Below, one piece after another: positions 1 through 64,000 of a stretch of 64,000 bases of DNA; position 1 is the stretch's first letter; each line of letters begins with the position of its first letter. The stretch is from the NCBI GenBank assembly GCA_027604505.1, contig JADIIX010000040.1, positions 1 to 64,000 on the forward strand, written 5' to 3'. The notes beneath the pieces are model-generated. The model worked only from the letters and a program-made list of their open reading frames with translations. It did no database searches and was not told the DNA's origin. The position numbers and the translations under genes were made by a program. The DNA is from Gonapodya sp. JEL0774 (Eukaryota).

Positions 1-153
1 TTCGTGGAGCACCGGTCGCTCATCGTTGCCTGCTTATCTCTGTCGCTCCCACCAATTGAACCGTCTGTCGATCCGCTCCCCCACAAACCTCACGTGTTCC
101 CACGCCAACAACACACACACTCACCACAAAACGCACGTCACCCCTCTCCCCAG

Positions 154-425
154 GTACGGCTCCCACGATCCCGACGCAAAATATCATGTTCGCGTTCGAC
201 GAAGTACGCAACGGCGTGGCTGCGCTGGTGGAATTGCGCAAGCAGCTGGAAAAGGTGGAGCACGAGCTCAAGATGGCCAACGTGAGGAAGCAGAACGTGT
301 TGCAGCACGGAGTGGGGATCGTGACGGGACAGAACGTGGACGCGATGACGGTGGGTGTGGTGGGGGAGGGGGTGGGGGAGGGGGGCGGGTGTATATTTGA
401 TGGGGATGGTAATGGAGAAGCGTGA
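154..425 (+). CDS. 3' terminal exon of a probable SWC4/DMAP1-like protein (gene starts upstream of the window)
   Basis: After a CAG acceptor at 151-153 the frame reads TAPTIPTQNIMFAFDEVRNGVAALVELRKQLEKVEHEL. This resembles the DMAP1/Swc4 C-terminal P-x-PT..I...F..LR..I..LLELK coiled-coil segment. Recognised by eye only. Confidence 0.45.
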
Positions 426-1541
426 TTGACGTGTGAGCAAGCGGTTGAGGAGCTGACACCATTGTTTTTACCTCTGTTTGTGTGTATGTAGGTCAAGCGA
501 CCGGCGTCTGGTGTGCTGATGAACCCGCGGGACAAGAAGCAAAAACGGTAGTGTGGTGTGTGGCAGGCGGCAGGCATCTTTTGGGGGACGTTGATGTGGC
601 CAATGGACACGTTGATTCTATTTTGGTTCTTGTCTATACCAGTAATTTTTTTTTTCTTTTTACCAATGTGATTGCATGTGCATGGAATACTTGTTGAGCG
701 AGGGAGAGCGGATGTGGATCGAGCAAGTGTGTTTTCGGTTCTTTTAGTACCTGGTGGCTGGTTGTATAAGTAGTGGTGGGTCGGTGACGTTGCGGGTCTC
801 CACGAGTGAAGGAGACGGGCATTGATGAAAAAGTGCACGATTCGATAATGCACATTTACTGTGTGAACAAAACTGGAATAGCAATCATGAAAGAGTTCTC
901 ATTGTGTATTATCACATTCTGTGGTTGAAGCTGTGAAGGAGAACTCTGATGGTCGATCACCATGAAGGGAGGAACAAGCGGAGTTTTTGTTTTATCAGCG
1001 ATTGCAGTGTGGCTCTGTCATGTGGCAACAACAGGGATTCGCATTGTTCAAAATGTTAGGGTCTTGACCCTTTGGACTGACGAGTTGGGTGTGGGGGGTT
1101 CCACTTGTACTTGGCGTGTTTTGTCCCTGTTCCCCACAAACCCAAACCCCAGATGAAAACAACGCTGAATCGCCAATGCTCATCAACCACACGCCATCGC
1201 TGTATTTCTGTGTTTATGCAGTCTCAAACATCACTGTAATAGCAAGTTGCGGATGGGTCTCTTTCTGACGGGACGGATACCTCTCATTCCTGCCCTCTCA
1301 CAACCCTAAACGGCGCTTTCTTTCGTTGAAACACGTTTAGGACTCATCCGCTTATCGCAGTCTCCTTTTCTCTGCTACCTATATCCACAATCATGACAAG
1401 CGGCCGAAAAGTAGGCCCGACGGATTGATTGGTCCTGGCTGTAGTACTTAACGCTCATCGTCCTTCCTCCCAAGATTCCACCACATCGCTGCAATCCTTC
1501 CTTCTTGTCTACTCAAACTCCAGACAAAACAATCAGCTGAC

Positions 1542-4141
1542 ATGTCAGAAAAGGAGGCAGTTCTCGATTCCTCGGAGCCCGATGTCCAATGGACCAAGGA
1601 CGAGGAGAAGTCCTTGGTCACCAAACTCGACTGGAAGATCATGCCCTTTGCCATGTTGCTCTTCACTTGCGCACTCCTCGAGTAAGTGCGCATTTCCACG
1701 GGCCCCGTTGTGCAGTCCTTGGAATCCATGTACACATTCGAGTGCGTGAAGCGATGAAGTGTGGGGAAACCTTGACCAATTGTCCCTTCCCCTTCCCTCC
1801 CACCATTTTTTCGGTCATTGAAATCTCCAGTCGAAACAACTACGGCAACGCGCGAGTTCTTTTCCAAAACACGGACAGGGGTATGGAACGCGAACTCGGA
1901 AGTACGTGTGAAAACCCCAATTCCTGCGCTCCAAACACTGCACCGAGCGAGCACTCACAAACCCAAACCACGCTCCCTCACCGGTCCTTACACACACCCC
2001 TCGCCCGAATTGCATCGAAACCCCACACAGTGGTCGGCTACGACTACCAACTCAGCGTCTCCCTCTTCTACATCACCTACGTCATCTTCGAAGTCCCCAG
2101 CAACATGCTCCTCAAGAAATTCACCCCACGCCTCTGGTTCACCCGCATCATGATCACCTGGGGTATTTGCTCGGGCTGCCAAGGGGCATGCAACAGCCTC
2201 GCCGGAATCATTGTGTGCCGCTTGCTCATTGGAGCCGCAGAAGCCAGTTTGCTCCCGGGGCTCATCTTCTGGATCGCCTTTTGGTACAAACCGTTTGAGA
2301 TCGCCACTCGTACGGCGCTCATTCACTGCAACATATCTATTGCCGGAGCGTTTACGGGATTGCTGGCGTACGGTGGGTGTAGTCGCTCCACCCCTGCGTC
2401 ACCTGTTGTTCGTGGCAAACGCTTGCTCCACCCTTCCCAGGTATCGGAAACCTGCACGAGGTTGGAGGCCTTTCCGCTTGGCGCTGGGTAGGTCTCGTGG
2501 TGTGGTTGTCCGTTTTTGGGGGGGTTTTGTCAGGTTTGCTCACCATCATTTGACGCCATTGACCAACCAACTCTCACAAAGGTCTTCATCGTGAGTGTAC
2601 AGATTTGAAATCTGATAATAGATAGCTCCAAAATTTGATTCTTATCTCCAACGTTGACCGCTCCAGCTGGAATGCATCCCTTCCTTCGTCTTGGGCGTCT
2701 TCACCTTCCTCTTCCTTCCCGACTACCCACAAACATGCAAATTCCTTGTGAGAATCACTCAAAAGTCTCCCCATATCTTTCGAAGGTTCCGTACTCGTCG
2801 ATCACTCACACGACCCCACATCACCCTTCTCCCACCCCGCGTGCCACTCTCGCCTGTCACAGAGTCCCCGCGAGAAGGAGGTCGCCATCCGCCGCCTACC
2901 TGCTACGGCTCCCTCTCACCTCGAAAAGAGTTTCGACGCCAGCCACTTCAGCGCCATCATCAGGGACCCAATGAACCTGCTCCACCCCATCTCGTACGGA
3001 ATCACCATTCTGCCGCAGTCATCCCTGTCCTACTTTTTGGTGCGTTGCGGTGTTGGCTGGTTGTGTGCGACGTGCGAAATTTTGAAGAGGGAAACTGACT
3101 CGGCCACCCGCCCCTGGAAAATACTGTGTTTCAAACATCATAGCCCACGATCTTGACCGGTATGGGATACACGGGGTCGAGTGAGTTCCCTTTTGGCTGT
3201 GTATCTGGAATCTCAAGAGTAACTGCGTCTCAATATACTTGTCCTCCTTTCCAATTGCATGTTCTAGCCAGTAACCTCATGAGTGCACCCCCCAAGTGAG
3301 TCCTCCTCCTCATTTCTGGGTGCAAAGTCTCGTCCCAACAGACCAAAATCTAACTCGTCCCACCGCACAGCGTTTGGGCAGGTTTCCTCGAAATCTTCGC
3401 CGGTTTCCACGGCGACTACCGGCAAGAGCGCGCCCTGCACATCGCGATCCCCTCCTTCTTTTCCATGCTCGGGTGGATCCTCATCCCGCTCGGTGGCAAG
3501 AATGGGTGGCCCGTGGGGCTGCGGTACTTCTTCGTGTTTTTCGCCACCACGGGGATCGCAGGTGAGCTTTCTCCGTCCGAGTCTCAAGCCCCTCGCGTGT
3601 CAAATAATGAATTAACCGTGCGGCTCTTCAAAGGTGCGCCCGGATGGTTCTCGTGGCGCCAAAACATGTTGGCAGGCAGCACCCAAAACGCGGTCGTGCT
3701 TGCTTGGGTGAACACCGTGTGCAACGCCTTGTGAGTCAGTCGCTTCGATCCGAATCAGTGCTTGTCCGCAAAACTGACTTGACGCGCTTTGCAACTTTGT
3801 GGTGTTGGCGTGGACTCTAGCGGTGCCGTCGCCCCGTTCTTGTTCCCAAGCTCCGCCGGTCCCAACTACGAGGTCGGAGGTGCGATTTGTGCCGCGTGCT
3901 GGGGTATATCGATTTTGGGGTGTGGATTGGTCTACTTGTGAATATTTTACCTCTGCGCATCACGCAATCCGACCAGGAGTGCTGACCTGTTGTGTTTGTT
4001 TGAACTTCACACAGATACGACCGTCACCGCCGGAAGCAAGGCTTCTACGATGCGATGGAGGAATCTTCGCGCAGGGATTTGGAGCGGCTGAATGAAATGT
4101 ATGCGCAGGCGGCTGAGAAGGAGAAGAGTGCGACGGTGTGA
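1542..4141 (+). CDS. MFS transporter, anion:cation symporter (Dal5/Tna1-like) family, many short exons
   Basis: Spliced motifs EEKSLVTKLDWKIMP, DRNNYGNAR, SLFYITYVIFEVPSNMLLKKFTPRLWFTRIMITWG, RLLIGAAEA, WYKPFEIATR and LPDYP. Stop TGA at 4139-4141. The start is uncertain (alternative ATG at 1393). Confidence 0.85.
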
Positions 4142-4369
4142 ATGGATGTGGTGCAAGACGTCAACCTGAACTCGTTGTGATACATACTGGCGAGATTGTT
4201 CATTCTAGTTTTGAATTTATGACAATTTCTATACGTGGACACAATTCTGAGTGAAATTGCCGCGCGTGCGTGCTGCAGTTGGGCCCTGTGGTGCATGCTG
4301 ACAGTCCCAGCTGGTGTGGAGTCGGAGAATTTTGCCGAATGCAGACATTTGATATTACTCTTCCCAACC

Positions 4370-5749
4370 ATGGCGACGCGCTCACGAACACTCTTGTTCC
4401 TACAATATCGCAACTCGTTTGCCCGCACGACACAAAAGTCAGCACCCGTTGGCCCAGACACCTCCGACAAAGCCTCGTTACTTGCGAATGGGGAGGGATT
4501 CGTGGTCGAGATGTCGGTGTTGCCGCCCAAGTGGGTGGACATCGTCGAGGAGGTCGAAGAGAGGATGGATGCCATCAAGCGTAAACGTGAGTGAATTGTT
4601 CTCAGCGGTTGCGCTCGCCTGCTCGAGACCTTCTGACACACTGGTCGATCGGACTGCACTATTTGCATACGTTCAAGTCACCGACCTGCAACAATTGCAC
4701 AAGAAGTCTTTGTTACCTGGATTTGATGACAGAAGAGCAGAAGAGCTGAGCATAAAGAACCTGACCCAGGACATCACAGACGTGAGTTTTGAGAGATCGC
4801 CAGTTCCCTACTCAGTTTCTCACCTCAAGCTCCCTGCTATGGGATGGTCCGAAATTCCAAGAGATTCCAAGACTGCCAAAGAATGATAAAGCACGTGCAA
4901 GCAGAAACCCAGGCCTCGGGCCACTCAAAACACACCGCCGCGTTTTCTCGTAACATCCAGACCTCCCTCGCAACCAAATTACAGGAGCTTACAGGCCAAT
5001 TTCGGAAAGCACAATCAAGTTATCTCCAGAGTATGCTCATGTAGTCTCCGATGCTTCCGTTCGGTTGTCCTAGTTACATTTGAGCGTCTACGCGTTCCAG
5101 AACTCCGAGGCCACGAGACCACCCGGCGAGATATGTTTTCAATGGCTGGAGACAGCATAGAAAGTCAAAATGACGATGACTTTAATGATGGTGTAGGTGG
5201 TTGTTTTTGAAATACCTTTAAGAAGCAAGACTGACAAAACGAATTCCCCATCCGCACACACAATTATTGTTTGGTGTCCGTACGACGCTCCGCTATCTCC
5301 AGGGACTTACTGACGACCAACTTGCCGTCATTGAATCTAATGAAGCCGCAATCACTCAACGCGAAAAGGAGATTAACCACATCGCGAAATCAATCCACAC
5401 TTTGGCGGAGATATTCCGTGACATGCAGACTATGGTGATTGACCAGGGAACTATGCTCGATAGGATTGACTATAATATTGAACAAACGGCACTCTACACG
5501 GAGGAAGCGGTGGTGGAGCTGAATAAGGTGAGGAGACTGCTTTACGTGTTCACCAGCGAGGACACAACAAGAACTGAAGTTCCTCGACAGGGCGCAAAAT
5601 ACCAAAAAAGCACACGAACTAAACTCTTCATTATCCTTCTGTCCATTCTTGTTCTTATCATGCTGGTGGTTTTGATTTTCAAACCTCGAAAGAGTTCTCA
5701 GTCTTCGACGACTCCATCTGGTCAAACTGGCACCAACAAACTCTTGTAA
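4370..5749 (+). CDS. TLG2: Syntaxin-16/Tlg2 t-SNARE
   Basis: N-peptide MATRSRTLLFLQYRNS, LPPKWVD, SLLPGFDDR, SNARE motif QREKEINHIAKSIHTLAEIFRDMQTMVIDQGTMLDRIDYNIE, and a C-terminal TM helix. Confidence 0.92.
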
Positions 5750-5962
5750 CCCATCCTGATCGGCGAGGTTATATACCAGTTATCACATTACCCCGTATTT
5801 GTTGCACGTACCGTTTGAGATGCATAGTACTATATTGTAACCGGCTTTTTGCAATCGAACGGGAGCACACGGAATACTTTTTGCGTATTATCATGATACA
5901 TAGTTCTGGTTCTGTACATATATAATGGCGAACATGCAACTTGCCAGGTGGTACGTGGGTTA

Positions 5963-8900
5963 TCAACGATATACAAGTTTCATTTGTTTGTGTTCCTCCA
6001 CTTTCCGTTTCTTGTGGGCTTTCTTCTTCAAACCCGCCTCGATTTTTCTCTTTGCTGCAATTTGTGGTCTTGCTACGGTATCCAAGTCCTTTTGTGCTTT
6101 GCGTTCTTGTCGAACCCGCAAAGAGGCGGCGTGCACGGTATTGTAGGCCTCAAGATAGGCATCAGTGCCAGAGAACTTCTGATATGTCTCCAGGGTCTCT
6201 TGCGCCAAAAGTTTGAGGTCATCTGGGCGCAGAAAAGGGAAGTGTGCGTGCGTTCAAAGTCATCCCTCAGTTGATTAGAAACTACAACGTACCAGCGTTA
6301 CGTTCTGTTTCATCCACCACCACACGGTATGCCGTAGCAATCATGGTCGGAAGATGGCGTACAAGTACATCCTTCGGCAAGAACGCAGAAATGGCACCGT
6401 AAAACTTGAATATGATGGTCCGCTAAATGTTGAACCATGTATCACTGACACAAACCACGAATACTTCATAAAGAGAACAGTAAGCTTACGGCATTCTGCA
6501 TTTTTGTACGAGTTCGTTCGGTTCTCGCTATATACGCCACTTTTCTGATAAGCCAGGTCAGTGGGTGGCTATGTGTAGTTCCGGTGTGATCGTCGCTTTC
6601 ATCCCCGGACTCGATGTTAACGGTCGTGAGAGATTCAAGATTATGCAACCTCTTCGCGACATAAACAATGTTTTGGAGAAGCAACGATTTGAGATCTTCT
6701 GTCATTTCTGTTGCTTCCAATTGAATGCACATTGCTTTGGCCAAGTCGACCGCACTTGCAGGATTTTGCAGAATCGATGCTTGCTGGGAGGAATCCTCAA
6801 ATGTGCCAGAACTGGGATCAACTGCCCCGAAGTACATGCCCCATAATCTCGACGTGAGGGTCCGAATCCATGAGTGGGGATGAACCGCAAATTCTTTCGC
6901 CATCATCCACATCTGGACTGAGTCTGACGCAGAGATATACCTCGGATGTTGTGATAGTACCTTTGAGAAGGCGTTTAAAACATAATAGTCCAACTCCCAC
7001 GTTCTTGAAATCTCTTCGCCGCTTTCATCTCTCCACCTGGAAGACTGTAACGAGGAACTGAAGGAAGCGAGAAGTTCCGGGACATGCTTCGCTGTCATCA
7101 AAGAACTGCTCTCAATTATGATACCGTACACCTGTGCGGCCGTCCGCCGAAGGCGAAGTTTTGAAGTTCCCGCGAACCACTTCTTGACCAGAGTAAGAAG
7201 CCGGTCGCCACTCGGCTGCCCTTCAAAACATTTCTGAAGTACCTTTTTCGTAAGTTCCCCTGCCGCTCTCCGGCATTGCCGAGACTCGTCGTTCACGATG
7301 ACAACTACGAGCGCCAGGAACACTCCTTCTGCAAACTCCAGCAAAACTGACACCGGGAACTTTTGAAAAACAACTGTCAACATCTCAAGTACAGAATTTC
7401 GTCCAGCTTCGAATTCGTACGACAGGTTCTGGATCAAAAAATCCATTTGCTTTCTCAATCGTCCCGTGCCCTGTGGATAGTCCAAGAGAAATTGCAGCCA
7501 AGTACTCCGAGAGAGATCCCGCGTTTCGGAACTTTGACTCGTAATGAGCAGCTGAGCAATGGAGTCCATTATATCATACATGTCCTCGTTGACAATCTTC
7601 CTCGTCATGATGGCTCTGAGTACACCAAAGGTGGTGGATCTTGACTCCAATTGATCAAGCTCGGGCTTCACAACCTTCAATATCGCCGCCAGCTGTTTTT
7701 CTGTGATTGTTACGTCCGGGCGATCACGAAGAACGACGGTGATAAGCTTTAAGATTGCCTGATTGAGCTCGGCGTCCGCATTTGCTGAGGCTGCAAGCAA
7801 CTCAAACACCTTCCTGAGAATGACAGGCATGGTCGCTGAGATTCCCGCGATGTTTGATCCACAGACTAAGCTTAGTACTTTAAGGGCCTCCGCAACAACT
7901 TCCAAACTTCTGGAGTACAAACACTCGCCGACTGTTCCCACAAGTGGTGCAATCATTCCCCTGGTATTCTCATCTGTCAGGTCGATCCGGTGACGCCGTA
8001 AGCCAGAAAAGAGGAGCGAGAGACCGAATTTGGTGAATCGATGGGCGTTTGTTGCGAAGTGAGAAATCGGTCCAAGGGCATCCTTTGCTCGGAGCTGAAC
8101 AAGAAAATTCTCCTCGGCCAAAGTCTTCTTCTTTGACATTATTTGTGCGACCTTCGAAAGCGGAAGTGACTCTGTGAGCAATCCATGGATGAAAATCAAA
8201 AAATCTGCCGTCGCAACATCTGCATTCAGAGCAAGTCCAGCGGAGATACGTCTCAGAACTTCGTCAACCTTGCTCATGGATTTCGCTTTGTCTGTTTCAA
8301 CCATTATCCGCTTTAAAGGAACAAGTAGGTCTCCTACCCTCGTGAAGCGAATGACTTTGGTGAGGGTTTCAAGTGTTTCGAAGCTCTTGTGAGATTTCAT
8401 CTCCTTTGTTTTGCCCGCCAACTCTTTAATCTCCTTTTCATCTGCAACATCTCCGAAGATGTCGTCGATCAATATCGGCACAAGTTCTTCCAGACAATAA
8501 TCGATATCTCCAATTTTAAGATTCGGAGCCATGTTTGCGATGAGCGAGTTAACAGTGTAAGTCATCACATGCTTCTGATATCCCCTATTTAGTGAAGTTT
8601 TGAGTTGCACAATGACGAAAGAGAGGTAATCTGGGCCAAGGAGTTCTAGAATCTTTGAGAGAGTCTCTCTTGTGCTATCCCTGGCACTTTGCATCCTACT
8701 CCGAAGGAGGACACATAAATTGAGGAGAAGCTGTGGTAGTTGTGATCGCAGTGTTTCTGGTGGCAATCGTTTCAAGAGCTTCGCGATGGCTAAAGCGATT
8801 GGTACACGAATACTGACTGTCTCGTCATCCTCTTGCTTGAGATATTTATACAACCCCGGAAGAAGTTTCTCCAAAACGACTGAAAAAATATGTTCAGATT

Positions 8901-11900
8901 GCTCCACTCCTCGGCGTGTCCGGTTTTCTTTGTCTGCCTTGCTATCCACGAGATCAATATCTTCATCATCGTCGTCAGATTCAGCAACTTCAGGGTGTTC
9001 GATCAAGGCGGCAGCACTCGAAACTTTCAATTCAACACTCGTTGCTCCACATACTTCGAAGTGGAACCCATCGAGAATTGAGCTTAGAAGGCGAATCAAA
9101 ACCTTGCTAAGCTCCTCGTGCCGTACCAGACCGGCAAGAACAATTCTCACTAAACTGTAGTAAGCACCCCAGCTCAATTGAGTGGACAAAATTCCAAGCG
9201 CAGCGATGGCCTCATTGATCAAATGATGATCCGTGACGCGATCCGATTCGAACACAATATGACTAATCAAAGGCACAAACACACCGGCAATTGTGTTAGA
9301 ACGAATATCGTCATTCACACAATGCTCTGCCAGCCGTCGCATCGCTCGAACCCGCCGATGAACTTGAAGGTGTTGAAGGTTGTTAAAAACATTGGCCTCC
9401 TCGTCTTCGCCCGCCAATAGGGGCACCATCTCCCGAAAGTGTTCATCTGTTGGAAAGGATTTCACCATCTCACTCAACACCGTCAACAGCTCCTGTCGAA
9501 CACCGATGCTCCGATTCTTCATGCCCCGTTTGATGGCAGGATATATAACAAACGAGATCTGCTCCATAAACTTGGGTGCCTCTGCGCTTTCACCTCCTCT
9601 CTCGGACGCCACTCGGCGAATAAAGGTAATCAGACCGTTAGAAGACGCCGTCCGGACGGCATACTCGTCGGCATCCTGAATATCGTAGATCAAATGATGC
9701 AAGAGTGGGAGAACACGCATAGGATCCAGTTCTTTGAGCAAGGTATTGTTGATTTCGGCAAATGCGTTGAACTTTCGAGCGAAGTCGATTTCATCCAAGC
9801 GCTTGTGTGACACAGCATTAAGATCCGAAATAACCGATGCGATTGCTTGGAGGGAGGAATCAATCTTTGCAAAAGCCTGGAATATTCCATCTAGTTCGGA
9901 ACGACACGCTCTGTCACGTAGTGTGGACAGGAGCCGTGATGCGATCCCATAAAGTCTGCTTTCCGTGATGTCCCCAACAACGATTGCGTGAAGATGAGGT
10001 ACAAAAGATCTAATAACAAGAAGGATCTTTGCTTTAGTTTGATGATCGATGACCTTCGTCGACTTCTTGAGTGATGGTAAGAGCAAATCCACGAGCTTGG
10101 TGGCACTGTATGTGTCCGTAACAAATGCAGCCAATCGCGCCAGAATATCTATGGTTCTGCGGAAGATATTCGCAGATTCCCCCGGAACTCGAGAACCCGA
10201 GATCTCCTCCAAGAGGTTGTCAATGTTCCTCAAAATATGCGGTACACAAGGCTGGATCGAGAATCTGACATTGAATTCTGTAGTTTCTGCCGCACTCTGA
10301 GATTCTTGTGCCGCCAGAAGATCTTCGATTACCGACAGTACGGTGACTGTTACCTTCGTGGCAACTTTCTTAGCAGACAGTAAGCCGAACAGTTTGGGAA
10401 GCAGTTGATGATCGAAATCCGTCAGATACTTCAGGTACGGTGGATTGCTGGCCCACGTAGCGAAAAGTAGCAAAAGGGCTGTCGGTGCTTGCGTGTTCTC
10501 TGATTCCAAACGAGGAATCTTTTCTGCGAGAGAGATCCGAAACAACTCCCCTACCAGAGGTGCGAACGGCAGGTCTAAGCCGATGGCAAAAATTTCACCA
10601 AATCGCCGCAACACTTGTTGACGGAGGATTCGTATATGCTTCGTACTCGACTGTTCACGGTTCAAATCATCCGAAGTTGTGCCATCTGCATCGAGTGTAT
10701 CAGCCGGTTCCGCGTCCTCGGCAGACATGGATTCCGTTACCCCGTGACTTCCCTCGATCATCGTCTCCGCGCGATTCAAAACATATAAAAGAATTTCACA
10801 CAAGAAAGGCAGAAAGGGTTCAGCAAGATGCCGCAACTGGCGGATGAAGTCTTCAATATTGTGGAGCAGCCCGAGTATTCTCGGCATTGGAATTTTATCC
10901 ATCGCTTCGTGACCCGCTCTATTTGCCGAAACAAATCCGGAAGCTGGCATTGCGGGAGGTGGCTTATCCCTTGGATAGTGCAAAATAGAAAGTAGGTCCC
11001 CGAATGTTTCGGTCATTAGCGATAAAAAACGACTTCGGTCTTGCTGTCGGCATTGTGCAAGGAAGGCAAATATTGCCAATCTCCGCGTTTTGAGTCCAGC
11101 TTTCGCTGTGTCTTTTCCTCGCCGTGTGACAAGCTTCCCATACAGAATGCGAGTAAGAATGTCCATAAACTGGTCCTTTTCGGACTCGTGAATTATAGCG
11201 CTGTCAATCTCCTCCCAATTCAAAAGCGAGAGCTGATTGCGGAATTTGGAATCGTCGATGACCGCATAAAGTGCCTCCCGATAAGTCGCCATGAAGCCGT
11301 ATTTCCAATTCTCCAAGCACTTGAGTGCGAGATCCTGAATCTTCTGATCTCCTTTGGTAAGTAACTTCATGAAGCAACCATGTAACTCCGATGATCTGTG
11401 GATGCGCTCTGGGTGTCTGAATTTGCTCAACAATGTCAAGTACTGCAGTAGTCTATCACGCTTCGCCTTCGAGGATGGAGGGGGCAAAAGCGATGATCCA
11501 CCATCAAAACCATTGGAATGGTTCTCACGATTCGTTTCGGTTTCACGATCCAAGAAGTCCTTCACAATGAATTGCAAAAACACTATTACGAGGTCACGAC
11601 TTCGCTGTTCGACCAAAGCTGGGGTATCTTCCAAGGCCTTCAAAAGCTGCAAATAGTAGAACCATGCGTCCAACGTACGCTCGGGTTCCGTAGTGGACTG
11701 CAGTGAGATGTGACAAATTACCACGGGCGTTCAATGCGATAAGCAAGGATGTTAGCACTCACCGCAATCAACAGTGATTGCAACACAGACCCATTATTGT
11801 TAAAAAGGTTTTCGCTTGCCCTCTGAGCATCTTGCACTTTCCTCATAGCCCACGTATCCAGAGCCAGCTCCGGGAAGTCTCCTTGAAGCTTTCGAGATGT

Positions 11901-14900
11901 CCGAACGGGAAACAGTTCTTCATGGAACTTGAAATACTCAACCTCAGGGATATAAGGTCGGGGGAAGTACGAGTGTGCTGTCAGTGCGACAAGGGTGTTC
12001 TATCACACCATCAACATGAACATTCCCATGCCAAGGCAAATTCTCACCGTGCTCGGAGTGAAATTTGGAGATTTCATCCCACAAGACCTCCCACATCACC
12101 TTCCCTTTCACCTCTACTGCAGACGCCAGTAAGGTCTTCGCATCTTTCCAAAGTGGCGCAAATCCCTCCCCAAGCATTCCGATAATGCAACGAGGTACCA
12201 CCTCGTCATAGAGCTCGGGCATTTGCCGCGACGAAGCGAGAATAGCAACCTTCGTAAAATAGACAGTCTTGTCACGGAAAGATTGGGGAAGCGAGGGGAT
12301 TGCAGTCATATGGTACAGAAGATCAAATACCTATTGGGGAAGAATGCCGATCTTTAGGTACCGAGAAACGATGCACGGGTGTTGAAACGAACTCTTCCGA
12401 TCTCACATCACAGGTTTTGGAAGATTTCGACTCGCCCGCTTCTCCTTTCGCCTTCTCATTACCGACGATGTGATCGACATCTCCTCTTTTCCGCTTTCTG
12501 CTGCCAGATGTCTCGGATTTTCCCGAAAATGTTTCTATGGTCCCAACACTGTTTGTTGATAGAAGTGGAATCTGATCATAGCATCGCAAGATACGAAGAG
12601 TATGTAGCCGAAGGTTAACACTTGGGGATGAAAGGTTGCGCTTGAGGATGGAGTAAGCCAATGACAGCTTCGAAGGTGAGAATAAACCCGCACCGACATC
12701 ACTGTGTGAAACACTGAAACGATCAATCTCCACACGTCGCCACCGATATATGTTATAAAACTCAACGAACCTCTTATGTATGCACTCGGCGAGCGTAGCG
12801 ACTCCCTTCAACACGTCAACCGCAGTAGACGCTTTCTCCAACAGTGACTCAACAACTTCGCTCCACAGTGTTGCCCCAACATCATATCTCCCAAGTTTCG
12901 TTGTTACTAGTGCCACAGCCTCCATTGCTTGTCCAATGAGAGTTCCTTGGAGGTACCATTCCCGCCGAAATGGAGCATCATACACGGGTTCTTGAGGTAG
13001 GGTTCGCGCGGCACTTTGTGAAAGGCTGGCGAGATCATGAATCATCGGCTCCCCTGGAAGGTCAATTCGCCCAAGTACGCTCACTACCGCAGCAGCCCTC
13101 CCAATGGATCTCGAAGTTTTGTCGGATTCCTGTAGCGCCGAGCAATCCCAATGCTCCGCAGATAGTGCGGAGCGCTTCACTGTATCCTCAACATGTCGTG
13201 CGACGGCGGGCGGGACCCTTAACATCCCCGCCGCAAAGCTCACAGAAGTAACTTTGCTGACCCAATCGCCACGAATAAGATCCGAAAGTGATACAAGTGC
13301 AATGTCCGCGTCCTCAATGCTTTCCGACCCGAGTGTCCTTGCGAGTCTTTCGAGGAAAGGCTTCCAGATCGATCCTACAAAAGTCTCCATTCCAACCTGG
13401 GAAGCAACTCGTGCCCAAGATGCCACGTCCACGAAAGATGGAAGTGACATAACAGCTGTCGTGAGATCTCGGACGTGAGAGAGTGCTTTCGGAGTCGGAG
13501 TGATAAGTAGGAGGGTGTGGGACAGCTTCAAGAGAGCCGGTAATGATGCTGGATGAACTGTATTCGTAGCTTTAACATATTGGGAGATGGAAGAAGTAAC
13601 AATTTGGAACAGAGGGCCGGGGTCTGGAATACGCACATTGTGCGAAGGATTTCTATGATGTTACAAAGGAACGCTTTGCACCACCACCCCCTCACCTGTC
13701 ACAAGGTCCCCCTTTTTGTTGCCCGCCACAACATTCAAAAGCTCAACCGTCAAAGCAAGTTGCCACCATGATTTTGTCTCGTCGCCTGTCGCTTCCTTGA
13801 TTACTGACATGTGCGTTCGCACTTCAGAGAGCAAAAGGGTCCACAGTTCCACGCATACGGTTTGCGATACATGTGTGGAGATGATGACGAAAACGTGCTG
13901 AAGAAGGCGTGGAACTGGTAGGGAAACACAGATGGCGAGTTGAAAAAGGAAAACGAAAACAAAAAACGACTCACCATTGCCCTGCATACCGCCGTCTATT
14001 TCCTCATAGCCTCTCTTCATTAAATCCAGCAAAAACACGCCTGCCCGTGAGTACAAAGTACCACTTGCACCCTTGCACACCTCTGCCACCAAAACCGCGA
14101 CTCCCTCCCTCGTCCAGTCTTCCGCTTTGGAGCCCACCGCATCTCTTACGACAGCTAAAAATTCGTCAATTGCAGTGTTCACGTGCTCGTCGGTTTTCAA
14201 GCGACGGACGAGGAAGGAGAAGGCCTGGGCTGCGAAGACACGCACATGTGTTTTTGAGTGGGACAGGAGCGGAAGGAGGAGCGAGAATGTGGATGAGAGA
14301 TTGCGAATAAGATGGGAGGAAAGATATTTGAGGAGATGTGAAAGTGTTGTGAAGCAAATCTGAAATGGCGGACAAGGTGTGTGGTTTTAGTAACGACTGC
14401 AAAGTTGACACTTCGGCGTTATTGCAAGAGAGCTCACCTCAACAATTTTAGCGTCTCTAACATTGATGAAGCCAGAAACAGCTTCGAAGATGGCAGGCCA
14501 ATCGTCCGCAATTTCCACTCCGAGATCCTTCACCAACTGAACTGACAGGTCCATCAAGGGCTCACAGGCCAGTGTATCCAGCTCTTTGAGACTATTCACG
14601 ATAAGCTGAGCGACAGTTCTCTTGTTGAATAGGAGAATAGGCAGAGACTTTGAATAGGGGTCCACTTCGGCTGCAAATCGGGCAAACGGCAAGGTGGTGT
14701 TCTCTTCGCGCCATTTGAGAAGCGAGGATTGAAAGAAACAATCGGCATCCTAAACGGGTGTGACCATCGACACGGTCGATGAGCATGGTTCCCAACATTG
14801 AGTGAAGAGTCACGATCCCACAGGGCAAACTGTGCTGCAAACCCACTTCCAGTGAGTCCTGAGCGCGTTTTAGAGAGGACACAGTCAGCTTAATATCCTT

Positions 14901-15310
14901 GATTCTTTCATTGAATGGTATGAACTGTTATCGAGGAGAATGAAGAATGAGTCGACTGGCTCAAACATATATGGAACTGCTCTGTGTGACAAGACGATCA
15001 CTTTGTAAGTGTTTCTCCCTGGTCCCTTGTTGAGATCGGGTACGGGGAGTGGCTCCCGCATCGTAGGTAGAGGGAAGTCGACAAGTTGGGACGGCAGAAA
15101 CGTTTCGGTGGGAAGTATGGAGGAGCTTTGAGCTTCTGGCGGGAGCTCGAATTTCTTCCTTTCATTGACCAAAGCTGTGCACGATTCAGGCCGCAAGGCC
15201 CCAGCAAGTTCTTGAACAGAAACAACTTCGATTTTATCATGGAACAAAGATTTACTTGCAGCTAGAAAATCTGTCACTGTTTCTGCCGCTGTGCCGTGCA
15301 TGCTCTTCAT
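5963..15310 (-). CDS. UTP20: U3 snoRNP/SSU processome HEAT-repeat protein Utp20 (DRIM)
   Basis: Very long multi-exon HEAT-like protein with a 1752-aa ORF containing FNNLQHLQVHRRVRAMRRL, LRSRMQSARDSTRETL, RGYQKHVMTYTV, LQFLLDYPQG and HPHSWIR. N-terminal SLPILLFNK motif and basic C-terminus. Ends are approximate. Confidence 0.9.
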
Positions 15311-15517
15311 TCTCTAGCTCCAGTGGCCACTGCAGTCGTTTGGCCTTCTCGGGCCTAGGATTTGCTTTTGAAAGTCGGTCTGTGTTCTTGAAAGGTCCAC
15401 GATGCGATTTGGTGCAGTGAAGAAAAAATTTTGCCGAGGATGGGTGCGGGTAGACAAAGGCTGATAACTTTCAGCTGCCGGGTGTTCACCCCCACTCCAT
15501 CCCTCCTCTTCGCGACC

Positions 15518-18500
15518 ATGGACACAAATCTGATTAAAACCATCAACAAACTCCAGGATGTTTTTGCGACAGTTGGCGTGCAGAATCCCATCGACCTACC
15601 CCAGGTGGGACCCGAAGTGCTTGCGATTGACTCCACTGAGACCAACGAGTATTTTCCCTCTTCTTCCACGGCCCTGCCACCATTCATGAAACATCTCTAT
15701 CATCCATACTCTGACGGTCGTGGCTAATGACTCCTCTGTGTGCCGTGTCGCTTAATGCTGCCGAAACTGGGGCCTTCAATTGAATCCGTTTGGGTTGAAT
15801 TCACAGATCGCCGTCATTGGATCCCAAAGTAGCGGGAAGAGTTCAGTACTGGAAAACATTGTCGGACGAGACTTTCTCCCTCGGTATGCAGCAGGAAACA
15901 GCGATTGGCTGTAAAGTCATGGTTTAGTGATCAACAGTCTGACCATTCCACCTTGGATTTGTTTGTGGTCACCGTTTCCGCAAAATCCTTAACTCTCGAT
16001 ACTTATTAGAGGATCTGGTATAGTGACTCGACGACCACTCGTTCTTCAACTCATCAACCGCCGACTCTCCACGCCTTCTCCCACTGGTTCTGAATCCCCT
16101 GCGCTGACCAACGGAGTCTCGCCTTCCTCCCCAACTTCTAAGGAACCCACTTCTTCGAATGGGGAACCCCTGGAGTGGGGCGAATTTCTTCATCTTCCGG
16201 GCAAGAAGTTCACCAATTTTGATGAGATTCGGGACGAGATTGTCAGGGATACCGACGCCAAGGTCGGCCGGAACGCCGGCGTGTCGGACCTTCCTATTAA
16301 TCTTCGCGTGTTCTCGCCCAACGTTCTCACCTTGACCTTGGTCGACTTGCCAGGACTGACCAAGGTGCCAGTCAATGGGCAGCCCCAAGACATCGAACGG
16401 CTGATAAAGGACATGATACTCAAGTACATTACCAAACCGAATGCCATAATTCTTGCAGTAACTGCCGCCAACACTGATTTGGCGAACTCGGACGGCCTGA
16501 AACTGGCGAGGGAGGTGGACCCCGAAGGTGTCCGAACTATTGGCGTTCTCACAAAAATAGACCTAATGGATCCCGGGACTGACGTTGTGGATATTCTTGC
16601 TGGTAGAATCATCCCTCTGCGACTCGGTGGGTAGTCTTTCATTCATTTGAGTTCCTCAGGTCGACCTGATGGTTTGACCATTCGCAAACGTTCTTGCCGC
16701 TGAAGGTTATGTCCCCGTGGTGAACCGAGGACAACGTGATATTGATACGAAGAAGAAAATTGAGCGCGCTTTAGATGACGAACGTGCCTTCTTTGAGAAC
16801 CACCCCGCTTACAAATCGAAAGCGCAGTACTGCGGGACACCTTTTTTGGCCCGGAAACTCAACATGGTGAGATTCATAAGTTTTTGCGGCATGACTGTTG
16901 ACTCAACCGTGGGTGCTCCTGCTGGGCTAGATCCTCATGCACCATATCCGCAACACTTTGCCCGAGATCAAGGCGAAAATTTCCTCTGGCTTACAAAAGT
17001 ATCAAGCAGAGCTCGCACAACTGGGAGATCCTCTTGGAGACGGAAACGCTTCCCAGGCAAACTTGGTGCTGTCTGTCATTACGGAGTTTTGGTGCGTTGC
17101 TGGAACCCAATGTCAGCACTTCTTTTGGTTGCCCGCAACAATCTGATCGATGACATCTGCTACTGCATTACCTCCTCTTTTTTGGCGTTATCTCCCTGCT
17201 TCAGCAATGAATTCAGAACCGTCATCGACGGAACTTCGCAGGATCTCTCGTCGAACGAGCTTTCCGGCGGTGCCCGTATCTCTTACGTTTTCCACGAAAT
17301 TTACCGTGATGCCATCAAGAACATGGAGATTTTTGATCAGGTCAAGGATGTGGACATCAGGACGATCATGTACAACTCTTCTGGCTCCCAACCAACTCTG
17401 TTTATTGGTACAGCTGCCTTTGAAGTGCTCATTAAGCAGCAAATAAAACGACTTGAGGACCCCAGTCTAAAGTGTGTTCAGATGGTGTATGACGAATTAA
17501 CAAGGATCCTCAACCAGCTGCTGGGCAAACAGGTTTGTTGTTCAGTAAAATATTTCGAGTTCTCTCCAGTTCTTTGATGTGCTCTTATGTCGTCAAAATT
17601 CAGGTGTTCCGGAGGTTCCCCTCGCTGAAGGAACGCTTTTATGCCGTGGTGATTAATTATCTGAAAAAGTCACTGTCACCAACCAACAAAATGGTGACAG
17701 ACCTTATCGCGTGAGTTTAAGTTCAGGTCTTCCGCAATGTTTTTCGCATATTTACTTTTGCGGGTGATTCATCCAGTGCCGAAGCATGCTACATCAACAC
17801 TGCTCATCCTGACTTCCTTTCTGGCCACAAGGCTATGGCAATGGTACAGGATAAAATGGCACAGCAGAGGCAGTCTGGTATTTCAGGCCTGGTTGGTGGT
17901 CCCAATGACCCTAAATCGGGTCGGGGGGGAGCGAGCCCGGCTCCTCTGAGTGGACCTGCTGCAACCGTCGCCAGCGCTGATGGGGACTCCGGCTTCTTTG
18001 GTAGCTTCTTTGCAAAGAAGAAGAAGGCTGGCGGTGTTTTGGAACCGGTGAGTTTTTATTGATGGTGTCACATTCCAGGCCGAGTTGACCGTCCGAGCTG
18101 CTTCTCGAATTCCGAATCGAAGCCCCCGCCCGTACTGAAGGCTAGTGGCTCCTTATCTGAGCGGGAACTCGTTGAGACAGAAGTCATAAGTGGGTGTCAC
18201 AGAAGCGATCGAACACATTGGTTTCGCATTAATGGACACACTACTGTGAAAACGTGTTTCTAGAACTCCTCCTTCAATCCTATTACTTCATTGTGAAGCG
18301 TACAGTATCAGATGTTGTGCCGAAGGCCATTATGTTGAATTTGGTTACAGCTGCCAAAGAGGAGATGCAACGGGAAATGCTCTCAGAATTGTATAAAGTG
18401 GAGGTAATGGAGGAACTGCTCAAGGAGAGTGACGTGACCGTTGCAAGAAGGAAGGAGTGCCGGAAGATGATCGAAGCGCTAGTGAGTTTTGGCGTGAATC

Positions 18501-18688
18501 GAGATCCCTTCTTACCCCACGCTCCGTTTTCTTTTCCGTTTTCTTCGTGTGTTGATTTCACGCTGTTTTTGTTGGAAAATTCAGGCAAAGGCGGACGAAA
18601 TCATTAACGGGTGAGCATTTAAGCGTGATAAAGGTGGTTGTAATGAGGAAATTCTCATTTAACCGCATGATCTACCAACAGGGTTTAA
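15518..18688 (+). CDS. VPS1: Dynamin-related GTPase Vps1
   Basis: [71 protein letters not shown], and [22 protein letters not shown]. Spliced end KADEIINGV*. Confidence 0.93.
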
Positions 18689-18972
18689 TTAGATTGGTAT
18701 TCACGTGGTCTTACCCTGTGAAAACTGACTGGATGGTCTACTCGGTCGTTCTTCAGGACGGTGTGTGGGCCACCGGGTTTCGGGGGTCCTACTTGTCATA
18801 TGCTCCATAAATCAGTGTACTGTCGTTCAAAGTCTTTTCAGAAATCTACAGTAGAGAACGTGTAGATTTCGAGGGTTCATGTTCCCACATTCGGTGGTGT
18901 CTGGGATCGAAGTCTCGTCATGTGCACTCATAAAACTAAAACTTTCCTGAAACCCACACCATTTCATTCAGG

Positions 18973-20364
18973 ATGTTCGCAACTCCGGATCAGTTGCGGG
19001 CTTTAGACTATTCCCGAAATCGATTTTCCAATCAGACTGTGCGAGAGACCAATGCTCATGACTCCTTCCGCGTGCATGGGCTTGAATGGAACGGAGACGG
19101 AACAAAGTTGGCGACCTGTGGAGCGGATAAATTCATCAAGATTTTGAACATTGGAGGAAAGGATGCACCCCTCTCCCTTCGAGGCCATCTGGAAGCTGTG
19201 AATACCGTGTGCTGGGATCCGGTGTCCAGAGACAGGCTCGCATCAGCGTCAAAAGACAAGACCGTCCGAATCTGGGACCAGCGAAGTGCGTTTTGGAGTT
19301 ACTTTGGCTCTAGGCAGCGGGAAGTTTCAGGAAGATCATTGTTGGACTCTCACCAACCTTCCAGCTGCCAAGTGCGAGAAGACCGTTCACACCTCTCACG
19401 AGAACGTCTGCCTTGCCTTCTCGCCCGACGGAAAGCAATTAGCCGTTGCCGACAATGATAGGACTGAAACGGTCACAACTGTTGATGTGGGGCAAGGCGT
19501 GGTGCTTACAACAACCAAAATCGGCTATGAAGTAGGATCCTTACTCGAGATCGCTAAGCGTCAATTGTTTATTTGACTTATTGCTATTGATTTTCATCGA
19601 CCAGGTCACGGAACTTCTTTATAGTCTCACAGGAGACTACTTGTTCATAGCGACACTCGATGGTCAAATCCTTGTGTACTCAGTGGCTACAATGACACGC
19701 GTTCACACTGTTCATGGCCACACAGCAAATATTTACTCCATTAAAATTGATCCCAGGGGCAGGTACGCAGTCGATTTTGGTTCGCAAGCTCCCCTTGTCT
19801 CCAAGACTCGAACCATTCGTGTCGACTTTTCTTCTCTATAAATCTGTTTGACTTCTTGTAGATATCTGGCTTCTGGTGCAGCGGACGGAATCGTCTCCAT
19901 CTTCGATTCCTCGGAACTCATCAGCGTGCGCACGTACACCAATGTTGAGTGGGTCATCGCTTTTCTCCATCTTGTTCATTTGCATTATGCATGACTGACA
20001 CACGTTTTCAGAGGGCCCGTTCGAAGTATATCATTCAGTTACGACGGCGAGTACGTAGCCGCGGGCTCAGAGGAGACTTCAATAGAGATCGTGAGTTTCT
20101 GGGGTGACTGTTTCTCTGTGATGCTTACCATTCTTAGCATCAGTAATTATTGCTTCATCTTGCAAGTTTCACGCGGACACTTGCCTCCCTGTCGGCAAAG
20201 TGCCGCCGCCCACTCCCAGCTACAATTGTAATGTTGTCGCATGGCATCCCCATCGCTACCTTCTGGCTCACGTTGGAGACTCGCACGAAACTAGCGCAAG
20301 GCTTCAGAACGGATTCGTAAGGCTGGTGCAGTTTGGGTCGGACCGAGATTTCGGGGGGCGATAG
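18973..20364 (+). CDS. TEX1: WD40-repeat protein, THO/TREX subunit THOC3/Tex1-like
   Basis: WD repeats (WNGDGTKLA, LRGH..ASASKDKTVRIWD, GHTANIYSIKIDPRGRYLASGAADG, SFSYDGEYVAAGSE) and C-terminal VAWHPHRYLLA, as in THOC3. Confidence 0.75.
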
Positions 20365-20696
20365 TTGCCGGAGCGCATGGCGATACCCAGCTAAATACCA
20401 TGTAACATTTCTTACATGTCCGAAAGAACAAAGTATTTTTTCGCGACATCAATGATGACGGGTCGACTGGCATATGCATCGACTCGTGTCGCATTGTGAT
20501 CCGCATTTAGTGCATGAGCTCGACGGTTACACTTCGTGCATCAACGAACCATCACGCTATGACTAAAATACATTCTGTGCGGAACATCATCATTCACCCC
20601 ATATCACGCCTTCCAAGTCAACTGGCCGGCCACAGTCGCACGCATCTCACAGACCGCACCTGATGACTTGACTCACTTCGTCGCTCCATCCACGTT

Positions 20697-23600
20697 TCAC
20701 TGAGTCGGGACCACTCCCTGAGCTGCAGGTACGACTTGCGTTGGTACTTGAACTGGGGCTGGCATCGTGGGTACAACTTGGACTCCGGGTGGAACACCCG
20801 GTACTGCCACACCAGGGAGTGCTTGCACCGGAACTGGCAATGGGACTCCTTGTGGTACGCCCCCTGTGACCATTATTTGACCATCAGGACCTTGCTGGAA
20901 CTCTGCACCCGCAGCCATGAGCATTTCTGGTGTCATCATCACCACTTGAAAACCAGGGGGTATCATTTCGGGTGGGAATGGCATTGTCCCAGGCTGTGCA
21001 TAAACGAAAGGACCACGGGGTCCGCCGGCGGGCGGGAATCCTTGCACAGGCACGGAATGAAATCAATATGAGTGTCTTGCAATTGAATGAAAACGATCCC
21101 TACTCACCAGGTGGTGACATGGGCCCACTTTTTTGAGGGAATCTCCCTGTCTGCATCATTTGCGGTGTCGCGTATACCGGTGGTCTACCGGGAATGGGCT
21201 GATAATGCGGCATTGCGTACTTCGAAACAAAATTGAAAACCCATACGACAAGCCACCTATCAGAAGTCACCAGCCTGCAGACTTAACAGACGTACTCACC
21301 GGATACGGCCCCAATTGCGGGTTGGGCATCATGACCACAGGTCCATACGCCTGACCGTTCGTCCCCATGGCCATTGGACGGGCACCGATAGGCACCTATT
21401 TGAAAAAGTAAAACATTGGCGCGGTTGGAGAAGGTAGGGGTTGAGAATCTAAAAAGTTAACGAACAATAGTACACAAACCGACCTGGGGATAGAAGGGCA
21501 TGGGAGGATACACGTATTGCATTTGTTCGGGAGGGATGGGCATCGGTGGAGCAGGTCCTGTGATGCATCACCACATGCAGTGTCAAATTTTCAATTTCGT
21601 GGCCTGAAAAAGAGGAACCCGCAACTCACGTCCAACCTTCTTCCCTCCGAAGTATGCCATCTTATCACCTTGCCCTCCACCAGGCGAATGTGGGGCGGCC
21701 GACGGCATCATTAGACCCGGGCCACCCTGCAAACCAAAGGCCATAAATATGTTCACATTCACAAATGTGTAAGACGATTGAACTCACAGGCACAAAGTCC
21801 ACTGCACCAGGGTTGAAAGAAAACTCCTCTGCCTCCACATTAAACTTAAATTGCTTTTCATCGTCATCTTCCTTCCCTGACTCCTGGGGGGCACCTTGAC
21901 CGGAGAGCGTAATACCGTTATTTCCAGGTGAAGCAATCGCCGGGCTCCCGCTTCTGCTCCCATGCGCTGTGGTGGGTGCGGTGTGTGCCCGGTTCGCGGC
22001 TGCTGCACTTGGTGGTCTCAATCTTGCTCCTTCTTCACTTTGCTTTGCTACAGCCATCACGGACGCAGATCGCGCTGCAAGTTCGCCTGGGGCAGCACTT
22101 GTACTGACAAGCAGGGGGGATGGGGCAGAGGATTGTGCGGGGGAGGCAAGTGAGGCAGAGGCAGGAGCGGTGGCAGAAGTTGGCGTGTCGCGACGGATGA
22201 TATCTTTCAAATCCTCAGGAACGGGTGCCTTAATCTGGAGTAGTGATCAAACAATGGGACACGGCAAAAATTTCAGAAATGGAGCAGCGATGGTCGTTCG
22301 GAGAGCGCAAAAGCTCAGAACTTGGTAGCAGAATAATCCCTTCACGCAGAAACCAACCTTAAAACTCGTACTCCATGTTTTAAAATCCTGCAACAATGAG
22401 ACTTTATTCTTCTGGGCAATCTGTTGCTTCTTCTGGAGCAAATTTTCCTTCTCCTTTTGAGAAAAATCGCGAAATCGGTCGGAGAGCTCGTTAAAAATGG
22501 TGCCAACAGCAGCTGGAAACAGTGGGAGATGATGATGACAAGATCAGAGGTGAACATGCGAGGAGTTCGGGCGCGTGAAGTCGAGAATAATTTGATTTCA
22601 ACGCAGTAGGACACACCTCTTCCCTCCTCTCTTGCAGGACTGCTTGCCCCAGCCTGCCCCTCCTTCTCTCTTTCCCTCTCCTTCTCCTTTTCTACCTTCT
22701 CTTTCTCCTTTGCAGCTGCCGCTGCGGCTGCGGGTCTTGCAGCTACGGCAGCCTTGGCCACTTCCGTGGGCGTGGCTTTGGGGGTTTGCCCCATTGGTGT
22801 GGTGGCAAGCTGGTGAGTTGTGCTAGGAGCGGAAGAGGTGCTAGTGGCAGGAGCACGAGGGGCAGGAGTAGGCGTTGTAGGGTGGATGGATGTAGTAGTG
22901 GGTGCTTTTGCGGTAACGGGGGGCTTTGTTGGAGCTGGTGGTGGAGCGCCAGAGCCAGCAGAAGCTGACTGTGTGGCTGGCGTGATTGGTGTAAGGGGCG
23001 GTACTTGAGAATTGGACACTTTCGATCCAGGTAAAGCTGATGCTGACGAGGCAGCCTTCGCGTCCTTTACTGCTCCTGCAGCAGACACTGGAGATGCTGG
23101 CTTCCCTTCTTTAGGAGGCGCTGGAGACGGAGGCTTTCCCTGTCCCTGTGGCTTTCCTGTCGCTGTGGACTGTGATGCCGCCAATGGTGTTCCGCTGGGT
23201 GCAACTATAGCTGCAGCGCGAGCCGCGTCGCGGGCGCGGGCTTGAGGAGGAACGTACGCTCCCGGTGTGCGGGCCACAGAAGAGTATCTTCGAGGAGAAT
23301 CAAAAATGCCCATTCAAATACGTAATCATTGCAAAATCAGGAGCTTTTCGCACCTCCCCTCCTCATCGTCTTCTGTATCCGCAACGGCTTGCCCACGTTC
23401 TTCTGCAAGATGAGGATTAGAGGTGGACATCTGGAGGGAAGTTTGTTTGTTTTATGACGGATCGAATTCCCATAAAAACGTGTGTATGATTTCGGAATCC
23501 ATGAGGATGAAGTTTTAGAACATGTGGTGGTAAGTGATGACGAAAAGAAGTCTGACTTCTGCAGGAACTCCATTCACATTGAGCTAGTCTAAAGCTCCTG

Positions 23601-25234
23601 CTGTTTTCTTGCCCAGAAGCCCTGACAAGTCTCCTTTTCCCCAGTCACTTCCCATTTGCAATGATTAGCTCGGCCTTGCCCGATCTTTCGCAATCAATCA
23701 AGCATCCAACGCTCACTCCTTCTCTTGCTTCCAGCCAAAAAATCTCTGGACCCCGCAGACACTCGTTTTTGCACTCTTCAGTTCTTATCACCCTCCCCCG
23801 ACGAATAAAGCAACTCACCCCTTGAATCTCATTTGCGATCCTCGCCGCTTCGGTCTCCCTTTTTTTATAATCTGGCTTACTCCGATCGATTTTAGTCGTA
23901 TAAATTTCTTCCGCAAAGTCTGTTGTGACGCCGAAAAGCTTTTCATTGGCTGCGAATTGGTCCCATCTCTGTAAACTAGCACCACTCGCAGGTCCTGCGT
24001 TGCCGAGGGTACCAAGAGATCCCAACGCTCCCACAGAAAGATCGTCAGAAGGAGATTTGGGTATAGTGAGGTCTTCGCCGATGGCGGGGGAGCTTGTAGG
24101 GGCCACCCATGGTTTTAGTTCACGTGTTAGGTTCGGGAGTTGGGTGGTAGCAGTGTGGGAGGATATGGCGGTGTCGGTGAGAAAGGCTGGGCAGGTTGAA
24201 ATAGTGAGTGCGCGTGACAACGGGTCAGGGTTCGCAGGTGAGCATCGAGAAGAAATGAGGAGTCCAGTTCCAATGACCAGAACTCCTGTCTCGTGTACGG
24301 CATCGCAGCAATTCACGCCTGTCATCCATTACCCGCAAAAATTTCGCACAACAATTCCACTTCAATGTCATGTGGAACAGTCCGAGTATGAGAAGTAGAG
24401 TAAACCACAAAAGATCAACCCTTTTCCATGGTTCTCGGCATGTCGCTGAAGCAGGATCTTTAAATAACAGCTGCGGCGTGCGTCGTTCCCTGTGTCAGTC
24501 CTTTACTGTTTCTGTATCCGGTTCTTCAACGCTTCCGGTCCTTGCCGGAACGAGAAGACGGGGCCATCTGCCTGTGCGACACTCACAATCGTCCTTATCT
24601 TGAGCACTCAAGTCAACATTCTTTGCTGTAACCATGAGAACATCCTTCCCGGTGAATATCAGTTCTCTGATGAGGGGAAGTTGGGCTCGTTGAACACTCC
24701 TTGACGTTTCTGTTTCGGGAGCTACGCGCGAAGCCATCTTGAGGCACACTCCGAGGTCGTCTGGGCGAGCTGCATGAAAAATCCCCGAGTAGACGGCACC
24801 ATCCGTCGTTGTAACTTCGACATGGAGGCCCTGTTGCCAGAACGACGAGACGGGGGTAGAAAGTGAAAACGATCATCCCACCCAAAAAAATACAGTGATA
24901 AATGAATGTGATCAATCAAAAGTGCAAGGTGGGCGAATGGAATGCCAGGTTAAAAGCGACCAACAAAAGAAGGTAGGAACTCATATGCGACCGGACTCAG
25001 ACTCACAACCAGTGCAACCAGCAATCCCAATAAAGCTTCTCCAGGTGTTTCTTCTCCTTCGCCGAAATCCACTCTTTCCGCTCGGTCGCCCCATCCGCCC
25101 CGCCCTCCCCCACGTCCTCCCCACCCGCCTCCGTCCGCACCTCCTCGTCCTCCCCCTCCCCACCCTCCACGCATTCCACCGCCTGCACCTCCTCGTACTC
25201 CTCCTCGTCCACGTCCGCGCTCGCCGCGTTGCAT
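20697..25234 (-). CDS. PBP1: Ataxin-2/Pbp1 homolog (Lsm + LsmAD + PAM2)
   Basis: [13 protein letters not shown], Lsm[38 protein letters not shown] and [12 protein letters not shown]2-like [19 protein letters not shown], and a P/M-rich C-terminus. Confidence 0.88.
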
Positions 25235-25571
25235 CGTGAGGGGCAACGGCTGGTGTCAGAAGTGCACCCACTTCACCTTGGGGCTGGCTGTCTGGTACGG
25301 GTCCCTCTTTACCGCAAAGATCCACAGTGACACCGCATTTTTCTTCCCACTCCACCTTCCTTCTTTCGTATTATCCTCCTATTTGTTTTCTACTGCGTTA
25401 GAAATATACCTCCTTATAGTACAAGGCCAATTCAAACTGCGTCACGAAATTTGCAAAAAGTGTGGCTCCTATTACACTGGCCGCATACGTACGCACAGAG
25501 TCATCCACTGATGATTGTATATGTGCGCTAATATTCACTCATTTCAACACAAATTGGACCTCAATGCTCTC

Positions 25572-28500
25572 CTACGTCTGCTGCCAATTCCGGCGCGGAA
25601 CACCTCCCTGATTGCCACCACCACCCCGTCCACCCCCTCGCCCACCCCTGCCACCGCCGCGACCACCGTCTCGCCTTTGCTGACCGTCACTAACAAAGGA
25701 ATCGAAGCTTCCAATATTAAAAAACTAAGGAGTGCGAACAGGCCCATTCAACTCACCGCTGTTGGAACCTTTGTGCATCTTGTCCACCCTGCTGTTGGTT
25801 ACGCGCACCAGCATTTGGGCCAGCAGATCTTCCCTCGAAAGACTTTTCGTTGGAGTCCACCATTTGATTGAGCTATGAAACGACAAAGGTATGGTCGTAA
25901 AATGTAAAAAATGCCATCTGTCCCCCTCGTATTTACGCGTTCCCACCTTATCAGCGTATTGCAGCGCAAGGTATTGCAGCCTCGTCACACGTTGCCCAAC
26001 CCTCAAAACCACGATACCCTCTTTCTCGTCCACACTACCATCAATCTCTTCGTTCACGATCATCCTCGCGACAATCCTATCCACCTCTTTAGGCTCGATG
26101 CCAAAGTTCCCCGCCAGCAATTTGAGGCTGATGGAATTATGATATACGCTGCAGGAGAAGAGGAAGGTCCGCAAGGCTTCCTCTTGTATCTTCTTCGCCA
26201 ACATATCTTTGATTGAGGCAGTATTCGGAACAATGTCCCAGATCTTGATGGAGTGAATGAGCTCCGTAGATTTCTGCCAGTCTCCAAGAGACAGCGCTCG
26301 AGCGGATGCCATGATGTGATCACGAATAGTTTCAGGGGGGCCTGCGACAGAACACATGGGTTAACAATGCGAGCTGGAACCACCTACTCCGATACCTAAA
26401 ACTGACCTGTGAACACCTGCCTCTCATTGTACGTCAGCATCCTCCTGAAAACCTTGGAGATGACCTTACGACCGGAATCATGCCTGTTCGCTGCCATATA
26501 CGGCACCTCGAGCAGCATCGATGTTGTGAGATAGACACACTCGAGCAATTCTAAATTGATATGCATGTGGAAAGGCATCTGCCTCGCTTTCTCGAGCCTC
26601 TCCTGCTCTGGCGTTTTCTCCTCCCGCGGTCCCTTGCTGAGGAAACCCTGTGCCAAAAGTTCTCGTGGTCTTCCGGATTGCATGAACTCTTGCAGTGCTT
26701 GATTTGAATCCCTTATCATACCAAGCCGGAACGCGCACAAACCAATCTGAGCCAGAGTGCGGTTGAACAAAATTTGAGTGGAAACATCAGCAGACATGAT
26801 TGTCTCTTGGAGGTGCGACATCAGAAGTAGGTCGCGAGCTTCAAAGAATCGGTCGTGAAGGGCGTGGTGATAGACGTGAGTGAGAAGAGCGCGGGCGCGG
26901 AGACGGTCGTTGGGTTGATTGTACTGGCGGACTGCAAGTGAGTGAACAAGATCGCCGGCGTCGGCAGCAGGCAGGTCTGCAAGGGATCCGTGGCGCTTGC
27001 GGATAAGCTCCTCCGTTGTTTTAATGACCGCGTCAGGCTAAAGAGGCGTGTGCGACCGTCATTGGGATTACTATCACAAGTTTTCCCCACGACGCTCTTG
27101 TCCCTCGCTCACCTTGTAGTAGAGATGTTCCAAACGCCTCCCGACTGTTTGTGCAGTTTGCTCGCTCATATCATTGCGCTCAAAGTACCGTTGGCCGCAA
27201 ACAATAATACCGTACAGAACTACCTCATCTCTCAGTCGCTCGATGTACTCCATAGTGTGGGGGTCGATGTTCTGCAACGACCGAGTGAACTCATCGTCCA
27301 GGCGATCCACAAACGAAACGAGAGAGCCCCGAATGATGGTGCGCTCGCCAGCACGGGACTTGCTTTCGTTTTCCAGCTCATCCTCCTCATCTGTGGGAAT
27401 AGTTTCGCGGACCTCGATGTGCGGGTTCTTCCATAAAAGTGTGAATAATGTGTCCAGGTCCTTTGCCGCACTAGGATTGTGGCGAACATCAATAAGATTG
27501 TTCAGAGAAAATGCGCTTCGTCACATACTGACCTTGTCCAATTCTCCACACTTAAATGCGCTACTGTACTCATATTGTAGTCGAATTGGGCTGGGATCAA
27601 AGCCAGAAGCACTTTGATTTTCTGGTGTGGGGATACCGCAACCTCTAACATTTGCTGGAATGTTCTGACTTGCTCCGATTTGTTTGTGGCCTGTAAGAGC
27701 ATTGTCATAAGATCTCTCCAGTACGTCAACGAAGACCTGCAGAACTCTTGCGAACCTTCTTCCCTCGCAACTCCAACGACTCCTTCAATTTTTTGAACAA
27801 GTTGTCGACCGTCAAGAGCTCGGAGCCTGCTTCGTTCCTCGCCACTTCCTCTTTCACTCTCACACCCTTTGCAGGCACCGATGTGAATCCGTCGCCGTCA
27901 CTTGGGCCAACAGGCGCAGAGGCTGCCTCATCCTCAGACTCGTCACCCCAAGTTTTTTCCTTTTTATCAACCAATGACTTTACCTTCGGCTCAACTTTCG
28001 GTGTCAGCGCCAGGATGGCTGCATCGTAAGCAACGGGATCCTGTCACACGTAGCAGCAAAATCACTCCACTATAAGTTCAAAGTCACATAATAAGGATAG
28101 ACTTAAAACGATGCTCACCGCTTTGAATAACTCTACGAATCCCTGAACGTCCTTGTTCCACTTGCGAACTTTTTGCTTCATGGCCATGAGCGCCTTTGCA
28201 TTGCTCTGGTTCATCTTTTTGCGGTCCGTCTTCTCGAGCGTGTCCTTTACGTGATCTTCCAGCTCGGAGATAGCGCGCATATAGAAACGCGGCGGGGGGT
28301 GATTGGGTGTGGGCTGGAGGAGGTTGGAGTTTTTCGTGGCAGCTTTGGTGAGCTTGTCGAACTCTGGTGAAGAACGCGGACTTCAAGACAAATGTGCAAA
28401 AGACAGTGCTCTTACTCAGGAACACATACCGTTCTGTATGGAAACCCAGTCGTTAATCTTCCGTCCGTTGTCTAGGGAGTGAATGATTGTTTCCAGCTCC

Positions 28501-29918
28501 TGGAAACGCTTGTCACGATGACTAACAACAACCCGGCGTCCCTCATCTTCCTCGTCGTCAGACTAACAGCCACCAACGCAAAGACGATATTGAACGTATG
28601 TCCCAGAACCAACCACAAGTCCGCGGGCACTCACGGAATCTGCACCACCCGCACCTTTCTTCCACCTCGATGACGCTCCCTTCTTCATCTCCCCATCTGA
28701 GTCTTGCCCACCAGCGCGCTTATCCCCGTCCTCGTCTTCATCCGAATCTTCCTCGGTCTCACTCTCTGACTCGCTCTCCGATTCCGACTCCGAATCTCGG
28801 CCTGCAGGCTTTTTGAGCCACTTGGACGCTGCTGCCGGCTTCTTGGGGGCGGGTTTCGGATCGTCCGACTCGTCACTGCTTTCGTCGGAGGCCTCGTCGT
28901 CGTCACTGCTTTCCGAGTCAGCACCAGCAGATTTTTTGAGCCATTTAGAGGGTACTGCGACCGGTTTATTGGGTGGAGTAGGCTTCTTGACCGCCGCTCC
29001 CTTGTTTACCACCGGATTCTCCTCTTCGCTTTCGCTTTCTGACTCTGTCTCCTCGCTACTGCTAGACTTCCCTCCAGCAGACTTCTTGAGCCACTTGCTT
29101 CGGCCGGCGCTGGGTTTCGCTGTTGAAGGTTCTGGCTTCTTCCCTCCAGAGAGGGCTGGTACGGATTGTTTGCCTGCAGGCTTGGCGGCAGTTGTGCCCT
29201 TCTTGCCAGGGAGAGGTTTGGCGTCCTCCTCAGACGACTCATCGTCATCCGATGATTCGACCTTCTTGGTCCACTTCGAATGAACTGCGGCTGGTTTCAC
29301 TGGAGCGGCGGCTGGTTTAGCGGGTATGGGCTTTGCCGCCGCGGGTTTGCTAGGTTGCGCGGCAGGCTTTTTCGTGAGTTTTACGTCCTCCTCTGATGAT
29401 TCCTCTTCTGAAGACTCCGATTCCACCTTCTTGGCAAACTTTGCAGGAACAACAGCAGGCTTTGCCGGAGTAGCAGCAGGTTTTGCACTAGTAGTCAGTT
29501 TTGAGGGTGCTGCTGATTTTCCAGCAGCTGCAACAGCAGGCTTCTTGGCTTGTGGTGTGGCTCTAGCGGACGGGGTGTCCGAATCCTCATCCTCATCCGA
29601 TTCATCGTCCTCTTCGGACTCCTCCTGCTGCTTCTTTGAAGGCATTGGAGCAGGCTTTTTCGCAGCTGCGGCGGGAGTCGCCACAGGTTTCTTAGCCTGG
29701 AGGAAAGTCTTCTTGGGCGCTTCCTCTTCACTACTCTCCTCACTTTCCTCGCTTTCGTCTGAGTCCGAATCCACCTCCACTGGTTTCTTTTGAGGAGGGG
29801 CTGGTTGTTTCTTGGCGGCGGGGGTGGATGCTTTCACTGCAGGCTTCTTGGGTTGTTCATCCTCAGACGACTCGGACGACTCCTCAGCCTTCGCGACGCG
29901 TGCGGGGCGAGGTGGCAT
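25572..29918 (-). CDS. NIP1: Translation initiation factor eIF3 subunit c (Nip1) with a long low-complexity N-terminal extension
   Basis: [83 protein letters not shown] and GPPE..RDH PCI domain. Intron 28563-28634 joins the repetitive first exon in frame. Confidence 0.92.
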
Positions 29919-30307
29919 TATAAGCTTGGAAACCCGATGTACGGAATGAATATGATGTGTAATTCGACTGTCCAGATGTTGTCAACGAACTGAATGGAGA
30001 CCAGAGAGCGGGCGAGTAGCAGTTCCGATTCAGCACGCGGTTCGAGCCTCGGTTTGGCCCGCAGTCAACAATAAAACAGAGGCTTCTCACTTAGATTGTC
30101 GTCAAACTTGATGGATCCCGATGCCCTTGTTCGACACTCTGGCTGATCTGTGTGTATTTGGGTCTGTGCAGAATAAAATGAAGTGCGCAAACACCACCTA
30201 AGAGCGACTAAAGTCATACCAACAATCTTGTGCGAACCCTTTTTCGGAAATTTTGCTCAGTCCTTTCTCGCTGAATTATAATACTGAGTCGCTCCCAAGC
30301 CTCTCAC

Positions 30308-31411
30308 ATGAGACAAAACGAAATGCAAAAGACCGCTAAAGCGTGCGCTCACCTACAAACTGTCGTTGGAGTTACTCCGTATGAGCTTGCTGCAGCATAC
30401 GACGTACATCTCAGCACCATCTATAGTTGGTTGGAGAGGGCGCGTGGTAGCCCTGCACCCACATACGGTCCTCCGAATCGAAGTGGTCGAAGGACCAAAT
30501 GCAATCCAGAAATAGAGGCCTTTGTATGTGACTGGATGGTTGCCGATGCAGCCCGAACGCAACGGGAAGCCGCCACGATGGTGCTCGAGCGGTTTCATGT
30601 CTCGGTATCACAGCAAACCATTTCAAACATCCTGAAAAGAAACTCGGTGACAAGGAAAAAACTATCCACCGTGTACTCAGAGCAAGCTGGCCGCGAAGAG
30701 GAAGTGCTTACCTACAAACGTGAAATGTCAGCTGTCCACCACGAAATGTGGATGGCTATGGATGAAAGTGGTTTCAAACTTAATGAGGTCCCCCACTACG
30801 GCTACTCGAAGCGGGGAACACGTGCCACTGAAAGAAAACCAAACTGTTTCTCCGCAAATTACAGTCTTCTCTTGACATTGCGGTGGACACGTAATTATTA
30901 CGCCCCAGTGGCAATGGAAACCACAGATAAGGCGTTAGCGCGCGCCGCTAGACACTTATTGGATCCACTACCGGAATCACCAGTTGTTTGTTGGTCACTT
31001 GTTAAAGGTTCGGTAAATGCGGTTGTGTTTCAAGAATACTTGGCAAAGGGTATTGGACGCAGTGTAGGCGTTCAGCCTGCACTTGCTCTTGACAACGCAA
31101 GGATACATCGAGCAACAAAAGCCTGCCTCGAAAATGGAATACCAACAATCTCGGAAACGGCTGCAGCAATAAACCTAAATCTGAAATATTTGCCTCCTTA
31201 TTGTCCATTTCTTAATCCAGTGGAACACGCATTTAAGCTTATTAAAAACGATTTTGTTCGCCGGGCTCGTCCGCGTACAGAAGCACAACTGCGGGCAGCA
31301 ATTTCAAAAGGCATACAATCGCTGACATCTACCAAGGTCAATAGACTTTTTGAGCACTGTTTCTTACGTTCAAAAATGCCAGTGATTACGTCGGGCAACA
31401 ACAATTCATAA
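30308..31411 (+). CDS. IS630-Tc1-mariner superfamily transposase (HTH + DDE), intact ORF
   Basis: Two HTH-like segments (ELAAAYDVHLSTIYSW; TQREAA..VSVSQQTISNILKR..TRKK) and catalytic motifs MDESGF, LDNARIH and YLPPYCPFLNPVEHAF. Confidence 0.92.
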   Translation: MRQNEMQKTAKACAHLQTVVGVTPYELAAAYDVHLSTIYSWLERARGSPAPTYGPPNRSGRRTKCNPEIEAFVCDWMVADAARTQREAATMVLERFHVSVSQQTISNILKRNSVTRKKLSTVYSEQAGREEEVLTYKREMSAVHHEMWMAMDESGFKLNEVPHYGYSKRGTRATERKPNCFSANYSLLLTLRWTRNYYAPVAMETTDKALARAARHLLDPLPESPVVCWSLVKGSVNAVVFQEYLAKGIGRSVGVQPALALDNARIHRATKACLENGIPTISETAAAINLNLKYLPPYCPFLNPVEHAFKLIKNDFVRRARPRTEAQLRAAISKGIQSLTSTKVNRLFEHCFLRSKMPVITSGNNNS

Positions 31412-31453
31412 TTGAGCAGACTGTGATCTTGAAAACTGATTGCTTTTGCGAAG

Positions 31454-32804
31454 GTGTCTGCGCCACACTTTTGGACATCAAAGAGCCCTCTTCTGGCCAT
31501 TGTTTTCGAACATCCCTCTTCTTTTCCAATGGGGTGGCCCCGTCTGGTGGTAGACCTCCACCAGAAGGGCGCCCTGGCCCTCTTTTCGACGCTGGACCAA
31601 ACTGCATTCGCGGACCTTGTCCATGACGCAGCTCTACAGCGCGGACTTCCTCCCCAGACTCAAGCCGTTGGCTACGTCGATGCCTCCCCCCTTATCTACC
31701 GCCTTGCAGCGACTGCAATGGTAGCAGGAACACTGGAGGTTTGGACGGGACTGTTTCACCTTGGCGAGAACTTCACTGTGGAGGTCAAGGACCACATAGT
31801 TGATCGTTGGGCAAACCATTACGCTAGCAAACTCTATGACACCATCAACGCGACAGTGCCAATCGATTCTCCACTAATTAACGAGCTCCATGTCTTTGTG
31901 GAACGTCGTGAAGCACGGGGGTTCCACAACAGCAGTGACGTCTCTCAGTCTGGTCGCACTGCATTCCAAAGAGCGAGATCCATAACCAAGAGTGCCTCGA
32001 CTTGGTTGTCTCACATGTTCAAGACACTTTACCATGTACCTCTGTACCGACCCAATGCTGACACTTTGTGTTGTAAGTCATAACCCTTTCCCAAAATCGG
32101 AGTACAATCAAACTCACATGGAGCCAACAACAGGTGACCCACCACCTACTTTGAAGACGACGGTGTCTCATCTTGCCAGGGCCGGCTCTCGGCTTCCGGA
32201 CTGGTTTCTCATACCCGTTGTTCAACGTCTCGCAGTCTTGTCGGGAAAGATTCGGATTCGTATGGTCGAAGGAATTGCCGACGAAGCCGCTGCGGCACAA
32301 GGTACTGCCTGACCTTTTCTTGTTGACCTGACTCGGTGATGTGAACCGCTGTGTATTCCAACAGCTGTGCTGGACATACGACCGGTGGTCAAGTTTGCAC
32401 TATCCTCTGACACAGACTGGCTGGCAGCCGGAGTCGACGGGCGGTTTGATCTGTTTTTTTCACCAACAAGTCCGAGGAATGAGCGTTATCCTGGTCTGGA
32501 TGGCAGACCGTACTGGGTTCGACCTGCCGCGGTGGTGCAGACGCTATTTCCAAACGGGAATCCAAGGGCGTTTGTATTCTGTGGACACTATGCCGGAACA
32601 GATACAAGCCCAAGAAACAAGACGGTGAGATGAGAGCGTCAGTCAGCGGTTCGAAAAAGGACCACTAATCGTCGTTTCTGTGTTGCGTCTTTGTAGAGTC
32701 GAAGAGTCCTTTTCTCGTTTTTCGAACATCTTGCACGGTCCGAAGTACCAACAACTCTTGACGAGTTTCACTCTTATTTGGTTGCCCGTCCCACGTTTGG
32801 CTAG
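31454..32804 (+). CDS. Spliced unknown coding segment inside the element (separate ORF, or linker of a transposase-Fanzor fusion)
   Basis: Phase-compatible introns 32073-32133, 32302-32364 and 32625-32696 link open frames. The frame ends at TAG 32802-32804, which is in frame with the Fanzor ATG at 32847. No recognisable domain. Confidence 0.55.
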
Positions 32805-32846
32805 CAGGAGACACGATCTTACCTGCATGCAGACACCGTTGACATA

Positions 32847-35800
32847 ATGGCCGCAAACCGAGAAGAACTCCGACACGTCATTACCCGAATGATCCCCACA
32901 TTAGACGATTTACAAAGTGGTCGCGTCTCCTACCCCTCTTACGCTGACACCATGCAAATGGAAGAGTGGAGATCTGCGAGTAGGTGCAACGAACCATCGC
33001 GGCTGGAGCAGCATATTGCTCAGACCAGACAGGGGTCAACCGGTAGTGACGACATTGTGTCCTGCCGTCCTGGGGTTCTGGCGCTTTGTATCCAATTTTG
33101 CGAGGTACTGTCGTGGCAGATTAAGAATTCAACTGTCACGTTATTCTCACCCATTTGCAACCGCCACCAGAAATCAGGAAGGGACGTGCCCTCATACCTG
33201 AAAGCGCATCTTGGTTCTCGTAACACCCGGTCACCAAGCAATCATCGTACACTCACAAAGAGACAGGTCCTTGACGCTGCTCGTTGTGTGAGAGAGAAGG
33301 TTGCGAGAAGGCGTGCATTGAAACGACTCTCATATCGCACAGAACTTGGAATGCAATGGACATTCGTGAACTTTTGCCGACAGGCGCCTCAGAATGTTTC
33401 CGCAGCAGTCAGCGGGCACATTGCCTCTGCTGATCTCTTGTCTCTTCGCAACGACACACACTTCGGCATGTTTCTGCAGTATTCCATGGACGGAATGACA
33501 CTTGACCATTTTGCAAGCATGTGCAAGGCCGTCCAGATTGCCATTGTGCAGATGTATGCGTATTGGAAGCAACCTCGGGTCACCGCCAACAGTCGAACTT
33601 GGACAGATTGCGTAGCAGACTTGAATAAGTTCTCAGCGATTGCTCCTGCGAGTGATGGCGAAGATGTCGAGATAACATACCCTGAGGCCCAAAATACATT
33701 TGCTGGTGAGTTACTTCAATCGGTTTGACAACCCTCACATCCAATATTCGGTGCTGATACTTGTTTTACATGGTCTACCTGTCTGTTGGCTTTTTCCCAC
33801 CAAGACGTTTCCACGTCGAACACAAAGCGGAAGACTACTCACATCGCCGAAGGAGACCACGAACAAGTGGACAAGAAGCGGAAGCGAAACGCAACTAAGC
33901 TTACAGAAGACGAGATCAAACGCCTGTACATGCTAGTGACAATCCCGATGACTACCTTGGACGAGCTTCTCTGTCTCCCAGACACTCTCCGGCGACTCAT
34001 TGTGGATGGGCTTATCCCGGTCCATCGTAGGCTTGTCAACGCCGCCCGTATTGGATGCACATCCACCCTACTCGTGGATTTGAGCATTGGCAGAGGCTCT
34101 TTTATCACTGGCAGTGATCTTCAAAAGTTATTTGTTGACATGTACAGTGAAACAGCAAAGGAGGAGATGTTGACGAGCATGGCAATTGACAAGCCAATAC
34201 AGCAGTTTGGCAAACATTTCGCAGGCGCTGTCATCGGCGCATGCAAACGTGCACTTCCACGATTGAGCAAGGTATGTATTCTGTTATTTTGGTGAAACCT
34301 TTTCTCCGCGCCTGTTTATGTTGTTTCTGGATTTCAGCTGTGGTTACGTGCTGAAATCCAGAAACAAGTGGCTGGGACATCTGTTAGGACCGATATCGTC
34401 AGAGGGCTCATAGTGCTTCTCAACCGTGTCATTGCCGGTTTTCCTGGAGACTGGAGGAGTGCCCTACAAGGGCAACTGAATGACGCTGATGATCGATTGG
34501 CAGAAGGCAACGACGACAACGATTTCAACAATGGTGACACTGTGGATATTGCCGTGGACGGAGAAGACGAGTCTGACATTGAGGAGGCACGCAATGCCCT
34601 GCTGCAAGAATTGGCAGCAAAGAAAGATTTTACGACTGATGCGACACGCCTGAAGAGTCGGTTTGAACGGCTTTTTTCTGGCAAGCGGCTAACCCCAGCC
34701 GAATTATCATTCCGAAACACTTTCAACATTGATCTTGTGAGAGGGAACTCGACAAAGGCTTGGATCGCCGAAATGCGCCGGCGATTCTTACACCCAACCC
34801 TCCTTCGAAGTGGACTGTATCCAACAGACGGTGGACCGACTGATATGGGCAAGGTTGTCACGGATTCCACAATCGGCTGGGTGTTGCAGTTTGTCTATGA
34901 CATCGATCAGTTTGTTGTGCAGAGCAACCCCGATTCACCACGTGGCATTCCCCAACTCTTATGCCCTCAACCGTCCTTTTCAGGTGGCTTTGTTTCCGAG
35001 ACAGCGACCACTTTCTCAGCCATTGTTTGTGAAGCCATCCAAATTGCTGTAAAAGCTCGAGACAATGGCGACACTGTGGTGAACGGCGTTGACGTTCCGT
35101 CAGACACGTACAAACTGATTGTCGCACACGTCGAATCACGCATAGCGTCTGCTATTGCTTTGGGTTATGAGGCGATGGGGCTTGACGAACCTGCCGTCAA
35201 TCAGACTCTCTCGGAAAGGGTTGAGACTTACAATGCATTCCGCTCCAAGTGGCTCTCAGCAGACCCAACCGATCCGACTGGGTTATACAGATCCCTGCAG
35301 ATGGGTTCTGACAGTAATCCTATGTTGCACCCCATGCTGATCCCGAACATCATCCAGAAAAGGGGTAATATATCCTGTTCTATCAGTGTTTACACACCAG
35401 CGCAGCCATTCCTCTTTTTTACTTTTATGCCCGGTGCGGCAACATATTTCGGAGAGCGCTGGCGTCGCGGACAGCATTTGTGGTTCAAGCACAGCTTTGC
35501 AACGGATGGACTCAATGTTCGGCTACAGGCCTTTGATCTCAACAGTTACACGTCACGGAAGAACGCTGGATATCCGGTTGGAGGGAACAATCGGTCACGC
35601 AAATCCCGCTTTACGGTGAATGATGTCTCTGGTTTTGACTTCCTTTCACTTTGATCTCACTTAGTCCTCAAAAGTCTCGTCCGGCCGATGCGTTTCTCTA
35701 TGGCATCGGTCTGCGTCCACCCAATGCCAGCTGCCGTCCAGGAACCTTGCGCAAAAGCCCACAGAGCCCAAACATCGTACCCGATCGTCCTTTTGGCACG

Positions 35801-36981
35801 ATTCCGCCACAAGACGACAAGATATTCATGGGCCCCGGTACCTCTGGCACGAGACTTTTCGGGAAGGGGCACCAGTACGTGAAGTCCAAAGGCATCTGCT
35901 ACCTATCGAAGGTGCCGGAATGGTGTCACGTTGGCAATCAAGAGTATCTCGAAGCCGCAGTCAGGGGCCGTCATGTTTATGCATTAGATCTTGGTGAGCT
36001 CGGTTAACATATTTGAGTCTGTTTGTGAGAACGATGACGATCCATTATTTCGCAGGACGAAAAAGCATTGCATATGGACAATTTGCAACATTGGAAATCA
36101 CAGCAAATGGGATTGTTCCCAAGTCCATTCCGGTCGACATTTCGTCTTCATTCAAGGACAAAATCAGTGGTCAAACGGCGGGGATGAATTCTGCCAACAC
36201 AGACATCCAGAACCAGATCAAGGACGCTGTTGTTGAGCTTTCACGCGCAAGTGCCAGAACTCTAGACGACACACGGTACAGTGATTTTACTGCGTCTGCC
36301 CAAGTTCATGGCTCGGTTGTACTCGAGCACAACTGCAGCCCCACACAACTCGGGTTTCGGGACAACCAGCATCGTCAGAACCAGAGATTTTGGTTGGGCG
36401 AGGTCAACCGTGTCCTCGCCTTGGACGATGCCTCACACATACAGGACCGGGTGGATCAAGTGCGAAAGGATTTTGACGGGCCTTGGACTGATGCAGTAGA
36501 GGCAATGATACGGACCAAAGTGACAATGGATCTCATTGCACACCCAGAGGTCAACGCTCCTATTCTGATCATAGGAGATGCACCATTTGCTCCACAGCAA
36601 CGGGGGCACCGAGGTGGCACAATTGGGTGCGCCAAGAAGTTCATTCAAATGATGACACGATTCTTTTTCGTTGTCGTCGTAGACGAGTATATGACGTCAA
36701 AGGTAAGTTTTCTCTTCTGAGCATTACTTCCAATCTGCAAAAGTCTGAAACTTTGTGCATGTCAGACATGTCCGTGTTGTCTTAACAGGCTCACACCAAA
36801 CCCACTCTACCCCAACGACATTCGCCATTGGAAATGTAGAATGTGCCAACACACCAACGGCGTCAGTCCACTTGTTGTCAACAAGGATTCAAGCGCTTCT
36901 CTTTGCTTCATCCGCATCTTTGTGTCAGTAATGTTGACTGGGTCAATACCGTCGGCATTTAAGCGCCCTGACACATCATGA
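32847..36981 (+). CDS. Fanzor1 (eukaryotic TnpB-like RNA-guided RuvC endonuclease), about 1260 aa from ATG 32847, 6 exons
   Basis: Introns 33706-33804, 34272-34337, 35616-35674 (least certain), 35994-36055 and 36703-36765. Spliced motifs: FATDG; RuvC-I VYALDLGRKS (D at 35987); IIGDAPF..RG; VVVDEYMTSK (E at 36685); zinc finger CPCC...CRMC; RuvC-III NKDSSAS (D at 36886); terminal G-SIPSAFKR. Confidence 0.85.
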
Positions 36982-37150
36982 AATCACCCGTACAACATAT
37001 ACGGTTTCTACGGTAAGTTTTTTTTGAGCACTGGACTGTGAGTGTCTGACTTAACATATTTTTCTGGTCTGCTGGGGACTTTTTTGCTTGGTCAATTTTG
37101 CTGGGTTGTTTTTGCTCGGTCGATGACAAAACACCCCTTTTTGGGATTCT
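36982..37150 (+). ncRNA. Candidate Fanzor omega-RNA (fRNA) scaffold region
   Basis: Lies directly 3' of the Fanzor stop. Hairpins 36988-37004 (CCGTA/TACGG) and 37103-37137 (GGGTTGTTTTTG/CAAAACACCCC). Position is as known for Fanzor omega-RNAs; no expression data. Confidence 0.4.
37082..37121 (+). repeat. Three tandem 12-mers at an exact 14-nt period (TTTTGCTTGGTC, TTTTGCTGGGTT, TTTTGCTCGGTC)
   Basis: Copies start at 37082, 37096 and 37110. A fourth copy, TTTTGCTCAGTC, is at 30251-30262. Confidence 0.7.
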
Positions 37151-37251
37151 CATGTAAATACTTGTTTAGCTGTAGATAAGGCAGTGCACACAAATAAAGG
37201 GGCGGGGCGCCTCAAGAGAAAAGTGGCCAAGCGTAACTTATCGCCTAACGA

Positions 37252-38053
37252 ATGCGTGAGCTCAAGTTCCACGAGAAGAAGCTTCTCAAGAAAGTCGATT
37301 TCCTGCAATGGAAGGGTGACTCCACCCTGAGGGAAGCGCAGGTGATGCGTCGGTATCATCTACAAAGGAGAGACGACTATTTGATGTAAGTCGAGCTTCT
37401 TCTTTGCGGAGCTTCCTGCCCCCAGCATAGCGACGACCAAGCTAACTGTTTTTTGTCACCGTTATTGGGTACCCAGGTACAACAAGCTTTGCGGACAGAT
37501 TCGCAAGCTCGCCAACCGGATATCACTTCTTGACCCACGCGATCCATTCCGTGCGGAACGAGCGGACGCGCTATTGGAGAAAATATACCAGATGGGCCTC
37601 ATCACATCCGCAAAGAAGGGGTTGAGTGAAGCTGATAAGGTCACAGTGTCCGCGTTCTGCAGGTATGTGTTGTAGGTTATGAGTCGCTGCGACTATTGCA
37701 CTCAGAAACCAGTCGATGGTCGTAGGCGGCGTCTGCCTCTCGTTCTATGTAGATTGAAAATGGCGGAAACGGTGAAACAGGCGGTCACTCTCGTGGAGCA
37801 GGGTCACGTTCGGGTGGGGCCCGAAACTGTAACGGATCCAGCGTACCTCGTAACGCGGACCATGGAGGACTTTGTGACGTGGGTGGACACTAGCAAAATT
37901 AAGAGGAAGGTCGCGACGTATAACGATCAGGTAAACTGCTGTTAGTGTCTGGTTGTGCTTGTCTCTCACTGCTCACATTTGTCCTCCTACCGCCACGTCA
38001 CCCCCACCAATCCTACCTAAACCTTACAGCTCGATGATTACGAGCTTATGTAG
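37252..38053 (+). CDS. IMP3: U3 snoRNP protein Imp3
   Basis: [75 protein letters not shown]. Confidence 0.95.
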
Positions 38054-38308
38054 GAGGCAACACCTGCATATTGCTCTTCGGCTGCGATTTGCATTCGCAT
38101 TATTGACCCTGATTCTTCGATCATGCACCATTCAGAACATTCAGATTGACATACCTTTTCTGTACAATAATTGTAGTTAGGCTCTATGTTGCATTATCAG
38201 AGATTATTTTCGAGTTGGGGGGTTTCCGAGAATTCCACCCTTCGACTGCAGCTGCTGCATTTGCCATCGGTGCTTGCCATCAGTAGTGGTTGCAACTGCC
38301 CAACGACA

Positions 38309-39642
38309 ATGCTCCGATTCGTTGCAATCAGCAATCCTGCTCTTCGTTCCTTGCGATCATCTCGTGCTGTTTTTGCATCCTGTGCCCATGCCTATCGTCC
38401 ATCTTCGGCGGATTGTCCTCGACGGGCCGCTGCACCCCGTAACCCGATCCCCCACAGATTCGAGTCTCACAGCACGAATGGACCGATATATCCTCATATT
38501 CCACTCGCCCCGATGCTGATGGCTCGTAACATTCGATGGTTATCGAGCGCCCGACCTCCTGCCGCTCTTCCACCAGCTATCCAACCAGACGCACCCGGCA
38601 AGATTACTCCCTCCAGTCCAGCGATCCCAGAGCTCGTTAATTCGAGTTCCTACCTTTCCCCCGGCGAAGCAACCAAGTATCTCCTGCAGTCCTCGGTCGC
38701 CAAGTGCGCGCGAAGCCCCACCACCATATTCGTCGCTTCGTTTTTGGGAGGTGCGTACCTTTCTTTTGGTGGACTCTTATCTTTGTCAGTGGCGGGCGGC
38801 TCGGCGGGCATCCTGCCGGCTGGGATCGTTTCTTTGTTGGCGGGCATTACATTTCCAGTCGGATTGTCCGTGAGTCCTTCACGTTCGCCCATCTGCGGAG
38901 CGAAAACTTGCATACACTTCACCGTCAATCGATTACCAGATGATCATCTTCACTGGCACTGATCTACTTACCGGGAACATGATGTATGGCACTGTACCCT
39001 TCATGAACCTCAACGCAAAATCTGGTCAAGACCACCAGTCTGCCGTGTCGTCATTGACGAAGATCCTCTCAGTTTCGTTCTTGGGGAATCTCGCGGGTAG
39101 TGGGCTCATGGCACTCACTCTTGGCGCGTTTGGCGGCGTGGCGGAAAACGCCGCGGTGGCTGGTTGGGTGATAGCGCTCGCCAAAAAGAAGTGCGCGTTG
39201 CCATTTATGACTGCCTTTGTTAGGGGCATTGGTGCTAACTGGGTGTGTGACGCGCAAATTTGACTTATCGAACTGCCCAGGAAACTCATGTTGCGCGGGT
39301 ACCTCCTCCTTCCACACTGTCCAGCTCGTCTGCCTTGCTGTTTACATGTCTATGTGCTCTCGAACAGCCGGCGGTAAAATTGCCTCTCTTTGGCTCCCCA
39401 TAACTACCTTCGTTGCTCTTGGCTTCGAGCACAGTGTTGCAAACATGTTCACGATCCCGCTAGGAATGTACCTTCTTTCGGGAACCCCCAACGCACTTGG
39501 TGCGATGGATTTTCTGGGGAATTTGTTACCTGTGGTGATGGGCAACTTCGTGGGGGCTGCAGTGTTTGTGAGTGCGGCGCAATGGTACTTGGCTTTCGGG
39601 TTGCGGAGAGGAATTTTTGAAGATAAATCTAAGCATGACTGA
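38309..39642 (+). CDS. Formate/nitrite transporter (FNT family) with an N-terminal presequence-like extension
   Basis: GGAYLSFGG, FPVGL, GTDLLTGN, GNLAGS, GIGANWLVCLA and FVALGFEHSVANM; two introns. Confidence 0.92.
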
Positions 39643-39952
39643 TGGGCTGTTGATTGGATTGCTAATTAAAAGCTTTACTTTTTGAATCCTGTAAACGCCC
39701 GGTGCAGCATGCACGATCTAACAGTACTGCTGCATACTTGGCATCAGGTTGATCGGCCAACTCTTCTGCACCCAACGCTGCAACGCCTCATAAGGCCACC
39801 TCCGTTCTGATCGGTGTCTCCGGTGGTTTGAATAGCGGATATTATACGACATCGCTTCTCTAATTGGATTTCTTTTCGTCACAAGAAGTAATTATTCGAT
39901 TCATGGAGGCTCATAGTGTTACAGAGGGTGAGCAGCCTGAACTGCATGCTAA

Positions 39953-40550
39953 CTAATTTTCCAACAAGTATTCTACCACTGATTTCCACTTTGTTCTGTC
40001 AGGTTGGTCCTCGGGTCCGTTGAGATAGTGCTCCACTCTCGCGGCTGCTGTGACGAGACCCGACATTTCATCTGTGATATCCCAAATAATTCAGTCATGA
40101 TATCCAAGGCGACGCGGCGAACGATAATCGATGTGATATTTGAAACTCACCCTTCGTCACAGCGAAGCGATCCCTGCCTTCCCACTCGGACATAATCGTG
40201 TTGGCATCGTAAAGTGTTTCCGGCGGACCAATCCATTCTATTGTAGCGTATTCTCCGGCAGGCAAGTCATCAATTTTGAGCGTAGTGTCTTGCAAGATCT
40301 TCGCTGCATCGGGCGGAATGGGCCACCCAACATGCACAGTGAGTAATGGCATGTCGACAAGAGTGTATCGCACGAGAGGAGGGCCAGCGTTCAGGACACC
40401 GTGTTTGTCCAAGACTGTGCGAACCTTTGGGAGACCATCCTCAATGCTGCCGCCCAGATCGTTCATCGATGTATCGTATAGACGGTAGGCATACGTCCGC
40501 GACGTAGCATAGGATTTGGTCGCGACTGGCGGAACATTCACAGCCGGCAT
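39953..40550 (-). CDS. GyrI-like small-molecule-binding domain protein
   Basis: AGPPLVRY, VHVGWPI, DLPAGEYATIEWIGPPETLYDA; the spliced last exon reads RVEHYLNGPEDQPDRTKWKSVV. Confidence 0.75.
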
Positions 40551-40769
40551 TTTGTGTTATGCTGTGTTGCGGCCGTTGCCTTGGGACAGCCGTTTTCGCA
40601 TTCATAAATGGCGCTGGTGTAGAATGTGTGGAAGAATCTGTGTTTTTGCGTGGCCAAAGTCGAAACAAAACAAGAATGTTCCGCCTCTCTTTGGACCGTG
40701 CATTCGGAATCCAAACGCATTGTCGAAACTCAAGCTAACACGTGAATACTGCATGATTATTATTGCAGC

Positions 40770-43700
40770 TCATCGATTCTTTTTCTTTCCCCTTCCCGAG
40801 GGGATCGACCTGTAATGAAAATTACCACTCCCATTGCTTTCAGTTGGTTGATCATATTTGTCAACCCTTTGTTTTGACAACGGAAGCTCAACGGAGTCCG
40901 AGTCCTCCTCAATTTCATCCTCCATATCCGCATTCGAGTCAACCTCTTGACCAAAACGGTCGACCTGAATAGCTGGGATTGCAGCAATTGACTTCTTCTT
41001 TGCTGACTGACGACCGTCCACTGCTGCCTTAATTGCATCGATCATCTTGAGACGAGCACGCTCGACAATTTCTGAGTCCCGATCAAGAAAATTTCGCGCA
41101 AGCGCGTTCCTCTCTTTCCGTGCGCTTTGTTTCGAAGGAAGGATTGGACCATCATCATTATCCTCAGTTCCGGACGCTCCATCACGGTCGCTGAAGTCAC
41201 CGTTAAACATAGTGTCTTCCATTTCCTCCGCTAAGTCCCTTTTTCCGTGATTCGGATTCGCAAATCGGTGTTCAAGGATAATGTCCACTATTTTTCGTGC
41301 GGCTAAGACAGCCTGAGCAGTATTTGAGCTCATGCGAAACTCCACCATGTCATCTGAGTCTCCAATTTGTAAGATAGTATCACCGGACCGCCGTCGACCG
41401 ACGGAGTTCAAGTGCACTGCACCAGTCGCAAACAGAGCAACCTCGAGATCTCCGACCACTGTCGTGTCCTTCAGGGCGACCCCACCCATGACAGTTGTTC
41501 CTGCCTCCGAATAGATCATCCATCGGCCAACATCTAGTGTGAGTGGAACATGGAAATTGACAGAGGACGGGTGAATTCCGGCTCGCGTGGTTGGGTTGGT
41601 ATAGATCTTTGGGGATGGTGTTTTGGTGGACTTCCTGTTCTTGGCCCCAGGGTAAAGAATCCGAGCGACATTCAAACTTCCGGCCAGCAGCGCCGCTGGG
41701 ACCAGCGCATCAGTTTGTGAAGTGCTATCGGTGATTCCATCATCATCAACGCTATCAACGCCAACTACTCGGGCGACCGCTTCACGGAGCTTTCTCCTCT
41801 CCTTTTCGATCATGTCCATGACCGCTCCCGAAACCCAGCTCTTGCGTGACCAATCTTTGCGAGCAGCTTCGCCTCCCTCTTGAGAGCATCGCTTCCACTC
41901 GGAAAATGCGTGGAGGAGTGTGAGATGATCAGACATTGTGCCACCAGAGAGTTCGACTCGAGATCTTCTCGCTTGCTCGCGATCCGCGAGGTTTGGGAGC
42001 ACAAATGGTGATCGGAAAGCGAGAGCTGAAGCGATGGTTAACGCCGGTGAAAGACATCCGAGAATGGAGGCATATCTGTGAACACATACGAAAGTTCAGT
42101 TGAGATCGTTGAGGAACGTCAAAATACCACCACTCACATGAGCATTTTCCCCACGGCAGGGCCAACGGGGATCTCCAGTAGCGCTTTCCCCAGGGCAGTT
42201 AGTTTCTCTTCTGTTGTCTCTTCGAGTGCTCCGAGATCTTTCAAATTGTCTACTGCAGAACGTATCGAAGCCTCTTTCGGAGGGTCTATTGCATTAGTGA
42301 GGAACAATCGGCACGGGCTTCTTCCAAGCGCCACCACTTGAAGACACAAATCTTCAAGTGGCACCCGTAGGATCTCGGGAATGGGTCTTTCGGAAATAGC
42401 CGAAGACAGGAAGAAATCCCGTGGGAGCAGTCGCCAGCACTTCCCTGCCCGCACGCGGCCTGCTCGCCCTCTCCTTTGTTGAGCATTTTGATGCGAGATC
42501 CACTTGACAGCTAGAGTGGAGAGTTGTGTCGATGCATCGAATTCACGTTCCTTATGTCGACAGGTGTCGATTACGTGCACGACATCTGTGTGTTGATAGA
42601 GTTGCCGTACTCAATTATGAACAACGGATATGTGAAGTTCAAAAAAAAAACATACCATCAATCGTGATGCTGGTTTCTGCGACATCAGTCGCAACCACAA
42701 CCTTGACCTTACCACTTCCAGGTTTTTGGAAAATCTTAGCCTGCTCCTCCTGAGGCACTGCACTGTGAAGGGGCACAATCACATCCCCGCGCATCACTTT
42801 GCTGCGGCGCAAACTATCCACGAGTGTTGAAATGTCTTCCCACCCGGGAAGAAACACCAAAATGGCTCCCTGGGGTTCTCTAGCGTCGCCCATTCGGAGT
42901 TTTAAATATTCCACAAGATCTAGCAAAAGTGATGACTCCCATTCAGATACTTTGCGTGGAGGAAAGAGAGCAGGCGCGCCCACTGATCCCGCATACGTCG
43001 TCTCATTGGAGATATTTTGAGTGTTTCCCGTTTTCTCATATTCGGGTTTGGAAACACGACGGAAGCTATTGCTAGCACCATAAAGGATCTGTTCGCGCCA
43101 ATTTGCAAGTGATTTCACCACGCTTGGCGAAAAGCTTCCCTGGGTATTCGGAGGGAGGCCAACGTTTTGTCCTCCTGCTTTGGAATAAGTTGGAGGAATT
43201 GGTGTGGCAGAAGATGAACCTGATCTATGGTTCATGCGCTGCGGGTGAGAATCACTAGCTTTCGGAGCCGGAATGGTGGCGTTCGGGACTACTCGAAGAA
43301 TATCCTCAAGATACAACTGCAAAGAGTCTCATCAACAATTACTGGCGGAATGATAGGTCATGCAAAGCTCACCTCTTCCACCGGAAACATACGACCCGGA
43401 ATATTTATGATTGGAACCGTGTGATCTTGCCAATCATGCTCGAAATACTTTTTGAACCGATCTGGTTCGATGGTCGCCGACACTGTGATTAGCGTGTCAA
43501 TGAACACCGCGAGTATATCAAGTGCAAAATATTAGGACCTAGGGTTGCATCGGGAACTCGAGCTTCTGTTGACAACTCACTTAAAACAACTCGCAAATCT
43601 TTCCTTCGTTTCACCAAATCTCTCAACACCACCACGACAAAGTCCTCGTTCAGATTTCTTTCATGCACTTCATCCAAAACTACCACCCCAACCTCAGTCA

Positions 43701-45023
43701 AATCTTTGTCGTCTGTTAACATTCTCAATAGGACGCCAGTAGTTACAAAAACGCATCTTGTGGCTGCCGAGTCTTTGTGGCTGAGACGAATGCGAAACCC
43801 CACTGTATCTCCTAACGGAACCCGAAGCTCGCGACTGACACGGAGTGCCACGGAAGTGGCAGAAATGCGGCGGGGTTGAGTGACTATACAAATTGGGGCT
43901 GGTTTGGTTGGGTTACTAACTTCTGGAAGAACTGATTGGATAATGTATTGAGGTAGTTGGGTAGATTTTCCACAGCCTGATGGGAATTGGTACATGAAGT
44001 TTTGATGAATTTCATTCATTTGTGAGTACAAACTCACCTGTGGCACCACAAATCACCACCACTTGATTGTGTCTGATCACATCGACTATTTCCTCCCTCA
44101 TAGCAGTAATAGGCAAGCCCTGCTGCACTTCAACAATCTTTGCGTATTCTTCGTCCGGCACCACCTGCCGGGGATCAAACGCCGACGCGGGTTGAAGTTG
44201 AGAGTAATGGGTCGAAGTTTGTTGTGGAGGGGTATCGGTTTGTTCCACTCCAATCTGTGCATCTTTCCAGCTTTGGAGGGCACCAGATACTTCAAGTAGA
44301 GATTGGGAAACGACTGGATCGAGCTCGAAGTGGATAGGTACTAGGTCGGCCTGTAGAGTCGCTCGAATTGAATACCCGAAGACCGGTGTAAAATACGCAA
44401 CACCCATCCAAACCGCAGTTGTCAAGAGCTCTCTCACCTCTTCCCACTTCCTCCGCCGGAAATCAGCTCCCGACTTGCTCTGCTGTTTGCGTTCGTTCTT
44501 CCTCTTCCGTTCGGGGGTACCTCGCGAATCCTGCTCCCCACTATCCTCAGACGTCTCATTTCGAGAGCCACACGGCTCTGTCTCGTCCATCACAGAGCTC
44601 GCATCAGATGCATCGGTGTGTAAATCGAAGTACGACCCAATGTCGGGCGGCACCGTGATCACAAACTCGGACAGCTTCCCTTTGCCTTGCTTCTCAATAC
44701 GAAGACCCATGTGTATGGTAATATTCTTAACATACTTCTGTGGATTCAATTAACGTTGCATTTGAAGCAGGAGCTTCCTCACGTAGGATGAGTCATCCCT
44801 CGTCGAAAAGCAAACTCACCCTTTCGAATCCGTTGAGAGCAGAGTACGGTATCACTAGCGCTTGCTCTGCAGGCGCTTCTTGCTCATTTTGTGCATTTAC
44901 TCCTTCGATGGATAAACGATCGGCAGTCCCTCGTCGTTCCTGGATAATGCGATCACGGAAATCTTTCAATTGAGCTCTATACCGATCCCGAGAGTTGGTT
45001 CGAGTTGTTTCGTCGTCAGACAT
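40770..45023 (-). CDS. DEAH-box RNA helicase (DHX36/DHX57/DHX29-like)
   Basis: LPI..R, GATGCGKSTQLPQ, TQPRRISA, DEVHER, SAT, ILVFLPGW, PLHS, ATDVAETSITID, QRRGRAGRV, PEILRVPLE, HA2 region and HPSSVN. Confidence 0.9.
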
Positions 45024-45257
45024 TATGCGGGTCGTGAGACGGAAAATCTAAGTGGTGGGAGTCGAAATTGCGCTTGACTTGACAATATGGATGTTGCGAT
45101 CCAAAACGAGCCGGCCGTCCGCAACCGGATCTTGAAGGCATACTGAGGATTCTCAGGTCATACGTAACTTCGAATTTTGCAGAACAATCAACAACGTGAT
45201 ATAGTATTTGCAGCATCGTCTCTCTGCTCGCAGATATTCAGTGATCATGGTTCTATC

Positions 45258-47943
<2,686 letters not shown>

Positions 47944-48768
47944 TGCGGTTCAAGAAATGAGAAAAACACGATATTGGTAAGTACAGGTCTCATAGCAGGA
48001 GTGGGTGTACCATCTATATGCACCTCATTCTGGATGGGATTCAGAGAATGTTCCGTGATTCGAAGTGGGACGGCGATCCTATAAAGCAGCCAAGACCACG
48101 GAGACACCGCCTTATAGGGAGTATTTTGCGGAGATAAGAATTGCTCAGGCGCACTTCTCGCAAATGTATGCGCCCAAAGACGGAGCGGTGTTCGAGTCAA
48201 GAACTGGTGAAACGTCTTGTGCGCAGCACCACAAATCCAATCATGGCATAATGCGCACCAACCACTCACAGGAAACCCTGACACACCAGAACCAGGAGCG
48301 GGGGCGTACCAACACCAGAGAAATACACGTGTCAGGATAGCTTTGAGCTGGCTGCGCTCAGTTTGTGCATATAGGATCGGAGGGTATTGAAACGAAAAAG
48401 TTGCTCGTCCGTGGAAGAGCCGGCACACGCGCCCTTTTGCGTGAAACGTGATTCAGATCGCCTCCATGCTTTTTCACTACAGACGGTATTCAAATATATC
48501 GGTGGAGTTTGAGGGCGGGACATCTACACCGCAACTTTCATGTGGTATGGGGAAATGAACGCTCCTCATGCATATTTCTTCAGCTCCACTGCTCAAACAA
48601 ATACATTGCTACATAAAGAGGAAGTCCGACTTTCTAACGTAGTTGCGATGCAACGCCTGAATGCTCGAACAAACAAAGCGTCCCCTGGTCCGAAATCATA
48701 AGCAGACGCTCACAGTACTAAACGGTATCGAACTCTCTGCAATAACGACAAGCCCCGGTATCCAATAA

Positions 48769-51401
48769 TCACAAGTTCGCCGAGCACTGATCCCCGATAA
48801 TCTTTCCAGTAACGCCTGCAGCCTCCGAAACAAGAACAGCCATACAGAAAAATATGAGGAGATTGGGGATAATTTCAAGCATCCAGACGAATTTGCCAGT
48901 CGGCGGAACGCAATCCTCGGGGCGGACATGCGGGATGCCGTACTCGTCGTATGTTCGGACGTGATCGGGATCCACGGAAACGGGACTCATGAGGAACAAA
49001 ACCGGAGGCGCCATGTTCTGCGCGTTATAAACTATGAACCCAAGTGTTCGCTCAGTCAATGCGCGTTTGCTGAATGTATAGGCCAAGTCGTCTACTCACT
49101 CAAGAAGATGGCTTGAAAAGTGAACTTGAAAATCGCCTCGCAACTTTTGAAGTCTGTGGCTGTCGCTCTCCAGATGAAGATACCCAGACTTGCGCCGAGA
49201 TACAGAAGGTGGAACCAGACGCTCTTGATACCTTGCACAGTGAAGAAGGTGTTCTTTGAAGCCATGTTGCCTGCAGTGTTCGTGACCTTGAAAGTGGTGG
49301 CAATGGCGGGGATCAAGTCTGTTCATATTAAACAAGGAATTCAGTTAACAAGACAGGCCGGTCGTAAAAGCGATAACGGCGTCCAATAAACGTACACTTT
49401 AAAAGAGCCACCAAGTAGTACGGAGACATCCAGATGAAAAGCTGAGGGTCACGGTTGTGGGCTTGAAAACCACCAGGAAGACCCCAGTAGAGCGAGTAGA
49501 AGAGGACACTGGTGGCAGTTTGTTGCGTATCAATAATCGAATCTTGGGATGAGACGCTGCAAAGACCTACCGGTTCATAAGCAACCACGGACCCAGGAAC
49601 ATCATCAGTATCTTGGTTTCTCCTGGCTTCACTGGCACAATGGGCCAATCAAAGAGAATGGTCATGAAAGGCATGACGATGAAAGCAAGAAGGGCAACGG
49701 GGAGCAGGTAGGACACGCCGGCGGAGAAATACATCGCGCGTTGGTGGAACTTGAGCTGGCCCGCCATAAACATGGGGTTGCGCTTGAAAAAGATTTGAAG
49801 AGTGCCAATACCCCAACGCTCGCGCTGCTTTAAAGTGGCATCAAGTGTGTCAGGAACGAGACTATATTGATTGGAGCAATCCTGTCAGCGGTTTCTTTTC
49901 GTACATGACCTCAGAGTGAATCCTTACCCGAATTGGATCTTTTTATTGACATAGATTGACTTCCATCCTTTGTTCTGGCAGGCAATGGCCGTGTCGAAGT
50001 CCTCCGTAATGGTGCCGATGGAAAATCCTCCGATATCCTCAAGGGCCTTCCGACGGAAAATCATGCCAGTTCCGACACAAGGGGCGGAGTCACGGCCGTC
50101 ACGCCAAGGCATGATGATGTCGTAGAACATGGTAGTATAGTGCGCAAGAGGATCTCCAGCTGCAGAGAACGCGCAAAAGATGACCACGGTCAGTTGAGTC
50201 AGAAGCGTGAAAATCGAGCAAAGCAATGCATGATACACCATGTACTTAAGTACTAACCTGGAATATTGTAGTACGCTTGTGGGCTTTGCACAAAGGCGAC
50301 GTCCGTGCGCTCGTAAAGGTAGGGAACCAGGGTCAAGAGGAAATTCGGGGCGATAATCATGTCCGAGTCAAGAACTCCGACATATTCGCCGTGAGTGACT
50401 CCTAATGCGTGGTTCTGTGTCACATCGGAGGGAAGAGTGGGTTGTCATAAAGTCCCAGGGAAACGAAAGATATCACGGAATGTGTAGACTAAGAACTGAC
50501 CATGTTTCCAGCTTTGAAGTGGTGAGGAACCCCCTTGATCTTTACTCTTCGTATGTATGTAATGTTCAGGTTGCGGTCTTTCTGCAACTCGTTTTCGACA
50601 TAGTCTTTGAGCAAGTCGTCACCCCCGTCGTCGCAAATGTGGCACATGAAGTTCTCGCGGGGGTAGTCCTGTCCGAGTGCAGCCTTTATTGTATCTTTGA
50701 TAAGCTCAACGGGCTCTCCGCAACAGGGGATGAGGATGTCGACGGTGGGCAACCGTTTGGGGATGGGAGGTTGTGTTCGGTCGGGTGGTTCTGACCAGAG
50801 GAGATCTAGGAAGAGTGGTCTATCAGCACTGACGCCTCCGAGACCCCGCAGTAAAAGAAGAGGCCCGAATCTCCGGTTCCTCGTCGGGGTGGTACTATTT
50901 TGTATCCGGCGAAGGAAGAATGATGCTCCGAGGAACATCCAGGGACGACACACTGCAAAGCTCCACGTGGGTGGCAACTACACATAATGGTGCCAGACTA
51001 AGCATTGCCATCAAGTCAAAGTAGTTGCTTCCATTATGGTGAGGTCATAGTGGCGCTCTCCGGCTTGGATCCCTTTGTAACAAGGAACCAACATCAGAAC
51101 GCGTCAGTGACTCACCAACTAGCCATAGGATAGAAGAGGTGTACAGGAGGGCCTCGAGCGAAATAAAGATGTACGGTATTGGGTTGTATGGCTTCAATTG
51201 AATGATGTTGAGGAAACGCCAGAAGAGATACCCAGCTCTACACAACATCAGCTTTGGGTATTAAGAACAGCAAGGAAACGAGAAGGCCGATTAAACGTAC
51301 CCGACGACCAGCATCAGGAGTGAGAAGCACATGACGGTTGTGAACTTTGCCAACCGCTTGAAGGTCGACTGCTCGGGGTCGTGCGGCGTTGCTGGAATCA
51401 T
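48769..51401 (-). CDS. Processive GT2 glycosyltransferase, cellulose-synthase (BcsA/CesA/CelA)-like
   Basis: PTVDILIPCCGEP, DDG, HFKAGNM, LDSDM, VAFVQSPQ, CVGTG..FRRKALEDIGGF, TITEDF, QRERW and F(K)VT; N- and C-terminal TM helices. The start is approximate. Confidence 0.9.
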
Positions 51402-52253
51402 CTTTGCGGGTCCGAGTTGTTAGGCGGGGACGTTAAGGAGAAAGACGCCCGGACCGGCCGTGTCTGCAACTGTGGTGTTCCTGGGTAGTTGTGTTTGCTG
51501 GTGGGAAAGGTCGCTGCCACTGCCACAACACATGAAGCCCTTTTTCCGCAAATGGAACAAAATCTGCCAAAACAGGAACGCACGATAAACTGAACAAATT
51601 GAAAGCAACAGGATCTATGCAGAATGTACCGATTGTTTATTTGAAGTGGATCTGTCCTGCTCTTTGTACTTTGTCTCTTTGTTGTGGCTGCATACCAATC
51701 CAACCGCCCTCAGCGCTTTTTTCTCTGGGGGTTCCTCAAAGCACAAGATCGACAAGATGATGACGTCGACAAGCTCTCAATAAAAGCCAGTTTCTTGCTC
51801 AGAAGATACTCAGGTAATATGATATTTGTATTGTGTGCCGGACACTATTACTGTTGATACCGGTACATAAAAATTGCAGACCAATGCCAAGAACAGCTCG
51901 GCGGTTTGCTTGATCGACCACGTAGAGTACGTCGGAATGCACCTTCAATGCATCCAGTTGCATGAGCGGGGTCACATCGCGAGTACTAAGCTATTCTTTT
52001 GGCTCAAGGCTCAATATTATTGGTTGTTTTGGGGGAGTCTCAAGCTGTCTCAAGGAAGTTTCATGTAAACGAACTTGCACAGTCGCAACTTCACCATTCT
52101 GCTGTATAAATCTTAGCGTTACAAGCTAAAATCGATTGGTAGTACAAGCTCGTGTTCTAATTTTCAGATGTAGTTCCCCGCCTTAATTAGCCAAGACAAT
52201 TCAAAAAAGAGTATTTACAAATTATGAGTTCGCCAGGGGGTGGTTCCTTGCGG

Positions 52254-54287
52254 CTAGAATACAAACGTCAATAAAACCAACGCCCCACCCACCGCAGTCA
52301 CCCAAGTCCCCAGCCATGACGCTAACCCTCTCCCTATACCATTTATCTTGGCGCTGTTGGTGGCGAGACCTCCTGCAATCGTCGTCGTCACAGTCACGGC
52401 AGAGTTGGATGTCTGGCGGGTTGTTGTTGTTGTTGTTGTCGTCGTCGTCGTCGTGCGCCGAGTGGTAGTCGCTGTTGTGGTTGTAGGACAGCCAGGAGAA
52501 GCGAAGCCCGGTATCGCCGAGCAGCTATAATAGCGACACGTCGACGTACTTTATGAGTCTCAATTGGGGCGCAGATCGGGAAAACGCCAGCTACCCACCT
52601 CCCCCATGCAAAAATTGTTGGGTCCATGTCGGCAAGGAACGCCGTGCGCTGGGCAGTCTGTCGTGTGATGGAATAGTCCACAGGACTGGCAATCCCCGAT
52701 ACGTTGACCGTTGTCTCATAGAGGAAAATAGCCTGTGTTGAACGATTATGCGAACATGCCGTAAATTTATACCTCCAAACCGATTTCAATCTCCGAACCA
52801 GATGAGCGCTAGTTGCCTACCTTCATCCCGGGTAGCAAATTCAGTGCATCTGCCGTGACCAATTGCTTCCACATTGCCCTCTTAATATCCAGCTCCGAAG
52901 CCATACCGGACCCGCTTGCCGCATACATAGCGCCCGTCTCGGCCAGGGCAAACGGCTTGTTCCGGTCGGTCACATACCGCTGGAAGAAATCTGTGGCGTT
53001 GGTGAAGCTGCCGTCGGCAGGACTCAATCCGTGCAAGGAGTTGTAAACGAAGCGAGAATAGGGGATCGCGTTGTTGCCATAATTCGCGATCCCGCCGACC
53101 CAGTCTTCACGGAGGCAGAGTGAGTTTGGAGTCCATCCGCGCGCGGGTGTAGATGAATGCAGAACATGAAATTTCCAGGGGGTAGTTGAATATGACAATG
53201 CAATCAAGCAACTTACACAAGCTCATTCCAACCCAGTCAACGTATACATCACCCGGGTCTTGAAATTGGAATTTCAAGCGGATGCCGAGCACACGAAGTT
53301 TGCGCATGTAAACAGCCACTACCGACGTCCACTCGAGCTAAACAACTTTTCACTCACAGAAGGGTTCGTAAGGATCGTCTTTGTTGTCCACCACCCCGTC
53401 GCCATTAGTGTCGAGAGCGGTGAAATCAGCAGTACCATTTACGGCTTTCGAAACCGCATCGAACGGATAGTCGGTTCCAATATTCGGTGCCCAGAGCATG
53501 GCAGTGGAAGTTGCACCGGTGTGAATAGCACTGGTGAAGGTTGAAGGGTTTCGTTATGTTGGATTATGGACTGCATGTGTATGCTCCAGCAGTCAGGGCT
53601 TACTTTGCGAGCCTGATGAAAGTCGCTTTGTACAGTATAGGTTGGATGCCCCAAGGGTACCCTGTTGAAGAAATATCGATTTTGTGTGGGTACACGTGAA
53701 AGTGAATCTGTAACCACCAACTTGGATAATATAACTCACACGCTCCATTCATTTCGTGTGCAAACCTTATCAAGGAATATAAGCGTTCGAATATTTTCGT
53801 CAACCATTGCCGCGACTACTAGTGGCGCCACCAAATCTGAAGATATGTACCTGAGCAAAACGTCCACCCCATTGTTGTTCAGCAACGCACAGATCCGTAC
53901 AATCTCGGAAATCCACTGGTCTGTCATGATACTCAAACCTCCATATGGCTCGATAGTTAGCATCAGCATTCCTCTGTCGGCGCTTCCCTTAGATGCTCTG
54001 GGGAACGGTTTGGTGAGGATGACGTCGCTGATGTATCCCGTGTCGGCTGTGGTATTGAATGGCACGCTCAGAAAGTACTGATATGCGAGCGCGGAGTAGC
54101 CTATCCGCGATGAAAAATTGGTTGGAGAATCCGAACTCCATGGAAAAGTTGCACCGAGATGGGGTTTGGCGGTGGGAGGGACGGGGTTGGTGCTCTGAGC
54201 GAATGTGCCCAGGACCACCAAGACGGATATAAATACGAGATAGGAAAGAAATCTTTTGATGGATAAAGTTTTGGGAATATAACTCAT
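52254..54287 (-). CDS. Secreted, probably GPI-anchored glycoside hydrolase family 26-like protein
   Basis: Signal peptide; LTIEP; RFAHEMNG (acid/base); YPWG-QP; LWAPN; PGDVYVDWVGMS; KPFALAETG (nucleophile); Thr-rich stalk; hydrophobic C-tail ..VGGALVLLTFVF*. Confidence 0.82.
52420..52453. repeat. Compound trinucleotide microsatellite (GTT)n(GTC)n encoding the poly-Thr stalk of the GH26 on the minus strand
   Basis: gttgttgttgttgttgttgtcgtcgtcgtcgtc read directly from the sequence. Confidence 0.85.
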
Positions 54288-55416
54288 TGCTGGACGGGGA
54301 GGAGGGAGTAAGATGGGTTCCGGAATGAAGAAGGCTTGGAGGCGATGAAGACCCCGATGCGATTTGAGAAGCGCAAGTGAGCCAGGTCAAATGATGGAGC
54401 CTTGACTAGTCCGAATGATTGAAATTTATGAACGGTTGAAGCCGAATTTCGGCCGGCGACCTTTGTTTTTGTCGCGAAGTGGGAAAGGACGTTTCGCCAT
54501 GAGTCTGATCACATTTCTTGGTCCCCAAAACACAGAAGGATTATATGTAAGGCCACTCCTCCCATTGAATTGATTCAAACGAATATTTCAGTCGCGTTGA
54601 CTGCGCGTGGAGCTTGATATTCGGCTCGGATCAGCTCTTGACCTTTTTTTCTGCAATACAAAAAAAGACCTCTCCATGAACTCTCCCAGGCGCTCCCCAA
54701 CAGATCAGAGAAACTAAAGGAGCAGAGTATATCGTGATACAGCCTACAAATCAGTCGTCGCTTTGAAAGTACATTTGCACATAAATTGTTCTCAGATTCG
54801 GCGGCAGTTCAACCCCTACGCTGAGCTGAGGATGACGTCACACAAACGCACAACGTCAATCCTACACTGTTGTCCGTCTCATGCCAAAGAGATCTGATCA
54901 CAATGCGAGGTGACCTTAAAATTTGGAGGCTGTTGTTGGGAGGCGAGTGCAAACGGGAGTGACAAAACTACGAGGTAAGTAGGACGTTCCCTTAATTCGA
55001 CCTGCGAACTGCGAATGAATCGATTTTTCCACCCTGTGCACGAACAATTCAACCCGCGCCGTGAAAGTATCCTATGTTCACGTTTTGGCATATGGATAAC
55101 GAAAGGCAATTTTTTACGATGATGGGCACTACTGCTGCTGGTTACGGCATAAGAGTAATAATTTTGGAAGTAACGTGGAATGGAACTCTCTTCCCCCCCC
55201 CCCCCTTCCTGCCAATATCACCTGGATGCCCCCGTCACTTCTGCCGGATCTCAAATCCAACCAAAGTTTGCGCGGAGTCAGCCAAGATTGTTGGCAAGAT
55301 CAGTGCTAAATTGGAAATGTGCTCAGATACGGAGATAAACGGCTTTATTTCAAGGAGATAATTCAATTGGCATTAACCTCATTTGCTGGTGAGGTGAACG
55401 GAGGACGTCAAGTGTG

Positions 55417-58141
55417 TCAGCTCCACTGGGTTCGCGCCATCCCACAAAAAAATTCCCTACTAGCCCTCCACGAACCCTCCGCTCCTCGCACCACTTCCAC
55501 CTCACTCAACCGATCTCTATCACTGAGCACCCTTGCCTCCCGCTTCCCATTTCCGATTCTATTTGCTGGTGGAGCGTGGATCCCGAACCCCTGTTTCGCA
55601 TACGCGTCGTACTCTTGGTCCGATACGATCGGATCGGGTTTGTGACGCGCAATGTGCCCCGCAAGGAGGAGTTCCCGTGATGTCAAAGAGATGAGGGAGT
55701 ATCGGCGAGACGACGTAGAGGAGGCAAGGTCCGTTAATGTGGCGGCACGGAAGGTCAGCTTGCGAGGGGAGGCTATGAAGACCTTTCGGATGCATTGGGG
55801 GATCATCCAGATCAGCGTCATGGGGGGGTTATAAGTCTCCAGCATTGGAGTTGTTGGGCTCAAGGAACGTAGTTGATCTCACATAGCTCTGCACTTGGTC
55901 AACCTCCTCCTCGTCCACAGAGACTCGCGGTATATTCTCTGAAAAACACCGTACGTGGGGAAACACGTAAGCCACGGTCGCGGCCACTGAAGAGAATGAT
56001 ATGGATGGGTTGGCTCCAACAAAAACCTGGGCAGAAACACATGAAGTGAAGCGCTTAGAAAATACTCGAGGGCAGCTTCGCTTATAACTTCTATGCCTGA
56101 AACAAGCACTTGACGTGTCGGTGCTCTCATAGAGAGGATTGTGTCTCAACTTACTATGCTCATTATCCCGTTCTGTTTCAAGGCCTTTCTGACTGCCACC
56201 ATGCCTTCAACGCCCACCAAATCCCCATCAGGCACTCCGCCAGCAAATGCGTCATCCACCACGACGAAGTCGTATGTTGCCCGGGCAACGCCTTGGTCAA
56301 GAAAACGACGTGCCGATGAGCGAGTCAAGATGGTCGCGCTCATGGTGGTACTATCTGCAGATATGTTGCGCAGACCAAAATGCGTGGCTGCAAGTTGAGC
56401 TAGGATGTCGTCTTTGACAACCACGTCTACATGCATGCCTGACTCTACGAAACGCTGAAAGCTCGCAACAGCTGCTGCAACGCCCAGTATAAGTGCTCGT
56501 TTGGGGCCAGTTGTGGAATTGGGTCGGTTGACGAGCATAGCAAGTTCATGGAGGTGGTGGGCCGTGAAATAGCTTTCAGCGGGCGATAAAGTAGGGAAAT
56601 GAGAGTGTTGCGGTGTGGTAAGCGCGGCGAGGATTGAGGGGCCAGCGTGGAGGAAAAGGGTGGGGGTGGGAGAGCTTATGTGGCGGACCGAAAGGGTGCC
56701 TAATTGCTTAGGAAAGATGATGGCGAGGGTGGTGATGTTAGGCAGAGGGTATGAAGAGTAGCTTTGCTACGTCGGAGTGCCATTCATGTGGACCGATGGA
56801 GGAGGCAGGGTTTAAGAGCGACAGTAAATCGAGTGATTTTACACATTGACACAGTAGGACTTACAGCAAGACAGGGGAGCAGACTCGCTGTCGAGGAACG
56901 GCTCATGGCGTAGTAAGTCCACGGAACTGACATTGCAAGAAGAAAAAGGCCCGCATGCGGAGTTCGTCCTTCCAAACCAGAAACCATGCAATGCGTGGTG
57001 ACGACAATAATCGTGATAATCGCTCTTGCCCACGGCATTTCAAAGGACAATGGAAAGGACGCCATCGAGGAAACAAGGGACCACGACGCCGCTGCTACTA
57101 CTACAAAGACCCAGCGAGGAGTAACGAAGACTTTAGTGCCACGTGGTGCGCGTTTTAGAACGTCCGACTCGCTCCTATGAATGAATGTAATCAAGATACC
57201 GCAACCCGAGGCGGCCAGCCCCGGGAATACGCCAAAGATGGTATGGAAGGCTAGAGCACCGAGCTGTGGTGAGTTTGTGTGGAAAGAAACGGCGACTGCT
57301 AGCCACAAAGCGATGTCTAGGATCGGGGGAGCGAAAGCTACTGCCAACACTGGGAGTACGGAGATCCACCATGTCGCAGAGAGGAGAGCGGTCGTGGACA
57401 GACTTGCTCTATCAGCAAGATCGACGACAGATACTATGACAGTCCAAGCTATTGTTGAGACTGTCCATGCACGTTCATGTCCGTATCGACGGGCGAGGAA
57501 TTGTCCAAAGTGTTCTTCTGCAAAGAGCGATTCGATTGCAAGAACGAAGCACGAAAGAAGAGATAAAAAACCAGCGGCGCAGGCTACTATTGTGATATGA
57601 ATAGATCTCCGAAGAACAGACAGGCGGGGTGGGGTTGGTGGTAAGCGTCGTTGTGAGGGACCACCAGTGGACGGACTTGACGACTGAACCGAAACCGAGG
57701 TTTTGCTCCAGGACAGCAAGGGCGATTTGTCCAGGATTGTGGAACTGTTTTTGTGTCGCATGGAAACAGCCATTATCCTGGGCACTGCAAATGAAGTTCG
57801 GATTCCGGACCTGAGTACTCGTCAGGGACAGTCGGTTGGGGGACATGCCCCACAACGTATGTAATACGTGGGCCAAGGAAACAGCTGCAAGAGTCACATT
57901 AGCAAAGACAAGTTAAAAAATCGTATTTCGCAGTTTCAAGCGTGTGCTCTATGCTCTTGGTTCAAAAACGGAATGGGGACGTCCACAACAGAAGTCACAG
58001 AAATGAAAGCCAACGGCGATACGTATAGAGTCAACATGGTTATCCAAGCGTAGATCCACACTAGGTGAGTTCTTTGTGAATTCATTGAGTTCTGCCAAGA
58101 TGAACAAAACAACATCGACGCGAACCAATTGGACTCCATGA
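55417..58141 (-). CDS. Multi-pass membrane protein fused to a spermidine-synthase-like class I SAM-methyltransferase fold
   Basis: A hydrophobic 333-aa ORF is followed by KRALILG..MHVDVV..LAATHFGL..ARRFL...YDFVVVDDAFAGG..ALKQNG. Exon structure and start are approximate. Confidence 0.55.
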
Positions 58142-59413
58142 TCAAAGAAGACGTTTCAACCAGAAGAGCGCTTGGCTTCCTCTTCGTTTAATCGTGATGA
58201 GTGTTGCGACTCAATACATTCAGTTGGCGTGAGAACACATCGACGCTCCAAACAACAAGTATATCAAGCCGGTAGAAATATATGGGGTCGAGCCCGAGCA
58301 CTGCATGACCGGACGAGGGATGGTGGCTGGTTGCGGGATGTCTTGGGCGATTTATTTCATTGCATGACTGTTGGAGGGCATCGGGCTTGATTGGTAGTCT
58401 GTCCTTTGCGACCTGCTGCAGTACCCGTTTCCACCACTCCATCTGTAAGTTCGTAGAGAACCCTCTAGTGTTCTTGTTGATTCTTCACAGATCATAGATC
58501 ATAGAAGTTAGTCGGCAGAGGAGACCAGGCTTCAAAGTATGTGTGCGAACCCACTAGTTCCTGCGTCTGCGCTTCACGGATCGCCAGTAAGCTCTGAAGG
58601 TCGTGTAAGAGGCGATTGTAAAAGAATGCGAGGAGGGAATGTACGAAAGAGGGTGAAAGTCGACATTGGCGGTCTTCAAACGTCGCGGTGGGACTTGCTC
58701 GTCCAATTTGCGTCTCATTCCCGTCTTATACGCTCCCGATCAAGTGCCGTCCCACGCATGCGATTTGTTCCTCTCTGTCTATTTCCATTTTTGCTACACA
58801 GAAGTGCTCTACGCACCTCGGTTGGGACCGGGAAGTGTGTAGAAGGTGCCGAGGATCTTGGGTCGACAGCATATCAGAGGACGTGGAGAGTACATGTCAA
58901 TGACTCTCTTACATTCAATAAGCCACTTACTACGTTGCAGTACTCGGTGCATTGTCTCTGTGTGGTGTCTTTTCCCTGCCAATCGCAAACATCACCAGAC
59001 GTGGTTTAGAACACGGATTGATAAGCGGTTGTATTTGCTCACATTTATCTCTCTCATCGTTCTTCGATGAAGGAAAATTGCTCTTTGAGGAGACCCCACG
59101 TTTGAAACTACAGACGTTTGTGAACCAACTCGGTGGGGACGGTGGGGTCGTTGAATTCTGTTGGGCTTTGTCCACCTGTCCTCTGCAAATCACTCGCCCC
59201 GACAAAGACTTCGCTTCTCACCGGACAACATCCCGGAGGAGCGTTGCTGAAGATTCGCGTCTTCAGGGCCCAATCAAAGCCGTGATTCGTGCTTCCGCAG
59301 CAGCTCGTCTCCCGACTGGTCACAGTTCACCCGGGAACATCCATCCGTTTCCATTGTTTCGCCCGACCGGACCATTCGAACCTCTATTTTTCTGAGCACT
59401 TTTCATCGCAGCA

Positions 59414-63107
<3,694 letters not shown>

Positions 63108-63240
63108 GGGGTTACATTTCTGAGTTAAATGTACTCCAAGGGTTTCCGGGGGGGTATCGTGAATAGATTTCATTCCCGTGAATCGACAAAAGACAACTCT
63201 ATCAACAGCTAATATAAAAGAGAGCCTGCAGTCGAAACAA

Positions 63241-64000
63241 TTACTTAGCTACGGCCGGCTCTGGTGCTGCGGCGCCCGCCGATTGCATTCCAAACCATTC
63301 CAACATCGACATCTTCTTTTCCTTCATCTCTCTCATCTGCTTCTCGATTTCTTCAATCTGCTGCTTCCTTTGCTCCTCAGCCAGCTTTTTGAAGTTCTCC
63401 TGGTCCTTCAAGAATGTTTCTCGCATGGCCCGTGTTTGCGCGTCCATAATGTCAAAAGGTGTGGGCCCCAACACTGGGTCAACATTGTCCGTCAAAATCG
63501 CAGGCTGCTGCTCTAACATGCCTCTCCCGCGTCCAAACAAACCCTGCGTGACTCTCGCGACTGGATTGGAAGCATTTGCCGCTTGCGTCCGTTCAAGTTC
63601 CTCGCGGCGCTTGCGATCGTAGTCGTCGCGGAGCTTCTTTTGCCAGCGAGCAAACTCGGCGGGAACGTCTTTGCCGATGTAAGAGTGGAGAACGGGCCGG
63701 ACGTCCTCAACTCCAGAGAGAGCGAGCACTACGAATGGGGACGCGTTCCGGTGAGGCGAAAGTGGAGTGAAGAATGCGCTGCACAACTTACTTTCCAAGA
63801 AGGGAATCAGCTTGAGCAATCCATCGTCAACAGTGCTCCCATCCCATTTAGGAACAATAATAGCATTATCCCTCTGGAGCTTTATCGCTCTTTCGTCGAC
63901 GTCGATAGCAATCACTTTCTTGAGGTCGCGATTCAGATGAGACAAGTCCTTCTGATGTACGCCATCGACGTATTTTGTGGAGTCACGATAAAGGCGATAC
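63241..64000 (-). CDS. TIM50: Mitochondrial import subunit Tim50 (3' part; runs off the window)
   Basis: YRLYRDSTKYVDGVHQKDLSHLNRDLKKVI, NAIIVPKWDG..D..LLKLIPFLE, VEDVRPVL, and a C-terminal coiled coil. Confidence 0.88.
   Translation of the reverse strand, partial: YRLYRDSTKYVDGVHQKDLSHLNRDLKKVIAIDVDERAIKLQRDNAIIVPKWDGSTVDDGLLKLIPFLESKLCSAFFTPLSPHRNASPFVVLALSGVEDVRPVLHSYIGKDVPAEFARWQKKLRDDYDRKRREELERTQAANASNPVARVTQGLFGRGRGMLEQQPAILTDNVDPVLGPTPFDIMDAQTRAMRETFLKDQENFKKLAEEQRKQQIEEIEKQMREMKEKKMSMLEWFGMQSAGAAAPEPAVAK

What the first reader, a model, noticed from the sequence alone, without database searches (positions are those of the whole stretch)
30308..37150. Tc1/mariner transposon carrying an intron-split, apparently catalytically intact Fanzor1 RNA-guided nuclease
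Seen in sequence: an intact DDE transposase followed by co-oriented exons that splice into RuvC-I ALDLG (35987), IIGD, VDEYMTSK-CPCC..CRMC (36685) and NKD (36886). Established knowledge: this layout is the Fanzor/TnpB signature, including the rearranged RuvC-II in which the canonical Glu position is Gly and the catalytic Glu sits in the downstream DE..TS motif; Fanzor1 genes are known to ride in mariner-type elements. Inference: this is a eukaryotic RNA-guided endonuclease-transposon system, probably missed by ORF-level annotation because the RuvC-I and zinc-finger motifs straddle introns.
Basis: partly seen in the sequence, partly recalled or inferred. Interest (0 to 1): 0.92.

Follow-up and report, generated by a model that had tools for sequence, protein, structure and literature searches.

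The report
Oversized intron-split fungal Fanzor1 transposon
This fungal DNA holds an intact transposase gene next to a gene, likely split by five or more introns, for a member of the known Fanzor1 family about twice the usual length, predicted to be an RNA-guided DNA cutter that likely helps the mobile element persist.

Summary
Confirmed in its core. The database names the host Gonapodya sp. JEL0774. An uninterrupted IS630-like DD43E transposase ORF (30308-31411) precedes co-oriented exons that join into a Fanzor1. The RuvC-I Asp, rearranged Glu, C4 zinc finger and RuvC-III Asp are all present. The seven best structural matches are solved Fanzor1 enzymes. Relatives support all five introns, and the NCBI gene model mis-splices the last one and fuses the gene to the transposase. 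Unusual features: at least 1,120 aa (1,261 or 1,615 by model, against 600-700), a conserved N-terminal extension of unknown fold, and DLG in place of DPG. Not established: terminal repeats (the 8-nt pair is chance level), target duplication, guide RNA, expression, activity, and whether exons 31529-32804 are a separate passenger gene. A consensus splice donor follows a small hairpin in the expected guide-RNA region, here and in 4 of 12 other independent non-viral-type loci; this is a post hoc lead. Fanzor1 in mariner-type elements, Fanzor introns and other Gonapodya Fanzors are already published. Verdict: new variant of a known kind.

The parts
30308..31411 (+). IS630-like DDE transposase (IS630-Tc1-mariner superfamily), 367 aa, HTH plus DD43E; possible in-frame 93-nt intron at 30891-30983 (unresolved)
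   Evidence: Pfam DDE_3 E=1.5e-15; NCBIfam IS630 111.9 bits, cut-off 100; D152/D262/E306; intron test inconclusive
30306..30318 (.). Candidate left-end motif overlapping the transposase start codon; weak
   Evidence: 8-nt inverted match to 37148-37155, chance level; 11-nt exact match at 30308 to the terminal repeat of a related giant-virus element, the longest such match in the window, 234 of 20000 shuffles
31529..32804 (+). Four likely coding exons (31529-32072, 32134-32301, 32365-32624, 32697-32744 or -32804): either a separate 359-aa passenger gene or the far N-terminus of the Fanzor
   Evidence: The first three exons score best in the predicted frame, the 48-nt fourth is uninformative; no family or relative found
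32802..32804 (+). In-frame TAG: stop of a passenger gene, or acceptor of a 60-nt intron (32745-32804), or a nonsense change
   Evidence: the NCBI model also uses it as an acceptor
32805..33705 (+). Exon for the Fanzor N-terminal extension; first Met at 32847; conserved in relatives from about 33270
   Evidence: P0004 and P0009 align from model residues 516 and 530 straight into the WED strand, 38% identity
33706..33804 (+). Intron, 99 nt
   Evidence: GT..AG; P0004 and P0009 read through this point without interruption
33805..34271 (+). Exon: basic NLS-like patch (KKRKR; label from own knowledge), first WED strand, start of REC
34272..34337 (+). Intron, 66 nt
   Evidence: P0004 has a 22-residue in-frame insertion exactly here, P0005 has a similar one, P0009 ends here
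34338..35615 (+). Exon: enlarged REC region and WED strands (TDG motif)
35616..35674 (+). Intron, 59 nt
   Evidence: Homology of P0004/P0005 ends and that of P0007 begins at this junction
35675..35993 (+). Exon: clade-conserved WED-RuvC linker and RuvC-I (Asp codon 35987-35989, DLG motif)
   Evidence: P0007 61%, P0010 65% identity
35994..36055 (+). Intron, 62 nt, splits the Gly of DLG
   Evidence: P0002 has an in-frame insertion here; P0007 and P0010 lose homology here; P0008 and P0011 (G. prolifera models) are contiguous here
36056..36702 (+). Exon: RuvC strands, long helices, RuvC-II Gly (36574) and rearranged catalytic Glu (36685-36687)
   Evidence: Model range ends at residue 900 against SpuFz1 542, which puts Glu899 at E541
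36703..36765 (+). Intron, 63 nt (the NCBI model uses acceptor 36788)
   Evidence: Acceptor 36765 scores 195 bits against 141 for 36788; P0002, P0003, P0006 and P0012 lose homology at this donor
36766..36981 (+). Last exon: C4 zinc finger (TNB) and RuvC-III Asp (36886-36888), stop codon
   Evidence: (Cas12f1-like_TNB, E=0.28, weak alone)
36982..37156 (+). Expected guide-RNA (omegaRNA) region: 5-bp hairpin 36988-37004, consensus splice donor 37013-37018, 14-nt tandem repeat 37082-37121, candidate end motif 37148-37156
   Evidence: whole-region folding no better than shuffles (z=+1.47); no Rfam match in this stretch

Best explanation
The locus holds an intact IS630-like transposase gene and a likely spliced gene for an oversized Fanzor1 with its full Asp-Glu-Asp catalytic set, which likely form one cut-and-paste element whose Fanzor is predicted to act as an RNA-guided DNA endonuclease. 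Shown: both reading frames, the motifs, the family by profile and fold, and the conservation of exon borders in relatives. Inferred from solved Fanzor1 systems: a transcript running past the element's right end yields an omegaRNA whose last 14-15 nt are the flanking host DNA. The protein would then cut an empty site that carries the left-flank motif (TAM) followed by that guide sequence. After the transposase excises the element, such a cut would drive repair from the sister copy and restore it ('restorative homing', a model reviewed in PMC13565253). The element likely landed in the divergent promoter between a lysine/acid-rich gene (minus strand, start near 29920) and an S4-domain IMP3-like gene (plus strand, start near 37252). 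My odds: Fanzor1 family 0.97; splicing as modelled at the five core introns 0.9; same element as the transposase 0.7; active today 0.5.
For: Fold: the top 7 Foldseek matches in the PDB are all SpuFz1, PpFz1 or GtFz1 (best E=1.7e-3). VIA-align Z=11.9, rmsd 6.8 over 370 aligned residues, model 41-900 on SpuFz1 18-542; the best non-Fanzor row is Z=7.2. Profile: the 25-sequence family profile ranks PpFz1 (E=9.9e-5) and SpuFz1 (E=0.068) first and second of 177,635 PDB sequences. Relatives: 20 proteins at E<=0.001, and intronless P0013 passes the Pfam TNB cut-off. Glu lies six residues before the zinc finger, and Asp-to-TS spacing is 214, inside the published 125-275. Linkage: only 117 nt lie between the transposase stop and the next ATG, no recognisable host gene lies in the 7-kb interval, and the window holds no other copy of either protein. 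9 of 73 fetched Fanzor loci carry a homologue of this transposase, 8 of them near-identical giant-virus elements. Two G. prolifera paralogues on different contigs are 92% identical, which fits mobility.
Against: No significant terminal inverted repeat or target duplication: the left/right alignment is no better than shuffles (262 of 300), the 8-nt pair is chance level, a TA-flanked degenerate pair ranked 10 of 168, and the left motif is flanked by CA rather than TA. The expected omegaRNA region does not fold better than shuffles. RuvC-I reads DLG, whereas Fanzors are near exclusively DPG (PMC10711439). The model is mediocre (pLDDT 64, pTM 0.53, RuvC-I region under 60), lacked the last exon, and no Foldseek match reached E<=0.001. 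Direct phmmer of P0001 against the PDB found no Fanzor. None of the close relatives came with DNA, so linkage to a transposase in this clade is untested. The viral elements have the transposase on the opposite strand.
Confidence: 0.72

Rival explanations
1. The Fanzor1 gene and the transposase are separate insertions, or the Fanzor is a fixed, host-retained gene, and they are neighbours only because mobile DNA piles up in one promoter.
For: No shared terminal repeats were found. Exon borders are conserved in relatives only 44-65% identical, which fits long vertical descent. Earlier unverified note e1-7522412 describes a large spliced fungal Fanzor without a transposase.
Against: Tight, co-oriented adjacency to the only such transposase in 64 kb; published Mariner-Fanzor1 elements; near-identical paralogues in G. 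prolifera.
Confidence: 0.2
2. The element is a recently immobilised copy: the frames are still open but the ends and the guide RNA have decayed, so no active RNP forms.
For: Eroded or absent terminal repeats, an unstructured 3' region, a splice donor with no AG between 37043 and 37168, and an in-frame TAG at 32802.
Against: No stop or frameshift in about 1,100 nt of transposase and about 3,800 nt of Fanzor exons from 32805 on, and all catalytic and zinc-binding residues are kept.
Confidence: 0.3
3. Sub-question on gene count: this is a three-gene element like PGv-1 (transposase, a 359-aa passenger gene ending at TAG 32802-32804, and a 1,261-aa Fanzor from Met 32847), rather than one 1,615-aa Fanzor that splices out 32745-32804.
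For: Both models give open frames. PGv-1 and the fetched giant-virus elements carry a middle gene. Homology to relatives starts only at about 33270.
Against: Only 42 nt would separate the stop from the next Met, with no room for a terminator and promoter. 32745-32804 has GT..AG ends and the 59-72 nt length of most other introns here. P0009 and probably P0004 are N-terminally incomplete, so the start of homology is not the start of the protein.
Confidence: 0.45
4. The NCBI model is right: one 1,720-aa fusion of the transposase DNA-binding half to a Fanzor that ends just after the catalytic Glu.
For: It is the deposited annotation.
Against: It removes the transposase's D262 and E306 from an otherwise intact ORF and drops an exon that scores 54 bits more against intronless relatives.
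Confidence: 0.03

Closest known systems
SpuFz1 (Spizellomyces punctatus Fanzor1; PDB 8GKH, 9CEU-9CEZ; PMC10432273, PMC11423790)
   Same: WED-REC-RuvC-TNB order, rearranged Glu before a C4 zinc finger, Asp-Glu-Asp set; best fold match (Z=11.9, rmsd 6.8, 370 aligned); fungal host
   Different: About 10% identity; single ORF in a 2.1-kb element with clear 30-nt inverted repeats and no transposase, against five or more introns, at least 1,120 aa, an N-terminal extension, DLG, an adjacent transposase and no clear repeats here
PpFz1 (Parasitella parasitica Fanzor1; PDB 9CF0-9CF3)
   Same: Best profile match (E=9.9e-5); an enlarged Fanzor1 with an insertion of about 100 aa (FRI)
   Different: Whether the conserved WED-RuvC linker here is related to FRI was not tested; total length here is far greater
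Mariner-Fanzor1 elements PGv-1, PUl-1 (Bao and Jurka 2013, PMC3627910) and the like-built giant-virus loci L005, L006, L009, L013, L014, L019, L020, L022
   Same: Mariner/IS630-like transposase and Fanzor1 in one element, often with a middle gene; transposase 21-26% identical; an 11-nt piece of their terminal repeat matches 30308-30318
   Different: They are intronless, have clear TA-flanked repeats, DD34E spacing, a Fanzor of about 610 aa, and in the fetched loci the transposase on the opposite strand
Gonapodya prolifera Fz1 entries KXS09892.1, KXS17374.1, KXS18494.1 in published tables
   Same: Same genus already known to carry Fanzor1
   Different: Different proteins; this one and its G. 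prolifera relatives KXS10411.1 and KXS15984.1 were not found in the supplements searched (the two KXS accessions were searched in 92 and 93 only)
IStrons (PMC10690162; search listing and abstract start seen, plus passages on IStrons in PMC13565253)
   Same: An intron signal and a guide RNA would share one transposon-end transcript
   Different: IStrons are bacterial self-splicing group I introns; here the signal is a spliceosomal donor and its use is untested

Membership tests
Fanzor (TnpB superfamily) | D-X(125,275)-[TS]-[TS]-X-X-C4 zinc finger-X(5,50)-RD (PMC3627910) | tested here: met
   Asp-to-TS 214, CPCC..CRMC, then NKD 13 residues on; KD for RD, as in relative P0019
Fanzor (TnpB superfamily) | Rearranged RuvC-II: Gly/Pro at the canonical site, catalytic Glu six residues before the zinc finger (PMC10530073, PMC10711439) | tested here: met
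   IIGD Gly, Glu 37 residues later (published about 45), six residues to the first Cys; register matches SpuFz1 E541
Fanzor (TnpB superfamily) | RuvC-I DPG motif (near exclusive in Fanzors, PMC10711439) | tested here: not met
   DLG here and in P0002, P0007, P0008, P0010, P0011, P0015, P0017; DMG P0012, DFG P0016; DPG in P0013, P0019, P0020 of the same 13-row clade. The paper says 'near exclusively', so this marks a variant, not a non-member
Fanzor1 | Bilobed WED/REC/RuvC/TNB fold closer to Fanzor1 than to Fanzor2, TnpB or Cas12 | tested here: met
   Top 7 rows are Fanzor1 in both Foldseek and VIA-align; model pLDDT 64 and without the last exon
Fanzor1 | Carried by a eukaryotic, non-IS607 transposon | tested here: inconclusive
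   Adjacent IS630-like DDE transposase, but shared ends not shown
Fanzor1 | Structured omegaRNA between stop codon and right end, extending 14-15 nt into the flank | tested here: inconclusive
   A 5-bp first hairpin (z=-2.1; published SL1 has 7 bp), rest not better than shuffles; no homologous 3' DNA for covariation
Fanzor1 | TAM-dependent RNA-guided DNA cleavage | not testable with these tools
   Needs a reconstituted RNP
IS630-Tc1-mariner superfamily | HTH plus DDE/D transposase of this family | tested here: met
   NF033545 above cut-off, DDE_3, HTH_32
Tc1 (DD34E) or mariner (DD34D) proper | 34 residues between second Asp and Glu/Asp (definition recalled, from no call) | tested here: not met
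   DD43E; nine extra columns against the DD34E viral relatives
IS630-Tc1-mariner superfamily | Terminal inverted repeats flanked by a TA duplication | tested here: inconclusive
   No significant pair; TA follows the right motif but CA precedes the left one; no second copy or empty site available

The most novel reading that the evidence does not exclude
This clade is a giant Fanzor1 (up to about 1,600 aa) with a new N-terminal domain, and nuclear Fanzor1 elements use the spliceosome to make or control their guide RNA. A donor just after the first hairpin either removes an intron from the omegaRNA precursor or, as here where the next AG lies 13 nt past the candidate end (37169), releases the guide RNA as an intron whose acceptor is supplied by the flank. 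That would be a spliceosomal counterpart of bacterial IStrons.
Probability: 0.2. Interest if true: 0.8.

Novelty: new variant of a known kind. Interest (0 to 1): 0.52.

Why it matters
It adds an intact-looking Fanzor1 about twice the usual size, from a divergent DLG clade that gene callers break or mis-splice, so catalogues built on annotated proteins likely miss it. Sitting beside an intact transposase, it is a candidate for testing what Fanzors do for cut-and-paste elements, which Saito et al. (PMC10432273) state is unknown. If the splice donor in the guide-RNA region is used, it would give a route by which a polymerase II transcript yields both mRNA and omegaRNA, which I did not find described in the searches run.

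Tried and rejected
No genome is held for this window, so copy number, other ends and empty sites could not be examined. No sequencing run was listed; this is no evidence on expression. Direct phmmer of P0001 against the PDB gave one unrelated row at E=0.87. Pfam, NCBIfam and PHROGs gave no significant Fanzor hit on the separate exons; the Atlas gave DUF8286 clusters from giant viruses and Mucoromycota at 0.95 with only 166 of 256 shared features, a lead only. Scans for DNA of close relatives were empty: metagenomes with A1 (598 pattern hits, 0 confirmed), viral contigs with the transposase (18, 0) and with the N-terminal alignment (67, 0). N-terminal region: no relatives by word search among 7995 scored candidates, fold unusable (pLDDT 41.6, not searched), no PDB match under E=0.1, Atlas request for it did not complete. 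Terminal repeats: rejected as unproven. The idea that the donor's GG-TA is a transposon right end was dropped: its reverse complement has no match in the window better than 6 mismatches in 21. Apparent AG-GTACGA donors in L049 and L063 were dropped for lack of an acceptor. My note of a '7-aa insertion, DD36E' was wrong; the alignment shows 9 columns and DD34E. An in-frame intron in the transposase improves alignment scores by 21-24 points, but a 48-nt alternative gives 17-20, so it is undecided. The Rfam mir-3036 rows at 34318-34369 are far below the gathering score and only reflect a perfect hairpin. Literature: no paper holds both 'Fanzor' and 'Gonapodya'; listings for Fanzor with 'splice site', 'spliceosom' and 'spliced/guide RNA/noncoding' showed no title on spliced Fanzor guide RNAs, but I read passages of only five papers and one review.
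Full report
Observation. The region reads as the first stage said. A 367-codon ORF at 30308-31411 is a DDE transposase (Pfam DDE_3 E=1.5e-15; NCBIfam IS630 family 111.9 bits against a cut-off of 100) with D152, D262 and E306, a DD43E spacing. Downstream, on the same strand, exons join into one frame ending at 36981 that carries ALDLG, IIGD, VDEYMTSK, CPCC, CRMC and NKD at the stated codons. GC content matches the rest of the window. The flanks are an eIF3c gene and a lysine/acid-rich gene with no Pfam match on the left, and an S4-domain gene (IMP3-like; name from own knowledge) and a formate/nitrite transporter on the right. The two nearest host genes point away from each other, so the 7 kb sit in what looks like a divergent promoter (inference).

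Source and annotation. The exon 36055-36702 matched one longer protein exactly, named by NCBI as hypothetical protein HDU93_006713 of Gonapodya sp. JEL0774. That 1,720-aa model joins the first 242 residues of the transposase to the downstream exons and uses acceptor 36788 for the last intron, which drops the zinc finger and RuvC-III. This explains why the gene is not labelled as a Fanzor.

Family. A search of 1.84 billion cluster representatives with residues 801-1704 gave 20 proteins at E<=0.001. The close ones (44-65% identity) are single-exon read-throughs or fragments; more distant ones (P0013, P0016, P0019, P0020) run without a break through DE..S.KCPKC and N[RK]D, and P0013 passes the Pfam Cas12f1-like_TNB cut-off. 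A profile of all 25 aligned sequences ranks PpFz1 (E=9.9e-5) and SpuFz1 (E=0.068) first and second among 177,635 PDB sequences. The AlphaFold2 model of residues 801-1704 is middling (pLDDT 64, pTM 0.53). Its seven best Foldseek matches are all Fanzor1 structures, though none reaches E<=0.001. VIA-align gives Z=11.9 (rmsd 6.8, 370 aligned) over model 41-900 against SpuFz1 18-542, which places Glu899 on the catalytic E541; the best non-Fanzor row is 7.2 (E541 from PMC10432273). In a 37-row tree of the RuvC-II region the window protein falls in a 6-row group of split genes (99/96) inside a 13-row group with the intronless relatives (95/95); many other branches are long or open, and no solved Fanzor was in the tree.

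Introns. No RNA data were available, so splicing is inferred from relatives. P0004 and P0009 read through the 33706-33804 junction without a break. P0004 has a 22-residue insertion at 34272-34337, P0005 a similar one, and P0009 ends there. P0004 and P0005 end, and P0007 begins, at 35616-35674. P0002 has an insertion at 35994-36055, P0007 and P0010 end there, and the G. prolifera models P0008 and P0011 are contiguous there. P0002, P0003, P0006 and P0012 lose homology at the 36703 donor.

What is unusual in the protein. Most Fanzor1 proteins are 600-700 aa (PMC11423790; mean 620 in PMC10530073). Here homology to P0004 and P0009 starts at about 33270, some 190 residues before the first WED strand, so the protein is at least 1,120 aa. 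From the Met at 32847 it is 1,261 aa. If a 60-nt intron at 32745-32804 removes the in-frame TAG at 32802, it is 1,615 aa from 31529; otherwise 31529-32804 is a separate 359-aa gene. The three larger upstream exons score best in the predicted frame under a periodic model trained on the conserved exons, but have no family, relative or usable fold. REC is enlarged, and a WED-RuvC linker of over 100 residues is conserved at 61-65% in P0007 and P0010 though unresolved in the model. RuvC-I is DLG in this group; PMC10711439 calls DPG near exclusive in Fanzors. Intronless P0019 is 1,164 aa, so large size is not unique to this gene.

Element ends. Gapped alignments of the two flanks are not significant, nor is a TA-flanked degenerate pair (rank 10 of 168). 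One hint stands: the longest exact match in the whole window to the 36-nt terminal repeat of giant-virus locus L009 is 11 nt at 30308 (234 of 20000 shuffles); it is post hoc and may only reflect the M-R-Q start codons. Of 73 Fanzor loci fetched with the distant-relative alignment, 9 carry a homologue of this transposase: 8 near-identical giant-virus elements of the PGv-1 layout (21-26% identity, opposite strand, middle gene, clear TA-flanked repeats) and L063. None of the 73 belongs to the close, intron-split group, so linkage in this clade is inferred from adjacency (117 nt to the next ATG) and precedent (PMC3627910).

Guide-RNA region. 36982-37156 has a 5-bp hairpin right after the stop (z=-2.1 against base shuffles), a 14-nt repeat in 2.9 copies, and no overall folding signal (z=+1.47). 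A consensus donor GTAAGT lies 32 nt after the stop. Of the 73 loci, 48 tails end in the giant-virus-type motif and 1 has GTAAGT within 200 nt; 15 lack that motif and 5 have it (L029, L055, L062, L049, L063), each soon after a small hairpin; 10 were left out (contig ends before or just after the stop, or frameshifted: L041, L044, L047, L051, L054, L056, L061, L068, L069, L073). Merging related pairs and adding the window gives 5 of 13 (P=7e-5), or 4 of 12 without it (P=9e-4); 102 of 2552 window stretches of 200 nt hold the motif. In L049 and L063 the donor opens segments of 82 and 72 nt that end in ACAG at the same aligned place, with similarity continuing beyond; L029 has an acceptor after 56 nt. 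In the window there is no AG from 37043 to 37168, so the donor is either dead or pairs with 37169, just outside the candidate end. The motif and the grouping were chosen after seeing the data, the 48 viral-type tails are redundant, and ordinary 3' UTR introns were not controlled for with host genes. It is a lead, not a result.

Mechanism. By analogy with solved Fanzor1 systems, a read-through RNA from the right end would supply scaffold and a 14-15-nt guide (PMC10432273), WED and REC would read a TAM that includes the left target duplication, and the RuvC Asp-Glu-Asp site would cut the empty site left after excision, so that repair restores the element (model in PMC13565253). Every step of this is inferred; the in vivo role of Fanzors is stated as unknown in PMC10432273.

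Novelty. Fanzor1 in Mariner elements (PMC3627910), intron-rich Fanzors (PMC10530073) and Gonapodya prolifera Fanzors (supplementary tables of PMC10432273 and PMC10711439) are all published. This protein was not found in the supplements searched; one scanned PDF could not be read, long files may be cut, bioRxiv supplements are closed and Repbase was not searchable, so it may be listed somewhere unseen. Papers seen: passages of PMC10530073 (plus section 6 and a supplement search), PMC10711439 and PMC10432273 (passages and supplement search), PMC11423790, PMC3627910 and PMC13565253 (passages); PMC10690162 only as a search listing with the start of its abstract. Verdict: a real, intact-looking Fanzor1 beside an intact IS630-like transposase; a new variant by size, N-terminal extension and motif; activity, ends and guide RNA unproven.

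Noticed in passing
window 34321-34338 and 34350-34367: A perfect 18-nt inverted repeat spans the 3' splice site of intron 34272-34337 and could sequester it; it also draws a sub-threshold Rfam microRNA row.
   Followed up: no
window 30891-30983: A possible in-frame 93-nt intron in the transposase coincides with a 30-residue insertion against viral homologues.
   Followed up: partly
L049 1010-1091 and L063 8529-8600 (approximate): Homologous GTAAGT..ACAG segments inside a conserved non-coding block 3' of related Fanzor genes; L063 also has a Tc1-like transposase fragment at about 264-869.
   Followed up: partly
L005, L009, L013, L014, L020, L022, about 7200-8500: PGv-1-like giant-virus elements share transposase, Fanzor and terminal repeats but each carries a different middle gene.
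   Followed up: no
P0008 and P0012: These relatives have Asn in place of the Asp just before the rearranged Glu (NE for DE).
   Followed up: no
window 40098-40556, minus strand: Intronless 153-codon ORF with a weak GyrI-like small-molecule-binding match (E=0.0096, below cut-off); a mainly bacterial family by own knowledge.
   Followed up: no
window 28563-29920, minus strand: Long lysine/alanine/proline- and acid-rich ORF with repeated SKWLKK motifs and no Pfam match.
   Followed up: no
window 37082-37121 and 30250-30262: The 14-nt right-end repeat unit resembles a single same-strand motif upstream of the transposase; not significant (37 of 300 shuffles).
   Followed up: partly
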